In this document: piece after piece, positions 1 through 64,000 of the stretch
Layout: each line of letters opens with the position of its first letter
Position numbering within the stretch: the stretch's first letter is position 1
Source of the DNA: Synechococcus sp.
Lineage (GTDB): Bacteria > Cyanobacteriota > Cyanobacteriia > PCC-6307 > Cyanobiaceae
Direction: 5' to 3'
Assembly (NCBI GenBank): GCA_047284725.1
Contig: JBJBEO010000001.1
Coordinates: 1,144,203-1,208,202, forward strand
Length of the DNA: 64,000 nucleotides
Notes under the pieces: generated by a model
What the model was told of the DNA's origin: nothing
The model's input: the letters and a program-made list of their open reading frames with translations, nothing else
The model's database searches: none
Position numbers and translations under genes: made by a program

Positions 1-3000
1 ATGCAAGTGTTGGGGCAGACCCTGGCGCAGCATGCGGAAGGCGGGCTCCTCCATGGGTGTTTCGAGGGCGATGTTCGGTTTGTCCGGACGGATTCTGGAA
101 AAGCCACAGCGTTTGGCCAGCAGTTTCAGCTCCATCAACTGCAACAGCGATTGCACAGGGCCCGGCAGTGCTCCGTAGCGATCGGCCCAGACCGCAGCCG
201 TTTCCACCAGAGCCTCCTGGCTCTGACATTCCGCGGCGGCACGGTAGGCCCCCATCTTTTCGTCGGCATCGGTGATCCAGTCAGCCGGAATGAAGGCGGT
301 GACCTGCAGATCCACCTGGGTGTCATCCACTGACGGGATGTCCTGTCCCTGGATCTCCGCCAGGGATTCCTGCAGCATCTCCATGTAGAGGTCAAAGCCG
401 ATGGCCTCCATCTGGCCACTCTGTTCAACCCCCAGCAGGTTGCCAACCCCTCTGATTTCCATGTCGCGCATGGCCAGCTGATAACCGCTACCCAGTTGGG
501 CAAACTCCTGAATCGCCCGCAGTCGTTGTCGGGCTGCATCGCTCAGGGAGGCGTCACCCGGATAGAACAACCAGGCATGGGCCTGAATGCCGCTGCGTCC
601 GACACGACCGCGTAGTTGATACAGCTGGGCCAATCCGAAGCGATGTGCATCTTCGATCAGAATCGTGTTCACCCTGGGGATATCGAGGCCGCTCTCCACG
701 ATCGTGGTGCAGAGCATCACATCGGCTTCTCCTCCGTTGAAGGCCACCATGGCGCTTTCGAGTTCGCCTTCCGCCATCTGACCGTGGGCCACCAGAAGTT
801 TGAGCCCTGGCAGCATCTGGCGCAATTTGCCAGCCACATCTTCGATGCCCTCCACACGGGGCACCACATAAAAGATCTGGCCGCCTCTGTCGAGTTCCTG
901 ACGAATCGCACTGCGCACCGCTTCGTCATCCAGGGCGGCGAGGTGGGTCTTGATCGGACGGCGCAGGGGGGGCGGTGTTGTGATCAAGCTCATTTCCCGC
1001 ACCCCGGACAGGCTCATGTACAGCGTGCGGGGGATCGGTGTTGCTGAAAGGGTGAGAACGTCGACGTCTTTGCGAAGGGCCTTGATTTTCTCTTTCTGAT
1101 TGACACCAAATCGCTGCTCTTCATCGACCACCAGCAGCCCGAGTTTGTCGAATGATGTGCTTTTGCTGAGCAATTGATGGGTGCCGACGACCGCATCAAT
1201 CGTGCCCTTGTTGAGGCCTTCAAGGATGGCTTTGCGTTCGCCTGTGGTCCGGAATCGATTCAGCAGCGCCACCTTGATCGGATAGGGCGCGAACCGTTCC
1301 GACAGCGTGCGCCAGTGCTGCTGTGCCAGCACAGTGGTGGGCGCGAGCATGGCCACTTGTTTGCCGGCGGTGATCGCTTTGAAGATCGCTCGGATCGCCA
1401 CCTCGGTTTTGCCGAAACCCACATCACCGCAGACCAGGCGGTCCATGGGTTGGCTTTTCTCCATGTCGCGTTTCACGTCTGCCGTGGCTTTGATCTGATC
1501 CGGTGTCGGTTCGTAGGGGAAGGACTCCTCCAGTTCCGTTTGCCAGGGTCCGTCCACTGGGTAGGCAAAGCCGGGCGCCTGATGCCGCTCCGCGTACAGC
1601 TTCACCAGATCGAGCGCCACCTTGCGGACCGCCTTGCTGGCACGCTCCTTCGCCTTGACCCAGGCTGAGCCCCCCATTTTGCTGAGCTGAGGTGGGCTGT
1701 CGCTGTTGGCCCGATAGCGCCCGAGGCTGCCGAGCTGATCGGCGGCGACGCGCAGGATTCCGTCGGCATATTGCACGACGAGGTAATCACGCACCTCACC
1801 GCTGATCGCCAGCTTTTCCAGCTGTTTGAACCGACCGATGCCGTGGTTGCGATGCACCACGAAGTCGCCCGGTTGCATCTTGTTGGGGTCGACGGTGCGG
1901 CTCGCCGCTTTGCGACGCCGACGCACATAACCACTGCTGGTGAGGTTCTGCTGACCGAAGAATTCTCGGTCGGTGATCAGCACCACGCGCCAGGCGGGCA
2001 GCTGCAATCCCTCCAGTTCACCGGTTCCCTTGGTCTTGAGGGCGACTGGTGTCGACTGTTCAATCAGACGATCAATGGCCTGATGGTCGGCGGCATTGGG
2101 AACGAAGCGGCTGATGCAGTCGTGTTCCTCAAGCAAGGCCACAGCTCGGCTCGGCTGCGCTGAGAGGAGCCAGACAGCTTGTCGATCCTGTTGGTAACCC
2201 TTGATCAACTCCCCCAGCTTCCCGAATTGATTGGGGTAGGCCGGTACGGGCCTGCTGGCCAGATCGAAGCTGTTGCTGTGGTTGTCGTTTTCCTGCAGCT
2301 CGGCGAGATCGAAGCCCGTAAACGAATCGGCCAGGGCCATGGCCGCATCAATGCTGCGGTGTAAGGGCGGTAGGGACAGCCCCAGTTCGTTGTAATGGTC
2401 TGATGCATGGTCCAGCCATTGCTGACCATGGGCTCTGCCATGGCGGCGCTCGTCGATGGCGACACAACACCCCGCAGGCAGATAGTCGAGTAAGGATGCT
2501 GGCTCTGCCCAGGCCAATCCCATCAGCCGGCGCATGCCTTCAGGGGTGTCTCCCTCGAGAAGGGCATTGCGTTGCTCTTCATTGAGGAGCTCGTCCAGCC
2601 CATCCGGCATGTTTTCGCGCAGCTGCTCGGCAATCAGAGGGCTGAACCCCGTCGGTGTCAGACGCAGTTGATCGACCGGATCAAGGGATCGCTGACTGGC
2701 GGGATCGAATTCGCGCAGTTTGTCGAGTTCGTCGCCAAACAGTTCGAGCCGCACAGGCAGCTCGCAACTGACCGGAAAAATGTCGACGATGTCGCCGCGT
2801 CGACTCCAGGTGCCCTCCTGATCGATACTCGAGACACGCTCATAGCCGAGCTGGCTCAGGGTCAGAGCCAGTGCTTCCAGGTCGACGCTGTCTCCCTTGC
2901 GAAGGGTGCAACATCGGGCAGCCAGCGCTTCCGGTGGCGGGAGATGCGGTTGAAGACAGCGTTCTGTCGCCACGATCGCCAGGCCAGCGCGGCTGGTTGC

Positions 3001-3336
3001 ATCCTGAAGTTCACTCAGAACCTGAAGCTGTCCCCAGGTGATCTCCGTGGTCGGATCAAAGGGTTCGTAGGGGGAGCCTTCACTGGTGGGATACAGCTGG
3101 GCTGAGCGCCAGCCCATCTGTTCGAGCAGCGTTGTCCAGCGACCTGCCTCTTCAAGGCTGGGGACCACCACCAACAGAGATTGATCGGCACGAGCGGCCA
3201 GGGCGCTGGCCACCAGGGCTCTCGTTCCACGGCCTGCACCACGCAGCAGCAGGCGCTCGGACCGGTCCGTGCGCTCCAGCAGCTCACCGGTCAGCGCCGA
3301 CGTCTGCAGCAGGCTGACCAGGGAGCTCAGGGGCAT
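1..3336 (-). CDS. mfd: Transcription-repair coupling factor (3' end runs off the window)
   Basis: Minus-strand frame from ATG at 3336 (MPLSSLVSLLQTSALTGELL...). Contains the CarD-like GDFVVHRNHGIGRF, helicase DRLVCGDVGFGKTEV, VVDEEQRFGV, TLSATPIPRT, QLYQLRGRVGRS and LAMRDMEIRGVGNLLG. Missing from the ORF track because it has no stop inside the window. Confidence 0.97.
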   Translation of the reverse strand, partial: MPLSSLVSLLQTSALTGELLERTDRSERLLLRGAGRGTRALVASALAARADQSLLVVVPSLEEAGRWTTLLEQMGWRSAQLYPTSEGSPYEPFDPTTEITWGQLQVLSELQDATSRAGLAIVATERCLQPHLPPPEALAARCCTLRKGDSVDLEALALTLSQLGYERVSSIDQEGTWSRRGDIVDIFPVSCELPVRLELFGDELDKLREFDPASQRSLDPVDQLRLTPTGFSPLIAEQLRENMPDGLDELLNEEQRNALLEGDTPEGMRRLMGLAWAEPASLLDYLPAGCCVAIDERRHGRAHGQQWLDHASDHYNELGLSLPPLHRSIDAAMALADSFTGFDLAELQENDNHSNSFDLASRPVPAYPNQFGKLGELIKGYQQDRQAVWLLSAQPSRAVALLEEHDCISRFVPNAADHQAIDRLIEQSTPVALKTKGTGELEGLQLPAWRVVLITDREFFGQQNLTSSGYVRRRRKAASRTVDPNKMQPGDFVVHRNHGIGRFKQLEKLAISGEVRDYLVVQYADGILRVAADQLGSLGRYRANSDSPPQLSKMGGSAWVKAKERASKAVRKVALDLVKLYAERHQAPGFAYPVDGPWQTELEESFPYEPTPDQIKATADVKRDMEKSQPMDRLVCGDVGFGKTEVAIRAIFKAITAGKQVAMLAPTTVLAQQHWRTLSERFAPYPIKVALLNRFRTTGERKAILEGLNKGTIDAVVGTHQLLSKSTSFDKLGLLVVDEEQRFGVNQKEKIKALRKDVDVLTLSATPIPRTLYMSLSGVREMSLITTPPPLRRPIKTHLAALDDEAVRSAIRQELDRGGQIFYVVPRVEGIEDVAGKLRQMLPGLKLLVAHGQMAEGELESAMVAFNGGEADVMLCTTIVESGLDIPRVNTILIEDAHRFGLAQLYQLRGRVGRSGIQAHAWLFYPGDASLSDAARQRLRAIQEFAQLGSGYQLAMRDMEIRGVGNLLGVEQSGQMEAIGFDLYMEMLQESLAEIQGQDIPSVDDTQVDLQVTAFIPADWITDADEKMGAYRAAAECQSQEALVETAAVWADRYGALPGPVQSLLQLMELKLLAKRCGFSRIRPDKPNIALETPMEEPAFRMLRQGLPQHLH

Positions 3337-3442
3337 GGATCACCAACGTCGATGACGTCTGATCCTCGCAAGTGGAGGAGATCTGTCGCGACAGGGCAAG
3401 CCATGGTCCGTCTGCCTAACGTTGAAGAAATCGTCTGGTTCG

Positions 3443-3730
3443 ATGCCTCGCTTTCGTTGCCCCGACTGCTGCTGTGGGCCAGCGATCGTGTTGCGTCCTC
3501 CCAAGGGTGCGACCCCCATCTGCTCCCGTTGCGGCACCGTGCTGGAGCGTCAACCACTGGTGCGGCCGATTCCGCTTTTTGTGTTTCTTGGCGTCAGCGC
3601 CTCATTCATTGTGTTGTCGGTTCCATCCTTGTTCTTTCCGCAGCCTGCGCCACGGCGTCAGCCATCTGTACCCGTTGATTCAACCGACGTCACGGAATCA
3701 CGCCAACGTGATGTTGTTGCGAAGGCTTAG
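3443..3730 (+). CDS. Small Cys-rich (Zn-ribbon-like) membrane-anchored hypothetical protein
   Basis: MPRFRCPDCCCG...CSRCG followed by a hydrophobic segment (IPLFVFLGVSASFIVLSVPSLFF). Confidence 0.6.
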   Translation: MPRFRCPDCCCGPAIVLRPPKGATPICSRCGTVLERQPLVRPIPLFVFLGVSASFIVLSVPSLFFPQPAPRRQPSVPVDSTDVTESRQRDVVAKA

Positions 3731-3921
3731 GTCGTAGGAGGTCATCACTGCCGTGGAAACAAAACTGCTTGCCTTCCTGGCCTTTGGCGCTGCTGTCACC
3801 ACCCTGGCCGCATGGATGTTGGCCAACGTTGGTTCAATGGATTCCAATCAGCGCTGACACTCCTAGGTGTTTGATCTCGAACCCCTGTTTTGTTGATCAG
3901 ATTTTCCCTGCACAACCTTCG

Positions 3922-4167
3922 CTAGGTGGGTGTCGGCAGGCTGACTTGATAGAGAGTGTTTGTGGCTTTTTTCCATTGCACAAGATGATTGCTGTCAATC
4001 TTGTTCTTGGTGAGGCAGTCGTTGATGTCGTTGCCAGCCATGGTGGCTCTGCTCCAATGATCGCCCTGGCTCCTCATTTGGCTGCGGTTGCGATCTTTCC
4101 AGTCACTCCAGGTGATGTTGGGATACTTCGATCGATGTTCACTCAGAATCACGATTGTGAAATCCAT
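3922..4167 (-). CDS. Possible small hypothetical protein
   Basis: 81-codon ORF from ATG 4167 (MDFTIVILSEHRSKYPNITWSDW...) in an otherwise unexplained gap; no recognised motif. Confidence 0.3.
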   Translation of the reverse strand: MDFTIVILSEHRSKYPNITWSDWKDRNRSQMRSQGDHWSRATMAGNDINDCLTKNKIDSNHLVQWKKATNTLYQVSLPTPT

Positions 4168-4414
4168 GGCTCTGCCTGTCTTCGGCTGAAAACTATAGGG
4201 AACCGGCTGATGCGATTGACACGGCCAGGGCTCCCTAGTACTGCTGTCGCGTCTGGAGGCGTTGATGACGGTGCAGTCGCTCACGCACTGGCTGGTCTGT
4301 GTCGCTGCTTGGTCTGATCCCTCTGACCCGTGGATGCAATCGTTTGATGTTGACTCAATGATTCGATTGACGCGTTGCGGAACCTTTGCTGTCTGAACTC
4401 TGGCCTGACCGGTT

Positions 4415-5182
4415 TTATTGGCCGCTGACGATCTCATTTTCAAGCAGCATATTAAAACCGAGAAGTTGTTCATCGCTCAACGATTGGCGACTGCTGGCTC
4501 CAAGTTTGTCCTGCAAGAAGGCACGCGCTTTTGCAGGCTCCCACTGAAGGCTTTGCAGCATCTGATCCCCCTGGCTGATCAGCTCACTGCGACGAAGCGG
4601 AACAGGTGCCTGATCAGCCGAGGTGCCTGGCTCCAGGGCTTGCAACCGTTTGATGTAGGCCACGAGGTCGCTGTAGCGCGTCACCTTGTGGCGGCTGCCA
4701 TGACCAAAGGCCCGTTCCAGGTAATGGCGCTCCTGGGCTCGGTCCCAGCCGATCCGCTGGAGTTCCAGGTCGATGGCGGCAAGTTCGTCGCTCCAGTCGT
4801 CAGGGTCGGTTGGCGCTTCGCTGGGGGCCTGGTCCGCTTGCTGTGGCTCAGGGCTCTGAAGCAATGGCAGGTCCGGGGGGACAGGGTTGCTCGTTTTCGG
4901 CACCTCCTTGGTGTTGCCTTCTGGCGCGGCGTTCGGCGTGACGGCTGCTGGCTTTGGTGTTGCTGTGCGGGGTGCGGCTGATGGGGGATTGGGAGGTGGT
5001 GACACGGAGGCCTGTTCTGTTCCGAGGCGCCGAAGAAGCCTCTCCAGGGCTCGGTCTTCAGCCTCTTCGGCACTGCTTGCCTCCCCGATGGCACTGGCGA
5101 TCACCGTGCCGCCCTCGGAGGCCATGACCAGCACCACACAGCGCGTCGACTCGATGTGGCAGAGCTGAGCCTGGGTGTGCAT
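4415..5182 (-). CDS. Conserved cyanobacterial hypothetical protein
   Basis: 255 aa. N-terminal AEEAEDRA motif, Pro-rich linker, and C-terminal DWSDELAAIDLELQRIGW...FG and SRQSLSDEQL repeats. Confidence 0.8.
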   Translation of the reverse strand: MHTQAQLCHIESTRCVVLVMASEGGTVIASAIGEASSAEEAEDRALERLLRRLGTEQASVSPPPNPPSAAPRTATPKPAAVTPNAAPEGNTKEVPKTSNPVPPDLPLLQSPEPQQADQAPSEAPTDPDDWSDELAAIDLELQRIGWDRAQERHYLERAFGHGSRHKVTRYSDLVAYIKRLQALEPGTSADQAPVPLRRSELISQGDQMLQSLQWEPAKARAFLQDKLGASSRQSLSDEQLLGFNMLLENEIVSGQ

Positions 5183-5220
5183 TCCACTGGTGCAAGCTGC
5201 CCATTTCTAGGCTGCATCCC

Positions 5221-5949
5221 ATGGATTCAGCAGCTCTGCCATCACTCACCCCCCTTCTTGACGGTGTCGACCGTTGGGGGGAGTTGTTGCCTCTGTTGCC
5301 GGTGTTGGTGTCGTTGGAACTGATTCTTTCCGCTGACAATGCCATCGCCCTGGCCGCCATCGCCAGCGCTCAGCACGATCCAGAGCGGGAACGCCAGGCT
5401 CTGAATCTGGGGATCGCCATGGCTTTCGGCTTAAGAATTGGCCTGATCCTGATGGCTCAATGGGTGCTGGCATTCCGGCCCATTCAGTTGCTGGCTGGTT
5501 GCTACCTGCTTTGGTTGTTCATCGACCACTGGCGTTCACGTTGGCCGAACAGTGAGACGACTGACAGTTCAGCCGCAACATCGGCAGCGGGTGCCAATTC
5601 CTTTGTTCGTACCGTCCTGGCCCTGGCGTTCACCGACCTGGCTTTTTCCATTGACAGTGTTGCAGCGGCCGTGGCGATCAGTGACCAGCTGATTTTGGTG
5701 ATCACCGGCGCCTTCATTGGCGTGGTGGCTTTGCGTTTCACATCGGGTCTTTTCATTCGCTGGCTTGAGATGTTTTCCCGTCTCGAATCGGCTGGTTATT
5801 TCGCGGTCGCCTTTGTCGGCCTCAAACTTTTGGTCTCCTTGGTTTGGCCAACCCTTGTTGTGCCGGAATGGTGCACTCTGGTGACCGTGACCCTGTTGTT
5901 GATCTGGGGGTTTTCCGAACGAAGATTATCGATGGCCGAGGAATCCTGA
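5221..5949 (+). CDS. TerC/YkoY family membrane protein
   Basis: LELILSADNAIALA and DLAFSIDSVAAAVA TerC motifs; several TM segments. Confidence 0.92.
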   Translation: MDSAALPSLTPLLDGVDRWGELLPLLPVLVSLELILSADNAIALAAIASAQHDPERERQALNLGIAMAFGLRIGLILMAQWVLAFRPIQLLAGCYLLWLFIDHWRSRWPNSETTDSSAATSAAGANSFVRTVLALAFTDLAFSIDSVAAAVAISDQLILVITGAFIGVVALRFTSGLFIRWLEMFSRLESAGYFAVAFVGLKLLVSLVWPTLVVPEWCTLVTVTLLLIWGFSERRLSMAEES

Positions 5950-5951
5950 CG

Positions 5952-6293
5952 ATGCTGGTTGAACTTCGACAGGCCGGAAGTGAGCGCCTGGTGGATCGCA
6001 TGGAGCTTGATGAGGCACCTCACCCAGGTCGATGGTTTGAGCACGGACAGCACTCCTATTTCGTGCTGCAACGACGTCATCGCTACGCCCTGCGATCCGG
6101 TCGCTATCAACTCGCGTCCGTTGTGTTGTCGGTGAAGCAGCAACGCCAACCCCTGGATGCGCGTCGTTTCCGCCACGGCTGGGTGATTGGCGATCCAAGC
6201 TGTCGCTTCAATGCGCTCAGTCCACTGCTGCGATGTGCCGTGTTGCCTGATGGACCCTGTGATTCCTGTCTGCAGCGTGAAGCGCGCTCTTAG
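5952..6293 (+). CDS. DUF6464-like cyanobacterial protein
   Basis: RRHRYALRSGRYQL and IGDPSCRFNALSPLLRCAVLPDGPCDSC motifs; ATG at 5952, just after the terC stop. Confidence 0.8.
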   Translation: MLVELRQAGSERLVDRMELDEAPHPGRWFEHGQHSYFVLQRRHRYALRSGRYQLASVVLSVKQQRQPLDARRFRHGWVIGDPSCRFNALSPLLRCAVLPDGPCDSCLQREARS

Positions 6294-6296
6294 GCC

Positions 6297-6791
6297 ATGA
6301 ACGAGCCATGGCCAGATCTCAGATGGCATTCCTGCCGACTGCTGCGCGGCCATGGTGTTGCGTCAGGCCATGCCAATCGTGACCCTCTCCGCCCCGATTC
6401 GCCCTATCCGGCTGGCACCATCACGATGCAAGCCCCCTTGTTCGCGGAGAGGGGGCTCGATCTTTCCCCTTACTGGCCCGGAACTCTCAACGTGTCCTTT
6501 GCACCCAAGAGCGTGGTGTTGAGAGACGCAGATCATTGCTTTCCCCATCTTCGTTGGACACCCTTGCATCCACCTGAAACCTTTTCGTTCTGGCGCGTGG
6601 TGTTGCGGCGAATCAGGTCATCGCAGGAGCTGAGTGGCTTGATTTATTTCCCCCACCCAGAGACCAAGCAGCGCCACTGGCAACCTCAGTCTGTGGTGGA
6701 AGTTCTCGCCCCATGGATCGCTTATCTTGATCCTCAGGAACCTCTGGCGCTGGGCGTCAGTCAACGTCAATTTTCGTTGCTGGATGCTTGA
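6297..6791 (+). CDS. Hypothetical protein with a riboflavin-kinase-like PGTLN motif
   Basis: GHGVASG...YPAGTI...WPGTLNVS...ETFSF...YFPHPETK; co-oriented with the upstream genes. Confidence 0.7.
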   Translation: MNEPWPDLRWHSCRLLRGHGVASGHANRDPLRPDSPYPAGTITMQAPLFAERGLDLSPYWPGTLNVSFAPKSVVLRDADHCFPHLRWTPLHPPETFSFWRVVLRRIRSSQELSGLIYFPHPETKQRHWQPQSVVEVLAPWIAYLDPQEPLALGVSQRQFSLLDA

Positions 6792-6920
6792 TCGTCCAGT
6801 TCAAGATTGAGGGCCTGGGCTGTGGACTTGTCAAGTTGTGTGCTGATCCATTCAGATGCATCCAGCCGAGCGATCGCATGGATTTAAATATTGATTGGAA
6901 GCCGTTGGGGCGAGGAGGTC

Positions 6921-7013
6921 ATGACTCCAGATTGGATTGGTGTGGCTGCGTTGTTGTTGATTATCGCCACAATCACTGCTGTTGGTTACCTGGAAGGGCA
7001 TTCAATGCTCTGA
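6921..7013 (+). CDS. 30-aa single-TM microprotein
   Basis: GAGGAGG Shine-Dalgarno directly upstream of ATG 6921; MTPDWIGVAALLLIIATITAVGYLEGHSML*. Too short for the ORF track. Confidence 0.55.
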   Translation: MTPDWIGVAALLLIIATITAVGYLEGHSML

Positions 7014-7300
7014 CGCCTCGAAGCAGTGCTGTCAGCTCGTAGTCCTTGAATCAGTTTGTCTTGCAACCTGACCAGCAAGCGTTCCATTCTTGATGCAGGT
7101 GTTTTGTGGTCAGAGAGTTGTCAAAACCACGCCACGTCTTGTCTGCCTGTTTGTCCGTTGCCATCAGTGACACCAGCAAGTCAATGGCTTCGTCGGCTGT
7201 GACGCGTCGCCCTGAGGGTGTTTTTGGCAGCAATTGAGCGCCTCTTTGCGCCAACACGGCCAATCGAATCGCCACAATGGGGGCCGATCAACGGAGCACC

Positions 7301-7964
7301 ATGGTCAGAAGCCCTGCTCCCTGGTTGGCCCTTGCCGCCCTGTCTGCAGCAGTGACCGGGTGTTCTGTCTTAACAGGGCGTGTTCCAAGTGTTTGCAAGG
7401 CGTTTCCTCTTTGCTCGCCTGCTGTGTCGACGTCGACGCCGATTAGCAAGGCAAGCCGCGAAGCAGCTGCAGGAGGCCACCCATCTCCGCAGCTACCGCA
7501 GAGCCGCGGAGGTCCTGGACCGTGAACTGATCCAACTCAGTGAAGGTCCTCTTTCTCCAGGCGAGAAGCGTGAGGTCGACCGACTGACGTCGCTCAACCG
7601 AACAGCGCAGATCGTCGTGCTGGAGGAAACCAAGGCCCAGGCCAGCCTGGATCGGGCCAGCGACGCCATCACTGCGGCATCCAGGCTGAGGGGTGCAGGC
7701 CAACAGAGGCAGCTGGCGCAGGCCAAGGATCTCCTGGTGCAAATCCATGGCCGCAGTTTTGCCGATGAGCGATCACGGCGGCTGATGCAGGAACTGGAAC
7801 GCCTGATGGCTCAATCCGAACTTGAGGTTCCGAAGGACCCCAAACAGGAGCCAAGCAAGGCTGGGGATCCTGTGGCTCCACCGCAACCAGCCTTGCCTCC
7901 ACCAAGTCAAGGCGATTTGCAGGGCGGTCAGCCAGACGGTTGGTGGGACAAGCCCCTCTTCTGA
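7301..7964 (+). pseudogene. Putative lipoprotein, apparently frameshifted near 7445-7456
   Basis: GGAG RBS and ATG 7301 give a lipoprotein signal (LAALSAAVTG-C). The helical body (AKQLQEATHLRSYRRAAEVLDREL...) continues in another frame after AGCAAGGCAAGCC (tandem GCAAG). Confidence 0.55.
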
Positions 7965-8016
7965 CGCCACGTTGAATCCAGGAAGGCCTGGCTTAATCTC
8001 TGGGTCCGATGGATTC

Positions 8017-8595
8017 GTGGGGCTTGTGCGTCAGAAAGCTGGTGTGATTGCAGGTGTCGCGCTATCAGCAGCTGCCTCTTGGCTCTCTGTGGAGCCGGTT
8101 CTGGCCGGAGCCAGCGCACGGGGGTTTGTCTGCGGTGTCGCCAATGGTGCTCCAGCCACCAACGCCCTGAAAGCTGATGGCACGCAGATCCCTGTGATCC
8201 GCTGGACCAGCAGCACGTTCACTGCTGCCGGCTGGGGTCCGCAGCGTCGCTGCGAGGAGGTGTCCGAACGGTTCGACACCTATCTCAAGCAGGGACGTCT
8301 GGCCTACATCACCACAGGACGGATGAATCGACTGCCTGTGATCTGTACAGCAGCGAGCAAGCGTGGCCCCTGCGATGGCTTGCTCTACACCCTGAAGCCT
8401 GGTCAGAACGCCACCGCCACGTTGAAGGACTTGTTGCAGATTCGGGTCAAGGCACGGGGACCACTGAATGAGACCAGTGGCAGGCTCTACGTGAGTCTCG
8501 ATGAGCTGATGACCGCGTCCGAGGCCAGCACCGATGCTGTGATGGCACCCGAGCTCTCAGACACGTCGACTCAGCCCACGACTCCCCTCTGGTGA
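8017..8595 (+). CDS. COP23 (circadian oscillating protein) domain protein
   Basis: FVCG...PAT...IPVIRWTS..F..AGWGPQRRCEEVSERF...YITTGRMNRLPVICTA...LLYTLKP; signal peptide; start approximate. Confidence 0.85.
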   Translation: MGLVRQKAGVIAGVALSAAASWLSVEPVLAGASARGFVCGVANGAPATNALKADGTQIPVIRWTSSTFTAAGWGPQRRCEEVSERFDTYLKQGRLAYITTGRMNRLPVICTAASKRGPCDGLLYTLKPGQNATATLKDLLQIRVKARGPLNETSGRLYVSLDELMTASEASTDAVMAPELSDTSTQPTTPLW

Positions 8596-8906
8596 GGCTG
8601 TGCCGGAAGGTCCGCCGTGTGGCCAAAACAACGTTCGTGATCCCTTCACAGTTGTCTTTCTTTCATTCAGGAGGACGCGTCAGTCGTCGTTGTGATTGCT
8701 CGGTTCGTGGCCATGGGGTTCCAACACTTTTCGCCAGACCCGGCGAGGGTGCTTACCGCAAGGCATGGACTTGATGCGTGATTGTGTGATTCGATCAACG
8801 ACTGGTCTGATTGGATTTGCGCAGCTTCATCAGGTGATGCAGCTTTTGTTCGGCAGAGCTGTCGCTGCATTTCAGGGCTATGTTTTGAATCCTGTTGGCA
8901 TTCTCA

Positions 8907-9332
8907 ATGCCTGAATCGTCTTGCTTGAGCTGGCCTCAGTTGTTCAAAAGGGCAGCAACGAAACCGTTTGACTATCGGTCAACCTCATCAAGGGCTGAGT
9001 ACTGGGTCTTTGTGATTTCCATGGCAGTCGTGCAGGCCATTGTGTCCATGATTGTCACCATCGGTACGGCGTTCTATGTCTATGCCTCCACGGCCCCTGA
9101 AAGCATGGGTTCCGAATCGTCTGGGCTGATTTCGGTGGGAGTCCTTTTGTCGGTTGTAAGTGTGCTTAATTTTCTGATAAGCATCTATATCATTCTTGCT
9201 ACATCTGCGCTTGCCAACCGACGACTGAGAGACCTCCAAATGAATACCTGGTTGACGCCCTTGTTCCTGATTCCTTGCCTGAATTTTATCCTTGCGCTTG
9301 TTTACTTCACGAGGAAAAGGGCTTTGGCATAA
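8907..9332 (+). CDS. DUF805 family membrane protein
   Basis: FDYRSTSSRAEYW and ALANRRLRDL motifs; 3 TM segments. Confidence 0.85.
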   Translation: MPESSCLSWPQLFKRAATKPFDYRSTSSRAEYWVFVISMAVVQAIVSMIVTIGTAFYVYASTAPESMGSESSGLISVGVLLSVVSVLNFLISIYIILATSALANRRLRDLQMNTWLTPLFLIPCLNFILALVYFTRKRALA

Positions 9333-9444
9333 CCGCTTGAATCGGCATCTCGGACTGCTGGAGTGCTGATTGAGCGACATATTCAGAAGCCTGGCACGAA
9401 TGGACGACTTTGAATTCAGGTTCTGCGCGATCGTCGTGGGTCGC

Positions 9445-9501
9445 TTACAGTTGTCATGAGCGAAGCGAGTGGAAGCTATTCGGTTGATCCAATTGTTCTG
9501 C
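9445..9501 (-). repeat. Degenerate/truncated attC (last cassette)
   Basis: Minus strand, 8 nt after the stop at 9509: GCAGAAC-AATTGGATCAACCG...CACTCGCTTCGCTCATG. This looks like an R''/L'' arm with the CGCTTCGCT loop common in attC sites; no 3' GTT arm found. Confidence 0.5.
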
Positions 9502-9508
9502 TACACCA

Positions 9509-9970
9509 TTAGTTGGAATGACCTTGATTGCCGTACCAACCTCCTGTGTCACCCCCAATCCAAACTTTATGTTTGAATTGGGGGAAATATTCATGACAAA
9601 GACTTAGGATGTTATCGTCTTTAGTTATGTTGTCGCCCTTTTTGTAACCTTTTGGGTAAAAGATTCTATCAATATATTTGCCTTGTACTCTTATCTGGCC
9701 GATGACGTAAATTCCATTGCCTACCCCGTATACGGAGCCTTCTTTTTGCTTTGTGTATACTGCTACATATCCACCGTCAGCTTTTGTGTAATGGTTAATT
9801 GTAGGCAATATTCGTCTTTCGAGGCCTGGTAAGGGATAATTGATTGCTATATTTTCCTTTACGTAAACTTTAAAATCACGTGGCAAAAGATTGCTTGTCG
9901 AGATTCGAGGATTACCAGTGCAGCCTAGTGTAGTGAGGCTAAGTGCAATGAAGAGTGTCAATTTTTTCAT
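9509..9970 (-). CDS. Cassette-encoded putative lipoprotein, unknown function
   Basis: AT-rich; ATG 9970 MKKLTLFIALSLTTLG-C lipobox; C-terminal WIGGDTGGWYG. Confidence 0.8.
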   Translation of the reverse strand: MKKLTLFIALSLTTLGCTGNPRISTSNLLPRDFKVYVKENIAINYPLPGLERRILPTINHYTKADGGYVAVYTKQKEGSVYGVGNGIYVIGQIRVQGKYIDRIFYPKGYKKGDNITKDDNILSLCHEYFPQFKHKVWIGGDTGGWYGNQGHSN

Positions 9971-9979
9971 ATTTTTTCT

Positions 9980-10084
9980 TTCTATTTTGTTGAAAGCTGC
10001 CCCGCAGTGGCAGGCAGAGAGTTTGTAGTGGCGAAGGAAGAAGATTATTGTTGGTGGTCTGCCTACTTGAAGGACTTGTTCGAT
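9980..10084 (-). repeat. Degenerate attC
   Basis: R''-like ATCGAAC-AAGTCCTTCAAG 18 nt after the MazG-like stop; internal stem AGGCAGA/TCTGCCT. GTTCGATGC matches this cassette's 5' GTTAGAAGC at 7/9. The R' GTT is eroded. Confidence 0.45.
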
Positions 10085-10101
10085 GCCCATAAAGGCTAGG
10101 G

Positions 10102-10419
10102 CTAGATCTCGCCATCGACTAAGAAGAGGCGCCTCTGAAACCCGCCTCGCGTTTCGGCCTTTTGCCTTCGCACGACCTCAAGCTCCTCCAAGGTATGGCC
10201 CTTGGCCACGCAGAGAGCGCGGATGACTTCAAGGGTGTCTGCCAACTCCTGAATGTCGCCACTACTCTCGGAAACCTCGGTGACCTCTTCGTGGAGTTTT
10301 GCAATGAGTTGTGCCACGTATTCGTCGTCGCGCAACTCCCGGACGGTGCATGCCTTTCCGGCAGCTTCCATGACCTCAGGGATTCGGTCGCGGACAAGCT
10401 TGTTGTAGGTCTTTCGCAT
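10102..10419 (-). CDS. MazG-like all-alpha NTP pyrophosphohydrolase (COG4997 / PRA-PH-like)
   Basis: YNKLVRDRIPE, KLHEEVTE, ELADTLEV and R.QKAETRGGF motifs. Confidence 0.9.
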   Translation of the reverse strand: MRKTYNKLVRDRIPEVMEAAGKACTVRELRDDEYVAQLIAKLHEEVTEVSESSGDIQELADTLEVIRALCVAKGHTLEELEVVRRQKAETRGGFQRRLFLVDGEI

Positions 10420-10427
10420 CTAGAGGC

Positions 10428-11462
10428 TTACAGCAGGGAGTTGGCGACAAATGAGTTCGCTGGTCGCCAGCGACTTGGTATCGCGTTGATAGCGAGCTGG
10501 TCGCATTGCTGAAGGAAGCTCGCGCGTTTCTGCTTGGTGGCACCGGTCTGCGCAATCAGCGTCTCGCGGAGTGGGTGGTGGCTGTCTATGAGCCAGTTGT
10601 TCCTCACGTTCAGGCGCTCAAGGTACTCGATGTGTGGGATGAGGTCGAATTTTCCACCTGGGCCACGGTTGCACTCTGTGCAGGCCAGAACGAGGTTCCA
10701 TACACCGTCGATATTCAAGCCACAAAACGGCTCGGCATGGTCGAGTCGCTTGGGGAAAAAGTGGTCGACATCGGCGTCCAACGTCTCACTACGGTCGATG
10801 GTGATTGGTTGATGGCAATAGAAACATGTGCCTTTCTGATACCCGTTTAAAGCATCGCGCACTCCGGCTATTGACACCCGACGAGTTGCGTCAGTCGCGA
10901 TGAAAAGCTCGCCAATCTCAATGTCTGTTCTTACTTCCAACACGCGCGAAGGCACTCCAAGGTTCCAGGCCGTCTCAACTAGACGCCATCGTGCTTCCGC
11001 CTCTAGCGCCAAGCTGTTGGCCTGCGTGTCCGCCATGAGTCGTCGAAACTCTTCAGTGAGCCGGATTCCTTTGGCTGTCGCACGCTCGTCGTGGAAGAAC
11101 CGAATTGGTACATCTGAAGAGCCGACGATGTGAAATGCATCGATGACATTGTTGAAGCCACGCCTGACGGTCTCCATGCGTAGTTGATCGGCTGAGAGTT
11201 CGCCGCGGTTGAAGTTGCGACAGGCGTCGAGAAACACGCTTGAGCGCGAGGTCGCTTGTCGATCCGCGGAATTGAGGTGTCGGGCGATCTCCCGAGCGAA
11301 AGGTACCGCGAGATCATCAAGGCGGACGAGGTCATCGGTTGCTGGGGCGAGCTCAACCAACGAGCGAGCGAGGGCAAACTTGTATGACGCGACGTTTCGA
11401 CCAAAAAGGACGATCGCCCGCCAGCAGGATGCGGGATTCGGCTTGCTCTCAATGAATGTCGT
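10428..11462 (-). CDS. HNH endonuclease; start codon reads ACG
   Basis: CFYC...DVDHFFP...WNLVLACTECNRGPGGKF HNH core. The frame stays open upstream of the track's start (WRAIVLFGRNVASYKFALA) back to ACG at 11462, with no in-frame ATG/GTG/TTG before the TAA at 11496-11498. Confidence 0.88.
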   Translation of the reverse strand, partial: TTFIESKPNPASCWRAIVLFGRNVASYKFALARSLVELAPATDDLVRLDDLAVPFAREIARHLNSADRQATSRSSVFLDACRNFNRGELSADQLRMETVRRGFNNVIDAFHIVGSSDVPIRFFHDERATAKGIRLTEEFRRLMADTQANSLALEAEARWRLVETAWNLGVPSRVLEVRTDIEIGELFIATDATRRVSIAGVRDALNGYQKGTCFYCHQPITIDRSETLDADVDHFFPKRLDHAEPFCGLNIDGVWNLVLACTECNRGPGGKFDLIPHIEYLERLNVRNNWLIDSHHPLRETLIAQTGATKQKRASFLQQCDQLAINAIPSRWRPANSFVANSLL

Positions 11463-11515
11463 GGTCGAGGCGCTTCGGATGCACCCCGATTCTACTTAAG
11501 CCGCTTTCTCGATGC

Positions 11516-11596
11516 TTCTAACGCCCAAGCTGTGCGGCGCAAACGAAGCGCAGCGTAGTTTGCGTCCGAACGAGCGGAACGAGCGCCTTGTTAGCT
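11516..11596 (-). repeat. attC site (81 bp)
   Basis: Minus strand AGCTAAC-AAGGCGCTCG...GCAAACTACGCTGCGCTTCGTTTGCG...CAGCTTGGGC-GTTAGAA; imperfect palindrome; the upstream gene's TAA lies inside R''. Confidence 0.93.
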
Positions 11597-12438
11597 ATTT
11601 TTGAATACATGATTTCGATGGTGCTCCATATAACCCATTAATCTGCTTGGCACCTTCCTCAATTTGAGATTGCCAGCCAATCCAAGTTTTCAATGTCATC
11701 TTGTGATAGTTGAGGGGAAATCATTGCTATACCGGCTTCATCGAATGTGATTAGTCCCAAATCAAACAAGTGATCTAATGTGGGTTGCAATAACAGCCCA
11801 TTCATTGGGTCAAGACGCTCTTGATTGGATGAATCTCTCCACGGTTTGATATGCGAGGCTCGAACCACAGAGAGATTGCCTAACCCAGTAACTGAGCAAC
11901 TTCCCCATACTTCAACTACACCATCCCTGAACAAGCCCTGCCCGATGCGACTCTTTACGATTGATTTTTTTTCAGTTTGATCTAGCGATTTGAATTCATC
12001 CTTGTGCGCTTCGATATCGTCAAACATGTCTGGACGTTGACTTTTGTTCCCGACCGAAAACACAAATTGACTGGGTGACGAGCTAAGGCGGCGATGTTCT
12101 TTTAGATGAATCTGTCCGCAATACACAAATGGCGTATGATGAATGTCTCGATAAAAGAGGTGTATTTCATCATTCACAGACTCTGCATTGATCACTCTGT
12201 TGTCTGATGAATGCTTTTCTTCGCCTTCTCAGTGAAGCAGCTCGCCGTCTAAATAATCATTGTATTGAGTTAGTGCTTCTTGTTTTTGTTTTGTGACAAA
12301 CAGGATGATGTATTTAGTTCCTGATGGCGTTACAACGCCCCTGGAAATAGCCTGAAACCCTTTGTAGCCCCAAATATCAGCCAGGGATGGCCGCTCATAT
12401 TCTTGCCCAATTTTCAGTTTTTCAAGGCTGACTGGCAC
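11591..12438 (-). pseudogene. DUF3427/SRA(PUA)-like domain + HNH endonuclease (putative modification-dependent restriction), inactivated
   Basis: ORFs 12229-12438 and 11659-12195 share a frame and are separated by TGA in LLH*EGE (W expected). C-terminal RIGQGLFR...CSVTG...ASHIKPW...NGLLL...DHLFDLG HNH. A 1-nt frameshift near 11685 hides the tail ...LRKVPSRLMGYMEHHRNHVFKNS*, which ends in the attC R'' box. Confidence 0.85.
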
Positions 12439-12454
12439 GGTATTTCCTTTTGAT

Positions 12455-12612
12455 GGCTAACAGTGTTTCGGCGGACAGTAGAAGTTGCTAATAGTTGATT
12501 TTTTGCTGCATAAGCTGGCAATGGCAGCTTTCCCCCAAGATCAACACCCCAGCTCTAGCAACAATTTTAGCGGATTCCACTCCTCGCATGGATTGTTATG
12601 CGGACCGCAAAA
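12455..12612 (-). repeat. Second attI-like module with attC-like internal symmetry
   Basis: 147 bp from GGCTAAC (12455) to GTTATGC (12601). Both ends align with 13215-13372. Nested stems GTTGCTA/TAGCAAC, GTTGAT/ATCAAC, AAGCTG/CAGCTT. Confidence 0.75.
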
Positions 12613-12707
12613 GCTCTTCAACGCTTGGTTGCTTAGCTGAAGGCCATAATCCTTATGGAGACCATTTCAAGTCATTCATATGGGGCGATTGTTGGTCGCT
12701 TAATGGT

Positions 12708-12809
12708 GCCTAGCGCCCCGTTTAGCGGCTTTTTATAGTTGGCTAAAATAACGAACGCAATGAGGGAAGCCAACTATTAAAAGTCCCAGCCTGCAACGCC
12801 TTGTTATAT
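12708..12809 (-). repeat. attC site (102 bp) with mutated R' core (GCTAGGC)
   Basis: Minus strand ATATAAC-AAGGCGTTGCAG...TTTTAATAGTTGGCT...AGCCAACTATAAAA...AAACGGGGC-GCTAGGC; the gene's TAA lies inside R''. Confidence 0.9.
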
Positions 12810-13208
12810 GTGTTGAACACCATTCCATCCATTTCGGTTTATGATTTTAAACTTTGAATCGTCTTTGCTGTAGCAACTAGACTTTAATGATGAAAAGTCT
12901 AGGTTGTTTCGCGGAACCTCAAAGTATTCAAAAACCTTGTTGCCATCGGTAGCAACCAATAAAGTAATACCATCTAGTGTGTGAATTTTACTTTTTGTCT
13001 CGATGTCGAACTTAAAGCCTATTAGATCTTCCGCGCTTTGGTTGTTTGAATAAGGTGTAATTATGCAAACTTGTTTCCAGTTCCCTCTTATCTCTATTGA
13101 TAAGTCGACAAACTCTTTTGAATGGTCAAAAGTTCGTTCTGGAGCTTCGCCCACCTTGGAGCAAGAAATCAATAATATCACTAAAATAACAGTCAGACAC
13201 TTATTCAT
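12804..13208 (-). CDS. First cassette: putative lipoprotein, unknown function
   Basis: ATG 13208 just after the core site GTTATGT; MNKCLTVILVILLIS-C lipobox; WKQVCIITPY motif; very AT-rich. Confidence 0.82.
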   Translation of the reverse strand: MNKCLTVILVILLISCSKVGEAPERTFDHSKEFVDLSIEIRGNWKQVCIITPYSNNQSAEDLIGFKFDIETKSKIHTLDGITLLVATDGNKVFEYFEVPRNNLDFSSLKSSCYSKDDSKFKIINRNGWNGVQHI

Positions 13209-13214
13209 AAACAC

Positions 13215-13372
13215 ACATAACAGTCTTACGGCGGTCCGCACAAGCTGCCGCCAGGCAGCTTATGCGGCAAAAAAATCCGTTTGAATCACCTCTCAGGAAC
13301 CAATTACCTACTTTTAGCAAGACCACCGCACCCCATCCAAGCCCGGCTTGGTTTGTTACCAGGACCGCAAAA
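13215..13372 (-). promoter_or_regulatory. attI region, downstream of the intI 3' end
   Basis: Core GTTATGT at 13221-13215 matches the first cassette's R'' (ATATAAC) at 6/7; hairpin CCGCATAAGCTGCC/GGCAGCTTGTGCGG; lies between the intI stop and the first cassette. Confidence 0.78.
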
Positions 13373-13383
13373 CATCCTCGGGT

Positions 13384-14358
13384 TCAGAGCAAGTCCGCGG
13401 GACTGCGGACGACTGATGGACCGCGATTCAGCACATGGGTGTAGATCATCGTGGTCTTCACATCGCTGTGACCCAGCAGCTCTTGAATCATGCGGATGTC
13501 GGCTCCCTGCTCCAGCAGGTGTGTGGCAAACGAATGGCGGAAGGTGTGGCAGGTGGCTGGCTTGCTGATCCCCGCCGCCTGCACGGCAGCACGCACGGCC
13601 CGCTGTACCAGGCTCGGATCCAGGTGGTGTCTCCCCTCCAGTCTCTGCCGGGGACTCCGCCAACGGCGGCATTAGGGAAACAGCCATTGCCAGGCCCATT
13701 CCCTCGCCGCATTTCGGTATTTCTTCTCCAGGGCATGGGGGAGCTCCACCGCACCCCAACCCGCTGCCAGATCGGCCTGGTGCACACTCCTCACGTGCTG
13801 CAGGTGCCGTTGCAAGGGCTCCACCAGGCTCGAGGGAAGCACGGTGCGCCGGTCCTTGCCTCCTTTGCCGCAGCGCACCGTGATGCAGCACTTCTCCAGG
13901 TCCACATCCTTGATCCGCAGCCTTAGCGCCTCCATCAGCCTCAGTGCACTTCCATAGAGAAGCTGGGCCACCAGGGCCTCGGCTCCGCCCAGATGGCCAA
14001 GCACGGCCTTTACTTCATCCACCGTCATCACCACGGGAAGGCGCGCCCGTCTGCGGGCTCGGATCACACCCTCCAGGTTCCCCACATCACCACCCAGCAC
14101 CGTGCGATAGAGAAACAGCAAGGCCGCCAGCGCTTGGTTCTGCGTGGAGGCACTCACTCTCTCCTCTGTCGCCAGATGACTCAGGAACGCATTGATCTCT
14201 GCCTCCCCCATCTCACGCGGATGACGCATCCGTTGAAAGCGCAGGAATCTCCGCAGCCAGTGCTCATAGCTCGACACTGTCCGGCGTGCGTAGTGCCTCA
14301 CCTGCAGCTCTTCCCGGTAGCGCTGGATCAGGCCCGGCGGCTGGTTCGGGTTGGCCAT
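13384..14358 (-). pseudogene. intI: Integron integrase with an in-frame nonsense codon
   Basis: HYARRT, VSASTQNQALAALLFLYR, LLYGSALRLME, GKGGKDRRT, the IntI-specific patch AGWGAVELPHALEKKYRNAAREWAWQWLFP, then TAA (13672-13674), then in-frame [12 protein letters not shown]...[12 protein letters not shown]...[16 protein letters not shown]. Confidence 0.96.
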
Positions 14359-14499
14359 CGATGGGGTGTCTGCGCAAAGGGAGTGTTCCCCCACTTCGAC
14401 AATCATCAGCAACAGCTGTTCACAACATGGATTGGCGATACCTCCCTGCGCCCCGCCTGATACGCCTTGCTAGCGATTGGGCGGCTCCGAGAACCGTTT

Positions 14500-14900
14500 T
14501 TGCCGTCGAACATTGCCATTCCCATTCACGCTCGGCTGGGGTATTGGCGACCTAACGCATCGGCAATCAGGACCTGCCCCCAACCGGCCTTTCGATCACG
14601 CTGGTGAAACTTGCGAACATCACTTAGATGGCGTGCCAGTGCTGGGAACATGCTTTGTGGCAAGAGCGTCAGTCGATCCTTCCCCCCTTTGCCATCGCGC
14701 ACGCAGAGCTCTCGCCGCTCGATGCTGATGTCTTTGACGCGCAGGCTTAAGGCCTCCATCAAGCGCAACGCACTGCCGTTCAGCAATCCCACCACCAGCC
14801 TTGGTGAACCCTGCAGTGTCGCGTTCGAGCCCGGATGACGGAATCCAACACCAAGGGTTTGCCGAGCAGTTCGCGATCGAGAAACAGCACTGCAACTGGA
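14500..14900 (-). pseudogene. intI: Second, divergent integron integrase remnant
   Basis: Three frame-shifted pieces: AVLFLDRELLGKPLVLDSVIRARTR / LLNGSALRLMEALSLRVKD...GKGGKDRLTLLP...AGWGQVLIADALGRQYP / REWEWQ. The N-terminus and catalytic C-terminus are missing. Confidence 0.9.
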
Positions 14901-15079
14901 TTGGGGCCTCCGTTGGCTGTCATCGTCTGGGCCGCTGGCCAGGAGCGGATTGCTGTTGACCGATGCAACGCTCCTCCTCGTCGGCCATTGCCTAGAGCGC
15001 AGCAACGTCTTCTCGGTCCACAACCACGTGCGAGACGGTTACGGTCTCGTCGTGAGGTCCGGGGTTTTAGGGAATTGCC

Positions 15080-15298
15080 ATGGCACTGAGTGAGGAAGAA
15101 AGACTCAGGACGCGCCATCGTCTGCTGGAGTTCCTCAAATTTCGGGTGCTTGCCGCAGAGGATCAGTTTTTTGATGACCGTTCCCCCGATCAGCGTCGGC
15201 AATGGTTGAAGGGTCTCTTCCCTCAGGCCCTCTGCCTCTCGGATGAAGACCTGGACCAGGTCTGGCAGCAGGCGTACGCCCTCTACGGCTGTCACTGA
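15080..15298 (+). CDS. Small conserved cyanobacterial hypothetical protein
   Basis: [13 protein letters not shown]...[13 protein letters not shown] motif; host-like GC. Confidence 0.7.
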
Positions 15299-15368
15299 AC
15301 GTCTGCGGCGGCAATGGCGTGGTAGGTCAGCCGTTTCATGCCCGGCTTCTAGGGTGAAGGGTCTTCGC

Positions 15369-16706
15369 ATGCTGGCCATCACCGCTTCGTTGTCTCCCTC
15401 CGTTGTGTCTGGACAGAGCTTTGGGGATTTGGGCCTCAGTGCGCCCCTGCTCAGGGCTTTGGAGGAGAAGGGGTATCAGGCACCCTCACCCATCCAACAG
15501 CAGGCCATTCCGGTGGTTCTGCGCGGTCGGGACCTGATGGCTGCAGCCCAGACCGGCACTGGAAAAACCGCAGGCTTCACCCTGCCGATGTTGGAGCGGT
15601 TGAGCCACGGCGCTCGCCCCGGGCGTGGTCAGATCCGTGCCCTGGTGCTGACCCCCACCCGTGAGCTGGCGGCCCAGGTTCTCGACAATGTGCGTGACTA
15701 CAGCCGGCATCTGCGCCTTCGCAGCGAGGTGGTGTTTGGCGGGGTGAAGATCAACCCGCAGATCCAGCGTCTGCAGCAGGGGATTGATGTGCTCGTGGCT
15801 ACTCCCGGGCGTCTGCTCGACCTGCATCAGCAGGGGGCCGTTCGCTTTGACCGTGTGGAATTCCTCGTGCTCGATGAAGCCGATCGCATGCTCGATATGG
15901 GTTTCATTCACGACATCCGGAAGGTGCTGTCGCGTTTGCCCGACCGTCGCCAGAACCTTCTCTTCTCAGCCACCTTCAGCCCATCGATTCGCAAACTGGC
16001 CACCGGGCTGCTGCAGGACCCGGAGCAGATCCAGATCACACCGCCGAACCAGACCGCACGCTCCGTGGAACAGGTGGTGCATCCCTGTGACATGAAGCGC
16101 AAACCCGACTTGTTGAGCCACCTGATCCGTTCGAACGACTGGCGGCAGGTGCTGGTGTTCTCTCGCACGAAACACGGCGCCAACCGTGTGGCCGAGAAGC
16201 TCACCAAGGAAGGGCTTGAAGCCGCTGCCATCCACGGCAACAAAAGCCAGGGAGCCCGTACGCGTGCCCTCCAGGGATTCAAGGATGGCCGGGTTCGCGT
16301 GCTGGTCGCCACGGATATTGCGGCCCGTGGCATCGACATTCAGCAACTTCCCCATGTGGTCAATCTTGACCTGCCCAACGTGGCCGAAGATTATGTGCAT
16401 CGGATCGGCCGGACCGGACGGGCTGGCGAATGTGGTCATGCCATTTCCCTTGTGGCCGCGGAAGAAGCCCTGCTGCTCAAGGCGATTGAACGCACTACGA
16501 ACGAGCGTCTCGAAAGGGTCCTGGTCCCTGGGTTTGAACCGACGGTTCTCGAGGCTCCCCCCCTTGATCTCAGTGGTGGCCGCGGTCGTCGTGCACCACG
16601 TGGAGGCAGAGGCGGCGGCGGCCGCCATGATCGTGGCGCCAGTGCCCATTCCCGCTCCCCATCGACCGGCAGGCCGAAACGATCGGGTCGCCCTCCACAA
16701 CGCTGA
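15369..16706 (+). CDS. DEAD-box RNA helicase (RhlE-like)
   Basis: [26 protein letters not shown] and [12 protein letters not shown] motifs; RGG-rich tail; start approximate. Confidence 0.95.
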
Positions 16707-16723
16707 TCTGACCTTGTCTTGTT

Positions 16724-17533
16724 ATGGGCTTTGACCCCCGACAGTGGTCCGCTCAGCCCCGCCACCAGCACGTCACCACCAACGTGGAGGCTCTGCTTGC
16801 AGAGAATGAATCGCTCCGCCGGGAGGTGCGCCATCTGAGAACGCAGCTGGAGTCTCTGGAGCGTCAGCGTCAACACCCCCCCGCATGGAACCGACCCCAT
16901 CAACGGTCGACGCATCCCGACCCCTTGGTGACCGCCCAGCAGGTGAAGCGATGGGGAGAGCTGCTTGCTCAGCAACCCGGCTGGTCAGACCTTCGTGCCA
17001 AGGGGTTGGAACAGCTGGTTGAGACCCTCAATCGCCAGAGTTTTCATCCCAACCTCAGCCTGCAACAGCGGCTTGATCGCTTGCTCCCCGGCCTGGGGCA
17101 AGACCTTCTGTCCGCCATGGCGGGGCCCATGGGCAAGAAGCAGTGGGCTGTTCTGTCGGCCTTTGCCCTCTATGGCGTTCGCACGCGTGAATGGCTGCAG
17201 GAAGATCCTCGCCGAGTCGTGGCAGAACTGCGGCAGCGGTTGGTGCGCAGCACGGCAGGTCGGCGCACCCGTTCTGATCAGCGTGCCTCTGATCGCAGCG
17301 ATGCTTCACAGGGTGCGGGTCGTGGAAGCGGAGCAGAACCAGGCGGGGCGCCGAGAGGAGCGGATCCACGCAAGCTGGAGGATCTGGCGGCACTCGGTCT
17401 GTCCTGGGGAGCCACCCGCGAACAGATCAAGCAGGCCCATCGTCGCCTGGTGAAACGGCACCATCCCGATATGGGCGGTGTTGCAGCGGACTTCCATCGC
17501 ATCAATCAGGCTTATCAGCGCCTAGTCGCCTAA
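16724..17533 (+). CDS. Coiled-coil protein with a C-terminal DnaJ (J) domain
   Basis: IKQAHRRLVKRHHPDMGG...INQAYQRL. Confidence 0.85.
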   Translation: MGFDPRQWSAQPRHQHVTTNVEALLAENESLRREVRHLRTQLESLERQRQHPPAWNRPHQRSTHPDPLVTAQQVKRWGELLAQQPGWSDLRAKGLEQLVETLNRQSFHPNLSLQQRLDRLLPGLGQDLLSAMAGPMGKKQWAVLSAFALYGVRTREWLQEDPRRVVAELRQRLVRSTAGRRTRSDQRASDRSDASQGAGRGSGAEPGGAPRGADPRKLEDLAALGLSWGATREQIKQAHRRLVKRHHPDMGGVAADFHRINQAYQRLVA

Positions 17534-18556
17534 ACGGTCTCCGACTTCGGCCTGCAGTTGCTGGAGCAGCTGAACGGCACCGGCTCGGCTTTTTCCCTCC
17601 AGTTGTGCTTCTTTCACCAACACTGGGCATCCACGCGAGGCCACCACGACACCGCAGTCAGGCACCACCGCCATCACCGTTCCAGGATCAATCGCTGGGT
17701 CGGACGTTCCGCCCGGGGGCAGGCCATAGCGTTGGGCCAGTTGAGCGGCTTGTTGGCTGAGATCAACAGCAAGGCGTTGTACCAGCGGCTCAGTGGCTGT
17801 GATTTTGAGCCGTTTCCCCTTCCATGTCGTCGTTGCACCGGGGTAAAGACCCATCACCTTGCGGTGAATGGCCAGAGCTGATTGCGTCCAGTCAATCTGG
17901 AAGTCGTCTTTGGTGAGCATCCGCGCGTAGCAGCTATCGGATGTCTGCGGTTTCACGTTCAAGCGCCGAAGCCTTTCCTGCTCGGGCCCTGGACCGGCGG
18001 CTTCGATCAGGGGCATGGCCTTCACCATCAGTTCGGCTGTGAGTTGGCTCAGGCGCTCACCCAGATCGGATGCAGTGTCTTGCAGCTGAATCGGCAGGCG
18101 TTGTTCGAGAAGCACGGGGCCCGTGTCGAGTCCTTCTTCCATCGCCATCACGCCGACGCCGGTTTCGTGATCCCCTTCCAGCAGTGACCACTGAATGGGG
18201 CCTGCCCCGCGCCACCTCGGCAGCAGCGATCCGTGACCGTTCCAGCATCCCAGCGGGGGCTGCTCGAGAATGCGTTTGGGCAGGATCTGACCGAAGGCCA
18301 CCACCACGGAGACATCCGCCCCCAGTGAGGCCAGTGTCTCCTGGCAATCCAGGTCGGTTTTGATGCGCTCCGGGGTGAAGATCGGCAGATCCAGCTTGAG
18401 GGCAGCGTCCTTCACGGGTGAGGGCATCAGCCGTTTCCCCCGCCCACGTCTGCGGTCGGGCTGTGTCACCACCCCAACAATGGTGTGTCCTGCCCGTTGC
18501 AGCGCCGTCAGCGTGGGAACGGCGTAAGCAGGCGTTCCCCAGAAAAGGATGTTCAC
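17522..18556 (-). CDS. fmt: Methionyl-tRNA formyltransferase
   Basis: ILFWGTP, VVTQPDRRRGRG and HGSLLPRWRGAGPIQ. Confidence 0.97.
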   Translation of the reverse strand: MNILFWGTPAYAVPTLTALQRAGHTIVGVVTQPDRRRGRGKRLMPSPVKDAALKLDLPIFTPERIKTDLDCQETLASLGADVSVVVAFGQILPKRILEQPPLGCWNGHGSLLPRWRGAGPIQWSLLEGDHETGVGVMAMEEGLDTGPVLLEQRLPIQLQDTASDLGERLSQLTAELMVKAMPLIEAAGPGPEQERLRRLNVKPQTSDSCYARMLTKDDFQIDWTQSALAIHRKVMGLYPGATTTWKGKRLKITATEPLVQRLAVDLSQQAAQLAQRYGLPPGGTSDPAIDPGTVMAVVPDCGVVVASRGCPVLVKEAQLEGKSRAGAVQLLQQLQAEVGDRLGD

Positions 18557-18568
18557 GTCAACGCTCGT

Positions 18569-19957
18569 TCAGGCTTCTCCGGTGATCGATAAACCATCCA
18601 CCCAGACATGAGGTGACACCCCCTGATGGGTCACGATCGCATCCGATTCAAGATGCACAATCCCGTTCAGGACCTGACGGATATCGCCTGCCACCGTGGC
18701 GGCTTCTACCGAGACTTTTTCGCCACCGCGCACAATCCAGCCATCAAAAGGCAGGGAGAAGGATCCCTGGCTGGCCTTGACCCCGGCATGGAGCGCATTC
18801 AGCCCTTCGATCATCACGAAGGTGTCAGCGGTGGTGGTGTGATGGAGGTGTGAGCTGCCGCTGCTTGTGCCCTCGCTGGTGCTGACTTCAAACCAGTCGG
18901 GTCCCACCGAGACCTTGGCGCCAAGGCCGGCATGGCCCGTGGGCTCGACCCCAAAGTGCCGGGCGGTTGCTTCCGAATGCAGGAAACTCTCCAGCTCACC
19001 ATTGCGGATCAGGCAAAGACGCCGTGTGGGTGTCCCTTCCCCATCGAAGGGGGAGGCACTGACATGGCCTGGATGAAGACCGTTGTCGTGAAGGGAGAAA
19101 AAGGGAACAGCGACCTGACTGCCGATCGAATCCGCCTGGCTGAGACTGACCCCATCAAGAATGGCTCTGGCGTTCACAAGACTGCTGAACGCACCAAGCA
19201 GGTCGAGAAAGGCTTCCGGCGTGAAGCACACCAGGTAGCGGCCCGTTTCAATCGGTTGGTAGTTGAGGTGGCTGATGGTTCGCTCAGCGGCCTCATCAAT
19301 ACAGCCTTGAACATCCAGGCCTGCACTGCCGAGGGCGATGCGCACGGCGCCACCGCTGCGCGGCTTTCGGCCCGCTTCCTCTGCCCTGGCATAGAGGTAG
19401 AGGCTGGCTTGGCTGCGTTGAACCTGACGAAGGGCGCCGTCACTGTTGAGATAGATGCGCTCATTGCATCCTTCACTGAGGCCGTTGTACGGAATGGTCT
19501 CGATCGCGCTGTGACGATTGAGCAGGGACGCTTCCGCATCCTTCAGCGTGGTGAGCAAGGTCTGGATGCCTTGCTCCGGCTGGAGAGGTCGATCCAGCTC
19601 CGGAGCCGGTGCCTTGGCCAGGGGCGAAAAACCCGGAGTATCAGCAGGATTGCCGAACCGACTGGCGTCACGGGCACCGGTCAGAGCTCGCTCGAGGCCT
19701 GAAGCGGAGAGATCGGACGTGCTGGTGATTCCGACAAGCCCGTCGCTGTTCCACACGCGCACGGTGATCGAGCTGCGTTGAGACGCCTTCATCTGCTTAG
19801 CTTCACCACGGTCGACCTGCACGGAGGCGTTTGAGCTCCTGCTGGCACCGAGGTCCCAGCGTTGAATGCCCTCGCGTTGGGCGAGGTGATGCAGCTGATC
19901 GCGCAGTGCCGTCACATCGAGGGCCTGCGCCGCAGCCGGGGTGGTGGTGGTTGACAT
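18569..19957 (-). CDS. pmbA: TldE/PmbA family protein
   Basis: PFDGEGTPT motif, no HExxxH; adjacent to tldD. Confidence 0.88.
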   Translation of the reverse strand: MSTTTTPAAAQALDVTALRDQLHHLAQREGIQRWDLGASRSSNASVQVDRGEAKQMKASQRSSITVRVWNSDGLVGITSTSDLSASGLERALTGARDASRFGNPADTPGFSPLAKAPAPELDRPLQPEQGIQTLLTTLKDAEASLLNRHSAIETIPYNGLSEGCNERIYLNSDGALRQVQRSQASLYLYARAEEAGRKPRSGGAVRIALGSAGLDVQGCIDEAAERTISHLNYQPIETGRYLVCFTPEAFLDLLGAFSSLVNARAILDGVSLSQADSIGSQVAVPFFSLHDNGLHPGHVSASPFDGEGTPTRRLCLIRNGELESFLHSEATARHFGVEPTGHAGLGAKVSVGPDWFEVSTSEGTSSGSSHLHHTTTADTFVMIEGLNALHAGVKASQGSFSLPFDGWIVRGGEKVSVEAATVAGDIRQVLNGIVHLESDAIVTHQGVSPHVWVDGLSITGEA

Positions 19958-19959
19958 GA

Positions 19960-21405
19960 TCAGCGGCCTCCGACGGTGATGGAATCGACCTTGATGTGGG
20001 GTTGGCCCACAGTGACAAAAATGCTGCCGCTCACTGATCCGCAGTACCCAGCTGCCAGATCAAGATCGTTGGCACACATGGAGATTCTCGGCATCACTTC
20101 TTTGGCTTCGCCGATCAGAGTGGCTCCCTTGACGGGTTTACCGAGGCGCCCGTTCTCGATCAGGTAGCCCTCCTCGACGGAGAAGTTGAACTGACCGGTG
20201 GCGCCCACACTGCCTCCCCCCATTGACTTGCAGTAGAGCCCGTTGTCGATGGAGCTGATCAGATCATCAGGGCTGTGGGGACCAGCTGCGATGTAGGTGT
20301 TGCGCATGCGGCTTGCGGCGGCGAAGCCGTGGCTCTGACGCCGTCCACTGCCAGTGCGGGCATGGCCGGTGCGCATCTCTCCGGCACGATCACTGAGGAA
20401 CCTCTTCAGCACACCGTTCTCGATCAGCACGGTGCGTTGCGACTCCATCCCTTCGTCGTCCATGGCAATGGAGCCAAAGGCTCCGGCACTGTGACCTTCA
20501 TCGATGGCTGTGACCGCAGGATGGGCAATGCTTTGGTCCACCTTGTCCGCAAACGGGGTGGTGCCCCGTTCCACCTGGGTGGTTTCGAGGAGGTGCCCGC
20601 AGGCTTCATGGAAAATCACACCGCCAAAACGATTGGCCATCACAACGGGCATCTGGCCGCTGTCGACGTAATCGGCGTAGAGCATGGTGGCGGCACTGGC
20701 ACAGACCTCAGCGGCGGATGCATCCACGTCCCATTCGCGTAGGTCAAGGGGCCGATCGGTGGATCCGTAACGACGGCCGATGCTGGCCCGATGTTGGCCA
20801 TCGGCGGCCAGAACGCTGAGGCCGCTGGACTGGTGGAGTCTGATGTCGCGGGCGAATGTGCCATCACTGGCTGCGACCAGCACCTCCTGCCAGTCGCGGC
20901 TGTAACTGCCTCGGCGCACCTCGAGATGCGCACCGTGCTGCTGCAGACGTTGGGTTCCCGTCAGCAGTTGGGCTGTGCTGGTGGCGAGATCCGGAGACCG
21001 GGATAACCAGTCATGTTTGCCAGCCCCGAAGTCGCGAAGGGGCATCAGCCCCTCAAACCTGCCAGGGCTGCTGGTGGAGCTGCGGGCCAGATTCAACATG
21101 GCCAAGGCTTGATCAAGGGCCTGGAGAAGCCCCGCATCGCTGAGATCGTTCGTGCTCACAAAACCATCGCGTGTCCCGTGGAACACCCGCACACCAGCTC
21201 CCATGCCGAAGGCAGGGCTGACACTGGTGATCAGGTCCTGCTCAGCCAAGACCCCCAGGTGGTCTGTGCGCTCGAGGAACACTTCCACAAGGTCTGCGCC
21301 GGCTCGCGTGCCTTCACCTAACAGGCGCTCGAGTCGTTGCAGCCAGGGGGTGAAGGCAGGGTCAAAGCCTTGATCCCGTGGTTCCACTGAAGGGGATGCG
21401 ACCAA
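19960..21405 (-). CDS. tldD: TldD metalloprotease
   Basis: FHEACGH, DDEG, TGSGRRQ, RMRNTYI and GQFNF motifs. Confidence 0.92.
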
Positions 21406-21481
21406 ACCGCCGACCTACTGCATGAGTTATCGATTATGGAGAATCAGGCAGCCCGATGACCGGCTCCAGGCAGGTCTCATG

Positions 21482-21521
21482 AAAAAAAGCCCTGGATCTG
21501 GATCGCGGAGATCCAGGGCTT
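21482..21521 (-). terminator. Rho-independent terminator of acsF
   Basis: AAGCCCTGGATCT/AGATCCAGGGCTT stem followed by a T-run on the minus strand. Confidence 0.8.
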
Positions 21522-21534
21522 GGATATGACTTGA

Positions 21535-22617
21535 TCAGCGCACAGCAGGTTGGTAGTTCTCGCTGCGCACAGGCGCCATCAGGAACAGTGAGGCCATCTG
21601 AAGACCGTTCGCCACAAAGTGGGGCAATTTGCGCATCAGCTTGATGGGAGCAGGGGCTCCACTGGCGTCTGCTGCCGCCAGGGCCGCGTTGTTGGAGACG
21701 AGGTTCTCCAATCCATCCCAGAACTTGGGGTTCTTGACGTCGAGCACCACTGGGAAGACCCGAGCCGAGGTCTCATTGGTTTTGTCGATGACCATGCGGT
21801 CGTATTCGCGGGCATCAAGACCAAGGGCTTCGTAGAACTCCTTCCGGGCGACGTCACGCACATACATCGTTGCGAAGACGGCGAGAAGGAAGAAACGACA
21901 CCACAGACGGGCGCTGAAGCCACGCACCGTGTCTGGTTGTGCCTTCATCAGGGCATCGAAGAAATCACCATGACGGTTCTCGTCCTGACACCAGTTCTCG
22001 AAGAAATTAAAGATCGGGAAAATCTTGCTGTCGGGATTTTTTTCGAGATGACGGAAAATCGCGATGTAGCGCCAGTAACCGATCTTTTCAGATAGATACG
22101 TTGCGTAAAAGATGAACTTCGGCTTGAAGAAGGTGTACTTCTTGTTGGCTGTCAGGAATCCAAGGTCGAGCTGTAAACCGAAGTCGCTCATGGATTTGTT
22201 GAGGAAGCCAGCATGACGGGCTTCGTCCCTTGCCATGTGCGCAAAGCACTCAGCCAGCAGCGGGTTGCGGGTTTTGATGCGACGGCTTAGTTCCTTGTAG
22301 AGGAGGAAGCCGGAGAATTCAGAGGTGCAGCTCTGTTCGAGAAACTCGACGAACACCTGACGCGTCTTGGGGTCAAGCTTCTCGGCTGCACCATCGAATT
22401 CGTCGTTGCGAACGAAGTGATGGCGGTTGTAATCCTTACGGAATTCCTCGCAGATGGCTTCAAGTTCCGCCTCATTGGGGCGAAGATCCATCGCCGCCAT
22501 CGCGTCAAAGTCGGTGGTGTAGAAGCGCGGCGTGAGGATCGTGTCCTTCACCGGGTCCTTGACGGAAACGGCTGAACCGGGGGCTGCCGCTTCACTGACG
22601 GCGGTGGGAGGCACCAT
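21535..22617 (-). CDS. acsF: Mg-protoporphyrin IX monomethyl ester oxidative cyclase
   Basis: [38 protein letters not shown] and DENRHGD di-iron motifs. Confidence 0.98.
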
Positions 22618-22686
22618 CTCTTTGAGAACTTCAGATGAAGCCAATGTAGGCGCCCCACCACTTGCAACGACTGCTTTGCTTAAGGC

Positions 22687-23115
22687 TCAGTTGCCTCCAA
22701 GCCACTTCTGTCCGTTCAGGCGCTGCAAGAGGCGCGATTGAAGCAGGGCAAGACTCATCCGCTTCTCATCGATCAGAAACGACTCCAGCAGGCTGGCGTC
22801 AGTGCCTGGATCCGCTAGGGCAATGGTTTTGCCGGCATTGATCGAAGCGTCGTCAAAGCAGAGCCAGAAGCGCCTGCCTGGGGGAAGTTCACCACGGATC
22901 ATCCAGCACTCCCCGCCAACCACAGGCCGTTCGCCCTGGCACAACTCCAGGCAGCTTGGACTGAGGTTGTGATTCTTCAGACCTTGTCGGACAGCTGGGA
23001 TGAGATCGTCCTGAATGAACGCTTCAAACGGCTTGTCTTCCGGCTTGGGAGGCTTCGCGGCCTTGGCTGGTTTGTCAGCAGGAGCGGAGGCGGCTGCAGC
23101 TGGAGTGTCGCTCAC
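22687..23115 (-). CDS. ndhV: NDH-1 subunit V (DUF2996)
   Basis: KPEDKPFEAFI...LESFLIDEKRMSLALL...RLNGQKWLGGN; GTG start approximate. Confidence 0.85.
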   Translation of the reverse strand: MSDTPAAAASAPADKPAKAAKPPKPEDKPFEAFIQDDLIPAVRQGLKNHNLSPSCLELCQGERPVVGGECWMIRGELPPGRRFWLCFDDASINAGKTIALADPGTDASLLESFLIDEKRMSLALLQSRLLQRLNGQKWLGGN

Positions 23116-23170
23116 TGTGATGGTGTCGCTGGCGGAACTGTAAACAGCTTTGCGTTCGCTTCCACAGCCT

Positions 23171-23698
23171 CTACCAGTCGTCGCTTGGAGGCTGATCCCA
23201 GTCATCCGTCGTGTTGGCCTTCGCCTCCATGGGGCTGCTGACGGTGTCCGCAGCGGTGGTTGGCGGTCCTGACTGTCGTCCCCGTTGAATCACCCGAAAA
23301 GGCACGGCCACGGTCGGGGCTGGATCACGGATGTCGCGTTCCGGCCAAGCTGTCGCGGTGGATGGACCCCTGTCCATCTCCTGGCGATGGGGGGTGAACG
23401 GGGCAGGCTCGCTTTCCTGTGCCCAAACGCCCGGGTCTCGACGGCCCCAGTCCATGGACCGATGCACCTGACGTCGCAGTGGTCGGTTGCCTGCCGAGGC
23501 TGAAAAGGCGGCCAGGCCACTGAACAGGGCAGCACCCGTCGATGCCAATGCGATCCATGCGCCGATGGGGAGCTTGCTGGAGCGCCAGGTGAGAAAGCGC
23601 AATGACGTCGGCTGGGTGCCATTGAGGCTTGCCACAGTCAGGGCCATCAGCAGAGGGCTGAGGCAGGGCACGAGCAGCAGCTTTTGCAGGCCGGTCAT
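23171..23698 (-). CDS. Hypothetical membrane protein
   Basis: Two hydrophobic segments, ERDIRDPAPTVAVPFRVI and an acidic DDW tail; overlaps the ubiX stop. Confidence 0.75.
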   Translation of the reverse strand: MTGLQKLLLVPCLSPLLMALTVASLNGTQPTSLRFLTWRSSKLPIGAWIALASTGAALFSGLAAFSASAGNRPLRRQVHRSMDWGRRDPGVWAQESEPAPFTPHRQEMDRGPSTATAWPERDIRDPAPTVAVPFRVIQRGRQSGPPTTAADTVSSPMEAKANTTDDWDQPPSDDW

Positions 23699-24339
23699 GG
23701 TTGGGGAGAACGCCAGCGTTGGATCGGTTTCAGGTTTTCCCCCAGGCTGTCAAATAATCGGACCACCAGAAAATCGACCATGTCGTCGAGGGTTTTGGGC
23801 TGGGTGTACCAGGCTGGAATCGGTGGGGCAATCCTGGCTCCTGCTTCTGCCAGCGTCGTGAGATTGCGCAGGTGAATCAGGTTCCAGGGCATTTCCCGAG
23901 GGGCTAACACCAAAGGGCGGCCCTCCTTGAGATGCACGTCAGCGACCCGTTCGAGCAGATCAGTCGCCACGCCGGCGGCGATTCGCCCCACGCTGCCCAT
24001 GCTGCACGGAACAATCACCATGCCCCGTGTGCGCACACTGCCGCTGGCGATGCTGGCGGCCTGATCGTTCCAGCGGTGGCATTCAAGAACACCGTGATGG
24101 CAGCGCAAACGTTCGCGCCAAAACGCGGCCTGGGCTTCCGGTTCCACAGGCACATGAACCTCAAGCTCGGCGTTCCACACTTCGTGGGCTCCACGGCTGA
24201 AGATCAGATGCACATGCCGTTGATGTTCAAGCAGCAGCTGCAAGGAGCGTTCCGCCAATTGCTGGGCTGAAGCTCCTGACACGCCCAGCACGATCGGGAG
24301 GGTGCCTTGATCGGAGCACTGGTCTGGCTGGGGCTTCAT
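23695..24339 (-). CDS. ubiX: Flavin prenyltransferase
   Basis: LGVSGAS, ASIASGS, MVIVPCSMG and RVADVHLKEGRPLVLAPREMP. Confidence 0.95.
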   Translation of the reverse strand: MKPQPDQCSDQGTLPIVLGVSGASAQQLAERSLQLLLEHQRHVHLIFSRGAHEVWNAELEVHVPVEPEAQAAFWRERLRCHHGVLECHRWNDQAASIASGSVRTRGMVIVPCSMGSVGRIAAGVATDLLERVADVHLKEGRPLVLAPREMPWNLIHLRNLTTLAEAGARIAPPIPAWYTQPKTLDDMVDFLVVRLFDSLGENLKPIQRWRSPQP

Positions 24340-24350
24340 GCTGCGCCGCC

Positions 24351-26699
24351 TCAGTTGTCGCTCACAGCAACCGGCAAGGCCTTGTCATCGTCCGCTTGCG
24401 CTGATTCGCTCACGACGATGTCGAGATCGATCTGATTGCGTAAGACGTCAACTTTCACGATGCGCACGTTGACCTGATCGCCCAACTGGAAGACACGCCG
24501 ATTGCGCCGCCCGACCAGCCGGTTCTGACGAGAGCGAAATTCATACCAATCATCATTGAGGGCACTGACGTGCACCATGCCTTCCACCATGGAGGGGGGG
24601 AGTTCGACGAAAAAGCCATAGCTCTGCACTCCGCTGATGAAGCCCACGTGCTCCTCTCCCACCATCGGCTCGGCGCTGCGGGACTGCGCCATCGCAATCA
24701 GATCCTTCTCGAGCTCTGAAACCTGGCGACGTCGATTGTTCAAACGCATGGCCTGACGTTCCTGAAAGCCATCCAGCAGCTTCTGCTCCTGAGTGGCGGT
24801 CAGAAGTGGCCAACTCACACGGCTCCCTGCTCCCTTCTGACCGAGATTGACCTTGTCTTTGTGGCGAACGGTGGGACGATCCTTGCCCTCATTCAGGAGG
24901 GCCGCCAGAACGTGCTGATTGATCAGATCACTGGCATGAAGGGTGGGGCAGCACCAAGGGGCACCGATCAGGGATTCGCCCAGTTCATGCTTGGAACCTT
25001 CCGCGCCGATGCCTCCTTCCTGGGTGCTGTCTGCATCGGTTGAAGCAAGCGCAGAGTCTGCTGCGTTGCGTTGGATGCGCAGCTGAGGGGCACTGATGGC
25101 CTGACGCATCTGCAGGTCGAGCATCCTGCGCAGCGGACTGTTCTGAAAGGCTTTGGAGAGGTCGCTGGCGGATGGGGTGCCGTCTTCGTCAAGCTCGAGA
25201 GGGAGTTCCAGCGCGACTGCCGTTTTGGCGACGTCCGTGAGCATGGATGGGTCGGCGGGCGAGGTTTCGAGCACCAGCATCGGCAGGTTCAGATCCATCG
25301 CATGTTCTGCCCAGCACAGGTCGGCGGTTCGCATCAACACCGAGAGGATGGCGTTCGGGTCCTCCACATCGAGGGGTGACAGCCATGGGTGCCTGCTGGC
25401 GTCGGGCTTGGCTGCGCGCAGATCACCCAGACTTTCAATTTCTGGACAGGGCAGGTGAAGTTCGATCATTCCCTGCGTGCAGGCCTGTTGCTGCAGGCTG
25501 CGAGCACAGAACAACAACGTCTCGATCTGACCGAGTTGATCCTTGAGGGGCTTGAGAACGGCGGGTACGGTGCGTGCCTTGGGCTTCCGGGCGGCTAAGG
25601 CTTGGAGGGCGTCGATGCTCACCGTGGCGACGGGCCGTACTTGGCTGAGCTGAAACTCAAAATCACTCACAGCGCCTTCTGCGCTGATATCCATTCGCAG
25701 AGTGATGGCGTCCTGGGTGGCGTCGACATCAAAGCGACACGCCTGGTTCAAGGTGCTGTTGAGCAACGGTTTCCAGGTGTCGCCCAGGCAGACCGCCTCG
25801 CCCTGGTCTTGGATCCACCGATCGATGCTGCTGCCGGGGTTGATGCGTTCGGCCACGCTGGGGGCATGGATCCAAACACGGGTTCCCCCCTCATGGGGCT
25901 CGACGTGGATGGCCGGCAGACCAGGGGCCTCTTGACCCGTCCAGCTGCGCAACAGCAAGGAAGCCTGGGCGGTGAGGTCGACCCTCTTTTTAGGGGCCGG
26001 AGATTTGGCGCTGCTGCGCGGTGCCGAAGCCCGTTGATGCAAATGCGCTTTGGTGATCAGCAGTTCGCGGTCACCGCTTGGACCTGCGTCAAGCGGTAGC
26101 GGACGTTCGACGTGTCCTTTGGCGTTGTACTGAGCCACCGGGAAGCGATCCACGGCCACTTCCACCACCGATGGTGCGTCGCCTGCGGGCAGGTGGCCGG
26201 CATCCTCCTCGGGAAGCTCGATCGAGGCCAGCAATCGATCGTCGAGGGGAACCGCCAGCAAGCGATCCTCCTGCCGTTCGACCTGGGCCAACAGACGGGT
26301 GGTGCTGCGTTCGAGGATGCACTGAACGCCGCCTTCCGGGGAGCGACGTCGTCCCCCTTCTCGGGTGATGCGCACCAACACCCGATCGCCGTTCCAGGCG
26401 TGGTTGAGCTGGTGATCACGGATGTAGATGTCTTCTCCACCGTCGTCACGGATGGCGAAACAAAAGCCCTTGCTGCTGCACCGCAGCCGCGCTTCGATCA
26501 AGTCCTCGTCATGGCTTCGTCTGACGTCGCCGTTCTCAAGAACGCTGACGATTCCCAGCTTGTTGAGACTGTCGAGAGCGAGGGACAGCCCTTGCTTTTC
26601 GGCGCGATTGGACAGCCGCAGGATCTTTTCGATTTTTCCCGTGTCAAGTGATCCGGTGCTTGGGAGATGGTCGAGGAGATCGGCGACCGAAAACTTCAT
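24351..26699 (-). CDS. RNase R/II family protein (cold-shock + degenerate RNB + S1)
   Basis: LRCSSKGFCFA and AWNGDRVLV cold-shock motifs, C-terminal S1 (GVQSYGFFVE...EGMVHVS); the acidic RNB catalytic motif is not recognisable. Confidence 0.88.
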   Translation of the reverse strand: MKFSVADLLDHLPSTGSLDTGKIEKILRLSNRAEKQGLSLALDSLNKLGIVSVLENGDVRRSHDEDLIEARLRCSSKGFCFAIRDDGGEDIYIRDHQLNHAWNGDRVLVRITREGGRRRSPEGGVQCILERSTTRLLAQVERQEDRLLAVPLDDRLLASIELPEEDAGHLPAGDAPSVVEVAVDRFPVAQYNAKGHVERPLPLDAGPSGDRELLITKAHLHQRASAPRSSAKSPAPKKRVDLTAQASLLLRSWTGQEAPGLPAIHVEPHEGGTRVWIHAPSVAERINPGSSIDRWIQDQGEAVCLGDTWKPLLNSTLNQACRFDVDATQDAITLRMDISAEGAVSDFEFQLSQVRPVATVSIDALQALAARKPKARTVPAVLKPLKDQLGQIETLLFCARSLQQQACTQGMIELHLPCPEIESLGDLRAAKPDASRHPWLSPLDVEDPNAILSVLMRTADLCWAEHAMDLNLPMLVLETSPADPSMLTDVAKTAVALELPLELDEDGTPSASDLSKAFQNSPLRRMLDLQMRQAISAPQLRIQRNAADSALASTDADSTQEGGIGAEGSKHELGESLIGAPWCCPTLHASDLINQHVLAALLNEGKDRPTVRHKDKVNLGQKGAGSRVSWPLLTATQEQKLLDGFQERQAMRLNNRRRQVSELEKDLIAMAQSRSAEPMVGEEHVGFISGVQSYGFFVELPPSMVEGMVHVSALNDDWYEFRSRQNRLVGRRNRRVFQLGDQVNVRIVKVDVLRNQIDLDIVVSESAQADDDKALPVAVSDN

Positions 26700-26807
26700 C
26701 GTTGAGGGAGCGTGAACCGGCCTTCAGGACCGGGGGTTTGTGGCACTGGATCAGCCCTGAACCGAAGCTCTTGGGGCCTGCAGAGGCGTTCCAGAGATTG
26801 TTTGACT

Positions 26808-27134
26808 TTAAAGGGCTGACCCTGGTCCGTTCCCGGTACCACCATCGGGTGCATCCATCGGGCTGATCATCGGCCAGAGCAGGCGCAGGCCGATGATCAA
26901 AAAGCCCACTGCAGCAAGAAGCTGCAGCACTTCCGTTGGAATCACACTTGCCATCGACCCCCCTGCGAGAGCCCCGATCAGGCTCGCCAGCACCAGGGCG
27001 CTCGAGGAGCCGAGGAAGACGGCGAGAGGACGATTCGATGTGCCGCTGATCGCGACAGTGGCGAGCTGGGTCTTGTCGCCAAGCTCGGCAAGGAAGACCG
27101 TCAGGAAGGTGGAGAGCAGAAGAGAGAAATCCAT
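26808..27134 (-). CDS. TMEM165/GDT1 (UPF0016) half-transporter
   Basis: FLAELGDKTQLAT motif. Confidence 0.92.
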   Translation of the reverse strand: MDFSLLLSTFLTVFLAELGDKTQLATVAISGTSNRPLAVFLGSSSALVLASLIGALAGGSMASVIPTEVLQLLAAVGFLIIGLRLLWPMISPMDAPDGGTGNGPGSAL

Positions 27135-27145
27135 GGATGACGGAA

Positions 27146-27508
27146 TCAGAGGGTCCTTTGCAGAAGGGATTGCAGGGCTTGAATGCCCAGCCAGACCCCC
27201 AACCCCACCATCAGCACGCCTGCCATCTGTTCCAGGCGTTCAGGGGGAAGAATGCTGGAGAGCCATTGACCCACCAGAACGCCCACCAGGCTCGAGCAGA
27301 TCAAGGCCAGTGCCGCGCCCACAAAGACAAGCCATGGCTGGCCGGATTGCGCTGAGAGCAGGAGGGTGGCCAGTTGCGTCTTGTCACCGAGTTCAGCAAC
27401 GAACACCGTGGAAAAGGTGCTGAGCATCACCGTGGTGAAGCTCAGCCCAGAGGCCTGCTCGGCGGGGGTGATGGAATCGATCCCGTTGCTGGTGTCGACC
27501 TCAGGCAT
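27146..27508 (-). CDS. TMEM165/GDT1 (UPF0016) half-transporter
   Basis: FVAELGDKTQLAT motif; tandem partner of the previous gene. Confidence 0.92.
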   Translation of the reverse strand: MPEVDTSNGIDSITPAEQASGLSFTTVMLSTFSTVFVAELGDKTQLATLLLSAQSGQPWLVFVGAALALICSSLVGVLVGQWLSSILPPERLEQMAGVLMVGLGVWLGIQALQSLLQRTL

Positions 27509-27875
27509 TGATCGGTTTCGATTGGCTCACACTGCGTTTGAACCTACGCAGTTCCCGGCTCCTGCCTCCGTAGATCGAACGAATCTGTTGGTTGCAGCAG
27601 GCGATGGCGAAGGCATCGGCGTCATCCGCTGGGACGTCGAACAGCCTCGCGAGATGACTGACCCTGCAGAAATCAGGTCGCTGGTCGTAAATCCTGCATC
27701 GCCGTCCGCCGCTGTCGTAGTGACGACACCAGCCATCCGGCCCGACCATGTCCATGTAGAGCCTGCGCTGCTCGTCACTGAGGGCCGCTAGGGCTTCCTG
27801 CCGTTCTTCCGGAGCCAGACGACAACAGGCTCCGCAATGGCTGATGCAGGTCCAGGAGTGTGTTGCCTTCGCCAT
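27501..27875 (-). CDS. YkgJ family Cys-cluster protein
   Basis: CISHCGACC...WCRHYD...CRIYDQRPDFCR. Confidence 0.88.
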   Translation of the reverse strand: MAKATHSWTCISHCGACCRLAPEERQEALAALSDEQRRLYMDMVGPDGWCRHYDSGGRRCRIYDQRPDFCRVSHLARLFDVPADDADAFAIACCNQQIRSIYGGRSRELRRFKRSVSQSKPINA

Positions 27876-27984
27876 GGCCTCAAGCTGTGACAAGCCATCA
27901 CAGTGGCAGGGCATCGTTCGGCTTTTGTTGAGGCGTGTTCCGTAATCTGATGAGATCATTGCGTCGGATCACCGCATTCACCTC

Positions 27985-28092
27985 ATGGGCATTGACTTTC
28001 ATCTGATTGCAAACTTCGCAGCACTTGCCCTGATCACGGTTGCAGGCCCTGCAGTGATCTTCATCCTCTTCTACCGCCGTGGCGCACTCTGA
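27985..28092 (+). CDS. psb30: Photosystem II reaction centre protein Psb30/Ycf12
   Basis: [35 protein letters not shown]; too short for the ORF track. Confidence 0.93.
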
Positions 28093-29435
28093 AGGGTGCT
28101 GAGGGCGTGATACACGGGCTGACGCGCGATCAGCCTCCCCGTGTAGGCGGCAATCACAGCAGCAAGAATCAATCCAGCAAACAACTGCTGGTCACCGGTC
28201 AGTCTCCAGGCGAACACGATGGAGACCAGGGGAAGTTGGGTTGCTCCCGAGAGACCGGCGGCAAGGCCAAGGGCGATGCCGAGGTGCTGACTGATTCCCA
28301 GCACGGCACAGATGGTGTACCCAAGCAATCCGCCAAAGGTGAGTGCTGGGTCGATCAACCCACCCGGCACCCCTGGAGCCAGGGCAATCAGAGGTCCGAT
28401 CAACCTCCCCAGGGTGATCCATAGGCTTGTCAAACCATGCTGTAGTTCGCCTGCATGACTGCCGCTCAACGGCATCCCCTCATCAATCAACTGCTGCAGT
28501 AACGACTCGCCATCGCCGGTACTGGTGCCCCAGCTGCTGAGGGCAATCAAGCTGAGTCCAGCCCCGAGCAAAAGCCCTGTTCGCACAGGGAATGTCTGAA
28601 CCAGAGGCTTCAGTCTGGCGGTTGCCCAGACCAGGATTTTGCTGAACAGACCACCCACCAGTCCTCCCGCGATGCCGATGGGCACCGCCATGAGCAGCTG
28701 CTCCAGTTCCGGTGACATCACGTTGATGATCCCGAGTCCGAAAAGGGGTTGCCCTCCGAGATTGCTGAACCCCGCGGCAGCGACCCCGATCACAAGGGCA
28801 GGCCAGATCATTGTGATGGCGTAGTCGGTGGTCAGTTCCTCGAGCATGAACACCACCCCCACCAGCGGTGTGTTGAAGCCACCGGCCAAGCCGGCCCCAC
28901 CACCGATCGCCACCATCTGACGTTCATTCAGGCTGGGAAGCCAGCGGCTCAGGCGGGGATGGAGCGCCCTGGCAACAGCCGCCCCCACCTGCACCACAGG
29001 CCCCTCCCTGCCGAGCGGAAACATCGCCGCTGTCGCCATTGACCACAGCAATCCCCGTTGCACCGTGCCTGGAGCCGCCATGGCCTCTGCCATGAGGGAG
29101 GGATCATCAAGGGCATTCATGGTGGAGGGAATGCCGGATCCTGCACCCGCTTTCCAGGGACCCCGTTGCAGCATCAACAGGATCGGCATCATCACCAACG
29201 GAAGCGAGGCGACCAGCAGGCCTTGTGAGGTCCAGGCATCCCCTCGCGTTGGCAGAAGACCGAACAGAGCCGTCTGGATGCGGTCAAGACTGTTCAGAGG
29301 CCAGCAGGCCAGGCCGATGGCAATGCCGACCACCATGAGGCCGATGCCATGGCGAAGGAGAGTTTGCAGCGAGGAGCTCCGCTGATCCAGGTGGTTGGGA
29401 ATCAGGTGGTGCTGGTGACGCGGGTCTGACCTCAT
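28071..29435 (-). CDS. ClC family chloride channel/antiporter
   Basis: [19 protein letters not shown] and PGGLIDP motifs. Confidence 0.92.
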
Positions 29436-31336
29436 GGCTGCATGCCGAGACCGATGGCGGCCTCCTCGATCAGTCCCGCAACGTAGGGGTGGGAGGCGCG
29501 CCTGTCGTCGCAGTGATGCAGGCCGTCATCCGCGAGCGTCACCACCAAGCGTTCACCACTCGGGTTGGTCAGGCTGATGCAACCGCGATGAATTTGTTCA
29601 CAGCTGTAGCGGTGCCCCATCCGCTCAAGGTCCATGGAAGGGTGGTGCTCACGCAACGCCTCGATCTCGAGCTGCAGCCGCTCCTCACCCTGCCATCGGT
29701 TCAGCGAAAGCCTGAAGGCCAGATCAATTCGATCCGGGATGGTTCCCTGGCCCTGCCAGCGCCAGGCAATGGCGTCATGCATGGTTCCGTTCTGGCGCAG
29801 ACGCAGGCGTAGATGCCCTCCCCGCAACGGTCGCTGTTCGATCACCTCACAGCCTCGCGTCCAGAACAGCGGGGCCGGATTGCCAATGCCGAAGGGCTCC
29901 ATCGTCAGCAGTGCTGACCACAGTCGTCGGTCGATCTGGTCAAAGCTGAGCAGGGCTTCAGGTCTGACGACCACACCCTGGGGGCGGTTGCGCATCCATT
30001 CAAGGGCCAAGGTGTTGAGCTGCTCATGCAATGCGGCCACGTTTTCGGCACGAACGGTGAAGCCACCTGCTGCAGGGTGTCCGCCAAAGCGATCCAGATG
30101 CTCTGCGCAGGCTGAAAGCGCCTGATCCACGGCAAAACCATCGGGCGCTCTCACGGAAGCCCGCATGAGCCCATCGCCATCCCCGGCGAGCAGTGCTGCT
30201 GGCCTTTGATAACGCTCCATCAGCCTTGCGGCCACGATGCCGATGACGCCATGGTGCCAGTGGCTCTGGGCCAGCAGCAGGAAGCCGGGCAAGGGTTGGA
30301 TGTCCGCTTCGACCAGGGCGACGGCTTCGGCTTCAATCGCATCGCACAGCTCACGCCGTTGACGATTCAGTCCGTCGCACTCCCGTGCCAGTCCGATCGC
30401 TGCAGCGGTGTTGTCTTCGGTCAGGAGGTCGACGACGAGGCGTGGGTCCCCCAGACGGCCCACGGCATTGATGCGTGGAGCCAGCTGAAAGCCGATATCG
30501 ATGGCACGCAGTGGCCGATCGTCAAGGCCGCTGAGCTGCTGCAAGGCGCGTAAGCCCGCACAGCGGCTGTGATGCAAGCTGCTCAAGCCTTCCCGCAACC
30601 AGCTGCGGTTGGCCCCGGTGAGTGGTGCCATGTCCGCAATGGTGCCGATGCAGAAGAGATCCCGGGCGCTGCTGATCGCGTCTGGTTGATCGAGTGATTC
30701 GGCCAGAGAACGGGCCAGGACGTACGCCAAACCCACACCCGCCAGACCTTTGTAGGGGGACCGACTGGGCGTTGTTTCTGGGTGCAGGAGAGCGAGTGCC
30801 TGGGGTGGTGGATCCGGAATGGTGTGATGGTCCGTGATGATCACCTCAACTCCCAGCTCCTTGGCTCTGGCGAGAGCGGCTTCGGCTGCCACGCCGTTAT
30901 CGACGGTGACCAGAAGCTTGACGCCTTCGTGATGGAGCTCCTCCACCATGCGCACATTCAGGCCGTAGCCATCGTCCATCCGACTGGGAATCGCTGCGAT
31001 CGGATCGGCCCCAAGCGGCTTCAAGGCTCGAATCAGCAGTGCTGTGCTGGTCATGCCGTCGGCGTCGTAGTCACCGCAGATGGCAACGGATTCACCCTGT
31101 TGGCAGGCCTGGGTGAGACGTTCAACAGCCGTTGGAAGATCCGGGAAATGATGCGCCGTTGACGGGAGCGCTGGTGGATCAAGCCACAGGGTCGCTTCGT
31201 CCACAGTCGCGTTCCCCCTCCGAGCCAGCACGGCCCTCAGGGGGAGAGGAAGGTCGAGCCCCTCCAAGGGATTCACGCCCTGGGGTTGGGGCAGTTGCCA
31301 GAGCTGGGGCTTGGAAGCGGAGACCACGAACGCCAT
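29432..31336 (-). CDS. recJ: ssDNA exonuclease RecJ
   Basis: GDYDADG, TVDNG, ITDHH, GTIADM, APRINAVGRL and GGHPAAGG; start approximate. Confidence 0.97.
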   Translation of the reverse strand: MAFVVSASKPQLWQLPQPQGVNPLEGLDLPLPLRAVLARRGNATVDEATLWLDPPALPSTAHHFPDLPTAVERLTQACQQGESVAICGDYDADGMTSTALLIRALKPLGADPIAAIPSRMDDGYGLNVRMVEELHHEGVKLLVTVDNGVAAEAALARAKELGVEVIITDHHTIPDPPPQALALLHPETTPSRSPYKGLAGVGLAYVLARSLAESLDQPDAISSARDLFCIGTIADMAPLTGANRSWLREGLSSLHHSRCAGLRALQQLSGLDDRPLRAIDIGFQLAPRINAVGRLGDPRLVVDLLTEDNTAAAIGLARECDGLNRQRRELCDAIEAEAVALVEADIQPLPGFLLLAQSHWHHGVIGIVAARLMERYQRPAALLAGDGDGLMRASVRAPDGFAVDQALSACAEHLDRFGGHPAAGGFTVRAENVAALHEQLNTLALEWMRNRPQGVVVRPEALLSFDQIDRRLWSALLTMEPFGIGNPAPLFWTRGCEVIEQRPLRGGHLRLRLRQNGTMHDAIAWRWQGQGTIPDRIDLAFRLSLNRWQGEERLQLEIEALREHHPSMDLERMGHRYSCEQIHRGCISLTNPSGERLVVTLADDGLHHCDDRRASHPYVAGLIEEAAIGLGMQP

Positions 31337-31399
31337 CGCTTGCGTCTCTGCATTGTGGTGGGTGCTGCAAGCTGGTCGAAACAACGACGACTCGGTGCC

Positions 31400-32155
31400 A
31401 TGGCCCAATTGCAGGCGGTGTTCTGGGATGTGGACGGCACGCTTGCGGATACAGAGATGGATGGGCACAGACCTGCCTTCAATTCCGCTTTCCGTGACCT
31501 TGGCTTGGCTTGGCACTGGGATCGTGCCTCCTATCAGCGCCTGCTCAGCATTCCCGGAGGTCGCCAGCGCATGGCGGTCTATGCCCGCGACCGTGGTGAT
31601 GCGCTGAGTGAGACCCTCTTGGATCAACTGCGTGCTTGCAAACAACAGCACTACCTCGTTCGGATCGCTTCAGGCGCAGTGCAACTGCGTCCTGGAGTCG
31701 CCCGTCTTCTCAATGAGTTGAAGTTCGCGGGTGTCCAACAGTGGATTGTTACCAGCAGCGGTCCGGCTTCGGTGGATGCTCTGCTGAAGGGCCTCTTCGG
31801 GGAAGGGAGCAGTCCGTTTGCAGGTGTGGTGAGTTCCAGTGATGTCGAACGGCACAAACCCGATCCCGCCCCATACCGCTGCGCGCTCGAGCGCAGCGGC
31901 CTCAAGGCGGATGCCTGTGTGGCCCTTGAGGATTCCGCCGCAGGACTGGTGGCAGCGACCGATGCATCCCTGGCCTGCCTCCTGACGCCCTCCGCCTGGG
32001 ATCAAGACCTCCCGGGTCTTCTGCAGAGGGCCAGTGCCGTGATCGATCACCTCGGCGAGGTTGACCATCGCCTCTCACAACGGTCAGGACCCCCTTGTGC
32101 TGAGGGCATGATCACGCTGGAGTATCTGCAAAGGCTTCTCGATCCTTCCCGCTGA
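31400..32155 (+). CDS. HAD-IA hydrolase, CbbY-like
   Basis: FWDVDGTLADTEMDGHRPAFN, KPDPAPY and LEDSAAG. Confidence 0.92.
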   Translation: MAQLQAVFWDVDGTLADTEMDGHRPAFNSAFRDLGLAWHWDRASYQRLLSIPGGRQRMAVYARDRGDALSETLLDQLRACKQQHYLVRIASGAVQLRPGVARLLNELKFAGVQQWIVTSSGPASVDALLKGLFGEGSSPFAGVVSSSDVERHKPDPAPYRCALERSGLKADACVALEDSAAGLVAATDASLACLLTPSAWDQDLPGLLQRASAVIDHLGEVDHRLSQRSGPPCAEGMITLEYLQRLLDPSR

Positions 32156-32490
32156 TGGCGTTGCAGCTCACTCGCTATGAACGTCTTCAACGTCAGCTGG
32201 GGCATCAGATCAGACCGGCCTTCGTGGGTCCCTGGAGACGTCGCAGCATCGGAGCCCTGGCTCTATTGATCGGCTTTTTCATCGGTAGCAATTTCACGAC
32301 CTATTACCTCGAGGAGATCGGTCAACGGCCTGTCGTGGTGCTTGTACTGGTGCTCCTGATTGAGCTGGCCATCAGGCTGCGTACACGAGTCGTTGCCGAT
32401 CCATGGCCACTGAAATGGTTGGCGATCGACAACCTGCGTCTGGGCGTGGTCTATGCAGTGGTGTTGGAGGCCTACAAACTTGGGTCTTGA
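32155..32490 (+). CDS. DUF565 / Ycf20 family membrane protein
   Basis: PWRRRS...IDNLRLGVVYAVVLEAYKLGS. Confidence 0.88.
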   Translation: MALQLTRYERLQRQLGHQIRPAFVGPWRRRSIGALALLIGFFIGSNFTTYYLEEIGQRPVVVLVLVLLIELAIRLRTRVVADPWPLKWLAIDNLRLGVVYAVVLEAYKLGS

Positions 32491-32494
32491 TCCG

Positions 32495-33445
32495 ATGCTG
32501 TTTCGCCCCGAGGGGATCCCAGGTCACTCCACTGTGTTGGAGGAGCTCGGATGGTTGGATCCGCTTGAGTGGTATCGCACCTGGCAGGGGCGCGGTGGAG
32601 CTGACCTGGGCGCCACGGCCTGGCCCTTCCCTGTGACGCCTGAATGGTTGTGGGGCGTTGGCTTTCCCCTGCTGACAGGCCTTGAGAAACGTGCCTCTTC
32701 AGGTGTTCGTTCGGTGGTAGGTCTGAGTGGTTTGCCGGGTTGCGGTAAAACCAGCCTCGCCGCCTGGATCCAGCAGGTCAGCCATGAGCTTGGGCTGTCT
32801 GTTGCCGTGGTCTCTCTGGATGATTTCTATTGGCCCGCAGAGGCCATGGATCTCGCCATGGCCGGCAATCCCTGGTCAGTTCCGAGAGCGCTGCCTGGCA
32901 GTCATGACCTTGCACTGATGCAGCAATGTCTTCGGGCGTGGAGGGCGGGGGGTGAATGGAGCGCCCCTCACTTCGATAAATCCCTGCGTGAAGGTCGCGG
33001 CGATCGTGCTGGCTGGAGTAGTTCCCCTGCGGATGTGGTGCTGTTGGAGGGATGGTTCATCGGTGCATCCCCGGACGTTGGGACCGATCTGGATCCAGGC
33101 CTCAACCTGCCTGAGAAGGAGTACAGAACAGTGGTGCGTTCGGCGCTGAAGACGTATCAACCAATCTGGTCTGAGCTCAGTGAGCTCTGGCATCTGCGGG
33201 CACCCAGTGTGTCAGCCACGCGTCTGTGGAAATCACAACAGGAAGCCAGCATGGAGAAAGCGCGTGGAATCAGACTTCCTGACCGCGCCTTGTCACAATT
33301 CATTCGCATGATCGAATCTGCCCTTCCTCCGGAAGCCCTGCAGACAATCTCGATGGCCAATGTTGTTGTGGAGCTCACGGAGACTCGAGTCATCCGTGAG
33401 CTCCGCTGCGATCAGCTTTCGCTGTCGTCTTCGGAAACCGGATAG
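32495..33445 (+). CDS. P-loop kinase (glycerate/uridine kinase-like)
   Basis: [34 protein letters not shown] and LLEGWF. Confidence 0.85.
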
Positions 33446-33585
33446 ACAAAGCCCTGAGCCCGGCCACTCAGAACGGATTTGCCGATTGACATGGCGCGCT
33501 GAGCAGCAGTGGCTGCCTTGGCCTTCCAGACGGCATGACGCTGATTGCGCTTGCTCTTGGAGGTTTTCTTCTTGGGTACAGCCAT
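33412..33585 (-). CDS. rpmF: 50S ribosomal protein L32
   Basis: [49 protein letters not shown]...; 57 aa, too short for the ORF track. Confidence 0.97.
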
Positions 33586-33672
33586 TGCCGGCGGGTTTCT
33601 GCCAAACGGAGATCTTCCCCTGTCGAGAGTCCTCTCGTCAAATCGCTAGGCTTTCATCAATGCAACCTTGCC

Positions 33673-35550
33673 GTGAGTTCAGGCCTTTCGGAACGTCCTC
33701 AGAGCCCTGACAAGACGGCTCCTTCAACGTCTCAATATCCACTGATTTACAGCGATTTGCTCAGGCAAATCAGAGCCGGAGAGATCAAAGAGCTGATTTT
33801 GATTCCAGCACGTCGAGAAGTGACGGCGATCTACCCCGATGGTCGTCGGGTGCTGGTTCCGATCCTTGCCAATAATCAGCAGATCCTGCGCACCGCTGAG
33901 TCCGCAGGAGTGCCTCTCAAGGTCAAGGACATTCGAGGTGAACAGGCCATGGCCGGTGTCGCCGGCAATCTCGGCCTGATTCTGCTGATCGTGGTGGGAT
34001 TGTCGTTTTTGTTGCGGCGCTCAGCGCAGGTGGCCAATCGCGCCATGGGCTTTGGCCGCAGTCAACCTCGGGTCAAACCCCAAGACGACCTCACGGTGCG
34101 TTTCGAAGACGTCGCAGGCATCAGTGAGGCCAAGGATGAACTGCAGGAAGTGGTCACGTTCCTGCGAGAACCCGAGAGTTTCATTCGACTGGGAGCCAAG
34201 ATCCCCAGAGGTGTGCTCTTGGTCGGTCCTCCCGGAACCGGTAAGACCCTGTTGGCCAAGGCGATCGCCGGCGAAGCGGGTGTTCCGTTTTTCTCGATGG
34301 CGGCTTCTGAGTTTGTGGAACTCTTTGTGGGTGTCGGCGCCTCTCGGGTCCGTGATCTGTTCAGACAGGCCAAGGAGAAATCACCCTGCATCGTCTTTAT
34401 TGATGAAATTGATGCGGTTGGCCGCCAGCGTGGTGCCGGAATCGGTGGGGGCAACGACGAGCGGGAACAGACGCTCAACCAATTGCTCACTGAGATGGAT
34501 GGGTTTGCTGATAACTCTGGGGTCATCCTGCTGGCCGCCACCAACCGGGCTGACGTGCTCGATACGGCTTTGATGCGCCCGGGTCGCTTCGATCGGCGCA
34601 TCATGGTGGACCTTCCCGATCGCCGTGGTCGTGAGGCGATCCTGTCGGTGCATGCCCGCACCAGACCTCTTCAGGACGATGTTGATCTTGGTGATTGGGC
34701 CCAGCGCACACCGGGGTTTTCTGGTGCTGACCTTGCCAACCTTCTCAATGAAGCCGCGATCCTGACGGCGCGCGATCAGGCGACGGCCATCGGTGACGAG
34801 CAGATCGAACGGGCCCTTGAGCGAATCACGATGGGATTGACGGCTGCACCCCTTCAAGACAACGCCAAAAAGCGTCTGATTGCTTATCACGAGATCGGTC
34901 ATGCGCTTGTTGCGGCGTTGACCCCCCACGCCGACAAGGTCGACAAAGTCACCTTGTTGCCCCGCAGTGGCGGTGTGGGCGGATTCACGCGGTTTTGGCC
35001 CGATGAGGAGGTGATCGACTCCGGTCTTCTCACCAAGGCGGCGCTACGGGCTCGCTTGGTTGTTGCCCTGGGAGGAAGGGCTGCAGAGATGGTGGTGTTC
35101 GGAGATGCCGAGGTCACGCAGGGAGCGAGCGGGGATCTTCAGGTGGTGAGCCAGTTGGCGCGTGAGATGGTCACCCGTTTCGGCTTTTCTGCGCTTGGGC
35201 CCGTGGCACTCGAAGCCGGCGGCAATGAAGTCTTCCTGGGGCGCGATCTTGTGCATACACGACCGTCCTATGCGGAAAGTACAGGACGCCAGATTGATAC
35301 CCAGATCAGGGACCTTGCCAAAGAGGCCCTGGCTCAGGCCGTGTCTTACCTCGAGCCCCGTCGCGAGACGATGGATCGTCTTGTGGATGCGCTCATCACT
35401 GAAGAAACCCTGCATACAGAGCGGTTCTTAAAGCTTGCTGGTCTGCAGGCTCCTCAGCCTCAGAGTCCGCCTCGGTCTCAACCGCTTGCGTCTGGCGACC
35501 ATGACCTGCTTGAGTCAGCTCGACGATCTGTCGGTCGGGGAACGTCCTGA
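33673..35550 (+). CDS. ftsH: ATP-dependent zinc metalloprotease FtsH
   Basis: [33 protein letters not shown] and GASGDL; start approximate. Confidence 0.97.
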
Positions 35551-35598
35551 GCTCACTCTTGATGAGCTGATTAATTTGGGATAGCTGATCGTTCGGGA

Positions 35599-38463
35599 TT
35601 GAGTCGTCCCACCCGACCCAGGAATCGTCAGGGGTTCTTCAGCCAGCACCGCCTTCGGTTCTGGCTTTGTCTTGTCACCCTCGTTCTCGCTCTTGCAGCA
35701 GTCGCTCGGCTGCAGGTTGAGTGGCTCTGGTTTCAGCAGTTCTCTCTTGAAACGGTTGTTCTGCGTCGTTGGCTGTTGCAGGCTGCAGGATTTCTGGCGG
35801 CCGCCTGTCTGGCCCTGGCGGGTGCTCTCTGGCGCCACAACTGGTTGAGGCTGGGTCGACGTGACCTCTCGGTGGATCGGGAGGATCCTCACAGGCTGGC
35901 AATGGCAGGGCTCCGGTACACCTTTGTGCTGGTGCTTTGTGGTTGTGTCGTCGTCTTCGACCTGCTGGTGTTGGCCCGTCTGGCCTGGCTCGCCTGGTTG
36001 ACCCCCTTTCGTTTGGGGCAGTGGTGGGAACAACCCGTGGATGCAGCCAGTGTGATCACAGCAACAGTGGCCGGGTTCATCGCCCTTGCGGTGGGTCTCA
36101 CCCAGCGTCGTGCCATGGCCGCTGTGTTCTGGCTGGGAAGCTTGTTGACCTGCTTCACAGCGGCACGGGCCTGGGGGCTCTGGGCCCTGGCACTCACCAT
36201 TCCATCAACGGGTGAGGTCGAGCCTCTGTTCGGAGCTGATGTGAGCTTCGGGCTTGGACGGTTCTCGGCCCTGGCGTTGCTGTGGCAACTGTTGCTGGCT
36301 CAGCTGGTGCTGACGGTTGGTACAGCCCTGCTGGTGCGATTCACGCGATCGCCAGCCCTGACTGACTGGCGATTTGATGGACTGCTGCCGATTGAGCGTC
36401 GACGCTTGCGCCCCCTGCTTGCCGTTGTTCTCGGGCTCCTGGCAGCACTTCTCTGGCTCTCGCGTCATCAGATGCTCTGGACGCAGGATGGTGTGGTGGC
36501 CGGTGCTGGCTGGCTCGATGTCCATTTCGTGTTGCCTTTGCGCCAATCGGCGTCGATCGCGCTGTTTGCCCTGGCCGCACTGGTCTTCCCCCTGCCTGGT
36601 TCGATTCCACGGCGACGTTGGCGATTACTGGCTGCTGCTGTGCTGTTTGGTGCCCTCATCCTTGAAGTGGTGATGACACCAGCGTTGCAGTGGTTGGTGG
36701 TCAAACCAAGGGAATTGACGCTTGAAACCCCTTATTTAGATCATGCAATCACGGCGACACGAAATGCTTTTCAACTGAATGAAGTCTCTTCCCAGTCGTT
36801 CAACCCGGCCCCGCGCCTGCGTCCTCAGGATCTGATGGAGGGTGCTTCCACGCGGCGCAATGTGCGCCTTTGGGATAGCCAACCTCTGCTGGCAACAAAC
36901 CGGCAACTGCAACAACTGAGGCTTTATTACCGTTTCTCCAATGCAGCCGTTGATCGCTACCAACTGGCTCCGGATCAGGACCAGCGCCAACAAGTGATCA
37001 TCGCCGCTCGTGAGCTCGATCAGGCGTCATTGCCTGAGCGTTCTCGAACCTGGTTGAACCGTCATTTCGTCTTCACCCATGGCTACGGTTTCACACTCAG
37101 TCCTGTCAATACGAAGGCAACCGACAACCTGCCTGAATACTTCATCAGTGATCTAGGCAAGTCCACTCGGATTACAGGAAATGCGTCCTTGGATATTAGT
37201 CGCGAGGACGTCATGGAACGGGTGCCGATCGGTCGAGCAGCGCTCTATTTCGGCATGTTGCCTTCGCCCTATGCGGTGGCACCGACCGACGTGCCGGAAT
37301 TTGACTTTCCCGAAGGTGATGTCAATAAATACACCCACTATTCCGGGCAGGCGGGTGTGCCACTGTCCAACGCCTGGCAGCGACTTACTGCTGCGATTTA
37401 TCTCAAAGAGCCTCGATTACTCAACACCCCCTCTCTGCAGTCAACGTCGAAACTGCTGATTCGTCGGGATGTCCGCCAGCGTTTACAGGCACTTGCTCCA
37501 TTCCTGGCTTTCCATGGCGACCCCTATCTCGTGTCCGTGCCTATCGAGGGGAATCATCCTGGTTACGTCTCAGAACAACATCAATATTGGATTGTTGATG
37601 CCTATACAGAGTCGAAGACTTATCCTTATTCAGCGGATCTCCCTGATGGCAGCTCCCTTCGTTATGCACGTAATTCCGTGAAGGCAGTGGTTGATGCCTA
37701 TAACGGCAGCGTCCATCTGTATGTCTCTGAGCCTGAAGATCCCATCATCCTTGGATGGCAGGCACTCTTCCCAGAACTGTTTCAGCCACTCGATGCCATG
37801 CCTGCAGAGTTACAGGCTCATCTGATGGTTCCAAATCATCTGTTTGAATTGCAGGTTCAGCAGTTATTGCGATATCACGTGACTGACCCACGCACGTTTT
37901 ATAGCGGTGATGATGTTTGGCAAGTGCCAAAGGAGACCTATGGCAAGCGTCAGATTCCCGTTGCTCCTTATCACATTACGGCTCAGATCAACTCAGCCAA
38001 CCCCTCTGAATTCCTTCTGCTTCAGCCTCTGACACCGCTGGCACGACCCAACCTGGCTGCCTGGCTTGTTGCCCGCAGTGATGGTCCTCATTACGGCGAG
38101 CTTGTGTTGTTGCGCTTTCCATCCGAGCGGCGGATCTTTGGTCCTGAACAAATTCAGGCACTCATCAATCAGAATCCCCTGATCAGTCAGAAATTTGGTT
38201 TATGGGATCGTGCAGGTTCTGAGGTGGTACAGGGCAATCTGTTGGTGCTTCCGATTGGTGAAGCGTTGCTTTACGTGGAGCCTGTGTATCTACGGGCGAG
38301 TCGTGGAGGCCTGCCAACGCTGATTCGCGTTGTTGTAAGCGACGGCAGCCGTGTTGCCATGGATTCCAATCTGACTGATGCGCTGAAGGCATTGATTGGA
38401 GATGAATCATCAACTTCTCTGGTTCAAGACCTTTCGCTGACGCCAGAACCCTCCCTTGACTGA
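35599..38463 (+). CDS. UPF0182 family membrane protein
   Basis: EWLWF, NVRLWD, FTHGYG, YARNSVKAVVDAYNG and LLYVEPVYL. Confidence 0.93.
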   Translation: MSRPTRPRNRQGFFSQHRLRFWLCLVTLVLALAAVARLQVEWLWFQQFSLETVVLRRWLLQAAGFLAAACLALAGALWRHNWLRLGRRDLSVDREDPHRLAMAGLRYTFVLVLCGCVVVFDLLVLARLAWLAWLTPFRLGQWWEQPVDAASVITATVAGFIALAVGLTQRRAMAAVFWLGSLLTCFTAARAWGLWALALTIPSTGEVEPLFGADVSFGLGRFSALALLWQLLLAQLVLTVGTALLVRFTRSPALTDWRFDGLLPIERRRLRPLLAVVLGLLAALLWLSRHQMLWTQDGVVAGAGWLDVHFVLPLRQSASIALFALAALVFPLPGSIPRRRWRLLAAAVLFGALILEVVMTPALQWLVVKPRELTLETPYLDHAITATRNAFQLNEVSSQSFNPAPRLRPQDLMEGASTRRNVRLWDSQPLLATNRQLQQLRLYYRFSNAAVDRYQLAPDQDQRQQVIIAARELDQASLPERSRTWLNRHFVFTHGYGFTLSPVNTKATDNLPEYFISDLGKSTRITGNASLDISREDVMERVPIGRAALYFGMLPSPYAVAPTDVPEFDFPEGDVNKYTHYSGQAGVPLSNAWQRLTAAIYLKEPRLLNTPSLQSTSKLLIRRDVRQRLQALAPFLAFHGDPYLVSVPIEGNHPGYVSEQHQYWIVDAYTESKTYPYSADLPDGSSLRYARNSVKAVVDAYNGSVHLYVSEPEDPIILGWQALFPELFQPLDAMPAELQAHLMVPNHLFELQVQQLLRYHVTDPRTFYSGDDVWQVPKETYGKRQIPVAPYHITAQINSANPSEFLLLQPLTPLARPNLAAWLVARSDGPHYGELVLLRFPSERRIFGPEQIQALINQNPLISQKFGLWDRAGSEVVQGNLLVLPIGEALLYVEPVYLRASRGGLPTLIRVVVSDGSRVAMDSNLTDALKALIGDESSTSLVQDLSLTPEPSLD

Positions 38464-38487
38464 GTTTTGAAGAGTCTCAGGGCCAAG

Positions 38488-38512
38488 AAAAAACCGCCCC
38501 ATGGGGGCGGTT
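38488..38512 (-). terminator. Rho-independent terminator of the peroxiredoxin gene
   Basis: AACCGCCCC-ATG-GGGGCGGTT stem with a T-run on the minus strand. Confidence 0.75.
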
Positions 38513-38533
38513 CTCAGAGCGCAGACGTGTGGC

Positions 38534-39136
38534 TCAGTTGACTGCAGCGAAAAACTCCTTGCTGCCAACGGGGTCGGGCTTCATGGTCTTTTCTCCAGGA
38601 GTCCAGTTGGCGGGACAGACCTCATCGGGATGGGACTGCACATACTGGAAGGCTTGCAGCACACGAAGCGTTTCATCAACGTTCCGGCCGACGGGCAGGT
38701 TGTTGATGGTGGAGTGCATGATCACACCATCCGGATCGATAATGAACAGACCACGCAGAGCCACACCGGCCTCATCGTCGAGAACGTTGTAGGCAGTCGA
38801 GATCTCCTTCTTCAGGTCAGCAACGAGGGGATAGCTGATATCGCCAAGGCCGCCCTGATTGCGAGGGGTCTGAATCCAGGCCAGATGGCTGAACTGGCTG
38901 TCCACGGACACGCCCAGCACTTCAGTGTTCTTGCTGGAGAATTCTGCGTAGCGATCGCTGAACGCGGTGATCTCCGTGGGGCACACGAAGGTGAAGTCGA
39001 GGGGATAGAAGAACAGAACCACGTACTTGCCGCGATACTGCGACAGGGTGATCTCCTTGAATTCCTGGTCAACCACTGCGGTGGCAGTGAAGTCGGGGGC
39101 CTGCTGGCCCACACGCAGACAGCCTGTGGCAGTCAT
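38534..39136 (-). CDS. 2-Cys peroxiredoxin (AhpC/TSA)
   Basis: [14 protein letters not shown] and EVCPANW. Confidence 0.97.
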
Positions 39137-39307
39137 GATGGAAGAGCGATGGTGAAGCTCCGGCACTCGAACACTCGCTATACGAAGTCGATTCGACTAC
39201 CAGTTGCTCGCATCAATTTATCACGGAGATTCGATCCGGTTCCGGTGCCGTTATCCAGAGGGTTCAGCCCCCTTGAAAGATAGACTGGTCTGATGATCAA
39301 GCGTTCA

Positions 39308-39586
39308 ATGGCCTGGGATCAGGCCTTGCTCAGAAAATTCAGCAGCACCGGTCATTTCCGTTTGCTCAATCAGGTCCGCAGCGAGCTGAAGGCCCAGCCC
39401 CTTGCCAGGGACCCTCACACCAAGGCCTTGATGCTGCAGGCCCGCCCCATGCGTGGTCAGTCGGTTCGCGCTCAGCGTCGACCCAACGCCCTGGAGGCCA
39501 CCCACGGAGAAGGATCGACGGCAGATCAATCATTGGATACGCCCCGATCATTCCGTGATCGGTTGAATGCGATAGAAATGCGTTGA
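39308..39586 (+). CDS. Conserved picocyanobacterial hypothetical protein
   Basis: MAWDQALLRKFSSTGHFRLLNQVRSELK...SFRDRLNAIEMR; followed by a terminator. Confidence 0.75.
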   Translation: MAWDQALLRKFSSTGHFRLLNQVRSELKAQPLARDPHTKALMLQARPMRGQSVRAQRRPNALEATHGEGSTADQSLDTPRSFRDRLNAIEMR

Positions 39587-39619
39587 GAGTTTGTTTCTTG
39601 ATCGATGGTCGTATCAATC

Positions 39620-39652
39620 AAAAAGCCCAGCTATTTAATAGCTGGGCTTTTT
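39620..39652. terminator. Bidirectional terminator
   Basis: AAAAAGCCCAGCTATT-T-AATAGCTGGGCTTTTT between convergent genes. Confidence 0.88.
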
Positions 39653-39658
39653 GCTAAA

Positions 39659-39732
<74 letters not shown>

Positions 39733-39768
39733 ACAACTCAGATAGTTTAAACGATCGACCGTCCCCGA

Positions 39769-40782
39769 TTAGGCGCGTCGACTGGGCAGAACAGCCATCG
39801 GGTCGACCGCAGCACCACCAGGTTTTCGGATCTCAAAATGCAAGTGGGGACCTGTGCTGCGACCGGTGCTTCCCATCAGGGAAATGGTCTGGCCTTGGGG
39901 AACAATCTGCCCTTTGCGTACCAACAAACGACTGTTGTGGGCGTAACGGGTGGAAGAGCCGTCTCTGTGGTTGATTTCAACCAGATACCCATAGCCGCTA
40001 CTCCATCCCGAGTAGGCCACAATCCCGTCTTTCGCGGCCAAAATGGGGGTTCCAACGTTGTTGGCGATGTCGATGCCTTTGTGCATGCGTCCCCACCTCC
40101 ATCCATAACCAGAGGTGAAGACACCTTTTGCGGGCCATCGGAAGGATTGGTTCAGGCGAGGGATGGAACCGCCTGGAAGTGAAGGCAAAGATGGCCAGCT
40201 GGCGCCACCGGAAACGCCAGGACGAATGGCCAGCACAGCGCCTGGAGCGGCATTGGCAACTCGGATGTTGCTCCCAATTACAAGCCTCGCGAGATTGACA
40301 CCGGGATTGAGTTTGCGCAGGTCGGAAATGGTGAGACCGTGGCGCGTGGCGATCGATGACACGGAATCTCCGTTGGACACCTTCACGACATCCACAGAGG
40401 CTGGAGGGGGAGGTGTCAGTGGAGCACTCGTCTTGATCTGCCCGGAGTTGAGATGGGTGGAGAGGGCGATCAGACGTCGGTTTATCTCAGGAAGGACAAC
40501 CCAACTGCCTTTCTTCAGCGTCTGGTTGTCCGATGCTTCATTCAGCGTTTTGAGGGTTTCAACCTTCAGGTTGAGGTCTTCGGCGAGTTCTTTAGGTGTG
40601 GTGTCAGCGACAAGTTGAACCCAGATACGCTTTGCTTGGGCAGGAGGAGAGGCGCTCGCGAGCAGAAACTCCTGTGCTGCGGTGCTGTGACGTCGTTCGG
40701 CGATACCAGGATCCCCTCCAAGGGCGGTGAGGCCGACCACTGGGACCGAAGAGGTCACGACAAGAGCAAGAAGAGGCCTCAT
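39769..40782 (-). CDS. LysM + M23 peptidase (NlpD-like)
   Basis: GDSVSSIATRHGLTISDLRKLN LysM; HKGID, YAHNS and TGPHLHFE. Confidence 0.93.
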   Translation of the reverse strand: MRPLLALVVTSSVPVVGLTALGGDPGIAERRHSTAAQEFLLASASPPAQAKRIWVQLVADTTPKELAEDLNLKVETLKTLNEASDNQTLKKGSWVVLPEINRRLIALSTHLNSGQIKTSAPLTPPPPASVDVVKVSNGDSVSSIATRHGLTISDLRKLNPGVNLARLVIGSNIRVANAAPGAVLAIRPGVSGGASWPSLPSLPGGSIPRLNQSFRWPAKGVFTSGYGWRWGRMHKGIDIANNVGTPILAAKDGIVAYSGWSSGYGYLVEINHRDGSSTRYAHNSRLLVRKGQIVPQGQTISLMGSTGRSTGPHLHFEIRKPGGAAVDPMAVLPSRRA

Positions 40783-40892
40783 TGCAGGTGATGAAAGGAC
40801 TCGGATCACGAGACGTCGCCACGACCTCGGAATTGAGCGGAAGGTAACGGTTCAAACACTCCCTCGCAAGGGGCTTTGGCACAGGTTGTCAA

Positions 40893-41369
40893 TCACCACA
40901 ACCCGAGCTTCAGGCCGGCCTGAAAGGTCACCAGAGCACACGACACAGACAGATTGAGGCTGCGCACGTGTTGGTGTCCTCGCATCGGAATCGTGCAGAT
41001 CTGATCGCATTGCCGGCGGATCTCGGTGGGGAGGCCTGTGTCTTCCCGTCCGAACAGCAAGACATCACCCGACTGAAACTCGAACGTGCTCAGGCTTTGA
41101 CCTTGGTGCCGGCTGCAGCCGATCAGTCGGTGCGGGTGTGGCAAGGCGGCTTCAAAGGCCTCAAAGTCTGAATGGGTGCTCACGTCAACGTGTGGCCAGT
41201 AATCCAGACCGGCACGTTTGAGAGTTTTGTCGTCGATGCTGAAACCCAAGGGCTCAATCAACGACAGAGGCAATTGAAAAGCGGCACAGCTGCGGGCGAT
41301 GTTGCCGGTGTTGGGGGGGATTCTCGGCTCGAACAGGGCAACCCTGAGGGGGGATGGAGCAAGTGTCAT
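40893..41369 (-). CDS. trmL: tRNA (cytidine/uridine-34 2'-O)-methyltransferase
   Basis: PRIPPNTGNIAR, RAGLDYW, FGREDTGLP and RSLNLS. Confidence 0.93.
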   Translation of the reverse strand: MTLAPSPLRVALFEPRIPPNTGNIARSCAAFQLPLSLIEPLGFSIDDKTLKRAGLDYWPHVDVSTHSDFEAFEAALPHPHRLIGCSRHQGQSLSTFEFQSGDVLLFGREDTGLPTEIRRQCDQICTIPMRGHQHVRSLNLSVSCALVTFQAGLKLGLW

Positions 41370-41908
41370 ACGCGGACTCCGATCGCGTGAAGGTCAATGG
41401 CACGACCTTGCACCACAAGCCAACTGCGTCGGCTGACTTGTTCCAGCTCCTGAGCCAGTGAGCCGAGTCGGTCTCGAAACATGCCCCCGATCGGGGTGGC
41501 TGGAACGACGCCCCAGCCTGTTTCTTCAATCACGATCACAACGCGTGTTCTGCGCTTGCTGAGGCAATCGAGGAACTGGGCGCATTGTTGTGACCATGCA
41601 ACGGTGTCCAGGTTGAGTCCCCACGCCACAAAGCCCCCTAAGGAATCAATCAGAACAGCGTGTTCCTCGGGAAGGCTAGAAATATCCTCAGCAATGCCAA
41701 GGTCAGTTTCCAACATTGTCCAGTGCGCGGGCCTTCGTTCTCTGTGCACTCGAATGCGCTGTTGCCAGTTGTCATCCTTGGGTCTGGGGGCTGACGTGGC
41801 CACGTAAGTGACTTGATCGTGGCCTTTGACCAGGGATTCCGCCCAACGGCTTTTGCCGCTGCGGCTTGGGCCGCTCACCAAGACAAGGCCGGCTTCATCC
41901 ACCGCCAT
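41366..41908 (-). CDS. cobU: Adenosylcobinamide kinase/phosphate guanylyltransferase
   Basis: GPSRSGKSRWAE, RIRVHRERRP and EETGWGVVP...FRDRLG. Confidence 0.93.
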   Translation of the reverse strand: MAVDEAGLVLVSGPSRSGKSRWAESLVKGHDQVTYVATSAPRPKDDNWQQRIRVHRERRPAHWTMLETDLGIAEDISSLPEEHAVLIDSLGGFVAWGLNLDTVAWSQQCAQFLDCLSKRRTRVVIVIEETGWGVVPATPIGGMFRDRLGSLAQELEQVSRRSWLVVQGRAIDLHAIGVRV

Positions 41909-43043
41909 TCATGCCCCGCAGTGTGGCGACAGAGGAAGGACTGACGCGGTTGAGATAGCGGAAAATCCAGTATTTGAAGATCGTCGCCAGAATCACTGGA
42001 AAGGTGGCGATGAAAAGCAGGACGAAGTTTTCACGAGCTGGAAAACCGAAGTGGTTGGCAATTCCCCCAAGCAGGACGGTCCACCCTTCCGGACTGTGGA
42101 AACCGACGAAGATATCCGTGAACAGGATGATCGCAAAAGCCTTGGCGGAATCGCTCAGGCCGTAGACCGCTTCATCAAAAAAACCGCGGAGGACATTGAG
42201 CTCTTCACGACTGGTGAAACAGACCACGACAAAAGCCAGCAGGGCTGCCAGGTCTGCCAGGACATTTTTGATGGCATGGGTGCTGGCTGCGTCAGCTTCC
42301 TCTTTGAGCTCCTCGGCTTTGACCGACAGGGCCTGCTGCAGTTCCTCCTGGGAGGGGATGGCTTTTCCCTTCAGTAACGCATCGAATTCAATCTCGGCCT
42401 TGTAGACCCTCAGTTTTTCTACGGCCTCTTCTTCGAGTTGAGGTTTGGGGTAGCTGAGGAACGGAAGATCGGGGGCAAAACGATCCACCATGGGACTGAT
42501 CAGGTAGGTGCGGCTGACCTGCTGAACCAGGAGTGGAACCAGGATCAATAACAGGAGCACCTTGAGGGAGATCAAGGTGGAATCCCGCCGCCGCCTGAAG
42601 CCTGCCACCAAGGTCGCTTCTGCGGTGGGATCGAGCTGTCTGCGGACGGAGTCAATCACCCCGAGCAGAGATCGCGGCAGAGGATCAGGATCACGACTCA
42701 TGGTCGGCGCAGCAGTCGTGCGCCGGGGGGAATAACGATTGACCACAGCCTCGATCAACTGCAGCTGACGCAGTTCCTGGGTGTCGAACTGGCCACGAAT
42801 GGGCTCCAGTATGTCGAGGCTGTTCCTGCAGATCGTCAGAGCAGTCTTGAACTTGCGCAGGATCGTGGCCTGTACCGAGCTGGGCACCGACAGTTCGAGA
42901 CCTGGTCGAATCGGCCGATCTCCGTAGTACTCGAGCTCCAGGCTCTGAATCAAGAGAGCCGCTTCGTAGCCCCGTTCGAGATCACTGGTGAGGTCGCGGA
43001 CTTTGGCCTGCCCAAATGTATTGATCCAATTGCGAAGTGCCAT
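41895..43043 (-). CDS. pcxA: Proton extrusion protein PcxA (CemA family)
   Basis: LSDSAKAFAIILFTDIFVGFHSPEGW and FKYWIFRYLNRVSPS. Confidence 0.95.
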   Translation of the reverse strand: MALRNWINTFGQAKVRDLTSDLERGYEAALLIQSLELEYYGDRPIRPGLELSVPSSVQATILRKFKTALTICRNSLDILEPIRGQFDTQELRQLQLIEAVVNRYSPRRTTAAPTMSRDPDPLPRSLLGVIDSVRRQLDPTAEATLVAGFRRRRDSTLISLKVLLLLILVPLLVQQVSRTYLISPMVDRFAPDLPFLSYPKPQLEEEAVEKLRVYKAEIEFDALLKGKAIPSQEELQQALSVKAEELKEEADAASTHAIKNVLADLAALLAFVVVCFTSREELNVLRGFFDEAVYGLSDSAKAFAIILFTDIFVGFHSPEGWTVLLGGIANHFGFPARENFVLLFIATFPVILATIFKYWIFRYLNRVSPSSVATLRGMNGGG

Positions 43044-43058
43044 GGAGGGTGCCGAGGA

Positions 43059-43733
43059 TCAGCGGGAGAAGATCCACCATGTGGCCATCGGCACAATGCT
43101 GCCGACCACCAGGAGCACGATCACCCATGTGAACGCATTGCTGTCCTTGGTCTCTTCAGCGGTGGGGATATTGGTCGGAAGGGTGGTTCGCTCGACTTCA
43201 ACGGGGGGGCCGGGGTCTGCACCACCGGCGAGAACCACCTCAAGGCGGTTGATGCCGTCGAGGCTGGCTTGGCGGTAACGATCACCCTGACGAAGGGGTT
43301 GGCTCATGGTGGTGCGGCCAGTGCTGGAGAGGAGTTCCTTGGAGATACGGTCCAACAGAAGGGGGTCAGCTACCACAGCAGCTTGTTTGTTCTGCGCTTC
43401 GATCAGAAACAGAACCAAAGGGAAATCGTTGGTTTCAGATGACCAGCGTTGAAGAAGTTGCTCCCCAAATTGATTGAGGCTGAGTCCGTAATCAAGTCGA
43501 CGCAGAGTGACAAGGCGGGCGTCAACCTTTTCCGCACGGAGCTGGTCGAGACGGGCACCGAGTTCGGAACGGCTTGACCGACTGAGGACCTCTGCCGAAT
43601 CGGTCACGCTTTCGTCGGGCGCAGATGGGGGGAAGTCCATTGGCGCCACTGCGTTGGCGACAGGAACAACCAGCAACAGGCTCAGACAGGCGGCCAGCAC
43701 ACCGGCAACAAGTGATCGGATCCGCAGCATCAT
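43059..43733 (-). CDS. psb32: PSII repair protein Psb32 (TPM domain)
   Basis: VTLRRLDYG, DPGPP and a C-terminal TM ending VPMATWW. Confidence 0.88.
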   Translation of the reverse strand: MMLRIRSLVAGVLAACLSLLLVVPVANAVAPMDFPPSAPDESVTDSAEVLSRSSRSELGARLDQLRAEKVDARLVTLRRLDYGLSLNQFGEQLLQRWSSETNDFPLVLFLIEAQNKQAAVVADPLLLDRISKELLSSTGRTTMSQPLRQGDRYRQASLDGINRLEVVLAGGADPGPPVEVERTTLPTNIPTAEETKDSNAFTWVIVLLVVGSIVPMATWWIFSR

Positions 43734-43762
43734 TCCTGAGGTTTGATGACGACAGTCTGCCT

Positions 43763-44170
43763 TCAGCTGGCAAGGCTGTCGCGGTTGAGAGCCATGATTG
43801 CCGAAACAATTCCTCGTGCCTGGCCCTCGGGCAGGGTCATCGCACCACAGAGTCCATTGAGGAATTCGGTTTCCGCTGGCGCCACCACGCGGTCGGCATG
43901 GACCAGCTGAGCAGCAACCGCGAGGGCCGTTTCCTGTTGTGCGGTGCTGAGTTCAGGCAAGGCCTGGGCGATCAGATCATCCAGGCCCCGATCACGCAGA
44001 ACTGTCAGGAGACGATCAAACAGCTCGCCCATTGCAGCTTCGGTGCACAGGTTGTAGGGGGCCCGAAATTCAAGTTGTCGCCTCAAGGCATGGGCTTCGT
44101 CCTTTGCCAAGACACCGTCGCAGGCAACGGCTCCCAGAGCGATGGCGGCAAACGCTTCGGCGGAGTCCAT
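43763..44170 (-). CDS. TerB family protein
   Basis: EAFAAIALGAVACDG...ETALAVAAQLVHAD...LNRD. Confidence 0.85.
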   Translation of the reverse strand: MDSAEAFAAIALGAVACDGVLAKDEAHALRRQLEFRAPYNLCTEAAMGELFDRLLTVLRDRGLDDLIAQALPELSTAQQETALAVAAQLVHADRVVAPAETEFLNGLCGAMTLPEGQARGIVSAIMALNRDSLAS

Positions 44171-44233
44171 GGGCTCTGGTGCATACACACCCATTTGAGC
44201 AAGAGTGCCACCATCTGCCACCCCGTCAGATTC

Positions 44234-44926
44234 ATGCCTTTTGGAGCCCGCGTCACGCTTGCGGCCGGAGTCCTTACGCTGCTGCTCGCGGCAGCGAATG
44301 TGTTCACTGCTGCTGCCATCGACCCAAGTCTGCAGCGTGCTGAGGTCCTGGCCGGGATGGCCGCCATTGGTCTGATGTTGGTGGCTGTGCTGTGGACGCG
44401 TGCGCAACCGTTGGCCCCATCCGCTGTGGCGCTCCCGGGCACCCAGGTGTTGCAGATCGCTCCTTCGCTAACAGAGAAAGCGCGTACTGAGCTTGCCTGG
44501 GGGAGTCATCTTCTGCTGACAGCGACGTCCGCAGCAACGATTCTCGTGGCCTGGAATGGATTGGTTGTGTTGCGTCGTGGCTTGGTTCTCCAGGATGAGG
44601 AGGGCGATCAAGACATGATCGCTGGATCGGAGCGCTTCGTGCCAGGTGCGATCTGTCAACGGGCCCGTCAGCAAGGGCGATTGGTTTCGCTGGTTAAAAC
44701 TGCTCTCTATCCCGGCCGATTCGAGTTCGATCCTGTCTTGCCTGATCTGCCATCGGTGATGGTCTATCCCCTCGGTCAACGTGGTTGGGTGGTGCTGGGG
44801 GGATGGTCGGAGCGGTGCTTCAGCCGCTCCGATGAGCGTTGGTTTTCTGGTTGGTGCGAGCGACTTAGAACGACACTGGAGATGACGGACGTCGACGCTC
44901 CTGGTCTGAGCCTGACGCATCCTTGA
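44234..44926 (+). CDS. Cofactor assembly of complex C subunit B (CCB2/CCB4 family)
   Basis: ELAWGSHLLLTAT, LRRG, PGAICQRA and LYPGRFEFD. Confidence 0.85.
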   Translation: MPFGARVTLAAGVLTLLLAAANVFTAAAIDPSLQRAEVLAGMAAIGLMLVAVLWTRAQPLAPSAVALPGTQVLQIAPSLTEKARTELAWGSHLLLTATSAATILVAWNGLVVLRRGLVLQDEEGDQDMIAGSERFVPGAICQRARQQGRLVSLVKTALYPGRFEFDPVLPDLPSVMVYPLGQRGWVVLGGWSERCFSRSDERWFSGWCERLRTTLEMTDVDAPGLSLTHP

Positions 44927-46058
44927 TCGTGAGTTCTGATTGCACGAATCCACCGGGAGACGAGAACGTCACGGTTCCTTGATCGCCAACGGTTCCTTCC
45001 AGCCTTTCGCTGCGAGTGACCTGCTGGTTGGATGCACGTTTCAACTCCACGCCGCCCTGGGCAGAGACGCGATTTGAAATCCAGTTCCAACGGCATTGGT
45101 TGGCCCTGAGTTCCTCGCCGGGCTGAGAGAACCGACATCCGTTCTGGACGCTGACGGTGGACTTGTCCATGTTGATGCGGAAACCATCCCCCACCAGGTC
45201 TGACGTTTTCATCGACGCTCGGAATGGTGAGGCGCTGACGAGAGTGTCATCGCTGAACAACCAGCGCGTGGTGGAAGCTTCGAGTCGCCCTTCGCTCTGG
45301 GGAGCGACAACATTCACTGGACCGATGAGGTCAATGAAGCCCTGCTGAGTGTTGCCCTCAAGGCGCTGGGCCTTGAGCTCCTGCAGCACGGTGCGCTTCT
45401 GGTTGAAGCGTTGCCCGAGAATCGGACCTTTAGCTTTCAGGCCCCCACTCCCTAAATTCCAGGCGGCTTTCTGGCTGCGCACCACGGTTTCTGCTCGTTT
45501 GGCAGGAGCGATGCCTGCTTCTGGCTGGCTCCACCGCTCCAGCTGCACAGTGCCCAGGAGCGTGAGATCCTCCGAGAGTTGGTTGAGCGTTGCCTTACTG
45601 GCTTTGATATGGGTGAGGTCATCGATGGCTTCAGGACGTTGTTCCATCACCAGGAGGGAGGTTGAAGGCGTCCATCGCAGTCGGTCACCTTTGATCAAGA
45701 CCTTCTGGCCCTGCAGTTGTTGCAGTTGGACCTGACCCTCCAGCAGGACAAGCTCGCCATCGTTCACAACCGTTGCCCGTTCGGCACTGATTCGAAAGGA
45801 CGGTTGATCATTGCGATAAAGGATCCCCTCAGGACGGCTGGCCCGAACCAGACGTCGGTCGAATTCGTAGCGGGCTTCCGGACTGATCAGATCCCAGTCG
45901 CGCTGCCCATCAGCTCGTTTCTGGCGAAGCTCGAGTGATCGAAACACAAAGGGTGGTGCCTCTGCTTCACCTGCCTGTGGATTGGAGTCGCACCCACCAA
46001 GAAGGAGAGCGGCTCCCAGCACGCCATGGCGTAGTCGATGCAGCGGCATTGCCGTCAA
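44865..46058 (-). CDS. LptC-like LPS export periplasmic protein
   Basis: Lipoprotein-like signal (LLLGGC), PPFVFRSLEL, and beta-jellyroll-type repeats; start overlaps the metG stop. Confidence 0.75.
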   Translation of the reverse strand: MTAMPLHRLRHGVLGAALLLGGCDSNPQAGEAEAPPFVFRSLELRQKRADGQRDWDLISPEARYEFDRRLVRASRPEGILYRNDQPSFRISAERATVVNDGELVLLEGQVQLQQLQGQKVLIKGDRLRWTPSTSLLVMEQRPEAIDDLTHIKASKATLNQLSEDLTLLGTVQLERWSQPEAGIAPAKRAETVVRSQKAAWNLGSGGLKAKGPILGQRFNQKRTVLQELKAQRLEGNTQQGFIDLIGPVNVVAPQSEGRLEASTTRWLFSDDTLVSASPFRASMKTSDLVGDGFRINMDKSTVSVQNGCRFSQPGEELRANQCRWNWISNRVSAQGGVELKRASNQQVTRSERLEGTVGDQGTVTFSSPGGFVQSELTIKDASGSDQERRRPSSPVSF

Positions 46059-47599
46059 AGGGGGCTCTCCAGTTCAAGTCGTTGCATCACCGGATTGGGT
46101 TTCGGCAAGGGCTGATCACTACCCAGCATCCCCCAGATCAACCGGTCGTTCCATCGTTCCGGCATCGGGCCCTGATTGAGCTGCGTCAGGATGCGCTCGC
46201 TGAGATCCGGCACGAGGGGATTGAGGAGGAGGCCCACAAGGCGGCAGCACTCCAGGACGGCGTAGAGATCAGAGGCCACAGCGCTTTCCTGACCCGGTTG
46301 CTTCATCAGACTCCAAGGCGCTCTCTCATTGAGGAAGCCATTGGCCTGGATGGCGAGGTGCAGCACGGCTTCAGAGGCACGCTGAAAAGCCATCTCCGGC
46401 ATCGCCTCTCGCACCGTGATGATTGCCGCTTCAGCCTGCAGACGGAGGGGATGGTCTTGGTCGAGGGCTGAACCAGCAGGGGGCACGGCATCGCTGAACC
46501 ATTTGCGTGCCATCGATGCGGTGCGATTCAGCAGGTTGCCGATCGTGTTGGCCAAATCGTTGTTGACCAGATCGGTGAAACGTTGCTGCTGAAAGTCGCC
46601 GTCATCACCGAACTGGATATCCCGCAGCAAATACCAACGAACGGCATCGGTGCCGCAGCTCTCCAACAGCGCTTCGGGATCAAGCACATTGCCGAGGGAT
46701 TTACCCATCTTCTGGCCTTCTCGCGTCAGAAAGCCATGGCCGAACACACGTTTGGGTACCGGTAAGCCTGCTGACATCAACATGGCCGGCCAATAAACGG
46801 CGTGGAAACGCAGGATGTCTTTGCCAATCACCTGCATCTGGGCAGGCCAGCCGACGCTTTCAAGTCGATCGAGATTCACGGCTCCGCCGTCATCAAGCAG
46901 GGCGGTTAGGTAACCAAGAAGCGCGTCGAACCAGACGTAAAAGGTGTGACCAGGATGGCCTGGCACCGGAAGTCCCCACGAGACATTGACTCTTGAAATT
47001 GAAAAATCACGCAGACCACCGGCAACGAAGTTCTGGATTTCCTTGCGACGGTTGGCCGGCGCGATGAAGTCGGATTCGTTGATCAGCTGCTCGATCTGCT
47101 GTTGAAAGTTCGACAGACAGAAAAAGAGGTTCTCTTCGTCCCGCCACTCCAATGGTTTCTGGTGCAGTGGGCAGGTCGGATCCTCGGAGTCCGGCGGATC
47201 ATCCTTGAACTCCTCGCATCCAACGCAGTACCAACCGGTCTGGCGGCCCGTGCGGATATCACCATTGGCCTCACAGCGTTGGAAGAATGCCTCCACGAGA
47301 GGCAGATGACGATCACCGGTCGTGCGTATGAATCGGTCGTTGCTGATCCCCCAGCGCTGCCAGAGATCCACATAGTTCTGGCTGATCCTGTCGCAGTGCT
47401 CCTGGGGGCTCACCCCCCGTTCAGCGGCCGTGCGCTGGATCTTCTGACCGTGTTCGTCCACCCCAGTGATGAAGACGACGTCGCGACCTTCCAGCCGTTG
47501 AAAACGGGCGAGTGCATCACAGGCGATCGTCGTGTAGGTGCTCCCCAGGTGTGGTTTGTCGTTGACGTAATACAGAGGGGTCGTGAGGCTGTAGGTCAT
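46055..47599 (-). CDS. metG: Methionine--tRNA ligase
   Basis: YYVNDKPHLGS, GVDEHGQKI, YVWFDAL, IGKDILRFH and KMGKSLGN. Confidence 0.98.
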   Translation of the reverse strand: MTYSLTTPLYYVNDKPHLGSTYTTIACDALARFQRLEGRDVVFITGVDEHGQKIQRTAAERGVSPQEHCDRISQNYVDLWQRWGISNDRFIRTTGDRHLPLVEAFFQRCEANGDIRTGRQTGWYCVGCEEFKDDPPDSEDPTCPLHQKPLEWRDEENLFFCLSNFQQQIEQLINESDFIAPANRRKEIQNFVAGGLRDFSISRVNVSWGLPVPGHPGHTFYVWFDALLGYLTALLDDGGAVNLDRLESVGWPAQMQVIGKDILRFHAVYWPAMLMSAGLPVPKRVFGHGFLTREGQKMGKSLGNVLDPEALLESCGTDAVRWYLLRDIQFGDDGDFQQQRFTDLVNNDLANTIGNLLNRTASMARKWFSDAVPPAGSALDQDHPLRLQAEAAIITVREAMPEMAFQRASEAVLHLAIQANGFLNERAPWSLMKQPGQESAVASDLYAVLECCRLVGLLLNPLVPDLSERILTQLNQGPMPERWNDRLIWGMLGSDQPLPKPNPVMQRLELESPL

Positions 47600-47779
47600 C
47601 TCTCCGACATCAACTCCTGGCATTGCCATCCCACTCTGCGGTTTGGCGACTGGAGCTGGATCCTAACGACCCCTGATCATGGTTTCTACCTTGGCCGCTC
47701 AGCTCTCGAAACTGTGTCCCCGGTGCCGGTTGGCAGCCTTGGAACAGATGGTCCTGGCTGATCGTGCTTCAAGACGGGC

Positions 47780-49642
47780 ATGAGCGCACCATCCCTCCCT
47801 TCAGCTCCACGTCACGGCATCTCCGTTCATCAATCCATCGATGCAGTTGATGTGATTGTTTGGGGTGGTGGTACAGGTGGAGTCGCGGCTGCGATCCAGG
47901 CGGCACGCGGTGGTGCCACCACCCTGTTGCTGACTCCGGATCGCTGGCTTGGGGGGATGGTCAGTGCCGCCGGCGTGTGTTGCCCCGATGGGAACGAGCT
48001 CACTCCATGGCAGACGGGCTTATGGGGTGCCTTCCTGAGGGAGCTCGAGCGGCGCGAGCCCGAAGGGCTTGATCACAACTGGGTGAGCTGTTTCGGCTAT
48101 CGACCGACAACAGCGGAGCAGATTCTCCAGGACTGGGTCAGCACTGAGGACAAGTTGCGGTGGTGGCCCTCGTGTCGCCTGCTGGACGTGGAGCGCGACG
48201 GTGCGTTGATTTCAGGCTTCCGCGTCGAGGTTGCTGGTGGCCAGCAGCGTGTGCGCTGTGCGGTGGCGATCGATGGCAGCGATCGCGGTGATCTCCTGCC
48301 TCTCGCTGACGCACCGTTCCGTTTCGGCTGGGAGCCGCAGGAGCAGTGGGGAGAGCCCAGTGCGCCAACGCAGCAGCGGTTGTCCACGGAGATCTTCTTT
48401 CGCGACCACCCAGTGCAATCCCCCACCTGGGTCGTGATGGGGCAGCTGGATCAAGACCGGTTAAGGGCTGATCGGGCCAGGGGCCATGGTCCGATCAGCC
48501 AACCATGCCTGCGTCCTCCCTTTGAGAACGCCTGTGAGACGTTCGGCCTGGAGCGAACCATCACTTACGGGCGCTTGCCCAGTGGTCTGGTGATGATCAA
48601 CTGGCCCTTGCAGGGCAACGACTGGCACTGGGGACTGGATCGAGCCTTCTGCGGTGATCAGCAGCAGGAGAACGATTTGTTCGCTCAGATGCAGGCCCAC
48701 AGCGTGCGCTTCAGCGAAGCTTTGCAAACCGCCACTGGAGGTTGGCTGCGACTGGGTGAGGCCTTCCCGAAGGAGGCCGAGAGCCCAGCTGCCTGGCTGG
48801 CGGTCATGCCCTATTGGCGTGAAGGCCGTCGAATGGTTGGTCTCAACACGGTGGTTGAACAGCATCTGCTGCCTGTTGGCCATGGAGAAGCCACGGCGCC
48901 CCTGCCCTTGGATGGTCAGGGAGTGATGCAGTCAATTGCCATCGGCAACTACGCCAACGATCATCACTATCCAGGCCCTGATTGGCCCTTAGCCCCCAAA
49001 AGCTGCCGATGGGGTGGACGTTGGACGGGGACACCCTTCTGCATCCCTCTCCAGGCGTTGCTCAGTGTCGAGCGTCCGAATCTGCTGGCGGCCGACAAAG
49101 CCTTCAGCACGAGTCATATGGCCAATGGTGCAACAAGGCTTCAACCATTGATTCTCAATGTGGGCCAGGCTGCCGGTGCGGCTGCTGCCCTTGCGGTGCA
49201 GTTGAACTGCCGTCTCCATGACTTACCGGTACGACAGGTTCAGGAACGTTTGATTGGTGATCCTCAGGCCCCTTCTGCCGTGGTTCCTCTCTGGGATACC
49301 CCCTGGCACCATCCTCTGTGGCAGGAACGTCAGCTTGCTGCCCTCGATCATCCAGGCTTTGGCATCGATCAGGGGCTGGTGGTTGATCCGACAGCGAGTT
49401 CTCCCATGGCTGGTGATTGCCCCCCCTTGGGGCAGCATGCGACTGTCAGGGCTGGTCGCCTGGTGCCTGATGGGTCCGGCGGATACGTCCTCCACCAATC
49501 GAATGGCTGCGAGTGGCCTGTGATCACCCTGGAACCCGCGATGCAGCGCTGGATGCTGCAACTTGATCAGCCCGTGGACATCCGTCTCCTTGGTGTTGCG
49601 AATCCCTGGGGGCCCTGGCTGCGGGTGATCGGACTTGCCTGA
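47780..49642 (+). CDS. FAD-dependent oxidoreductase
   Basis: VWGGGTGGVAAAIQAAR Rossmann motif, PYWREGRR and SHMANGATRLQP. Confidence 0.9.
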   Translation: MSAPSLPSAPRHGISVHQSIDAVDVIVWGGGTGGVAAAIQAARGGATTLLLTPDRWLGGMVSAAGVCCPDGNELTPWQTGLWGAFLRELERREPEGLDHNWVSCFGYRPTTAEQILQDWVSTEDKLRWWPSCRLLDVERDGALISGFRVEVAGGQQRVRCAVAIDGSDRGDLLPLADAPFRFGWEPQEQWGEPSAPTQQRLSTEIFFRDHPVQSPTWVVMGQLDQDRLRADRARGHGPISQPCLRPPFENACETFGLERTITYGRLPSGLVMINWPLQGNDWHWGLDRAFCGDQQQENDLFAQMQAHSVRFSEALQTATGGWLRLGEAFPKEAESPAAWLAVMPYWREGRRMVGLNTVVEQHLLPVGHGEATAPLPLDGQGVMQSIAIGNYANDHHYPGPDWPLAPKSCRWGGRWTGTPFCIPLQALLSVERPNLLAADKAFSTSHMANGATRLQPLILNVGQAAGAAAALAVQLNCRLHDLPVRQVQERLIGDPQAPSAVVPLWDTPWHHPLWQERQLAALDHPGFGIDQGLVVDPTASSPMAGDCPPLGQHATVRAGRLVPDGSGGYVLHQSNGCEWPVITLEPAMQRWMLQLDQPVDIRLLGVANPWGPWLRVIGLA

Positions 49643-49672
49643 AAGGTCTGAGGTTGTCGCCACCCAGTTGTT

Positions 49673-51694
49673 TCAGCTCGCCCGCAACTGCAGCTGATCT
49701 GCCACAGGGTCAACCGATGCCACGGTCACCTTCAGCCGATCACCGGGGGTGCTTCCCGGTGGACAACCAGCGGCAACATCCATGGCGAGACTGTCAATCC
49801 GAATCAAGCCAAGACCGTCTTGGGGTCTCAACCAGCGCAGAAATTGTGCTGGCCATTGTTCCTGACTGTGGTCAGCAAACCAAACCTGTTGCCAATGTCG
49901 CTGATCTTCGCGGCTGATGTTAATGCCCTCACGGCAGGCCAGATCCACCTGGGTGACGAGCTCCTGGAGTTCGTCTTCCTTCATGGGTGATGCACCGTCC
50001 AGGCAGGCCAGAATCTGACGCTGCACCACCAGATCTCCGTAACGCCTGATCGGTGAAGTCGCCTGCACATAGGCGGGTAAGCCAAGGCTGAAATGGGCGG
50101 CGGGCTTCGTACCCATCAGTCCTCGACTGAGACAGCGCTTGATGGCGGCAAAGCGAACGGCGCCTTCCGGCAGGTCATCCAGCTGTGCGGGTGAGGGCAG
50201 ATCCGCAGGCAGCTGACTACGAAACGGCAGAGGGATGGCGCAATCGATGCCGAATTGTGCAGTCACAGCGCCGGCGAGAATCATCGCCTCAGCCACCATC
50301 AAGCGTGAGGGGGATGGTTCACTGATCTCGATGCAGGCCGTTCCTTCGCGACTACGCACGCGGCCTTCAGGAAGCTCCATCATCAGCGCGCCATGCTGTT
50401 CTCGCCAGGTTTTCCGGCGTTTCAGCAGACGATCAAGGTCGGCCAGATCGGCTTCCTCCGGTGGAGCCAGATCAATCAGATCATCCGCATCGTCGTAACT
50501 GAGCCTGTAGACGGGTTTCACCCAGCTGCGGCAGATGCCGTAGCTCTCAATGGTTCCATCCTGATCGAGTTCAACCCAGGTGCTCCAGGCTGCATTGCGC
50601 CGACCGGCACGGAGGCTGAAGGGACCGGTGGAGAGCGAGCTGGGAAACATCGGTTCAATGCCCTGCGCCAGATAAAGACTGCTGCCTCTCTCCTTGGCTT
50701 CGTTGTCGAGACAGGACCCTGGCTCGATCAGACGTCCTGGGTCGGCGATGTGAATCCAGATGCGTTCTGTCCCATTGGCCAACCGTTCGAGGGACAGGCC
50801 GTCATCGATGTCTCGGGTGTCGGCATCGTCGATTGTGACGCAGCGCAGATGGCAGAGGTCCTCACGTTGGTCGTCACCTGGCAGGCACTGCTCACTGCGA
50901 TCCAGCAGCTTTGCCGCTTCCTCCTCCATGGCCTGACTGAAACCACTCGACCATCGGCTTGACTGGCGAGCTGGTAGCTGATGCGGGTCTGCCTGGCCGA
51001 GTTGCACAAGTCGTTGATGAAGGTCGTGACTGGAGCGATCCAGATGAAGTGCCTGAAGCACCTCCCGACATCTCGGCGCAAGCTTGTCGGGCTCGATTCG
51101 CTCGGCTGCAAGTTGTTTCATCTGCTCGATCCACTGTTGTTGGTGGCAGTCGAGATCCGTGAGCTTGAACGGGGTCTTGCGATGAAATAAATCGAGCAGC
51201 TGCTGGCGCCTGCTGGCTTCGATGCGCTGATGTCGTTGGTTCTGTCGCAGTCGTTTCAGGTCTTCTGAGGATCGGGCTTCGATCTCTCCTTGCCTGATGC
51301 GGAACATCAGCTGGGGACCATGCAAGGCCAGCCAGCAGGCTGCGCGGTGCAACGGCGTGTCCGAGCCAAGAACAAGATCGGCAAATTCACCAAGCCCGGT
51401 CTTCTCGCTGGCTTCTCGCAATAAGACCCAGGCTGCGCCCCATTCGCGACGACTGGGATTGTTCGTTTGCAGGTCGGTGGCGCTGAATTCCCATGGAGAG
51501 CCCCCCAGCCTTGATGGTGGTTGAACACTGTGAGGCAGGGGGGCAATCACTTCCAGGTGGCGTTTGGGAACCACCAGGGTTTTGGCTTTGAAACCGAGAT
51601 TGATCTTGTATTTGCTGCCCTGAACAGCTTGGATCAGAGCAAGCTGGGGCCCAGGGGAATCAAGAAAGCCGACGAGATCGCCGGCTCGAAACAC
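49673..51694 (-). CDS. rnb: Ribonuclease II
   Basis: TIDDADTRDIDDGLS catalytic motif, IHIADP and HFSLGL..Y.QATSPIRRYGDL. Confidence 0.92.
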   Translation of the reverse strand: MFRAGDLVGFLDSPGPQLALIQAVQGSKYKINLGFKAKTLVVPKRHLEVIAPLPHSVQPPSRLGGSPWEFSATDLQTNNPSRREWGAAWVLLREASEKTGLGEFADLVLGSDTPLHRAACWLALHGPQLMFRIRQGEIEARSSEDLKRLRQNQRHQRIEASRRQQLLDLFHRKTPFKLTDLDCHQQQWIEQMKQLAAERIEPDKLAPRCREVLQALHLDRSSHDLHQRLVQLGQADPHQLPARQSSRWSSGFSQAMEEEAAKLLDRSEQCLPGDDQREDLCHLRCVTIDDADTRDIDDGLSLERLANGTERIWIHIADPGRLIEPGSCLDNEAKERGSSLYLAQGIEPMFPSSLSTGPFSLRAGRRNAAWSTWVELDQDGTIESYGICRSWVKPVYRLSYDDADDLIDLAPPEEADLADLDRLLKRRKTWREQHGALMMELPEGRVRSREGTACIEISEPSPSRLMVAEAMILAGAVTAQFGIDCAIPLPFRSQLPADLPSPAQLDDLPEGAVRFAAIKRCLSRGLMGTKPAAHFSLGLPAYVQATSPIRRYGDLVVQRQILACLDGASPMKEDELQELVTQVDLACREGINISREDQRHWQQVWFADHSQEQWPAQFLRWLRPQDGLGLIRIDSLAMDVAAGCPPGSTPGDRLKVTVASVDPVADQLQLRAS

Positions 51695-51709
51695 TTGGGC
51701 AGCCAGGGA

Positions 51710-51931
51710 TCAGCCCTCGGGATTCACGAAGGGCAGGAGTGCCACGATGCGAGCACGCTTCACAGCATTGGTGAGATCACGCTGTTGCTTGGCGGTGAGG
51801 CCGGTGAGACGACGGGGAAGGATTTTGCCGCGTTCGGTGATGAACTTCTTGAGCAGATCCACATCCTTGTAATCGATGGGATCGCCGGGCTTGATCGGAG
51901 AGAGACGCTTCTTGAAGAAAGAGCTGGACAT
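51710..51931 (-). CDS. rpsR: 30S ribosomal protein S18
   Basis: [26 protein letters not shown]. Confidence 0.99.
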
Positions 51932-51969
51932 GATTCAGAACGACTGGGAAGTGGTGTGGACCTGCAGGG

Positions 51970-52164
51970 TCACTTGATCTCCTTGTGGAGAGTCGGCTTG
52001 TTGCAGTGGGGACAGAACTTCTTGATCTCCAGCCGTTCGGTGGTGTTCCGGCGATTCTTCTCGGTGGTGTAACGGGACACACCGGGAGAGCGCTTGGCGG
52101 GATTGGACCGGCATTCGGTGCACTCGAGAGTGATCACGATCCGGACGCCCTTGTTCTTGGCCAT
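51970..52164 (-). CDS. rpmG: 50S ribosomal protein L33
   Basis: [18 protein letters not shown]...[23 protein letters not shown]. Confidence 0.99.
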
Positions 52165-52304
52165 AAAGGACGTTGCGCCGCAGTTGCGTAGCGAAGTGAC
52201 AGCCAACAAGCTTACAGACCGATGGTCCCCTCAAACCCGGATGTGCGCCTCGGAATGATCGGTGGGAATGATTCGTAGGATTGCTGGCTCATTTTGTCGG
52301 CTTC

Positions 52305-54776
52305 ATGCGGGTTTCCCTCTCCTGGCTTCAGGACCTCGTCAAGCTCGACGACTCCACGGAACAACTGGCGGAGCGTCTGTCGATGGCAGGGTTTGAGGTG
52401 GAGGAGATCGAAGACCTCAGCTTGCTGGCCCAGGGCGTTGTGGTGGGCCATGTTCTGGAACGGGAGAAACACCCCGATGCCGACAAGCTGAGTGTTTGCC
52501 AGGTGGATGTCGGTTCCGGGACGCCTTTGCAGATCGTCTGTGGTGCCGCGAACGTTCGGGCGGGTATTCATGTTCCAGTTGCCACCGTTGGAGCTGTGCT
52601 GCCAGCGGTGGATCTGAAAATCAAATCCGGTCAGCTGCGTGGGGTGACCAGCGAGGGGATGATTTGCTCCCTGACTGAGCTCGGGCAGTCGAGCGACGTG
52701 GATGGCATCGCCATTCTTGAAGACCTGGTCGCCACGATCCCTGCTCCGGGGACCCCTGTGGCTGCGCTTCTGGGGCTGGACGACACCGTGCTGGAGCTGG
52801 CGATCACCGCCAATCGCCCGGATGGTCTTTCCATGGCCGGCATTGCCCGTGAGGTTTCAGCGCTCACAGGTGCTCGACTGAACTTGCCGCGACTGCAACA
52901 GCCCAAGGTCACAGCGCCTCTGGAGACTGATGACCACAGCGCAGATGCCATGAAGCAGGGGGGGCTCTATGCGATCACCGAGCTCAAAGGTCTCAACGCT
53001 TCCCTTCCTTCGCCCGCCTGGCTGCGTCAGCGACTGGATCGTGCCGGCATGAACAGCGTGAATGCCGTTGTCGACCTCACCAACCTCGTGATGCTGGAAC
53101 AGGGTCAGCCGTTGCATGCCTTTGATGCCGATGTGCTTGATGGTCTGTGCGGAGGTGTTGTCTCCGCCGCCGACTTCGGATTGCGTCAGGCTCGTGAGGG
53201 TGAGCTGTTTCAAGGCCTTGACGGTCGTGAGATCGAGCTCGATTCGCGGGCCCAGCTGGTCACCTGTCGCAACCGTCCTGTGGCATTGGCTGGCGTGATG
53301 GGGAGCGCAGACAGCGGCGTCACCCCTGCAACGAATAGGGTCTGGTTGGAAAGTGCGCTCTTCAGTCCCACGGCCGTGCGCAACAGTAGTCGCTGTGGTG
53401 GTCTAAGGACGGAATCCAGCAGCCGTTACGAGAAAGGGCTCCCCGTTGAGGTCACCCTTGCAGCAGCGCAGAGAGCGATCGATCTCATCCTCGAGCATCT
53501 TGGCGGCGATGCGGAGACGACCCATGTCTGCAGTGCACCGCAGGAGGAGAGAGCGCCGTTGTTGCTGCGCAGAGCGACTTTGCATCAGTTACTCGGTCCT
53601 TTGGCTTCGGATCACGGGCCCATGGATCTCGATGACACGGTGATCGAACAGTGCTTGACGGCTCTGGGTTGCGAGCTTGCATCCCGTGAGGACGGTTGGA
53701 GTGTGTCTGTGCCTCCATCGCGGAGCTGCGATCTGGTGCGCGAAGTCGACCTGATTGAAGAAGTGGCACGCCTTGTTGGATTTGATCGCTTTGAATCGCA
53801 CCTGCCTGACCCCCTCGAGCCAGGTGGTCTGAAGCCGACGCAACAGGCCGAACGTCGCCTTCGGACCCTGCTTTGCGGTTCGGGGCTGCAGGAGATCACC
53901 ACTCTCTCCTTAACTTCCGCTGAGCCGGAAGCCCAGCCGGTTGGTGAGGCTCAACCTGAAGCTCGGATTGGTATCAGCAATCCTCTTCTGGCGGAAACAA
54001 GTCACCTGCGTGCCAGCCTGTGGGAGGAACACCTGCGGGTCTGCCAGCGCAACCTTCAGGCGTCGAAGCCGGGATGTTGGCTGTTTGAAATCGGCAACGT
54101 CTTTGCCAGCCATGGCGAGGCCATTGCGCAACAGGCACGTCTCGGCGGTGTGATCTGTGCCGACCGTCGACTCGAACGCTGGAGCACCAGTGGCAAGGCA
54201 GCACCACCGGATTACTTCCAGGCCCGCGGCGTGTTGACACGAGTGTTCCAAGCCTTTCAGCTGGATGTGATCGATCGGCCCAGCACCGGCGACGGTCGGT
54301 TCCATCCAGGGCGCTGCGCCGAACTGGTGCTGGAAGGCCGCCCCCTCGGCAACTTTGGTCAGCTGCATCCGCTTCTCTGCGAACAATTTGATCTGCCTGA
54401 TCAGACCTATCTGTTTGATCTGGACGTGACGCGCTTGCTGGAAGCGGCAACCCGCAGCAACCGTTGGACGCCTGCCTACAAGCCATACCCCACGGTGCCT
54501 GCGATGGAACGGGATCTTGCCGTTGTGGTCAACCGCAACCAGCACAGTGCTGAGCTGCTCCAGGCCATTCGCAAAGCTGGTAAACCCCTGCTGGAAAGCG
54601 TTGAGTTGATTGATCGTTTTGAGGGTGGCCAGCTCACCGATGACCAGTGCAGTCAGGCATTCCGCCTTCGTTATCGCGGCAAAGCGAACACGCTGACGGA
54701 TGAGCAGGTTCTGCCTGTGCACGAGAAAGTGCGTCAGGCGCTCACCAGGCAGTTCAATGCTGAACTGCGCAGCTGA
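52305..54776 (+). CDS. pheT: Phenylalanine--tRNA ligase beta subunit
   Basis: MRVSLSWL, HPDADKL, IVCGAANV, TANRPD, DLIEEVARL and the C-terminal TLTDEQV. Confidence 0.98.
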   Translation: MRVSLSWLQDLVKLDDSTEQLAERLSMAGFEVEEIEDLSLLAQGVVVGHVLEREKHPDADKLSVCQVDVGSGTPLQIVCGAANVRAGIHVPVATVGAVLPAVDLKIKSGQLRGVTSEGMICSLTELGQSSDVDGIAILEDLVATIPAPGTPVAALLGLDDTVLELAITANRPDGLSMAGIAREVSALTGARLNLPRLQQPKVTAPLETDDHSADAMKQGGLYAITELKGLNASLPSPAWLRQRLDRAGMNSVNAVVDLTNLVMLEQGQPLHAFDADVLDGLCGGVVSAADFGLRQAREGELFQGLDGREIELDSRAQLVTCRNRPVALAGVMGSADSGVTPATNRVWLESALFSPTAVRNSSRCGGLRTESSSRYEKGLPVEVTLAAAQRAIDLILEHLGGDAETTHVCSAPQEERAPLLLRRATLHQLLGPLASDHGPMDLDDTVIEQCLTALGCELASREDGWSVSVPPSRSCDLVREVDLIEEVARLVGFDRFESHLPDPLEPGGLKPTQQAERRLRTLLCGSGLQEITTLSLTSAEPEAQPVGEAQPEARIGISNPLLAETSHLRASLWEEHLRVCQRNLQASKPGCWLFEIGNVFASHGEAIAQQARLGGVICADRRLERWSTSGKAAPPDYFQARGVLTRVFQAFQLDVIDRPSTGDGRFHPGRCAELVLEGRPLGNFGQLHPLLCEQFDLPDQTYLFDLDVTRLLEAATRSNRWTPAYKPYPTVPAMERDLAVVVNRNQHSAELLQAIRKAGKPLLESVELIDRFEGGQLTDDQCSQAFRLRYRGKANTLTDEQVLPVHEKVRQALTRQFNAELRS

Positions 54777-54781
54777 TCCGA

Positions 54782-56158
54782 TCAGCGACGTTTCAACAAA
54801 GCCAAGCACTCGAGATGGGTGGTCTGAGGAAAGAAATCGACGGGTTGAAGCTGCTCGATGGCATACACACCCTCCTCCCCCGCCAGCCGTTTGAGATCCC
54901 GGGAGAGCGTGGCTGGGTCACAACTGAGATAGGCCAGCCACCTCGGCGGGCATGCCAGGACATGGTCAACGACCTTAGGATCCAAGCCTTTGCGGGGTGG
55001 GTCGACCACCAGTGCATCGTGGCTGGGCAAGGCCTCTTTCAGATGGGTTTTGACATCCCCTGCTTTGAATTGGACGGTCTCGAGCCGGTTGCGTGATGCG
55101 TTCATACGGGCCTGATCGACGGAGGCTTGGTGCAGTTCCAGTCCGAGCACGGTGTGCCCCTGGGCCGCAAGCGGAAGCGCAATGGTGCCGATGCCGCAAT
55201 AGGCATCGATCACCGTGGTGGATCCAGCATTCAGCAGAAGCCAGGAACAAAGCCGGTGAATGGCGGCTTCAGCCTGCAGGGTGTTGACCTGAAAAAACGT
55301 GGTTGTTCCAAGCCGGAGCGAGAGATCGCAGAAGGTTTCCTCGATGTGGTCTTCACCACACAGACGTTCTGTCTGCGAGCCCAGCACCTTGTTGTTGCGC
55401 TGGGGCTGCAGATTGAGGGTCACACCTTTGACCTGGGGCCATCGGCGACACCATGCTTGGGCAAGATCTCGAAGCCCATCCAACGCTGTTGTGCTACTGA
55501 CCAGCGTCAACAAGACCTCATCGGTACGGGTGCCGAGGCGAAGACCGAGATGGCGCAGTCCATCACCGTTGTGCAGATCGGCATCAGCCGGCCAGCCGGT
55601 AGCTTGCAGATCCTGCTTGATCGGCTCCAACAAGTCATCCAGGCGTGGATCCAGGACAGGGCAATGGTTGAGGTTGACGATGCGATGGGATCCACGCCTG
55701 TAGTAGCCCATGCGTAATTTTCCTTGGGCATCCCTGTGCAAAGGAATCAGGGCTCGATTGCGATAGCCCAGCGCTTGGGATGGATTGGTGAGCACCGGTT
55801 CTGACTGATGCTGCAGCCCCCCGATACGCGACAGGGCTCGATCAAGTTGTCGGTGCTTCCATGCCGTCTGACTGCTGTCGTTGAGATGCTGAAGGCTGCA
55901 ACCACCACAGTCATTGGCAAGAATGCAGGGGGGCTTACGCCCGTCCACGGCGGCGAGCAGGGTCTCGGTACGACGCGCCAACCATTGCGACCGCTTGCGT
56001 TGTTGCAACTGAACCCGTGCCACCTCTCCGGGCAGGAGACAAGGAACTACCACAACCCAGTTCTGCCAACGGGCGATGCCATTGCCGCGTAGGTCGAGAT
56101 CCTCACCGGTCACGGTGATCACCAGGCCTGGAACGGGTGTGGGGTTGGTCTCGGCCAT
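54782..56158 (-). CDS. rlmD: 23S rRNA m5U1939 methyltransferase
   Basis: TRAM domain, CGGCSLQH, FFQVN, DAYCGIG, VDPPRKG, YLSCDPATL and DFFPQTTHLE. Confidence 0.95.
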   Translation of the reverse strand: MAETNPTPVPGLVITVTGEDLDLRGNGIARWQNWVVVVPCLLPGEVARVQLQQRKRSQWLARRTETLLAAVDGRKPPCILANDCGGCSLQHLNDSSQTAWKHRQLDRALSRIGGLQHQSEPVLTNPSQALGYRNRALIPLHRDAQGKLRMGYYRRGSHRIVNLNHCPVLDPRLDDLLEPIKQDLQATGWPADADLHNGDGLRHLGLRLGTRTDEVLLTLVSSTTALDGLRDLAQAWCRRWPQVKGVTLNLQPQRNNKVLGSQTERLCGEDHIEETFCDLSLRLGTTTFFQVNTLQAEAAIHRLCSWLLLNAGSTTVIDAYCGIGTIALPLAAQGHTVLGLELHQASVDQARMNASRNRLETVQFKAGDVKTHLKEALPSHDALVVDPPRKGLDPKVVDHVLACPPRWLAYLSCDPATLSRDLKRLAGEEGVYAIEQLQPVDFFPQTTHLECLALLKRR

Positions 56159-56238
56159 TGCAAAGGCGTTACACCCAAGCCGCGGTGCGCGGTTTGAGGG
56201 CTTTAGAGCACTAAACTCTCTTCAGCATGTCAGCCGTC

Positions 56239-56733
56239 ATGAGCGTTGTTCGGGATCTGATTCTGCAGGCCGATGACGATCTCCGCTATCCCACCAGCGG
56301 TGAATTGCGCTCGATGGTCGACTTCCTCGATCAGGGAGCCGTCCGCCTGTCGGTTGTTCGCGTCTTGACCGACAACGAGAAGAAAATCGTTGATGAGTCG
56401 GCCAAACAGCTGTTCAGCCGTAAACCCGAATACGTGGCACCTGGCGGCAATGCCTATGGCCAGAAGCAGCGTGCTCAATGCCTTCGCGACTACAGCTGGT
56501 ACCTGCGCTTGGTGACCTACGGCGTCTTGGCAGGAAGCACCGAAATGATCCAAAACATCGGTTTGGTGGGTGCCCGCGAGATGTACAACAGCCTGGGTGT
56601 CCCGATGCAGGGAATGGTTGAGGCGATGAAAGCCATGCGCGAAGCATCGCTAGCGCTTCTTTCCGATGATCAGCAATCCCTCGCTTCTCCCTACTTCGAC
56701 TTTCTGATTCAGGGCATGCAGACGTCCACCTGA
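56239..56733 (+). CDS. apcD: Allophycocyanin-B alpha subunit
   Basis: MSVVRDLILQADDDLRYPTSGEL...PGGNAYG...CLRDYSWYLRLVTYGVLAG...REMYNSLGVP; stand-alone allophycocyanin alpha-type gene. Confidence 0.92.
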   Translation: MSVVRDLILQADDDLRYPTSGELRSMVDFLDQGAVRLSVVRVLTDNEKKIVDESAKQLFSRKPEYVAPGGNAYGQKQRAQCLRDYSWYLRLVTYGVLAGSTEMIQNIGLVGAREMYNSLGVPMQGMVEAMKAMREASLALLSDDQQSLASPYFDFLIQGMQTST

Positions 56734-56760
56734 TTGATCACGTCCTCAACCTGCGCAGTT

Positions 56761-56785
56761 GCCGGTGATCACCACCGGCCTTTTT
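56761..56785 (+). terminator. Rho-independent terminator of apcD
   Basis: GCCGGTG-ATCAC-CACCGGC followed by CTTTTT. Confidence 0.8.
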
Positions 56786-56957
56786 ATTGTCTTCAGGTCC
56801 CAATAGCCGAAGTCAAGACTTAGTGCGAGACCGAGTTTGCGACACGTTCTGGATAGACGAAACATATGGATCCTGTCCCTGTAATGCCCCCCGGGCAGCG
56901 ACAAGCTACTGGTGCACATTGCTTTTGAGCGGTCTCTGCAGCAATGATCGACAATCC

Positions 56958-57632
56958 TGGGTCTTGCCTGAGTCTTATTTCTAGTCTCGTACCTGGACTC
57001 AGGGGCGATGGGTGGTGAGCTTTCTGGCGTCTCACCAGGGATGCATCAAATGAGGCATTTGCTCTTCCTTGGATCGAAAGTGGACCGCCGGGCTTGGCTT
57101 GACCCTGCGTATCTGTGTCTACAGCAGGTACGCAGGGTCAAATAATCAAGTAAAAACAGAAATCTTCGGCCCTGCTATTTGGACTGGACGACGATCATGG
57201 ACTCGGTGGACACGGGGATGGCCACCCGGAGTGCGCCTCTTCGCCTGTTTTCTGTCCGTCGTCGACGTGGTTGATCCAACGTCAGAGGACGTCAGCAAAG
57301 GGTTGGGAGGCTGCAAATAAAACGATCGAAAAAATCGATGTTGATTCTTTTTGATTGCCTTGCAGTGACAAGGATTTGGCCTTGCTGGTCTAGAATTGGT
57401 CTCGTGGCGCGTCTCAGGTCTGGACTGACCCTGGTCGAGCTGGATTCAATTCCGCCTGTCGGGTGCCCCCTTGCTGGGTCTTGCATGGCCTTGTAGTGCC
57501 GAGCTGGCGATGATCAGGATCCGAGCGGTTGTCGGCCTGAGCGGGTCAAGCTCGTCTGGTTCGCCCAGCGAGAACCCTTGTGTCGTGACTGTCTTGGATG
57601 AGACGGGAAATGGGTCTTGCGATGGGTCTTGC
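56958..57632 (+). repeat. Four direct copies of TGGGTCTTGC
   Basis: Exact copies at 56958, 57475, 57611 and 57623. Confidence 0.85.
57099..57141. repeat. Inverted repeat / long hairpin
   Basis: TTGACCCTGCGTA (57099-57111) / TACGCAGGGTCAA (57129-57141), extendable inward. Confidence 0.85.
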
Positions 57633-57645
57633 TAGAGACTGTCGG

Positions 57646-58737
57646 TCAGTTTTTTTGTCGATAAAGCTCTCGCAGCATTCCATAGGCCTCGTTGAGGCGT
57701 CGCATGGCGTCTGTCGAGCCTCCTGAATCGGGATGGGTGTCCAACGCTTGTTGCTTGTACGCATCGCGAATGATTTTCAGTGTGAGGGATGCGCCGGCTT
57801 GCGTTGGGATGCCAAGCAGCTTCAGAGCTCCATGCACGGTCATGGTGGATTCCAGCGTTTCAAAGGAGGTGACTTTGCGGCTGCGTTTGAATCGATTAAC
57901 GAAACGTCGAATCAACGTCGGCAGCCGGTGAATCAGCGTTGCGGAGGCGAAGGGATCTTCCAGAATCCCTGCGACAACCATCACCTGCTCAAAGCGTGGT
58001 GCTGCTTCCACCCATCCCGGGCAGAGGGAGTTGATCATTCCACTGGCTTGCGTCCAGGTGAAGGTGCGGCCTTCTGCGCCGTCGACATTCGGCCAGATGT
58101 CTCGAGCCAGCCATGTCATGGCGGCTTCCAGAACGGTGCTTCCTGCAGACTTGCCGTAGAGCGCCAACCAGTGGTCCGCAACGGCTTGGCTGCATGTGAC
58201 CAGCACCGTTGTTTCGATGGTCGGCAGCAGCGGACTGTCGGCCGTCTTCGATCCTTTCGGTTTCAGGCTTTCTCTGATTTCACTGGTGCGCTTCTGAACA
58301 AAGCCGGGGAGGTTGATTCCTCCTGTTGATTTGTTGGCGGCTTTGACCTCCGTGGAAGCAACGTCATGCGGAGCGACTTCCCGACCATCAATCATGTCCA
58401 GAGCGCCACGCCCAATCAGGACCAGGGCACGATCTTCGCTGTAGCTCGGTCCAACAGGGGTTGCTGACTGGTGATCAAGCTCTGAACTCTCTGTGGAGTG
58501 AGACCCGGCAGAGGTTGTGCCGATATCCACTTGGGTGTTGGAAGAATCCGCACCGTCCAGGCGGTCTTCGTCGTCCTGATCGTCGTAGCTCCTGAAAATT
58601 TCCTCAAGCACCCGTGTGAGGCAATCGCCTCGGGCTCGGAGGCCCCACTCCCCTTTGAGATCATCCAGACGCCTGACGAGAGAGTTGGGCAGCTCAACAC
58701 TGATCCGCCGCCTCTCGTTGGTCTCAGGTTCTGTCAC
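57646..58737 (-). CDS. Ribbon-helix-helix (CopG-like) N-terminus + C-terminal J-domain protein
   Basis: RRRISVELPNSLVRRLDDLK...RGDCLTRVLEE; IRDAYKQQALDTHPDSGGSTDAMRRLNEAY. Confidence 0.85.
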   Translation of the reverse strand: MTEPETNERRRISVELPNSLVRRLDDLKGEWGLRARGDCLTRVLEEIFRSYDDQDDEDRLDGADSSNTQVDIGTTSAGSHSTESSELDHQSATPVGPSYSEDRALVLIGRGALDMIDGREVAPHDVASTEVKAANKSTGGINLPGFVQKRTSEIRESLKPKGSKTADSPLLPTIETTVLVTCSQAVADHWLALYGKSAGSTVLEAAMTWLARDIWPNVDGAEGRTFTWTQASGMINSLCPGWVEAAPRFEQVMVVAGILEDPFASATLIHRLPTLIRRFVNRFKRSRKVTSFETLESTMTVHGALKLLGIPTQAGASLTLKIIRDAYKQQALDTHPDSGGSTDAMRRLNEAYGMLRELYRQKN

Positions 58738-58762
58738 TCAAGTCAGACTTTGCAAGCCAAGC

Positions 58763-60388
58763 TTATCGACCTTGCATGCGCCGAAGCCACTCTTCTTTGA
58801 TGCGTAGGGCCTCTCGATAACGCTGCTCGAGACTGGGCGTCAATCGATTCGGCATGATCATCGCTGGTGGCATGGTGCTGGTTCCTCGCCGGGAGCCTGC
58901 CATGGTTGATCGCTGTCGTGAGGAGGGCTGATGATCAGATGGCCTCCTCTGCGGGGCAAGAACCTCAGGAGGTTGGGGTAAGGGCGTTGACCGCGTTTTC
59001 GCTACGGGTGCCGGCGGAGCTGTGGTGGGAGTGATCTGTCGTTCTTTCTTGGCAGCGAGTTCCCGTTCTGCAGCTTCCTGCAGCTGTTGGCGCCGTTGCA
59101 TCATGGCCAGTTGTTGCACGGGTACAACCGATAAGAGGTGTCCCGGTGTCGCATCCGCTGGGTAGACAAGGCTCACCTTGACGCGGTTGTTCTGGCCTGG
59201 TTTCAGATTGAGCTGACTGATGGGAAGGCTCTGGCCTGATCGAAGTCCTACGTGCACTTCGCGATAGCCTTCATCCATTTCGATTCTCAACGATCCACGA
59301 AATGCTGTAAAAGCACTACGCCCGGACGCAACTGGATGACTGAGAACAAGCTCATGGGGGCCTGTTCCTGTCAGGTTCAGATCGATGTCGTAGCGCACGC
59401 CGTAGGTGCCGACATTGTTCACGGCTGAGTCGATCATGCGCGTGCTCAGAGGGTTGATCTGAATGTCCCTGGTGCCGAAATGATGCTTGTGGGTGCTGGT
59501 GAGCGGAACATGCAAGGAGCCTTGCTGAAGATCGTGCCGAATGGAGGCGGTGTAGTGGTCTCCGAGTGCAACACCTGCAACTCGTGAAAACACTCTTCCT
59601 TGTTCAATTTCTCTGAGTCTGTTCAGATAAATGCGTCCAGGGGCCAGTCTTCCTCTGTCAAGCACGGCCATCAGATCTGATTCATTCTGGCTTTCCTCTG
59701 CTGCAACAACAGCCATTTGAAACTTGCCATCGCTGCTTCCTCTCAGCAGCCCGTTGGCAATTCCCCGTGCAGGCAGCACAGTGCTCACGATCACCCTCCG
59801 ACTTCTCGGAGGAATCACAATCCTTTCAGGTAATCCTCGATCCAGTTCGCCCCTGAGCATCTGCACGGCGGTTGCGTCACCGGGGCCTGTGTTCCATGGG
59901 CGCCGACCAAGTGGCTTCACACCCATGAGTTTGTTGGGGTGATAAGGGGCTTCAAAGCTATTTTTGACTGACCCTCTCTTCATGGTGAGTGTGACCGGCC
60001 GACTGCCAGGATTGATTGCGATAGCAGCAATCGTGAGCAGTCCTCGCTTCCTTCTGCCACCAAGACGCGAAGAATCACTTGGGTAATACTTGTGATGCAT
60101 ATGCAGCCCGAATTCACCGTTGAAGGTGAAGGCCGCATTGCGCAGAGGCTGATTTGTTTCCGCTGCAATTCCTACACCCTGCTGGGTGTTGACCAGAATC
60201 CCCCCCCCTTTAACAATTTCCGGCTGATTGGAATGGAGAACAGGCACGTTATTGAACGTACCGTTCAAGGGCCGTGCGGCTTGACCGGCCATCAAGGGGA
60301 CGTAGGCCATCGCAGGCTGATGCAGGAGTGTCTCGCCGATCAAGGAAGAGACGCCGAACAAGACTAGGAGTGAGATGCGCTGAGACAA
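58763..60388 (-). CDS. DUF3370 family exported protein
   Basis: RPLNGTFNNVPVLHSNQPE, GTYGVRYD, FRGSL and VYPADATPG; start approximate. Confidence 0.85.
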   Translation of the reverse strand: MSQRISLLVLFGVSSLIGETLLHQPAMAYVPLMAGQAARPLNGTFNNVPVLHSNQPEIVKGGGILVNTQQGVGIAAETNQPLRNAAFTFNGEFGLHMHHKYYPSDSSRLGGRRKRGLLTIAAIAINPGSRPVTLTMKRGSVKNSFEAPYHPNKLMGVKPLGRRPWNTGPGDATAVQMLRGELDRGLPERIVIPPRSRRVIVSTVLPARGIANGLLRGSSDGKFQMAVVAAEESQNESDLMAVLDRGRLAPGRIYLNRLREIEQGRVFSRVAGVALGDHYTASIRHDLQQGSLHVPLTSTHKHHFGTRDIQINPLSTRMIDSAVNNVGTYGVRYDIDLNLTGTGPHELVLSHPVASGRSAFTAFRGSLRIEMDEGYREVHVGLRSGQSLPISQLNLKPGQNNRVKVSLVYPADATPGHLLSVVPVQQLAMMQRRQQLQEAAERELAAKKERQITPTTAPPAPVAKTRSTPLPQPPEVLAPQRRPSDHQPSSRQRSTMAGSRRGTSTMPPAMIMPNRLTPSLEQRYREALRIKEEWLRRMQGR

Positions 60389-60533
60389 GGGAGACTCCTG
60401 CGGCGAGCTTGCGTCGCTGTTCCGTGGAACAAACTTCGCAGCCCTCAAACTTAAACACGTTTGGCTCGAAAGCCAATGTGCTTCGCGAACTCGCCACGAG
60501 TTAGCGAGGATTGAACAATCTTTGCTCGACCTC

Positions 60534-60716
60534 ATGTTTCCTTCCTCTCTCTGCTCGGCCACGTCTGGCTCTGACTGGCGTCAGCAGCACCAGAAACGCA
60601 AGCTCGACATGCTGCGCTTCTGGCGCGATGGATTGGAGCGACAACTCGCCGCCGTGAATGCCTCTCTTGCAACCCTGGAGGGTCAGATCAGCCGCGACTC
60701 TGAGACGTCTGACTGA
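60534..60716 (+). CDS. Small conserved hypothetical coiled-coil protein
   Basis: LRFWRDGLERQLAAVNASLATLEGQI; convergent with the sigma factor gene. Confidence 0.7.
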   Translation: MFPSSLCSATSGSDWRQQHQKRKLDMLRFWRDGLERQLAAVNASLATLEGQISRDSETSD

Positions 60717-60722
60717 GGATGC

Positions 60723-61379
60723 CTACGGTCTGAGGCCCTTCTGTCGACAATCACCCGCCAGTCTGCGCAGCCCTCGTTTGACCCGTCGTTGCACCGTCAT
60801 CGCACTGGTTCCCAGACGTTCCGCAGTTGTTCTCAGGCTGGTGCCTTCAACAACGACAGCTTGTAGGCAATCCCGTTCTTGCCTGGGCAATGCCTTCCAG
60901 CAGGTTGCCAATGCGCTTTTCCGCTCGTTGTCCGTGAGCCGTTGCATGTCTGATAGCTCGTGTTGCTGCTGATAATGGACTTGTTCGTCGTAGTCGCTCC
61001 ACTGGGCCTGATAGCGATACGTGTTGACCACCAGAGAGTCCTGCGCAGTCAGGTTTGACCTGGATGGTGAGTTGGAGCTGTGCTCCCGGATCATGCGTTG
61101 CGCTTGTTCCTGCAGTGTTCTCGGCAATCGCACCAAGCCTGCGTTGTCGCGCAGGTAGTGAAGGATTGCTCCGCGAATGTGCGCTTTCGCATACCCCCTG
61201 AATGTGTTTTCACCACCGGTGTTGTACTGCTGGGCAGCTTTCAGCAGTCCTAAGCGTCCCACCTGTGTCAGGTCGTCGTGATCCTGGCCCGATGCCCGGG
61301 AGTAATGCCATGCGATTGGCGTGACGAGATCGAGATAGGCCAGGACCTGTTCGTTTCTTTGGTTGGCTGTGTGGTTCAT
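60723..61379 (-). CDS. Group 3 (SigF-like) RNA polymerase sigma factor
   Basis: DDLTQVGRLGLLKAA, YAKAHIRGAILHYLRD and region 4 SLRTTAERLGTSAMTVQR. Confidence 0.92.
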   Translation of the reverse strand: MNHTANQRNEQVLAYLDLVTPIAWHYSRASGQDHDDLTQVGRLGLLKAAQQYNTGGENTFRGYAKAHIRGAILHYLRDNAGLVRLPRTLQEQAQRMIREHSSNSPSRSNLTAQDSLVVNTYRYQAQWSDYDEQVHYQQQHELSDMQRLTDNERKSALATCWKALPRQERDCLQAVVVEGTSLRTTAERLGTSAMTVQRRVKRGLRRLAGDCRQKGLRP

Positions 61380-61434
61380 GGTTGTGCCGTTGAGGTTTGG
61401 ATCGGTTCACCCTCATCACTCAGCCATTCACGGT

Positions 61435-62313
61435 TCAGGACGATCCGTCATCCGTGGTTGCACGGAATGGGTCCACAACTTCAGCAAGCAGGCGTTCGGG
61501 GCCGTTGGTTAAAAGCCAGTTCCGATCCCCCTTTTCTGTGGCAAGCAGGTACCCCGCAAAACCAAGAGCGTTGACGCTGAAGCCATGGACACCATCGCTG
61601 CAACGTCTCACCATCGCCATCCAATGGTCCGTGAGGAGCACGTTGTAAGGGGCTTGAGGTGCGTTCTCTCGTCCTGGCACTCCGAGTTGAAGCTCCATGG
61701 CAAGACTGCTGTACAGCTCGGCGAGGTGTTCAGCCTGATCGCGGTGCTCAGGATTTCGGGGCCGAACGGCTGTTGCTGCCTCCACGGGTGGTACCGGCAC
61801 CGTGTTGTCACGGGGATCGTTGAGAAGGTTGCAAAACCATTGCTCACGCGGGCAGCGCGCTTCGTCAGTCTGCCGGGGCAGCAATTGCAGATGCCGGTGG
61901 GGTTGGCTGGCACCGGCCAGGGGTCCACTGTTGAAGAACCACAACCCCGTGGTGACTGCATCCACTTTGCTCACCGCGATCCAATCGCTGCTTTCGAGCC
62001 AATCCCTCTGCGAGGCCCAGTCTTTTGTGATCAACAGCATGTGCCCGAGCTGCACCGGGTACTTGTTCAGGATCAGGGCATGGTGAGCTCCGATCAGGGA
62101 CACCTCAAGTCGTCGGTCCCAGGGACAAAATGGATTCGGTTGAGGGCCGGCTTGGCGGAAATGCTTCGGCAAGGCTGAGGTGAGCTCCCTGAGTTCGAAC
62201 TGGTCGTTGCCATCCAGGGGGATCTTGCAGGTGCTCAGCGGGATCAGAGCTCCCTCCTCCAGGGCTGACTCGCTGCGACGCAACGCCAGCTGCTCGTAGC
62301 TCTCAATCCCCAT
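61435..62313 (-). CDS. ATP adenylyltransferase / Ap4A phosphorylase (HIT-like)
   Basis: NPF, LNKYPV, FFNSGPLAGASQPHRHLQ and SVNALGFAG. Confidence 0.9.
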   Translation of the reverse strand: MGIESYEQLALRRSESALEEGALIPLSTCKIPLDGNDQFELRELTSALPKHFRQAGPQPNPFCPWDRRLEVSLIGAHHALILNKYPVQLGHMLLITKDWASQRDWLESSDWIAVSKVDAVTTGLWFFNSGPLAGASQPHRHLQLLPRQTDEARCPREQWFCNLLNDPRDNTVPVPPVEAATAVRPRNPEHRDQAEHLAELYSSLAMELQLGVPGRENAPQAPYNVLLTDHWMAMVRRCSDGVHGFSVNALGFAGYLLATEKGDRNWLLTNGPERLLAEVVDPFRATTDDGSS

Positions 62314-63241
62314 CGAGTCTGATGCGCGCCAATGATGCTCCTTTGTAATACCGATCGAGGATCTGGGCGTAATCCTTTCCCTGTTCTGCCAGTGATTGTG
62401 CTCCCGTCTGACTCATACTTGCCCCGAGATGGCCATGGGCTTGTGCGCTGATTTGGGCTGATGCGGCATAAAGGCTCTCCACAAGTCCACCGCGGAACTG
62501 CAGGACTTGCCCCTCTGTGGCTTGCGTCGCACGGCGTGTGGAAGCAGAGGTGCTTCGCACACCGTCGTAGACCTGCCATCGCGTGCTGTCGCCGAGGTGA
62601 TACAGGCCTGAAGCAGGCCTCATCACATGCACGAGTGCATAGGACCTGGCTGCAACGGCCTGGGCTTTGAGGGCTTCCGGGTTCCAGCTGCTCGGCATTT
62701 CGGCACCCACAACGGATGCCACGTAGGTTTCGATCGGCAGTTGGTTGACGGCCAGCCATTGGCCGGAGTGTCGAACCAATTCGATGCTTCCCTGGTAAGC
62801 CGCATTGTTCACTGCGATGGTTGCTGCTCCATTGGTCTGACAGATCAGACCGCGTCGGTTGTCTTGTGCCAGATCAATGGTTCTGATCGGTTCACCTGTG
62901 GCCGATCGGCACCTGGCGCCCGGTCCCGGCTGCAGACGTCGAACCGGAAAATGCTTGAAGAGCGCGATGCGCACACTTGCTTGTTGGTCTGGCTGGATTG
63001 GTTGCCGTGGCGACTGCCTGTTCTGCTTGAGAGGGGAATCATCAAGCTGTTCACCCTTGTCATGCTCCTTGGCTCGGATCTCCTCGTTCTCAAGCAGCGC
63101 TTCGAGCAAGGCATCGCTACTGATTGACCCAGTCGGGTTGGCGGTGGACAAGGCGCTTGGCATGACGCGCCAGAGAGCCACAGCCGCCAGCATCGCAAGG
63201 ATCGGTGTCATCCTGGCCAGGGTGGGGATCCTCATGGCCAC
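62303..63241 (-). CDS. SpoIID/LytB domain protein
   Basis: YVASVVGAEMPSSWNPEALKAQAVAARSYA, QVYDG and MSQTGA...ILDRYY. Confidence 0.92.
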   Translation of the reverse strand: MAMRIPTLARMTPILAMLAAVALWRVMPSALSTANPTGSISSDALLEALLENEEIRAKEHDKGEQLDDSPLKQNRQSPRQPIQPDQQASVRIALFKHFPVRRLQPGPGARCRSATGEPIRTIDLAQDNRRGLICQTNGAATIAVNNAAYQGSIELVRHSGQWLAVNQLPIETYVASVVGAEMPSSWNPEALKAQAVAARSYALVHVMRPASGLYHLGDSTRWQVYDGVRSTSASTRRATQATEGQVLQFRGGLVESLYAASAQISAQAHGHLGASMSQTGAQSLAEQGKDYAQILDRYYKGASLARIRLDGD

Positions 63242-63319
63242 GGGGGCTCAGAACACGGTCATCATGCTGACGCCCAAGACCGTTTGCTGCATACGGTTGA
63301 TCAGCAACACGCATGAGTG

Positions 63320-64000
63320 ATGAGCCGTTGTTCGTGGCAGGGGCTGGCCCTGGTGGTTGGTGCTGGTGGGATCGGTCGGGCCTTGGCGGCTTGTCTTGCT
63401 GAGCGGTGTCCCTCGCTTGAGGTGGTGCTTTGCGGACGCTCGCTGGAGCCTTCCATCGGATGGCAGGTTGATCTTGAGTCGTCAGCCAGTCTCGACGCCC
63501 TTCAGGCTCGTCTGAGGTCCGATCACAGGCCTCTGCGGCTGGTGATCAATGCCAGCGGGCTTCTGCATCGAAACGCTGATCACGGTTGCCCCCTGATGCC
63601 GGAAAAGCGTCTCCAGCAAGTCACTGTTGATGCCTTGCAAGCCAGCCTGTCGGTCAACGCCATCGCCCCACTTGTTTTGGCACAGTGCGTTGAACCTCTG
63701 CTTGATCGTTCGCGTCCTTTTCACTTCGCCAGCCTGAGTGCCCGTGTCGGCAGCATCGGCGATAACCGCTCAGGTGGTTGGTATGCCTACCGCGGCGCCA
63801 AAGCGGCGCAGAACATGTACCTCAAATGCCTGAGCCTTGAGTGGGCCAGGCGCTTTCCCCAGAGCACTGTGCTGATGCTGCATCCGGGGACGACGGACAC
63901 GCCCTTGTCAAAGCCATTTCAGGGGTTTGTCAGAGCCGAATCGTTATTCAGCCCGGAGCATGCAGCCCAGCACCTTGTCGATGTGCTGACCAGGCAGGGC
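63320..64000 (+). CDS. Short-chain dehydrogenase, C-factor/CsgA-like (3' truncated)
   Basis: ALVVGAGGIG, INASGLLH, SLSARVGSIGDNRSGGWYAYRGAKAA and LHPGTTDT; runs off the window. Confidence 0.9.
   Translation, partial: MSRCSWQGLALVVGAGGIGRALAACLAERCPSLEVVLCGRSLEPSIGWQVDLESSASLDALQARLRSDHRPLRLVINASGLLHRNADHGCPLMPEKRLQQVTVDALQASLSVNAIAPLVLAQCVEPLLDRSRPFHFASLSARVGSIGDNRSGGWYAYRGAKAAQNMYLKCLSLEWARRFPQSTVLMLHPGTTDTPLSKPFQGFVRAESLFSPEHAAQHLVDVLTRQG

Follow-up and report, generated by a model that had tools for sequence, protein, structure and literature searches.

A small, probably decaying chromosomal integron of the inverted picocyanobacterial IntI lineage in Synechococcus

Layout of the island and its gene content

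The window analysed here is a stretch of 64,000 nucleotides from the chromosome of a Synechococcus sp. (assembly GCA_047284725.1), and all positions refer to it. An island of 8.3 kb (6760-15079), lying between conserved core genes, holds the whole integron (Table 1). The limits of the original prediction (9445-14900) were therefore too narrow, with an integrase remnant extending to about 15075. The island was missing in all four relatives examined (G043, G015, G011, and G009), in which the syntenic interval is 0.2-0.5 kb. G+C content is 0.39-0.46 in the cassettes vs about 0.60 in the flanks, and is host-like in the remainder of the island.

In integrons, the tyrosine recombinase IntI acts on a circular cassette by joining its attC bottom strand, in folded form, to a double-stranded attI, and excision of cassettes by IntI is a recombination between two attC sites. 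In the inverted layout, transcription of intI runs into the array. As had been claimed for this locus, the attC matches and the cassette ORFs (13208 down to 9512) all lie on the minus strand, 3' of intI and on the same strand as intI. Read along this strand, the parts follow one another as an older intI remnant, intI, an attI-type element with its predicted crossover at G13221|TT, cassette 1, attC1, the ORF-less cassette 2a with a second attI-type element, cassette 2b, attC2, cassette 3, an attC3 relic, and a low-GC gene.

Table 1 Features of the integron and its island (window coordinates)
Feature	Position	Strand	Basis or remark
Older, heavily decayed intI remnant	14440..15075	-	TIGR02249, tblastn, nucleotide similarity
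intI, integron integrase pseudogene	13384..14358	-	TIGR02249, 2a3v alignment, single in-frame TAA
Copy A of the attI-type element, about 155 nt	13215..13372	-	Ends in ACTGTTATGT; predicted crossover between G13221 and T13220
Cassette 1: 134-aa lipoprotein-like ORF (13208-12807) and attC1	12708..13220	-	R2, ORF call
Cassette 2a: ORF-less; leader of about 95 nt and attI-type element copy B	12461..12707	-	G017 homology
attI-type element copy B	12614-12455	-	In cassette 2a; ends G12461|TTAGCC
Cassette 2b: HNH_2 restriction-type endonuclease gene (12438-11659) and attC2	11516..12460	-	PF13391, PADLOC, R2
Cassette 3: HNH nuclease (11360-10428, 310 aa), 105-aa ORF (10419-10102) and attC3 relic	9989..11515	-	PF13395, homology
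attC3 relic	10084-9989	-	R'' ATCGAAC; TTTCAAC at the R' position; homology only
Possible last cassette: 153-aa lipoprotein-like ORF (9970-9512), 39% G+C	9509..9988	-	ORF and composition
Island remainder: DUF805 (8895-9332 +), COP23 (7822-8595 +), 194-aa ORF (7380-7964 +), 74-aa ORF (-)	6760..9508	mixed	Pfam

The HNH_2 gene of cassette 2b (PF13391, 1.1e-11; PADLOC HNH PDLC04132, 86 bits) has its reading frame interrupted by a TGA at 12231-12229. The nuclease of cassette 3 matched PF13395 (7e-5), and its PtuB-like matches were weak. The ORF of cassette 1 had no match in Pfam, NCBIfam, or PADLOC; the 153-aa ORF was likewise without a family match, and R2, the attC covariance model described below, found no attC after it. 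In the search for a cassette promoter (Pc) that reads into the array, a sigma-70 consensus scan of 9300-15200 gave 0 promoter-like sites vs 4.4 expected by chance; cyanobacterial promoters may not fit this consensus. None of the cassette proteins recurred at any of more than 90 other integron loci, the only match being that of COP23 to a Lyngbya locus (41% identity). COP23 itself occurs in 3 of 41 genomes of the genus. The genes left of 9989 carry no integron signature. No flank or cassette protein of the window was found at the integron loci of G017 and G018, whose integrons lie elsewhere in their chromosomes.

The integrase gene and its relics

Profile searches identified the intI product (encoded at 14358-13387) as an integron integrase. 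It scored 457.8 bits against TIGR02249 (cut-off 265), only 153-155 bits against the XerC and XerD models (cut-offs about 330), and 325.6 bits against NF011946, the class-1-type model, below its cut-off of 435. VchIntIA (2a3v) aligned with it end to end (E 3e-83) and continuously through the IntI-specific insertion, and all catalytic R-K-H-R-H-Y positions are retained. The earlier observation of an intI with the IntI-specific patch thus holds, and neither of the two outcomes named beforehand as refuting the prediction, a grouping with XerC/D or a lack of attC matches at the two sites, was seen. Identity to an intact relative (P0004) was 91.7% over 324 aa.

The reading frame, however, is not that of a functional intI, owing to one in-frame TAA at 13674-13672, which is codon 229 if counted from the 14358 ATG (residue position 247 in P0001) and falls where all 10 relatives in the protein alignment have Gln. 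Three further substitutions, T308M, G156A, and G334V, affect positions that are invariant or nearly so among the 10 relatives. Across the whole genome, 2.58 Mb in one closed contig, TIGR02249 yielded only the window gene and relics (three relics in total) and no intact intI. Since its intI is interrupted by a CAA>TAA nonsense change and an intact second copy is lacking, the platform is off in this genome.

Two public sequencing runs of organism A (X1 and X2) are 99.4% identical to the window (21 differences in 3701 nt). Both read CAA at 13674-13672 and Thr308, and contigs from two marine metagenome runs have G at plus-strand position 13674, which again gives CAA. The damage to intI appears to be recent, because a 99.4%-identical strain keeps CAA. 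The TAA, as read from the assembly, could be an assembly error, given the CAA of the nearest strain. We considered whether the integron might be functional, the TAA being an assembly or base-calling error or specific to one clone in a population that still captures and excises cassettes. The CAA codons elsewhere, the intact catalytic residues, the open frames of the five other IntI genes of the genus, a well-formed attC2, and a marine-metagenome contig (X5, depth 3) that carries different sequence beyond 12456, the junction of cassettes 2a and 2b, all agree with this. Nevertheless, a closed single contig with 99.98% completeness speaks against the assembly-error view, and the window also has Met308 where X1, X2, and all 10 relatives have Thr. 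In addition, the array appears to be partly frozen even where intI is open, because X1 and X2 share the GCT of attC1, the decayed R' of attC3, and the TGA of the HNH_2 gene, with no differences listed there. We regard a functional integron as improbable, and favour a platform in decay.

Directly upstream of intI, the older remnant has frameshifts and stops and has lost its 3' third. TIGR02249 gave it 91.6 bits over residues 113-207, and its part at 14816-14529 showed 53% identity to P0004 residues 123-218 by tblastn; its further upstream degenerate pieces were identified by eye from the sequence. As its nucleotide identity to the intI of G017 is 75-83%, the remnant would derive from a different picocyanobacterial sublineage than the gene beside it. 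A tandem of an old remnant and a newer intI is also present in G061. Some metagenome contigs contain joints between the two intI copies (e.g., 13579 to 14649 in X3), which may be single relatives that align partly to each copy.

attC sites and the attI-type element

To search for attC sites we built covariance model R2 from 19 sites of other cyanobacteria, with the window sequence excluded; it is our own model, not that of IntegronFinder. A smaller model, R1, was built from only 8 sites. Seeds for both were chosen via a simple TAAC...GTTA hairpin scan, and calibration was shortened, so that the E-values are rough. A naive AAC...GTT scan had been swamped by matches in GC-rich DNA, and the TAAC...GTTA version was usable as a seed finder only. 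A first MAFFT alignment (A1, 15 sites) represented the structure poorly and was superseded by A2, and A3, which held reverse-strand matches, was rebuilt as A4 at E<=0.002. Single-sequence DNA folding of the two attC sites did not recover the attC shape (z-scores -2.5 to +1.5), and covariance models were used instead.

In an unfiltered R2 search of the window on both strands (64 kb, i.e., 128 kb of strand), the two best matches were the two sites originally predicted at 11516-11596 and 12708-12809, both on the intI strand. attC2 (11598-11514) scored 26.0 bits, with an E-value of 2.6e-4 over the window and 3.4e-5 over the island. attC1 (12811-12706) is marginal, at 13.1 bits, and its E-value of 0.55 for the window becomes 0.072 when the search is confined to the island. 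attC2 was also the top R1 match in the window, and its 15.5 bits lie within the expected range, because in the G018 array the scores of the six repeated attC sites run from 8.9 to 26.9 bits. A structure-model attC thus lies within 4 kb of intI. The alignment showed the attC architecture, in which the R'' and R' boxes pair, the spacer stays unpaired, and the left arm is longer by two bases. Across 80 IntI loci, R2 gave 105 matches in 38 loci, including arrays of Pseudomonas, Rhodanobacter, and Chloroflexi at the canonical place. Rfam at gathering thresholds contributed no attC-like family, its sole match being a tRNA at 39659-39732, and at E<=10 over 8500-15500 it gave four chance-level matches, none of them attC-like.

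The boxes of attC2 are AGCTAAC (R'', 11596-11590) and GTTAGAA (R', 11522-11516), and those of attC1 are ATATAAC (R'', 12809-12803) and GCTAGGC (R', 12714-12708). The R' of attC1 seems to have been mutated from GTT to GCT, because the copies in G017 read GTTAGGC. The pairing of cassette ends noted earlier could be reproduced, GTTATGT (13221-13215) with ATATAAC and GTTAGCC (12461-12455) with AGCTAAC each matching at 6 of 7 positions. Two cassette stop codons had been placed inside R'' boxes. One of them, TAA at 12806-12804, does fall within ATATAAC; the HNH_2 stop at 11659 lies outside, about 60 nt ahead of the R'' of attC2, so that one model-supported case remains and not two. R2 did not report the attC3 relic in the island search. 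The relic aligned to four attC sites (L061, L053, L050, and L057; R2 35-46 bits) with its core conserved and R' mutated. The array therefore comprises two model-supported attC sites and one relic, and attC2 alone is well formed.

Could the locus be a generic genomic island or phage-type module, with a XerC/D-like or phage integrase and attC sites that are chance palindromes? The island's left 3 kb, which holds DUF805, COP23, and the 194-aa ORF, has no integron feature, R2 having found no attC in 6760..9508, and attC1 is statistically marginal. By contrast, the protein passes the TIGR02249 cut-off and stays far below those of XerC and XerD, the IntI-specific domain aligns, the two best R2 matches in 128 kb of strand fall at the two predicted places, and attC3 and cassette 2a are homologous to parts of other integron arrays. 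We thus consider this explanation extremely improbable, and treat the locus as an integron.

The window was compared with L050, the closest intact platform. Nucleotide homology (85%) extends over 14467-13218 and stops at the predicted crossover, G13221|TTATGT. Seven copies of the attI-type element were aligned, all of which end in ACTGTTA and all of which diverge beyond it. Three of the seven begin no more than about 30 nt from the stop of an intI or intI relic; the other four have no adjoining intI, and three of these lie inside arrays or just before an attC-ended cassette. Judging from position and the homology breakpoint only, we infer that the element is the attI of the platform. Direct repeats occur within it, a type of feature that has been described for attI1.

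An alternative is that the element belongs to the attC class, as a long site that recombines in the form of a folded single strand, in which case copy A would bound an ORF-less first cassette and attI would lie elsewhere. The four copies away from intI, the flanking TAAC...GTTA bounds about 140 nt apart, and units of leader and element that in two genomes have an attC R' as their precise starting point would fit such a site. Cassette 2a is a unit of this kind, 80% identical over 270 nt to one in the G017 array that also begins at an attC R'. However, no conserved hairpin was found in the seven copies: the stem is not conserved past the terminal TAACA/TGTTA, and the consensus energy was -6.3 kcal/mol (covariation term, +0.15), compared with -23.1 kcal/mol for true attC sites. 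R2 scored none of the copies, and the three copies close behind an intI stop and the internal direct repeats also tell against an attC-class site. We judge this alternative unlikely and retain attI as the probable role of the element.

The genome also contains one integrase-less cassette, a solo unit at genome position 1.754 Mb in which an attI-type element is followed by a KAP P-loop NTPase gene and an attC (28 bits); it sits in a restriction/defence island. It is conceivable, though not likely, that the attI of this IntI lineage is a conserved mobile element of about 155 nt that travels as an ORF-less leader-plus-attI cassette and seeds integrase-less insertion points such as this one. If so, cassettes could enter an array at several sites, and the rebuilding or stacking of platforms would be possible, which would also explain the tandem of old remnant and new intI here and in G061.

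Relation to known integrons and biological meaning

In a quick IQ-TREE phylogeny (86 rows, midpoint rooting, no XerC/D outgroup), the window IntI fell within a picocyanobacterial clade of 13 rows, all of them inverted (SH-aLRT 99), in line with the earlier assignment to an inverted clade. A branch with support 87 had the canonical-labelled rows on one of its sides, and the layout label needed 1 change on the tree, a number as low in 0 of 500 shuffles. Among the 38 loci with R2 matches, 25 had the inverted layout, 12 the canonical one, and 1 an odd one. The 12 canonical loci, where the matches lie upstream and on the opposite strand, served to validate the strand call. The same-strand layout is thus typical of this IntI clade. 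Of the genus's 46 species-representative genomes, 6 have an IntI above the cut-off, and all of these except the present one are intact.

The locus resembles Treponema denticola-type inverted integrons, in which intI shares the strand of the attC top strands and ORFs and the recombination site lies 3' of intI; R2 recovered the same layout at a T. denticola locus (L062). According to the available excerpts of PMC3607928, Treponema integrons are inverted and a marine Synechococcus IntI belongs to a neighbouring branch. On the other hand, the window IntI is only about 58% identical to that of Treponema, the picocyanobacterial clade stands apart from the spirochaete clade in the quick tree, the integrase here is broken, and the array is tiny. 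Closer relatives are public picocyanobacterial integrases annotated as 'integron integrase' (Cyanobium, Vulcanococcus, Synechococcus sp. WH 5701, and Aphanothece; full length of 324 aa, 69-92% identity). Their integrons are inverted in every locus with R2 sites (10 of 10 loci, and G017 and G018); unlike them, the window intI has a nonsense codon and an older remnant directly upstream. The present locus is not unusual for its lineage, which had been seen before in small cyanobacteria and whose integron integrases carry annotations in public picocyanobacterial genomes. Among the partial texts available on integrons in picocyanobacteria and Synechococcus, none gave an account of these arrays or of their attI.

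Available sections of Cury et al. 2016 (IntegronFinder, PMC4889954) report that Cyanobacteria encode integrons and that intI pseudogenes lie near 15 of 279 CALIN, and the window is like decayed integrons and CALIN in having an intI pseudogene adjoining few attC sites. Unlike CALIN, it would count as 'complete' under the operational rule in those sections, which asks for a recognisable intI together with one attC or more and whose authors note that functionality is not ascertainable. Sedentary chromosomal integrons are defined there by presence in all genomes of a species or by more than 19 attC sites; the window has two attC sites and one relic, with IntI in 6 of 46 genomes, and falls outside this class. 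Nor does it belong to mobile classes 1-5, as NF011946 stays under its cut-off and the locus is chromosomal between core genes. With Vibrio-type integrons (VchIntIA, 2a3v) it shares the integrase fold and family, the attC architecture, and defence-type nuclease cassettes, but differs in the opposite orientation of intI, in having 2-3 sites vs tens to hundreds, and in its distribution (IntI in 6 of 46 genus genomes).

Taken together, the locus is likely a chromosomal integron of small size that belongs to the inverted IntI lineage of picocyanobacteria and is in the course of decay. Its decay state comprises the intI nonsense codon, the mutated GTT of attC1, the decayed R' of attC3, and one broken cassette gene. 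It had been read as a cassette-capture hotspot inside core genome. The core-gene setting is correct, with a short interval in all four relatives, but the hotspot is not supported, because intI carries a nonsense codon with no intact copy elsewhere, only one attC is good, a cassette gene has a TGA, and the left 3 kb is attC-free.

While the locus leaves knowledge of integron workings unchanged, it bears on their history in this group. Chromosomal integron cassettes often carry phage-defence genes, and the two HNH nucleases here and the KAP NTPase of the solo unit fit this view. The 155-nt element is a candidate attI for an experimentally neglected inverted clade, and this genome with its TAA and the 99.4%-identical strain with its CAA form a natural pair useful for experiments. 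Furthermore, the sporadic occurrence of integrons in small-genome marine and brackish picocyanobacteria (6 of 46), together with the three integrase relics and one integrase-less cassette of this genome, is evidence of turnover, in which integrons would have been gained at different loci and then lost.

Integrase, attC sites and cassettes

The original prediction placed an integron here, with an IntI-type integrase and attC sites at two named places, and both elements were recovered. The product of intI scored 457.8 bits against TIGR02249 (the NCBIfam integron integrase model; curated cut-off of 265), while staying far below the cut-offs of the XerC/XerD models (about 153-155 bits, cut-offs about 330). 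The product aligns over residues 31-340 with Vibrio cholerae IntIA (PDB 2a3v; E 3e-83), and this alignment covers the IntI-specific insertion around ALxxKYPxA...W.W..FP. Compared with ten relatives of 69-92% identity, the catalytic positions are retained, and the window departs from them by carrying A156, M308, and V334 at columns that vary little or not at all among the relatives. The frame is interrupted once, by an in-frame TAA (13674-13672) in a column that is Gln in all ten relatives. Contigs from two public runs of one organism span 11400-15100 unbroken, with 21 differences in 3701 nt, and have CAA at the TAA position and Thr at residue 308; CAA was also found there in contigs from two marine metagenome runs. 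As the window differs from these near-identical contigs, the TAA would be either a very recent, strain-specific lesion or an assembly error.

Rfam contains no attC model. Here, covariance model R1 was built from eight sites adjoining intI genes of other cyanobacteria, and R2 from the 19 best sites after a search with R1 (one strand per site), with the window sequence excluded from both. In the eight-site consensus, R'' and R' pair over 5 bp, the unpaired spacers measure 5 nt, and the left arm of a 16-bp stem carries two additional bases; 11 of the 21 pairs in the consensus show compensatory changes. R2, run unfiltered over both strands of the whole window, gave five matches at E≤10, the top two of which were the predicted sites, both on the minus strand; the seeds of both models came from a simple in-house scan, and the E-values are rough. 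The boxes of attC2 are AGCTAAC (R'') and GTTAGAA (R'). The R'' of attC1, ATATAAC, includes the stop codon of cassette 1, and its R' reads GCTAGGC against GTTAGGC at homologous junctions in genome G017, which points to a T>C substitution within that otherwise conserved triplet. The relic attC3 aligns with four attC of other picocyanobacterial arrays (35-46 bits); its core is invariant across the five sequences, and its R' position reads TTTCAAC, compared with GTTAG or GTTCG in the other four. To the left of it, no attC was found by R2 in the island. The cassette 1 gene and the last gene are lipoprotein-like, and neither had a family match.

Features of the integron, its island and related elements (window positions unless stated otherwise)
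Feature	Position	Strand	Details
Island flank, one side	5221-5949 (TerC)		TerC-family gene and 164-aa ORF
Left part of island	left 3 kb	+	DUF805, COP23, 194-aa ORF; host-like G+C
attC3 relic	10084-9989		found by alignment; missed by R2
Cassette 3		-	HNH nuclease with weak PtuB-like matches; 105-aa ORF
attC2	11598-11514	-	R2 26.0 bits; E 2.6e-4 (window), 3.4e-5 (island)
Cassette 2b		-	HNH_2 restriction-type nuclease (PF13391; PADLOC HNH 86 bits); in-frame TGA
155-nt element, copy B	12614-12455		in window array
attC1	12811-12706	-	R2 13.1 bits; E 0.55 (window), 0.072 (island)
155-nt element, copy A			directly after intI
intI, integron integrase	14358-13387	-	324 codons; TIGR02249
Second, much older intI remnant	about 15075-14440	-	directly upstream of main intI
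Island flank, other side			conserved 72-aa ORF and DEAD-box helicase
155-nt element, L050			directly after intI
155-nt element, 382-kb relic			directly after intI
155-nt element, G017			two copies in array
155-nt element	genome 1.754 Mb
Solo integrase-less unit	L130 (G000:C1:1749000-1760000) 5465-7997		155-nt element, KAP P-loop NTPase gene (758 aa), attC
Third decayed intI	genome 382115-382885; L022 (G000:C1:372000-386000) 9937-10886		frameshifted

Inverted layout among IntI relatives

The unusual, inverted orientation proposed for intI was also confirmed, the sites lying 3' of the gene on the same strand. Among 80 loci of the nearest IntI homologues, all turned to put intI on the plus strand, R2 detected 105 sites in 38 loci. 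The inverted layout (sites on the plus strand, 3' of intI) was found in 25 of these and the canonical one (sites on the minus strand, upstream of intI) in 12, with one odd locus. Canonical loci belonged to Pseudomonas, Rhodanobacter, other Gammaproteobacteria, Nitrospira, Chloroflexi, and an Oscillatoriales, and all ten picocyanobacterial loci with R2 sites were inverted, as were G017 and G018. Cassette-filling ORFs usually run with the attC strand (overall, 50 ORFs with and 23 against), and those running against it are mostly short and located in long gaps.

In a quick, midpoint-rooted IQ-TREE phylogeny of 86 IntI rows, the window IntI pairs with that of L050, the closest intact platform (SH-aLRT 99), within a clade of 13 rows that are all inverted (SH-aLRT 99). 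The canonical label required one change on the tree, a number as low as which was reached in 0 of 500 shuffles, and filamentous cyanobacteria were placed in the canonical part. According to PMC3607928, Treponema integrons have intI on the same strand and directed toward the array, the layout also seen in the window, and a marine Synechococcus IntI is placed near Treponema. In Cury et al. 2016 (PMC4889954), integrons are recorded in Cyanobacteria, and intI pseudogenes near some attC clusters.

Two loci had further peculiarities. The L050 contig is labelled a Chitinophaga pinensis MAG and is probably mis-binned, given the tree position of its IntI inside the picocyanobacterial clade; at 433-1882, three attC share the strand of intI and lie 8-9.5 kb upstream of it, an arrangement resembling that of an integrase downstream of another array. 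In the G018 integron (L019, G018:C1:257000-276000, 4971-11503), six attC that are almost identical lie beyond an intact intI, on its strand (R1, 8.9-26.9 bits, plus strand only). Cassette-filling ORFs run opposite to the attC strand in all five inter-attC intervals, filling 73-98% of each, and every cassette gene of this array is antisense to its own attC and convergent with intI.

Island setting and integrase relics

By tblastx, four genomes with the same flanks (G043, G015, G011, and G009) were collinear with the window up to 6758 and again from 15080-15131, and the interval between the flanks is only 0.2-0.5 kb in them. The island was therefore delimited as 6760-15079. No attC was found in its left 3 kb, and COP23 was found in 3 of 41 genomes of the genus. 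The window COP23 gene (circadian oscillating protein family, 7822-8595) has a 41%-identical counterpart at locus L074 (6478-6882), where a Lyngbya intI lies some 4.5 kb upstream of it; this may be a coincidence.

In the older remnant upstream of intI, residues 123-218 (14816-14529) retain 53% identity to an intact relative; what else remains is in different frames and interrupted by stops, and the final third has been lost. At the nucleotide level it is nearest to the G017 intI (75-83%), which belongs to a sublineage other than that of the main intI. The 382-kb relic is closely followed by the 3' half of a putative attI-type element, and no attC was found nearby by R2 at E≤1. With TIGR02249, no intact integrase gene was detected anywhere in the genome (2.58 Mb); IntI above the cut-off was present in 6 of 46 species-representative genomes of the genus, the other five being open.

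A tandem arrangement of remnant and intI matching that of the window was seen at G061:C1:1935383-1938341, where an intact intI is preceded on its own strand, at a distance of about 1.7 kb, by a decayed intI fragment (two TGA, one TAA). In addition, the left edge (14467) of the 1.25-kb block common to L050 and the window coincides with GCTAGCAAGGCG (14463-14476), one base off TAACAAGGCG, the motif opening attC1 and attC2. This edge is possibly an old recombination scar between the two intI copies of the window.

A putative attI-type element and its copies

Window 14467-13218 is 85% identical in DNA to L050, whose IntI is 91% identical to that of the window, and the match stops at the GTTA of GTTATGT, the predicted crossover. 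The final ~155 nt of the shared block form a conserved element, of which seven copies were found. All seven terminate in ACTGTTA, beyond which the sequences diverge. No conserved hairpin was detected in the element (-6.3 kcal/mol and no covariation, whereas attC sites reach -23.1), which suggests a double-stranded attI-type site. A leader of about 95 nt and copy B make up an ORF-less unit starting at the R' of attC1, and a unit of the G017 array, likewise starting at an attC R', is 80% identical to it. One metagenome contig (depth 3) leaves the window sequence exactly at 12456, the 2a/2b junction. The 1.754-Mb unit, which has no integrase, carries an attC of 28.2 bits (E 2.7e-5) and is embedded in a type I RM/Mrr/HNH_2 neighbourhood, where it is flanked at one end by genes for Mrr and a type I RM S subunit and at the other by an HNH_2 nuclease gene.

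The proposal of a cassette-capture hotspot was not supported: in this genome the integron is not an active hotspot. The locus is a real integron, small and in decay, and typical of an IntI lineage that is populated among picocyanobacteria. The putative attI-type element, with its copies inside arrays, is the part most worth following up.

Follow-up and report, generated by a model that had tools for sequence, protein, structure and literature searches.

A Synechococcus integron cassette pairs a putative modification-dependent nuclease with one of three interchangeable partner enzymes

Why should an integron cassette carry a nuclease gene and, beside it, a gene for a small nucleotide pyrophosphohydrolase? 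By the usual view, a type IV nuclease can do without a protective partner. The question has an older counterpart: SauUSI also has a linked pyrophosphohydrolase, left unexplained in 2011 as far as the available text of that report goes (PMC3141236). It arises again in a 64,000-nucleotide stretch of Synechococcus sp. DNA (the window), where a sequence-only reading had proposed an HNH nuclease and a MazG-like NTP pyrophosphohydrolase (NTP-PPase) as a candidate anti-phage pair.

That reading placed two minus-strand genes 8 bp apart with no attC between them, and both coordinates and anatomy are right: the intergenic gap spans 10427-10420, and no attC lies inside the cassette. Core boxes were found both at the attC it saw at 11516 and at the degenerate attC it saw near 10084. 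The features are as follows.

13384..14358, minus strand: integron integrase gene, upstream of the array and co-oriented with it; in-frame stop 13674-13672
11516..11596, minus strand: upstream attC, part of the preceding cassette; core boxes R'' 11596-11590 and R' 11522-11516, read from sequence
11463..11521, minus strand: cassette 5' leader
10428..11462, minus strand: nuclease gene, 344 aa counted from ACG; TAA stop 10430-10428
10965..11441, minus strand: predicted N-terminal winged-helix domain, about residues 8-166, from a structure model
10593..10868, minus strand: HNH domain, about residues 199-290; PF13395, E 9.4e-5
10102..10419, minus strand: NTP-PPase open reading frame (all-alpha NTP pyrophosphohydrolase), 105 aa
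9989..10084, minus strand: degenerate attC, the cassette's own; R''-like 10084-10078 and R'-like 9995-9989, both core boxes mutated

Crossover at the upstream attC is expected at the 11522/11521 boundary. Six close copies of the cassette, the window and five others, have different flanks, and their identity is confined to the cassette. Shared identity begins at the upstream R' box; at the 3' end, aligned for three copies, the identity common to all ends at the downstream R''. These breaks support movement of the two-gene cassette as one unit. The bottom strand of the upstream attC folds no better than shuffled sequences (z -0.04), and the same is true of the degenerate attC (z 0.21), so support for the upstream site comes from its core boxes and the identity break rather than from folding energy. 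The downstream attC is intact in L001, L088, L089, and L090, and those of L001 and L002 fold better than shuffles (z -2.31 and -3.85). As had been noted, the cassette (56.4% and 57.2% GC) is richer in GC than three neighbouring cassette reading frames (39.4%, 43.1%, and 36.0%), though this is simply host-like (genome, 59.4%).

The integrase gene is not intact in this genome: its first piece matches TIGR02249 (290 bits; cut-off 265), and the remaining intI-like matches genome-wide are partial. With a stop in intI, a broken neighbour cassette, and a degenerate attC, the integron in this genome is decaying, and the window copy of the cassette may therefore be silent.

How, then, is the nuclease gene read? 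An ATG start is absent from all six copies, and ACG stands at 11462-11460 or the equivalent position in every one. The missing ATG is thus no lesion of this genome, and the gene probably counts as alive without the restored ATG that the sequence-only reading proposed for cloning. The leader contains an in-frame stop (11498-11496), which makes a start upstream of it impossible in this genome; two of the six copies (window and L088) have a stop at that codon. Values of dN/dS are 0.14-0.19 in 14 of 15 copy pairs (0.53 in the near-identical pair L089/L090), the 34 codons ahead of the first TTG are conserved among the copies, and changes private to the window number 19 synonymous versus 10 non-synonymous. 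All three observations make a pseudogene with a lost ATG unlikely. Purifying selection on ATG-less copies instead favours a non-canonical start, probably ACG, from which the nuclease would be translated at a low level. Recent silencing in this genome may have occurred. The idea that the upstream att site provides the start codon was rejected: L088-L090 do have an in-frame ATG upstream, but the leader stop interrupts two of the six copies, and in L002 a stop directly precedes the leader. Environmental homologues with canonical starts exist, among them Ferrimonas L007, which has the methyltransferase partner, and Variovorax L022, which has HIT. A cassette under selection without a canonical start is of minor interest for integron expression.

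The identification of an HNH nuclease is sound. Residues C213, C216, H234, N256, C261, C264, and N265 are invariant in 120/120 sequences and D233 in 119/120, and the catalytic and zinc residues are intact in the window nuclease. The predicted HNH fold resembles that of Cas9, and a search of PDB sequences with the nuclease returned Cas9 HNH only (E 0.13 or worse). The 344-aa protein contains no PLD nuclease or helicase domain.

The N-terminal domain is predicted to be a winged helix (isolated model, pLDDT 94.5) whose closest solved relatives are sulfur-binding domains (SBDs) and the Cdc6/ORC winged helices. The top structural neighbour is SBD-Hga (8H0L; Z 8.0, rmsd 3.0, 114 aligned, 14% identity), and SBD entries make up five of the top eight; the Cdc6 winged helix (Z 7.5) is tied with it. 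The modelled likeness to SBDs is middling. Foldseek against the PDB gave no match at E<=0.001, and profile-profile comparison (hhalign) with cyanobacterial SBD homologues was twice non-significant (probability <1%), with a homologue profile that itself matched SBD-Hga at E 5.5e-19. Comparison with a related MTase-wH-HNH fusion protein reached E 0.004 at a probability of 8%. Five residues of the domain (G21, N23, K28, Q69, and V106) are invariant in 113/113 aligned rows. At the sulfur-pocket positions, named after the available parts of PMC6224610 and PMC10602919, the family has Y27-K28 and N/Y105-V106 in place of the H-K/R and (Y)-P pattern. The pocket His is Tyr in 110/113 rows and the critical Pro is Val in 113/113, in an inferred register whose first motif comes from the non-significant hhalign alignment and whose second was placed by eye.

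The smaller gene contains the motifs KLVRDRIPE and ELAD as quoted in the sequence-only reading. All-alpha NTP-PPases are marked by the acidic metal-binding motifs ExxE and ExxD. The corresponding residues E45, E48, E58, and D61 are intact in the cassette protein, invariant in 53/53 sequences, and kept in the Bacillus, Lysinibacillus, Rhodococcus, L079, and L228 homologues. There is no MazG match in Pfam or NCBIfam; there is a weak HisE match (1yxb, E 0.24), the homologue L228 matches PRA-PH over cut-off, and source annotation calls the homologues 'house-cleaning noncanonical NTP pyrophosphatase (MazG superfamily)'. The acidic residues, the source names, and the weak HisE match support the predicted identity of the partner as an all-alpha NTP-PPase of the MazG superfamily, which we take to be COG4997. 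Among the best 120 longer matches, the family is fused to Nudix in 10 and to this nuclease or the methyltransferase in none; further fusions are to GIY-YIG and to a PLD-helicase (L224). Many cyanobacterial homologues sit amid housekeeping genes (L230-L234, L243), and in one cyanobacterial family homologues lie within dnd clusters.

Is the pair itself conserved? The nuclease family has 2,252 representatives; a census of 167 loci found exactly one partner in 147: a SAM methyltransferase in 93, a HIT hydrolase in 47, and an NTP-PPase in only 7. No locus has two partner types. Where at least 700 bp is available on both sides, a partner is present in 100/107 loci, and partner genes nearly always abut or overlap the nuclease gene; the methyltransferase is retained in convergent and upstream positions as well. 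The HNH and NTP-PPase pair is therefore a minority form of the nuclease family, and the idea of a conserved two-protein system of that composition was rejected. Instead, partner type has switched repeatedly on the nuclease tree: 26 label changes are required. Counting strong branches alone, the methyltransferase must have changed at least 7 times and HIT at least 8, whereas only one origin of the NTP-PPase label is forced. Rare as it is, the pair occurs in three gene orders and three phyla: in picocyanobacteria; on Bacillus and Lysinibacillus plasmids; and, divergently oriented, on Rhodococcus plasmids and in L079. The plasmid pairs come in addition to the seven loci of the census. A partner is not obligatory: nuclease genes with intact frames stand alone in filamentous cyanobacteria (6 loci in 5 genomes; three 17-kb regions rechecked), on an Exiguobacterium plasmid, and in Pelagibacter (L068).

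The sequence-only reading could match its pair to no named system, and comparison with PADLOC and NCBIfam models supports this for the nuclease/partner cassette as a whole. The nuclease has no match to NF045808 (SBD-HNH) at E<=0.1. In PADLOC it matches no component over its full length, only HNH-core stretches (best E 1e-6; Septu PtuB, PDC-M01, PDC-M62, Menshen NsnC, and others), and two homologues behave likewise; the best PADLOC match of the NTP-PPase is an unrelated CARF model (E 0.011). Our literature search found no paper matching the nuclease and partner arrangement. A 2013 paper by Iyer et al. on base-modification systems reportedly may note these associations already.

A neighbourhood check had been proposed on two counts, of which pair conservation fails (7/167 loci) and defence context holds, modestly. 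PADLOC matches account for 29/151 neighbours of nuclease loci versus 3/42 control reading frames (one-sided Fisher p 0.045), with a crude control set and some matches to generic kinases or helicases; 20 of 38 loci have no PADLOC neighbour match. Type IV restriction models lie near the nuclease in 4/38 (L004, L007, L062, L076). Viral contigs contain five nuclease loci, four with the methyltransferase. In phage genomes only the HNH core was matched, in two records, and the Kluyvera nuclease-methyltransferase module has no blastn match in E. coli genomes.

The explanation that we tentatively prefer is a putative modification-dependent restriction nuclease accompanied by an interchangeable enzyme that would clear modified nucleotides, akin to SauUSI and its NUDIX neighbour. 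The predicted winged-helix/HNH nuclease would likely recognize and cut foreign DNA bearing a chemical modification absent from the host; the predicted NTP-pyrophosphohydrolase would likely destroy the modified nucleotide thereby released. Such clearing would prevent its recycling into host DNA, and so keep the nuclease from turning on the host. We infer the modification dependence, the anti-phage or anti-plasmid role, and the cleaning role of the partner. In keeping with it, the methyltransferases match small-molecule-type models, Methyltransf_11/25 and, weakly, TehB and TPMT, with an additional weak N6_N4_Mtase match in one of three (E 4.8e-4). The sequence-only reading had offered two tasks for the pyrophosphatase, to deplete dNTPs or to remove modified ones. 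Since dNTP depletion is no easy task for a methyltransferase, the second presumably fits the family better, although the literature searched holds no precedent for a methyltransferase as nucleotide cleaner.

A more specific version, which we consider unlikely, would make the N-terminal domain a remodelled SBD that reads a sulfur-bearing DNA modification. Each partner would then destroy leftover thiophosphate nucleotides: HIT by desulfuration, the NTP-PPase by pyrophosphohydrolysis of the triphosphate, and the methyltransferase by TehB/TPMT-like S-methylation. It draws on the action of human HINT1 on dGMPS (available text of PMC8775712), the weak TehB and TPMT matches of the methyltransferases, and the NTP-PPase homologues in dnd clusters. 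As a test of a plain phosphorothioate target, anticorrelation with dndC is uninformative outside cyanobacteria (over cut-off in 0/50 carriers, covering 50 of 80, versus a background of 3/250) and contrary within them: dndC is present in 4/5 cyanobacterial carriers, which makes such a target doubtful. It was not found in this Synechococcus genome. If true, this version would describe a widespread undescribed restriction family, offer the first example of a type IV nuclease that relies on nucleotide-pool cleaning for self-protection, and give a function to three orphan enzyme families together.

Could the partner instead be a co-effector or sensor, with the NTP-PPase depleting dNTPs or binding an infection-derived nucleotide and so switching the nuclease on? 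In Kongming an effector goes together with a HAM1-like NTP pyrophosphatase, and KomBC modules are found beside various nucleotide enzymes, one of them a SAM methyltransferase (10.1101/2024.12.20.629578, available text). For rare PUA-HAD systems, dNTP depletion has been proposed as the effector role of MazG-like domains (10.64898/2026.01.15.699771, available text), and the 8-bp spacing couples the two cassette genes tightly. However, a slot that holds three unrelated folds, often convergent or divergent, is hard to square with a single allosteric interface; a methyltransferase is improbable as a dNTP-depleting enzyme; and some lineages have the nuclease alone. We regard this explanation as doubtful.

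Direct shielding of the host, in the manner of an atypical restriction-modification or toxin-antitoxin pair, has the commonest partner in its favour: a methyltransferase could mark the host's own DNA or the nuclease itself, and an activating metabolite could be removed by the hydrolases. The methyltransferases have partial matches to PADLOC mad2 (E about 1e-10 to 1e-20), the related MTase-wH-HNH fusion exists (L045, L046), the lack of a canonical start in the six close copies would hold a toxic nuclease low, and Toutatis combines a putative methyltransferase with a second gene in one integron cassette (10.1101/2024.07.02.601686, available text). Yet the methyltransferase consensus, judged by eye, has no N/DPPY- or PC-type DNA-methyltransferase motif. 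HIT and NTP-PPase, which are unable to mark DNA, replace the methyltransferase without co-occurring with it, and partner-less nucleases keep intact frames. Shielding of this kind is unlikely.

Least probable is the absence of any coupling, whether a stand-alone nuclease gathering small hitchhikers in defence islands, where genes of the HIT, Nudix, and MazG types abound, or a repair-type nuclease outside defence: the exact pair is rare, its one forced origin and the divergence of linked NTP-PPases (33-45% identical across phyla, no closer than to the unlinked L228 at 41-44%) would suit it, but single, abutting partners in nearly all well-flanked loci, a pair that forms one cassette in six copies, and its retention in 13/18 Bacillus plasmid records seen argue otherwise.

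If the partner does clear what the nuclease reads, a slot filled by one of three unrelated enzymes at a time makes the question of a SauUSI-like partner testable. Whatever substrate a HIT hydrolase, a small-molecule methyltransferase, and a MazG-type pyrophosphatase share should be the very nucleotide recognized by the nuclease. This could bring to light a DNA modification missing from current catalogues, or a new kind of reader domain useful for mapping it. The available text of PMC13092281 calls defence domains of the MazG type predicted rather than validated.

Among known systems, Toutatis of V. cholerae, formed by TutA and the putative methyltransferase TutB, is comparable: a defence cassette in an integron, with two genes, one of them nuclease-related. 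TutA, however, is described in the available text as an Hpy99I-like fragment of 64 aa that lacks catalytic residues and works alone, whereas the cassette nuclease has 344 aa and another architecture. Kongming, as partly available, comprises the KomA deaminase, the KomB HAM1-like NTP pyrophosphatase, and the SIR2 protein KomC; it too sets a protein of an NTP-pyrophosphatase family in a defence module that centres on a non-canonical nucleotide. Its effector differs, its pyrophosphatase is HAM1 and not all-alpha, and the cassette has no deaminase, HAM1, or SIR2.

Carriers of the nuclease include Citrobacter and Kluyvera, which presumably have Dam. The m6A-dependent enzymes DpnI and HhiV4I join a winged-helix reader to a nuclease in the same type IV logic (PMC11037411, available text). 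The DpnI winged helix (4esj) is a distant neighbour of the cassette domain (Z 4.0, rmsd 3.0, 72 aligned, rank 42) compared with SBD-Hga (8.0).

Similar in architecture are the phosphorothioate-dependent SBD-HNH type IV endonucleases (ScoMcrA, 5ZMO; SprMcrA, 7CCD; EcoWI), which have an N-terminal domain of winged-helix type and a C-terminal HNH; their SBDs are the best structural neighbours of the cassette domain. The SBD pocket lysine (R117/K26) appears to be retained as the invariant K28, but the pocket His/Pro of those enzymes is Tyr/Val here (inferred register). Unlike them, the cassette nuclease comes with a small-enzyme partner, and its family coexists with dndC in most cyanobacterial carriers.

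Similar in gene arrangement is SauUSI, a modification-dependent nuclease linked to a MutT/NUDIX pyrophosphohydrolase of putative role, for which its authors proposed pyrophosphate breakdown, not cleaning (PMC3141236, available text). Both have a linked gene for a nucleotide pyrophosphohydrolase, although the NTP-PPase fold differs from Nudix, and the SauUSI nuclease is a PLD with a helicase domain where the cassette nuclease is winged helix and HNH. The cassette's own NTP-PPase family nonetheless occurs fused to a PLD-helicase, in L224. The three-way exchange of partners seen in the cassette nuclease family has no counterpart in the available text on SauUSI.

The cassette is real, and it is a minority member of a widespread module. 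Its two ORFs, the 8-bp gap between them and both attC sites lie where the sequence-only reading placed them, in a low-GC island (approximately 9,000 to 13,400) beside an integron integrase gene:

10428 to 11462, minus strand: nuclease gene (344 aa, predicted winged helix plus HNH)
10102 to 10419, minus strand: all-alpha NTP-PPase ORF (105 aa)
13384 to 14358, minus strand, ahead of the array and co-oriented with it: integron integrase intI (TIGR02249), with an in-frame stop at 13674-13672

The main point of interest is the partner slot of the nuclease, which is three-way and exclusive. Of 7,995 scored candidates, 5,116 are homologues of the nuclease, and its family comprises 2,252 representatives at 50% clustering; its distribution within its own phylum is patchy, at 6 of 401 genomes with the window's own included. 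Partner profiles were made from the profiled loci and from alignment A4. The 167 loci were drawn from three sets: genome matches (the top 80 of 167), metagenome matches (the top 80 of at least 492) and seven cyanobacterial matches, among them the window's own copy and a single broken gene counted as two pieces. A small-molecule-type SAM methyltransferase (MTase) accompanies the nuclease in 93, a HIT hydrolase in 47 and an NTP-PPase in seven; 20 have no partner and none has two types. (Loci were ranked by likeness to the query, near-copies included, so the counts are not independent.) Nuclease plus NTP-PPase, at 7 of 167 loci against 93 and 47, is thus not the family's conserved unit. In 13 of the 20 partner-less loci one flank is shorter than 700 bp; the remaining seven are six filamentous-cyanobacterial loci and one from Pelagibacter (L068).

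HIT genes usually lie upstream of the nuclease and MTase genes downstream, so exclusion does not stem from competition for one position. On a nuclease tree (164 rows, with one from Bacillus added and four that were split or partial dropped; run in quick mode, with SH-aLRT as the sole branch support), partner labels are clustered, yet 26 changes are required. Strong branches force at least seven for MTase and at least eight for HIT, but only one for NTP-PPase, whose label changes three times on the best tree. The window's genome also encodes, elsewhere, a HIT protein of the partner subtype (48% identity; G000:C1:1757963-1758349).

The nuclease occurs on 28 plasmid records. Judged by coordinates against 40 of 56 NTP-PPase matches listed, NTP-PPase lies directly upstream in at least 13 of 18 Bacillus plasmid records, the other five being absent from those 40, and in Lysinibacillus. 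Annotation confirms the pair on one B. thuringiensis plasmid (21-bp gap) and in Lysinibacillus, where the nuclease is in pieces. The pair is divergent in Rhodococcus, as in locus L079; the partner is HIT in Hymenobacter and Persicobacter; and an Exiguobacterium plasmid carries the nuclease without a partner. NTP-PPases from three phyla share 33-45% identity, which together with three gene orders suggests that the enzyme was recruited separately in each.

Five further copies of the cassette, 86-91% identical, keep both genes and their spacing between differing flanks:

L001: Synechococcus sp. CCY 9618
L002: Cyanobium sp. BSA11S
L088 to L090: metagenome contigs

The attC that is degenerate in the window is intact in four copies; L002 has a different, shorter site. 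The cassette is a mobile unit, and probably a living one. Nuclease dN/dS is 0.14-0.19 in 14 of 15 pairs (NTP-PPase, 0.10-0.58), and changes private to the window's lineage are 19 synonymous and 10 non-synonymous in the nuclease, six and four in the NTP-PPase.

All six copies lack ATG at the family start position. Each has ACG two codons before a near-invariant Phe; in homologues from enterobacteria and Vibrio this codon is Met. The 34 codons ahead of the first TTG are conserved at least as well as the remainder. Translation presumably starts at this ACG; in-frame ATC and ATT codons are the alternatives. In L088, L089 and L090 an in-frame ATG comes from the upstream att site, and in the latter two the frame is open from it through the leader into the nuclease. 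Translation might therefore vary with cassette position in the array.

The surrounding integron is decaying, and the window copy may go unexpressed. The upstream attC folds no better than shuffled sequences; it is taken as real because it has core boxes and identity among the copies breaks off there. The higher GC noticed earlier holds against three neighbouring cassette ORFs (56-57% versus 36-43%), but agrees with the genome (59.4%). The preceding cassette (11600-12457, minus strand) contains a broken HNH_2 nuclease (PADLOC HNH PDLC04132, E 2.4e-25). The N-terminal part of this nuclease weakly resembles DUF3427, its frame is interrupted by a stop at 12231-12229, and its end is truncated. Two stretches related to each other (repeats D2 and D5; 12455-12620 and 13215-13380) lie 760 bp apart and, with a 19-nt inverted pair (I1), mark the first-cassette boundaries; they may be attI/attC remnants. 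Partial intI-like fragments lie directly upstream of intI (approximately 14510-14900) and elsewhere in the genome (G000:C1:382351-382885).

What might the nuclease recognize? Its only Pfam match is HNH_4, and matches to PADLOC and NCBIfam models are confined to the HNH core. Structure prediction, the check proposed for the N-terminal region, gave a confident model (pLDDT 90.6; isolated domain, 94.5) in which that domain is a winged helix. Its best match is the sulfur-binding domain SBD-Hga (Z 8.0, rmsd 3.0, 114 aligned), followed by Cdc6 (Z 7.5, rmsd 3.7, 108 aligned), ORC2 (6.8), SBD-Sco (6.7), SBD-Spr (6.2) and the DpnI winged helix (4.0); these scores are middling and tied between SBD and Cdc6. 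Sequence identity is 11-16% to the SBDs and 5-7% to the top Cdc6 and ORC2 rows. Surface conservation of the predicted domain is as strong as expected of a binding pocket.

The pocket residues of SBDs are H116, R117, Y164, P165 and A168 in ScoMcrA (PMC6224610), and H25, K26, L75, P76 and H79 in Hga (PMC10602919). In an inferred register, the family has Y27 (110/113), K28 (113/113), N105 (68/113; Tyr in 20), V106 (113/113) and A109 (93/113). The pocket His and critical Pro are replaced, and the nuclease is therefore not classed as SBD-HNH. Two relatives may be mentioned: an MTase-wH-HNH fusion (approximately 580 aa), encoded divergently to the nuclease, that carries a similar YK-x-AL motif and has no full-length PADLOC match (L045:2611-4428 and L046:4058-5797, both minus strand), and a partner-less family member approximately 650 bp from an SBD-HNH gene (L240:6715-9349; NF045808 E 2e-36, under cut-off).

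That the predicted nuclease reads a sulfur modification of DNA is unlikely. The phosphorothioation gene dndC is above cut-off in 0 of 50 carriers, which says little because the background is only 3 of 250 genomes (one class); it is present in four of five cyanobacterial carriers, and in three of these the nuclease frame is intact. Known SBD-HNH genes lie near dnd in <3.6% of cases (PMC7461809), yet SBD-HNH genes do occur in cyanobacterial dnd clusters.

The NTP-PPase retains four of four acidic residues. It occurs in 33 of 251 cyanobacterial genomes; 9 of 29 non-window loci listed adjoin DNA phosphorothioation-associated protein 4 (eight in one genus, one in another of the same family), and in the two viewed over a longer stretch the enzyme lies within a dnd cluster. 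Other loci have housekeeping surroundings. The dnd-linked loci, all from one filamentous-cyanobacterial family, include:

L228, 2050-19672
L229
L242, 8019-9681

This neighbourhood hints only weakly at a sulfur link, because these enzymes come from one lineage.

Longer forms include fusions to Nudix (10 of 120), GIY-YIG, a PLD-helicase and, judged only by eye, domains resembling glycosylases; fusion to the window-type nuclease is absent from the best 120 longer matches. PLD-helicase fusions occur in L222, L224 and L227, with a HIT gene directly upstream in the first two. In P0394, P0395, P0404, P0412 and approximately 70 similar proteins (296-357 aa), NTP-PPase is fused to domains of 190-250 aa. 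Those tested match neither Pfam nor PADLOC; by eye, some resemble helix-hairpin-helix glycosylases. Fusion of NTP-PPase to an acyl-CoA-dehydrogenase-like domain (by eye) is seen in one cyanobacterial family (L237:6634-8088, L217, L218, L221, L238).

The suggested defence-island enrichment is modest: among the nearest neighbours at 38 genome loci, 29 of 151 match PADLOC at E<=1e-15 (18 of 38 loci have at least one), against 3 of 42 window ORFs outside the integron (one-sided p 0.045). Type IV restriction enzymes, a retron, and PDC-S14, S18, S36, S41 and S68 are among the convincing neighbours; several other matches are to kinases or helicases of a generic kind. An integrase gene often precedes the module in Enterobacteriaceae.

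In the proposed mechanism, a modification reader with an HNH domain would cleave incoming modified DNA. Degradation would set modified nucleotides free; if salvaged, these would be built into host DNA and make it a target for the nuclease. A pyrophosphohydrolase, HIT hydrolase or methyltransferase could each clear such a nucleotide, so that one would suffice and two would never be kept. Alternatively, the partner could be a sensor or co-effector; in its favour, modified mononucleotides from degraded DNA are genuine signals in other systems, as described in 10.64898/2026.01.15.699771.

The nuclease-partner module is apparently undescribed so far. Full-text literature searches, covering few subscription papers, listed no description of the family or of partner exchange. 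Among the rows listed of DefensePredictor Table S6, searched by term, there is no such pair and there are two single-gene HNH units, both negative; "HNH" does not occur in the accessible part of 10.1101/2024.07.02.601719. The module is predicted to be of a kind already known, in which a nucleotide enzyme is linked to a type IV-like nuclease.

Follow-up and report, generated by a model that had tools for sequence, protein, structure and literature searches.

The window, by which we mean the whole 64,000-nt stretch of Synechococcus DNA that was analysed, carries an integron whose integrase gene and cassettes all lie on the minus strand. The intI pseudogene (13384-14358) is co-oriented with its cassettes, the arrangement of an 'inverted' integron; read through with X, it scores 457.5 bits against TIGR02249 (cut-off 265), its product has the Pfam Phage_integrase and SAM_4 domains, and an in-frame TAA lies at 13674-13672 (residue 263). 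Eight nucleotides past the intI stop codon begins a proximal attI module (13215-13376) with a left box at 13376 to 13355, an inverted middle box at 13275 to 13256, a right box at 13249 to 13222, and a crossover point at G13221|T13220 within the R box GTTATGT (13221 to 13215). Cassette 1 follows (12714-13220); its ORF (13208 to 12804, 134 aa) had no match in Pfam or NCBIfam, and on our reading of the sequence its product has a putative lipoprotein-like signal. The cassette is closed by a complete attC, attC1 (12809 to 12708), with R'' ATATAAC, a degenerate R' GCTAGGC (12714 to 12708) and a 15-bp stem (12783-12768 paired with 12744-12729).

Beyond attC1 lies a conserved non-coding leader of about 100 nt (12617-12713), which begins at the attC1 crossover and precedes a second, internal attI module (12455-12616). 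This module has a left box at 12616 to 12595 ending in ..TTTTGCGGTCCGCATAAC, a middle box at 12517 to 12499, a right box at 12488 to 12462, and a crossover point at G12461|T12460, where the core GTTAGCC (12461 to 12455; GTTRRRY) forms the junction with cassette 2. Cassette 2 (11516-12460) encodes an HNH_2 endonuclease (PF13391, E = 1.1e-11 in a Pfam search) in an ORF from 12438 to 11659 with an in-frame TGA at 12231-12229, and ends in an attC (11596 to 11516) with R'' AGCTAAC and R' GTTAGAA. We had also considered reading 12806 to 12614 as a single 190-nt attC; this was dropped, since a related array in the family genome G358 shows that the 3' 100 nt of that interval are the leader, starting at the crossover.

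On the other side of intI there is debris of a third integron platform, also on the minus strand. A right-box remnant of a third attI, of type B (14475-14495; 8.7 bits, E = 0.0015 in an unfiltered search of 701 nt), is followed by GCTAGCA and then by the intI 5' leader, and 14511-14893 holds part of another intI of a different type, covering about residues 157-248. This fragment is of the type found in G358 (55% over residues 157-248 by tblastn; 75-83% to the G358 intI by blastn). The A1 platform of the window starts directly past a type-B attI crossover; that of the family genome G092 starts directly past a type-C one, with a type-C module and an intI 3' remnant directly upstream of its intI, and the two platforms share the 5' sequence AGGCGTATCAGG.

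Two modules of one attI family

The initial annotation had singled out two spans, 12455-12601 and 13215-13361, each 147 bp long from a ..TAAC box to a GTTA.. box, as aligning at both ends. Both statements held: the left ends match at 16 of 19 positions and the right ends at 28 of 37, and a repeat search recovered the right-end repeat independently as a 44-nt direct repeat of 73% identity. TAGCAA stands 40 nt ahead of GTT in both copies, and the 19-mer TTTTTTGCYGCATAAGCTG does occur in both spans in opposite orientation (12499-12517 and 13256-13274), as an inverted pair that is 95% complementary. The similarity is above chance, with global and local scores reached by 0 of 1000 shuffles and 0 of 3000 random 147-mers; the semi-global score of 12.5 compares with 2.7 ± 1.6 in the 1000 shuffles (maximum 11.5) and 2.9 ± 1.6 in the 3000 random 147-mers from the genome (maximum 11.0). 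The repeated unit exceeds 147 bp: the internal module proper runs from 12616 to 12455 and the conserved unit from 12713 to 12461, both on the minus strand.

A recognisable module lies 3' of the stop codon of a co-oriented intI in 25 of 30 related loci, with 139-183 nt between the stop codon and GTT. It is about 160-170 nt long, with three direct-repeat boxes and ..ACTG|TTAG at its end; in an alignment of 28 modules the three direct boxes are followed by ..AAA.ACTGTT. In 20 of 20 further intI loci there is one module match beside intI, with an insertion between the two in one of them, and among the 150 model matches listed, 37 fall within 600 nt 3' of an intI match. Module and intI occur together in 36 genomes, with 7 genomes having intI only and 7 the module only, and the box type tracks the IntI type: type A goes with IntI of at least 81% identity, the other types with at most 74%. 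The proximal module of the window matches the profile at 28.3 bits and the internal module at 31.5 bits (E = 5.6e-8); the intI match and the start of the internal match, which lies 3' of it, are 854 nt apart, separated by cassette 1 and its attC.

The type-A modules fall into two subtypes. Subtype A1 comprises the proximal copy, the G092 attI, G123 and module M3 of G358, with a mutual identity of 65-71%; subtype A2 comprises the internal copy, the G310 attI, G398, C381, module M4 of G358 and C1754, a second, non-array copy at 1.754 Mb in the genome of the window, with a mutual identity of 60-77%. Identity between the subtypes is 48-64%. The proximal module is 71% identical to the G092 attI over 161 nt (E = 7e-19); the G092 IntI is 88% identical to that of the window and has no stops in the matched region. 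The internal module is 73% identical to M4 of G358, 70% to C1754 and 67% to the attI beside G310 intI (158 nt against 158 nt), which is an intact 324-aa ORF with a product 81% identical to the IntI of the window. Homology between the internal copy and the modules next to intI in relatives spans its full length, and the copy is of subtype A2 where the integron's own attI is A1, which supports the earlier proposal of a captured foreign attI. We regard the internal element as very probably a true attI homologue, not an attC.

The crossover junctions carry a record of use. At four attI copies the start of the adjoining cassette matches the R'' of its own attC at 8, 8, 9 and 8 of 9 positions (8 of 9 for both cassette 1 and cassette 2 of the window), against 5-6 of 9 in the cross pairs of cassette start and other R'' (n = 12). 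Because the starts match their own attC at all four copies, each crossover has been used. As history, then, the 'second insertion point' of the initial annotation is sound: the internal G|TT abuts a cassette with an 8 of 9 match to its own R''. The junction alone may reflect either the entry of a cassette at the internal attI or the entry of an attI unit before the cassette. A search of this genome found no intact intI elsewhere, the other copy being degraded; with the stop codon in the intI of the window, the internal attI is therefore a fossil in this genome.

A leader and module unit within the array

The internal module rides a 253-nt non-coding unit (12713 to 12461) with integrase crossover points on both sides. 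The unit carries no ORF: a plus-strand reading frame at 12495-12713 (72 aa) was rejected as a gene, its frame being interrupted by stop codons in G358 and C1754. Positions 12716 to 12448 of the window are 80% identical to G358 over 270 nt, and the flanks share nothing else; the G358 copy of the unit sits between unrelated cassettes and starts at the G|TTAGGC of a hairpin attC. The leader is common to the window, M4 and M3 of G358, C1754 and the stretch after M1 of G358. The G358 array holds the unit of leader and module twice, each time with a different module subtype. C1754 has the same leader and module; behind them come a putative KAP-NTPase-like ORF, so named by reading, and a hairpin attC of 80 nt. 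When the internal unit was searched for at the DNA level, with the best two candidates per genome scored, at least 5 of 401 family genomes gave matches, all five in the genus of the window, of which 29 genomes were sampled. G358 itself was found via its likeness to the internal copy and is therefore not an unbiased case.

We think it somewhat better than an even bet (a probability of roughly 0.55) that the internal element is a genuine second attI carried on a mobile, ORF-less 'attI-type cassette' of 253 nt. On this account it would be a double-stranded docking site of the integron integrase, and its three direct-repeat boxes, which recall DR1, DR2 and the L box of attI1 (the last adjoining the crossover R box), are predicted to bind IntI. 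The unit would have been moved by IntI, possibly by excision between an upstream attC or attI and the unit's own GTT and re-insertion behind an attC via attI x attC recombination, and the array would have had two insertion and deletion points while the integrase was active. An attI copy of a different subtype inside the array suggests that docking sites, as cassettes do, can change place. Several observations count against a mobile unit: GTT is absent between leader and module in M3 of G358; the left end of the unit is GCTAGGC in the window, not GTT, and GATAGAT in C1754, which has no attC upstream; and the intermediate would have to be a double-stranded circle of 253 bp, which is physically awkward.

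A static origin, in which the unit never moved, is unlikely but has evidence of its own. Two platforms would once have stood in tandem, the second intI would have been deleted, by an IntI-mediated event (at attC or a secondary site) or an illegitimate one, and its attI would have been left in the first array; the flanks would differ between genomes only through later cassette insertion at both attI sites. The debris of a third platform just upstream of the window's intI and the type-C module with its intI 3' remnant in G092 favour this reading. Orphan copies in other genomes, which also favour it, retain about 20 to 170 nt of an intI 3' end with varying left limits; counted from the module end, their homology extends to between -201 and -344 nt, differing by copy, a pattern that fits the decay of whole platforms by deletion rather than the transfer of a defined unit.

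In permutation tests the leader aligned to intI 3' ends with z from -0.67 to 3.1, and the 3 of 16 pairs with z near 3 would fit a decayed 3' end; an nhmmer search of the leaders with a profile of 28 intI 3' ends, however, returned no match even at E ≤ 100. One of the intI 3'-end targets in the leader comparison shares the post-stop TGCCAAG. The leader was also compared with intI 5' leaders, an origin we rejected (global z from -0.83 to 2.9 and local z ≤ 1.25 over 10 pairs). Against a fusion remnant stand, further, the recurrence of leader and module with the same ends at the non-array locus C1754, the double occurrence of the unit in one G358 array with two module subtypes behind the same leader, and the lack of common flanking sequence: the window, G358, G310 and G092 show no synteny around their integrons beyond intI and attI. 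Array-internal attI copies are rare, which counts against a mobile unit: a search extending up to 15 kb downstream of 20 further intI loci, four of them cut short by contig ends, gave no second module on the same strand.

Regulatory and attC readings of the module

A mainly regulatory or protein-binding role for the module, such as that of a promoter, a host-factor operator or an insulator, with its adjacency to intI and its GTT end incidental, is improbable. The left and right boxes are near-palindromic (TT.TGCGG-W-CCGC.A.AA), as dimeric DNA-binding proteins favour, every module copy lies 15-30 nt upstream of an ORF start, and type-A copies contain a conserved TTGCTA block. Against this, a scan for promoters of sigma-70-like types, which is the range of that scan, found none in 11400-13500 where shuffles led us to expect 3.6, a result that lends no support to the 'internal promoter' of the initial annotation either, and Rfam gave no match in 8500-15000 at E ≤ 1. 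The co-occurrence of module and intI, the tracking of IntI type by box type and the 8-9 of 9 junction match, which is a recombination signature, likewise oppose a regulatory role.

The internal copy had also been described as attC-like, with three nested stems, and possibly as an attI/attC hybrid. The two strands of its 147 nt fold at -16.2 and -15.0 kcal/mol, with z of 0.13 and 0.47 against shuffles; 101 of 200 and 135 of 200 shuffles fold as well or better, and the ends are unpaired. Neither the nested stems nor the attC-like appearance was borne out. RNAalifold found 0 consensus base pairs in the 28 aligned modules: attI modules keep sequence, not structure. Canonical attCs of G358, 84-100 nt long, fold at -23 to -24 kcal/mol, two of three as a hairpin from end to end. 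The proximal module has a 13-bp hairpin that arises from its inverted middle box (fold z = -4.3). The match claimed between GCATAAC and the cassette start G(C)TAGGC is 5 of 7 as a complement, which is expected of any lineage-consensus box, and as a structure the hybrid lacks a hairpin, only its end boxes GCATAAC ... GTTAGCC resembling R'' and R'. Nor did 12455-12601 turn out to be an ordinary attC family unrelated to intI-proximal regions, the outcome that would have spoken against an attI.

It is accordingly very improbable that the element recombines as a folded single strand, whether as an attC of exceptional length or as an attI/attC hybrid: the end boxes loosely fit RYYYAAC ... GTTRRRY, 147 bp apart, and the unit start (C/T)TAGGC complements GCATAAC in part (at 5 of 7 positions in the window and 6 of 7 in M4 of G358), but the fold and the conservation at the level of sequence go against it, as do the complete attC that already ends the preceding cassette and the alignment, in which the left TAAC box is a direct repeat of the right-box ..AAAC and not its inverted partner.

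Relation to known systems and significance

Descriptions of attI are, to our knowledge, confined to a few integrons, most of them clinical. Our literature search returned no description of attI modules inside or outside the arrays of sedentary integrons; the precedent it found, in mobile integrons, is that of PMC12901181. According to that source, delta-attI-type cassettes are excised and inserted by IntI1, transfer of delta-attI between integron classes is on record, and mobile integrons hold attI2 pieces of up to 244 nt as well as a full 65-bp attI1 flanking one gene on both sides. Recombination of attI with attI by IntI1 is put at 1.8e-4 in PMC7790495.

The unit described here resembles the delta-attI cassettes of class 1 and 2 integrons in being attI-derived sequence that ends at the crossover G, within an array and downstream of another recombination site. 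It also parallels the inter-class transfer seen in mobile integrons, with an A2 module in an A1 integron here and type-A modules in the type-B integron of G358. In delta-attI cassettes, according to PMC12901181, an attI piece, mostly of 14-18 nt, replaces the attC of an ORF-bearing resistance cassette, whereas here the module is kept whole, with all three boxes in about 160 nt; no ORF is present, and a complete attC precedes the unit. The host differs too: the integron is sedentary, has a co-oriented intI and sits on the chromosome of a picocyanobacterium, over which many more copies are scattered.

The attI1 of class 1 integrons is 65 bp long with DR1, DR2, an L box and an R box GTTRRRY (PMC12901181). 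Like it, the module has several direct-repeat boxes upstream of a core ending in ..AAAC-N3-GTTRRRY; the minimal consensus quoted there, AAACAAAGTTRRRY, can be set beside GAAACACTGTTAGCC here, as a comparison of layout that makes no claim of homology. Unlike attI1, which it exceeds in length by a factor of about 2.5, the module has its left and right boxes, which are predicted binding boxes, about 130 nt apart and stands 3' of intI where attI1 stands 5'. With attC sites (59-base elements) the internal module shares RYYYAAC-like and GTTRRRY-like end boxes and a position between cassettes, but it lacks their imperfect palindrome, hairpin and extrahelical-base architecture. C1754, a piece with no neighbouring integrase, recalls the CALIN and In0 classes of IntegronFinder, which are integron parts without the rest, though by the definitions in PMC4889954 a lone attI fits neither class. 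The co-oriented integrons of Treponema, as described in PMC3607928, likewise have intI transcribed toward attI and cassettes. In Treponema-labelled loci ..AATAAATGTTAGG forms the end, about as far from the intI stop codon, and a similar attI layout occurs in one planctomycete-labelled locus.

More broadly, and tentatively, attI in the co-oriented clade may itself be a mobile module, with both the whole platform (5' leader, intI and attI) and its derivative lacking intI (leader and attI) acting as 'attI type' cassettes that IntI would move at attI/attC cores. Orphan copies resemble intI-adjacent attI in their surroundings: GC content drops downstream of orphan copies in 13 of 13 cases (0.65 to 0.49) and downstream of intI-adjacent copies in 11 of 12. 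A mobile attI would explain why platforms are nested, as in the window and G092, why an array such as that of G358 can hold as many as four attI modules, and why genomes have 1-15 copies, mostly far from any intI, that each mark a drop from core-like to low GC. If this holds, many landing pads would be served by a few integrases, which would in this way seed variable islands in these small cyanobacterial genomes.

These results define, for co-oriented integrons in the Synechococcus/Cyanobium group, a conserved attI with three boxes and a length of about 160-170 nt, and extend delta-attI cassettes, so far from resistance integrons, to sedentary chromosomal ones. Subtypes A1 and A2 and types B and C, each with its cognate IntI, are natural substrates for how IntI discriminates among attI sites. 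The attI sites occur in arrays and, far oftener, alone on the chromosome before a cassette or low-GC DNA. If such copies are used in trans, integron capture in these abundant phototrophs would not be limited to one array, and surveys that count intI genes and attC clusters would miss most insertion points.

The integron and its family of attI modules

The integron belongs to a genome of 2.58 Mb (one contig, 59% GC), and its integrase gene, intI (14358 to 13384, minus strand), matches the TIGR02249 integron integrase model with 457.5 bits (cut-off 265). Among named organisms carrying the same integrase, the closest bear the labels Synechococcaceae, Cyanobium, Synechococcus and Vulcanococcus. 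The integrase counts as co-oriented ('inverted'), since intI and the cassettes point the same way, and attI lies 3' of the gene. Along the minus strand, intI is followed by the proximal module (13376 to 13215), cassette 1 (134-aa ORF; attC 12809 to 12708), a 100-nt leader (12713 to 12617), the internal module (12616 to 12455) and cassette 2 (attC 11596 to 11516). The HNH_2 endonuclease ORF (PF13391) of cassette 2 carries a lone in-frame TGA at 12229-12231 and intI a single in-frame TAA at 13674-13672, two nonsense codons inside 1.5 kb. A second intI in this genome (contig 382115-382885, minus strand) is heavily degraded, its pieces lying in several frames and being 40-78% identical; it is accompanied by its own attI, C381, of the subtype called A2 below, and by a cassette whose 205-aa product has, at its N-terminus, a hydrophobic stretch that we read as signal-peptide-like. 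No further intI was found in the genome and, with one copy bearing a stop and the other fragmented, nothing should move now. A conserved motif (GGGGAACACTCC, GGGAACTCTGA, GGCAACTCTGAG, GGGAATCCTCAG) lies ~30-45 nt 5' of the intI start at most of 24 loci, at about 14380-14392 in the window, and may be a regulatory site.

Relatives of this IntI occur in 43 of 151 family genomes, the window's own included. A recognisable module of fixed size follows the intI stop codon at 25 of the 30 loci fetched, and at these 25 the distance from stop codon to GTT is 139-183 nt, mostly 165-174 nt. Alignment of 28 modules reveals directly repeated left, middle and right boxes, the last followed by ..AAA.ACTGTTAG, which forms the junction to the first cassette. 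Since RNAalifold returned no consensus base pairs among these 28, the modules conserve sequence rather than structure, the reverse of an attC and as expected for a double-stranded protein-binding site. Box sequence varies with the integrase group: type A has, for example, GCTTATGCGGACC and type B GTGGTTCACGGAACC, and further groups have GGATACCGGACCC and TATTATGCGGGTCC. Type A boxes adjoin integrases with 81% or more identity to the window's IntI, and we regard the three boxes as putative IntI binding sites. The same three-box layout, with boxes TTAT.C.GA.CC, is seen 3' of a co-oriented intI at a planctomycete-labelled locus, and a similar ..AATAAATGTTAGG end in the same position at two Treponema-labelled loci; a three-box attI may be general for this integrase clade. 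At one relative's locus (genome G106), a transposase-like ORF lies between the intI stop and attI, displacing the module ~1.4 kb from intI.

An attI of another subtype inside the array

The two 147-bp spans from TAAC box to GTTA box described in the initial annotation are both present, and they share what was claimed of them: similar ends (16/19 on the left, 28/37 on the right), TAGCAA 40 nt ahead of the GTT, and a 19-mer in opposite orientation (18/19 complementary). None of 1000 shuffles and none of 3000 147-mers drawn at random from this genome reaches the score of their pairwise alignment. The proposal that the internal copy doubles as an attC finds no support, its fold being at the level of shuffles (z 0.13 and 0.47) with unpaired ends, nor does that of an internal promoter. 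The proximal copy folds with z -4.3, due solely to one local 13-bp hairpin in which its middle box (13256-13275) pairs with the right box. This middle box is the motif seen in opposite orientation; it is forward in 12 of 13 type-A modules inspected and inverted, over 20 bp, in the proximal copy only.

The suggestion of a captured foreign attI is borne out. A comparison of ten type-A modules of 150-160 nt separates two subtypes. A1, with mutual identities of 65-71%, holds the proximal copy, the attI of G092 (a relative whose IntI is 88% identical), an orphan module (one away from any intI) in G123, and module M3 of the congener G358. A2 (60-77%) holds the internal copy, two further copies in the window's own genome (C1754 and C381), the attI of G310, an orphan in G398, and module M4 of G358. 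Identity between A1 and A2 is 48-64%, and it is because the two window copies differ in subtype that only their ends had been seen to align. In G310, the A2 attI sits beside an intact 324-aa intI whose product is 81% identical to the window's IntI. Because the internal copy groups with A2, its sequence identifies it as a real attI from a sister lineage, lying within the array of an A1 integron.

Array-internal attI copies are uncommon. The 4.3 kb 3' of the G358 intI hold four same-strand modules, of which two are type B, as is the attI of that integron, and two type A; in G092, intI has a module directly on its 5' side and one on its 3' side, and a type-B module follows 2.5 kb deeper in the array. 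Among 20 further intI loci, examined over up to 15 kb and in 4 cases shortened by contig ends, none has a second same-strand module.

A recurring unit bounded by crossover points

Window 12716..12448 is 80% identical to G358 over 270 nt, with unrelated flanks on both sides. In G358, the R' box (G|TTAGGC) of an attC that folds well marks the start of the homology, which extends a few bases beyond ACTG|TTAGCC; in the window, the left end is GCTAGGC, a degenerate R' of the attC of cassette 1. These limits define a conserved unit of 253 nt (12713 to 12461), made up of the ~100-nt leader and the module and flanked by two integrase crossover points, within which no conserved ORF was found. The leader is conserved and non-coding (TTAGGC..GAGCAAC..TTGAAATGATCTCCATAAGGA..), begins at crossover points and has no detectable homology to intI ends. 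It is found ahead of A1 as well as A2 modules and, on its own, after the G358 attI; copies lie at window 12617-12713, at 8975-9074, 9990-10098 and about 12915-13048 of the G358 locus, one of them ahead of the A1 module M3, and at about 1754360-1754460 of the window's own contig. The last precedes C1754, where its left end reads GATAGAT.. and no attC comes before it.

Insertion of a cassette by attI x attC recombination places the right half of its R' box directly behind attI G|TT, so that these bases are complementary to the same cassette's R''. Over the 9 nt behind the G, the four attI copies in the window's genome agree with the reverse complement of the closing attC's R'' at 8, 8, 9 and 8 positions; in cross pairs of cassette start and R'', 5 or 6 of 9 match (n=12). 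Two of these copies lie outside the window: C381 follows the degraded intI, and C1754 is isolated, at 1.754 Mb and away from any intI remnant, and is followed by a 758-aa ORF that we read as KAP-NTPase-like and by an 80-nt hairpin attC. The second insertion point proposed for the array was thus a crossover used in the past, the cassette start agreeing with its own R'' at 8/9. Either way, the integrase cut at the internal copy's GTT, and the junction fits cassette entry at the attI or entry of the attI unit before the cassette.

The chief competing explanation is that platforms fused and left a static remnant, a platform being 5' leader, intI and attI together. Debris of a third platform does lie directly 5' of intI, at 14475-14893: a fragment of a different, G358-like intI (14511-14893, minus strand; about residues 157-248; 75-83% DNA identity to the G358 gene) is followed by a type-B attI right box (14495 to 14475) and GCTAGCA, after which the intI 5' leader opens with AGGCGTATCAGG... 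That leader also occurs in G092, where it begins straight after GCG|TT of a type-C module. Homology between the two genomes is confined to leader, intI and attI (window 13218-14467 versus 9082-10333 of the G092 locus; 85% over 1254 nt), with different cassettes behind. In both genomes, where its neighbours differ, the A1 platform has a crossover core at either end, the basis for a bolder reading in which the whole platform would behave as if it were a cassette. Orphans elsewhere also speak for static remnants, since they retain ragged pieces (20-170 nt) of the intI 3' end whose limits differ between copies; against this stands a single unit recurring with the same ends at different places.

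Scattered copies, a proposed mechanism and known parallels

A sequence-only model of the module's last 85 nt (R1) matches in 43 of 150 family genomes, with 1-15 copies per genome. By our comparison of two tables, whose samples may differ, 36 genomes have both intI and module, 7 intI only and 7 module only; 2 of the intI-only genomes give weak R1 matches adjoining intI in a smaller search. Relative to intI matches, taken at E <= 1e-40 and so leaving decayed genes uncounted, 37 of the 150 R1 matches listed (50 more exist) sit no more than 600 nt 3', 2 sit 0.6-10 kb 3' with the strand unchanged, and 111 sit elsewhere. GC falls from 0.65 upstream to 0.49 downstream in all 13 orphans with enough flank, and has the same polarity at 11 of 12 intI-adjacent modules. 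Directly after the attI GTT, six relatives' loci (L068, L061, L063, L043, L050, L104) share the sequence TTGAACTAAGCCGCT.CGCGGCAGATT..; in L068, L093 and L095, the post-attI sequence leads into a gene for a different tyrosine recombinase, ~30% identical to IntI, and together these look like a mobile element targeting attI. Many contigs break ~100 nt past the attI GTT.

The internal element combines attI homology, a foreign subtype, lack of a hairpin, a fixed-end unit found in unrelated contexts, and recombinant junctions. As an explanation, we propose that IntI would bind the boxes and excise the unit between an upstream core and its own GTT. Reinsertion behind an attC would proceed by normal attI x attC recombination, except that here the circle would carry the attI and the target site would be the attC. 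Another route would be attI x attI exchange, which IntI1 carries out at about 2e-4 (PMC7790495). While the integrase was active, the array would have had two entry points, and recombination between the two attI copies would have led to loss of cassette 1.

The module architecture recalls DR1, DR2, L box and R box of attI1, and the internal attI is of the same kind as the delta-attI-type cassettes (PMC12901181). There, such cassettes are reported in 96 of 1685 class 1 and 14 of 57 class 2 integrons, including one piece 244 nt long and one gene with a complete attI1 on both sides; exchange between classes is on record, and IntI1 excises and inserts them. Unlike those cassettes, the window's unit has no ORF and retains a full three-box attI, the preceding attC is intact, the host integron is sedentary, chromosomal and co-oriented, and many attI copies lie outside any array. 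Co-oriented Treponema integrons are described as having one attI each (PMC3607928). Our literature search, whose scope was the papers apart from their supplementary tables, found no comparable case for sedentary integrons or cyanobacteria, and the wider pattern behind the internal attI merits follow-up.
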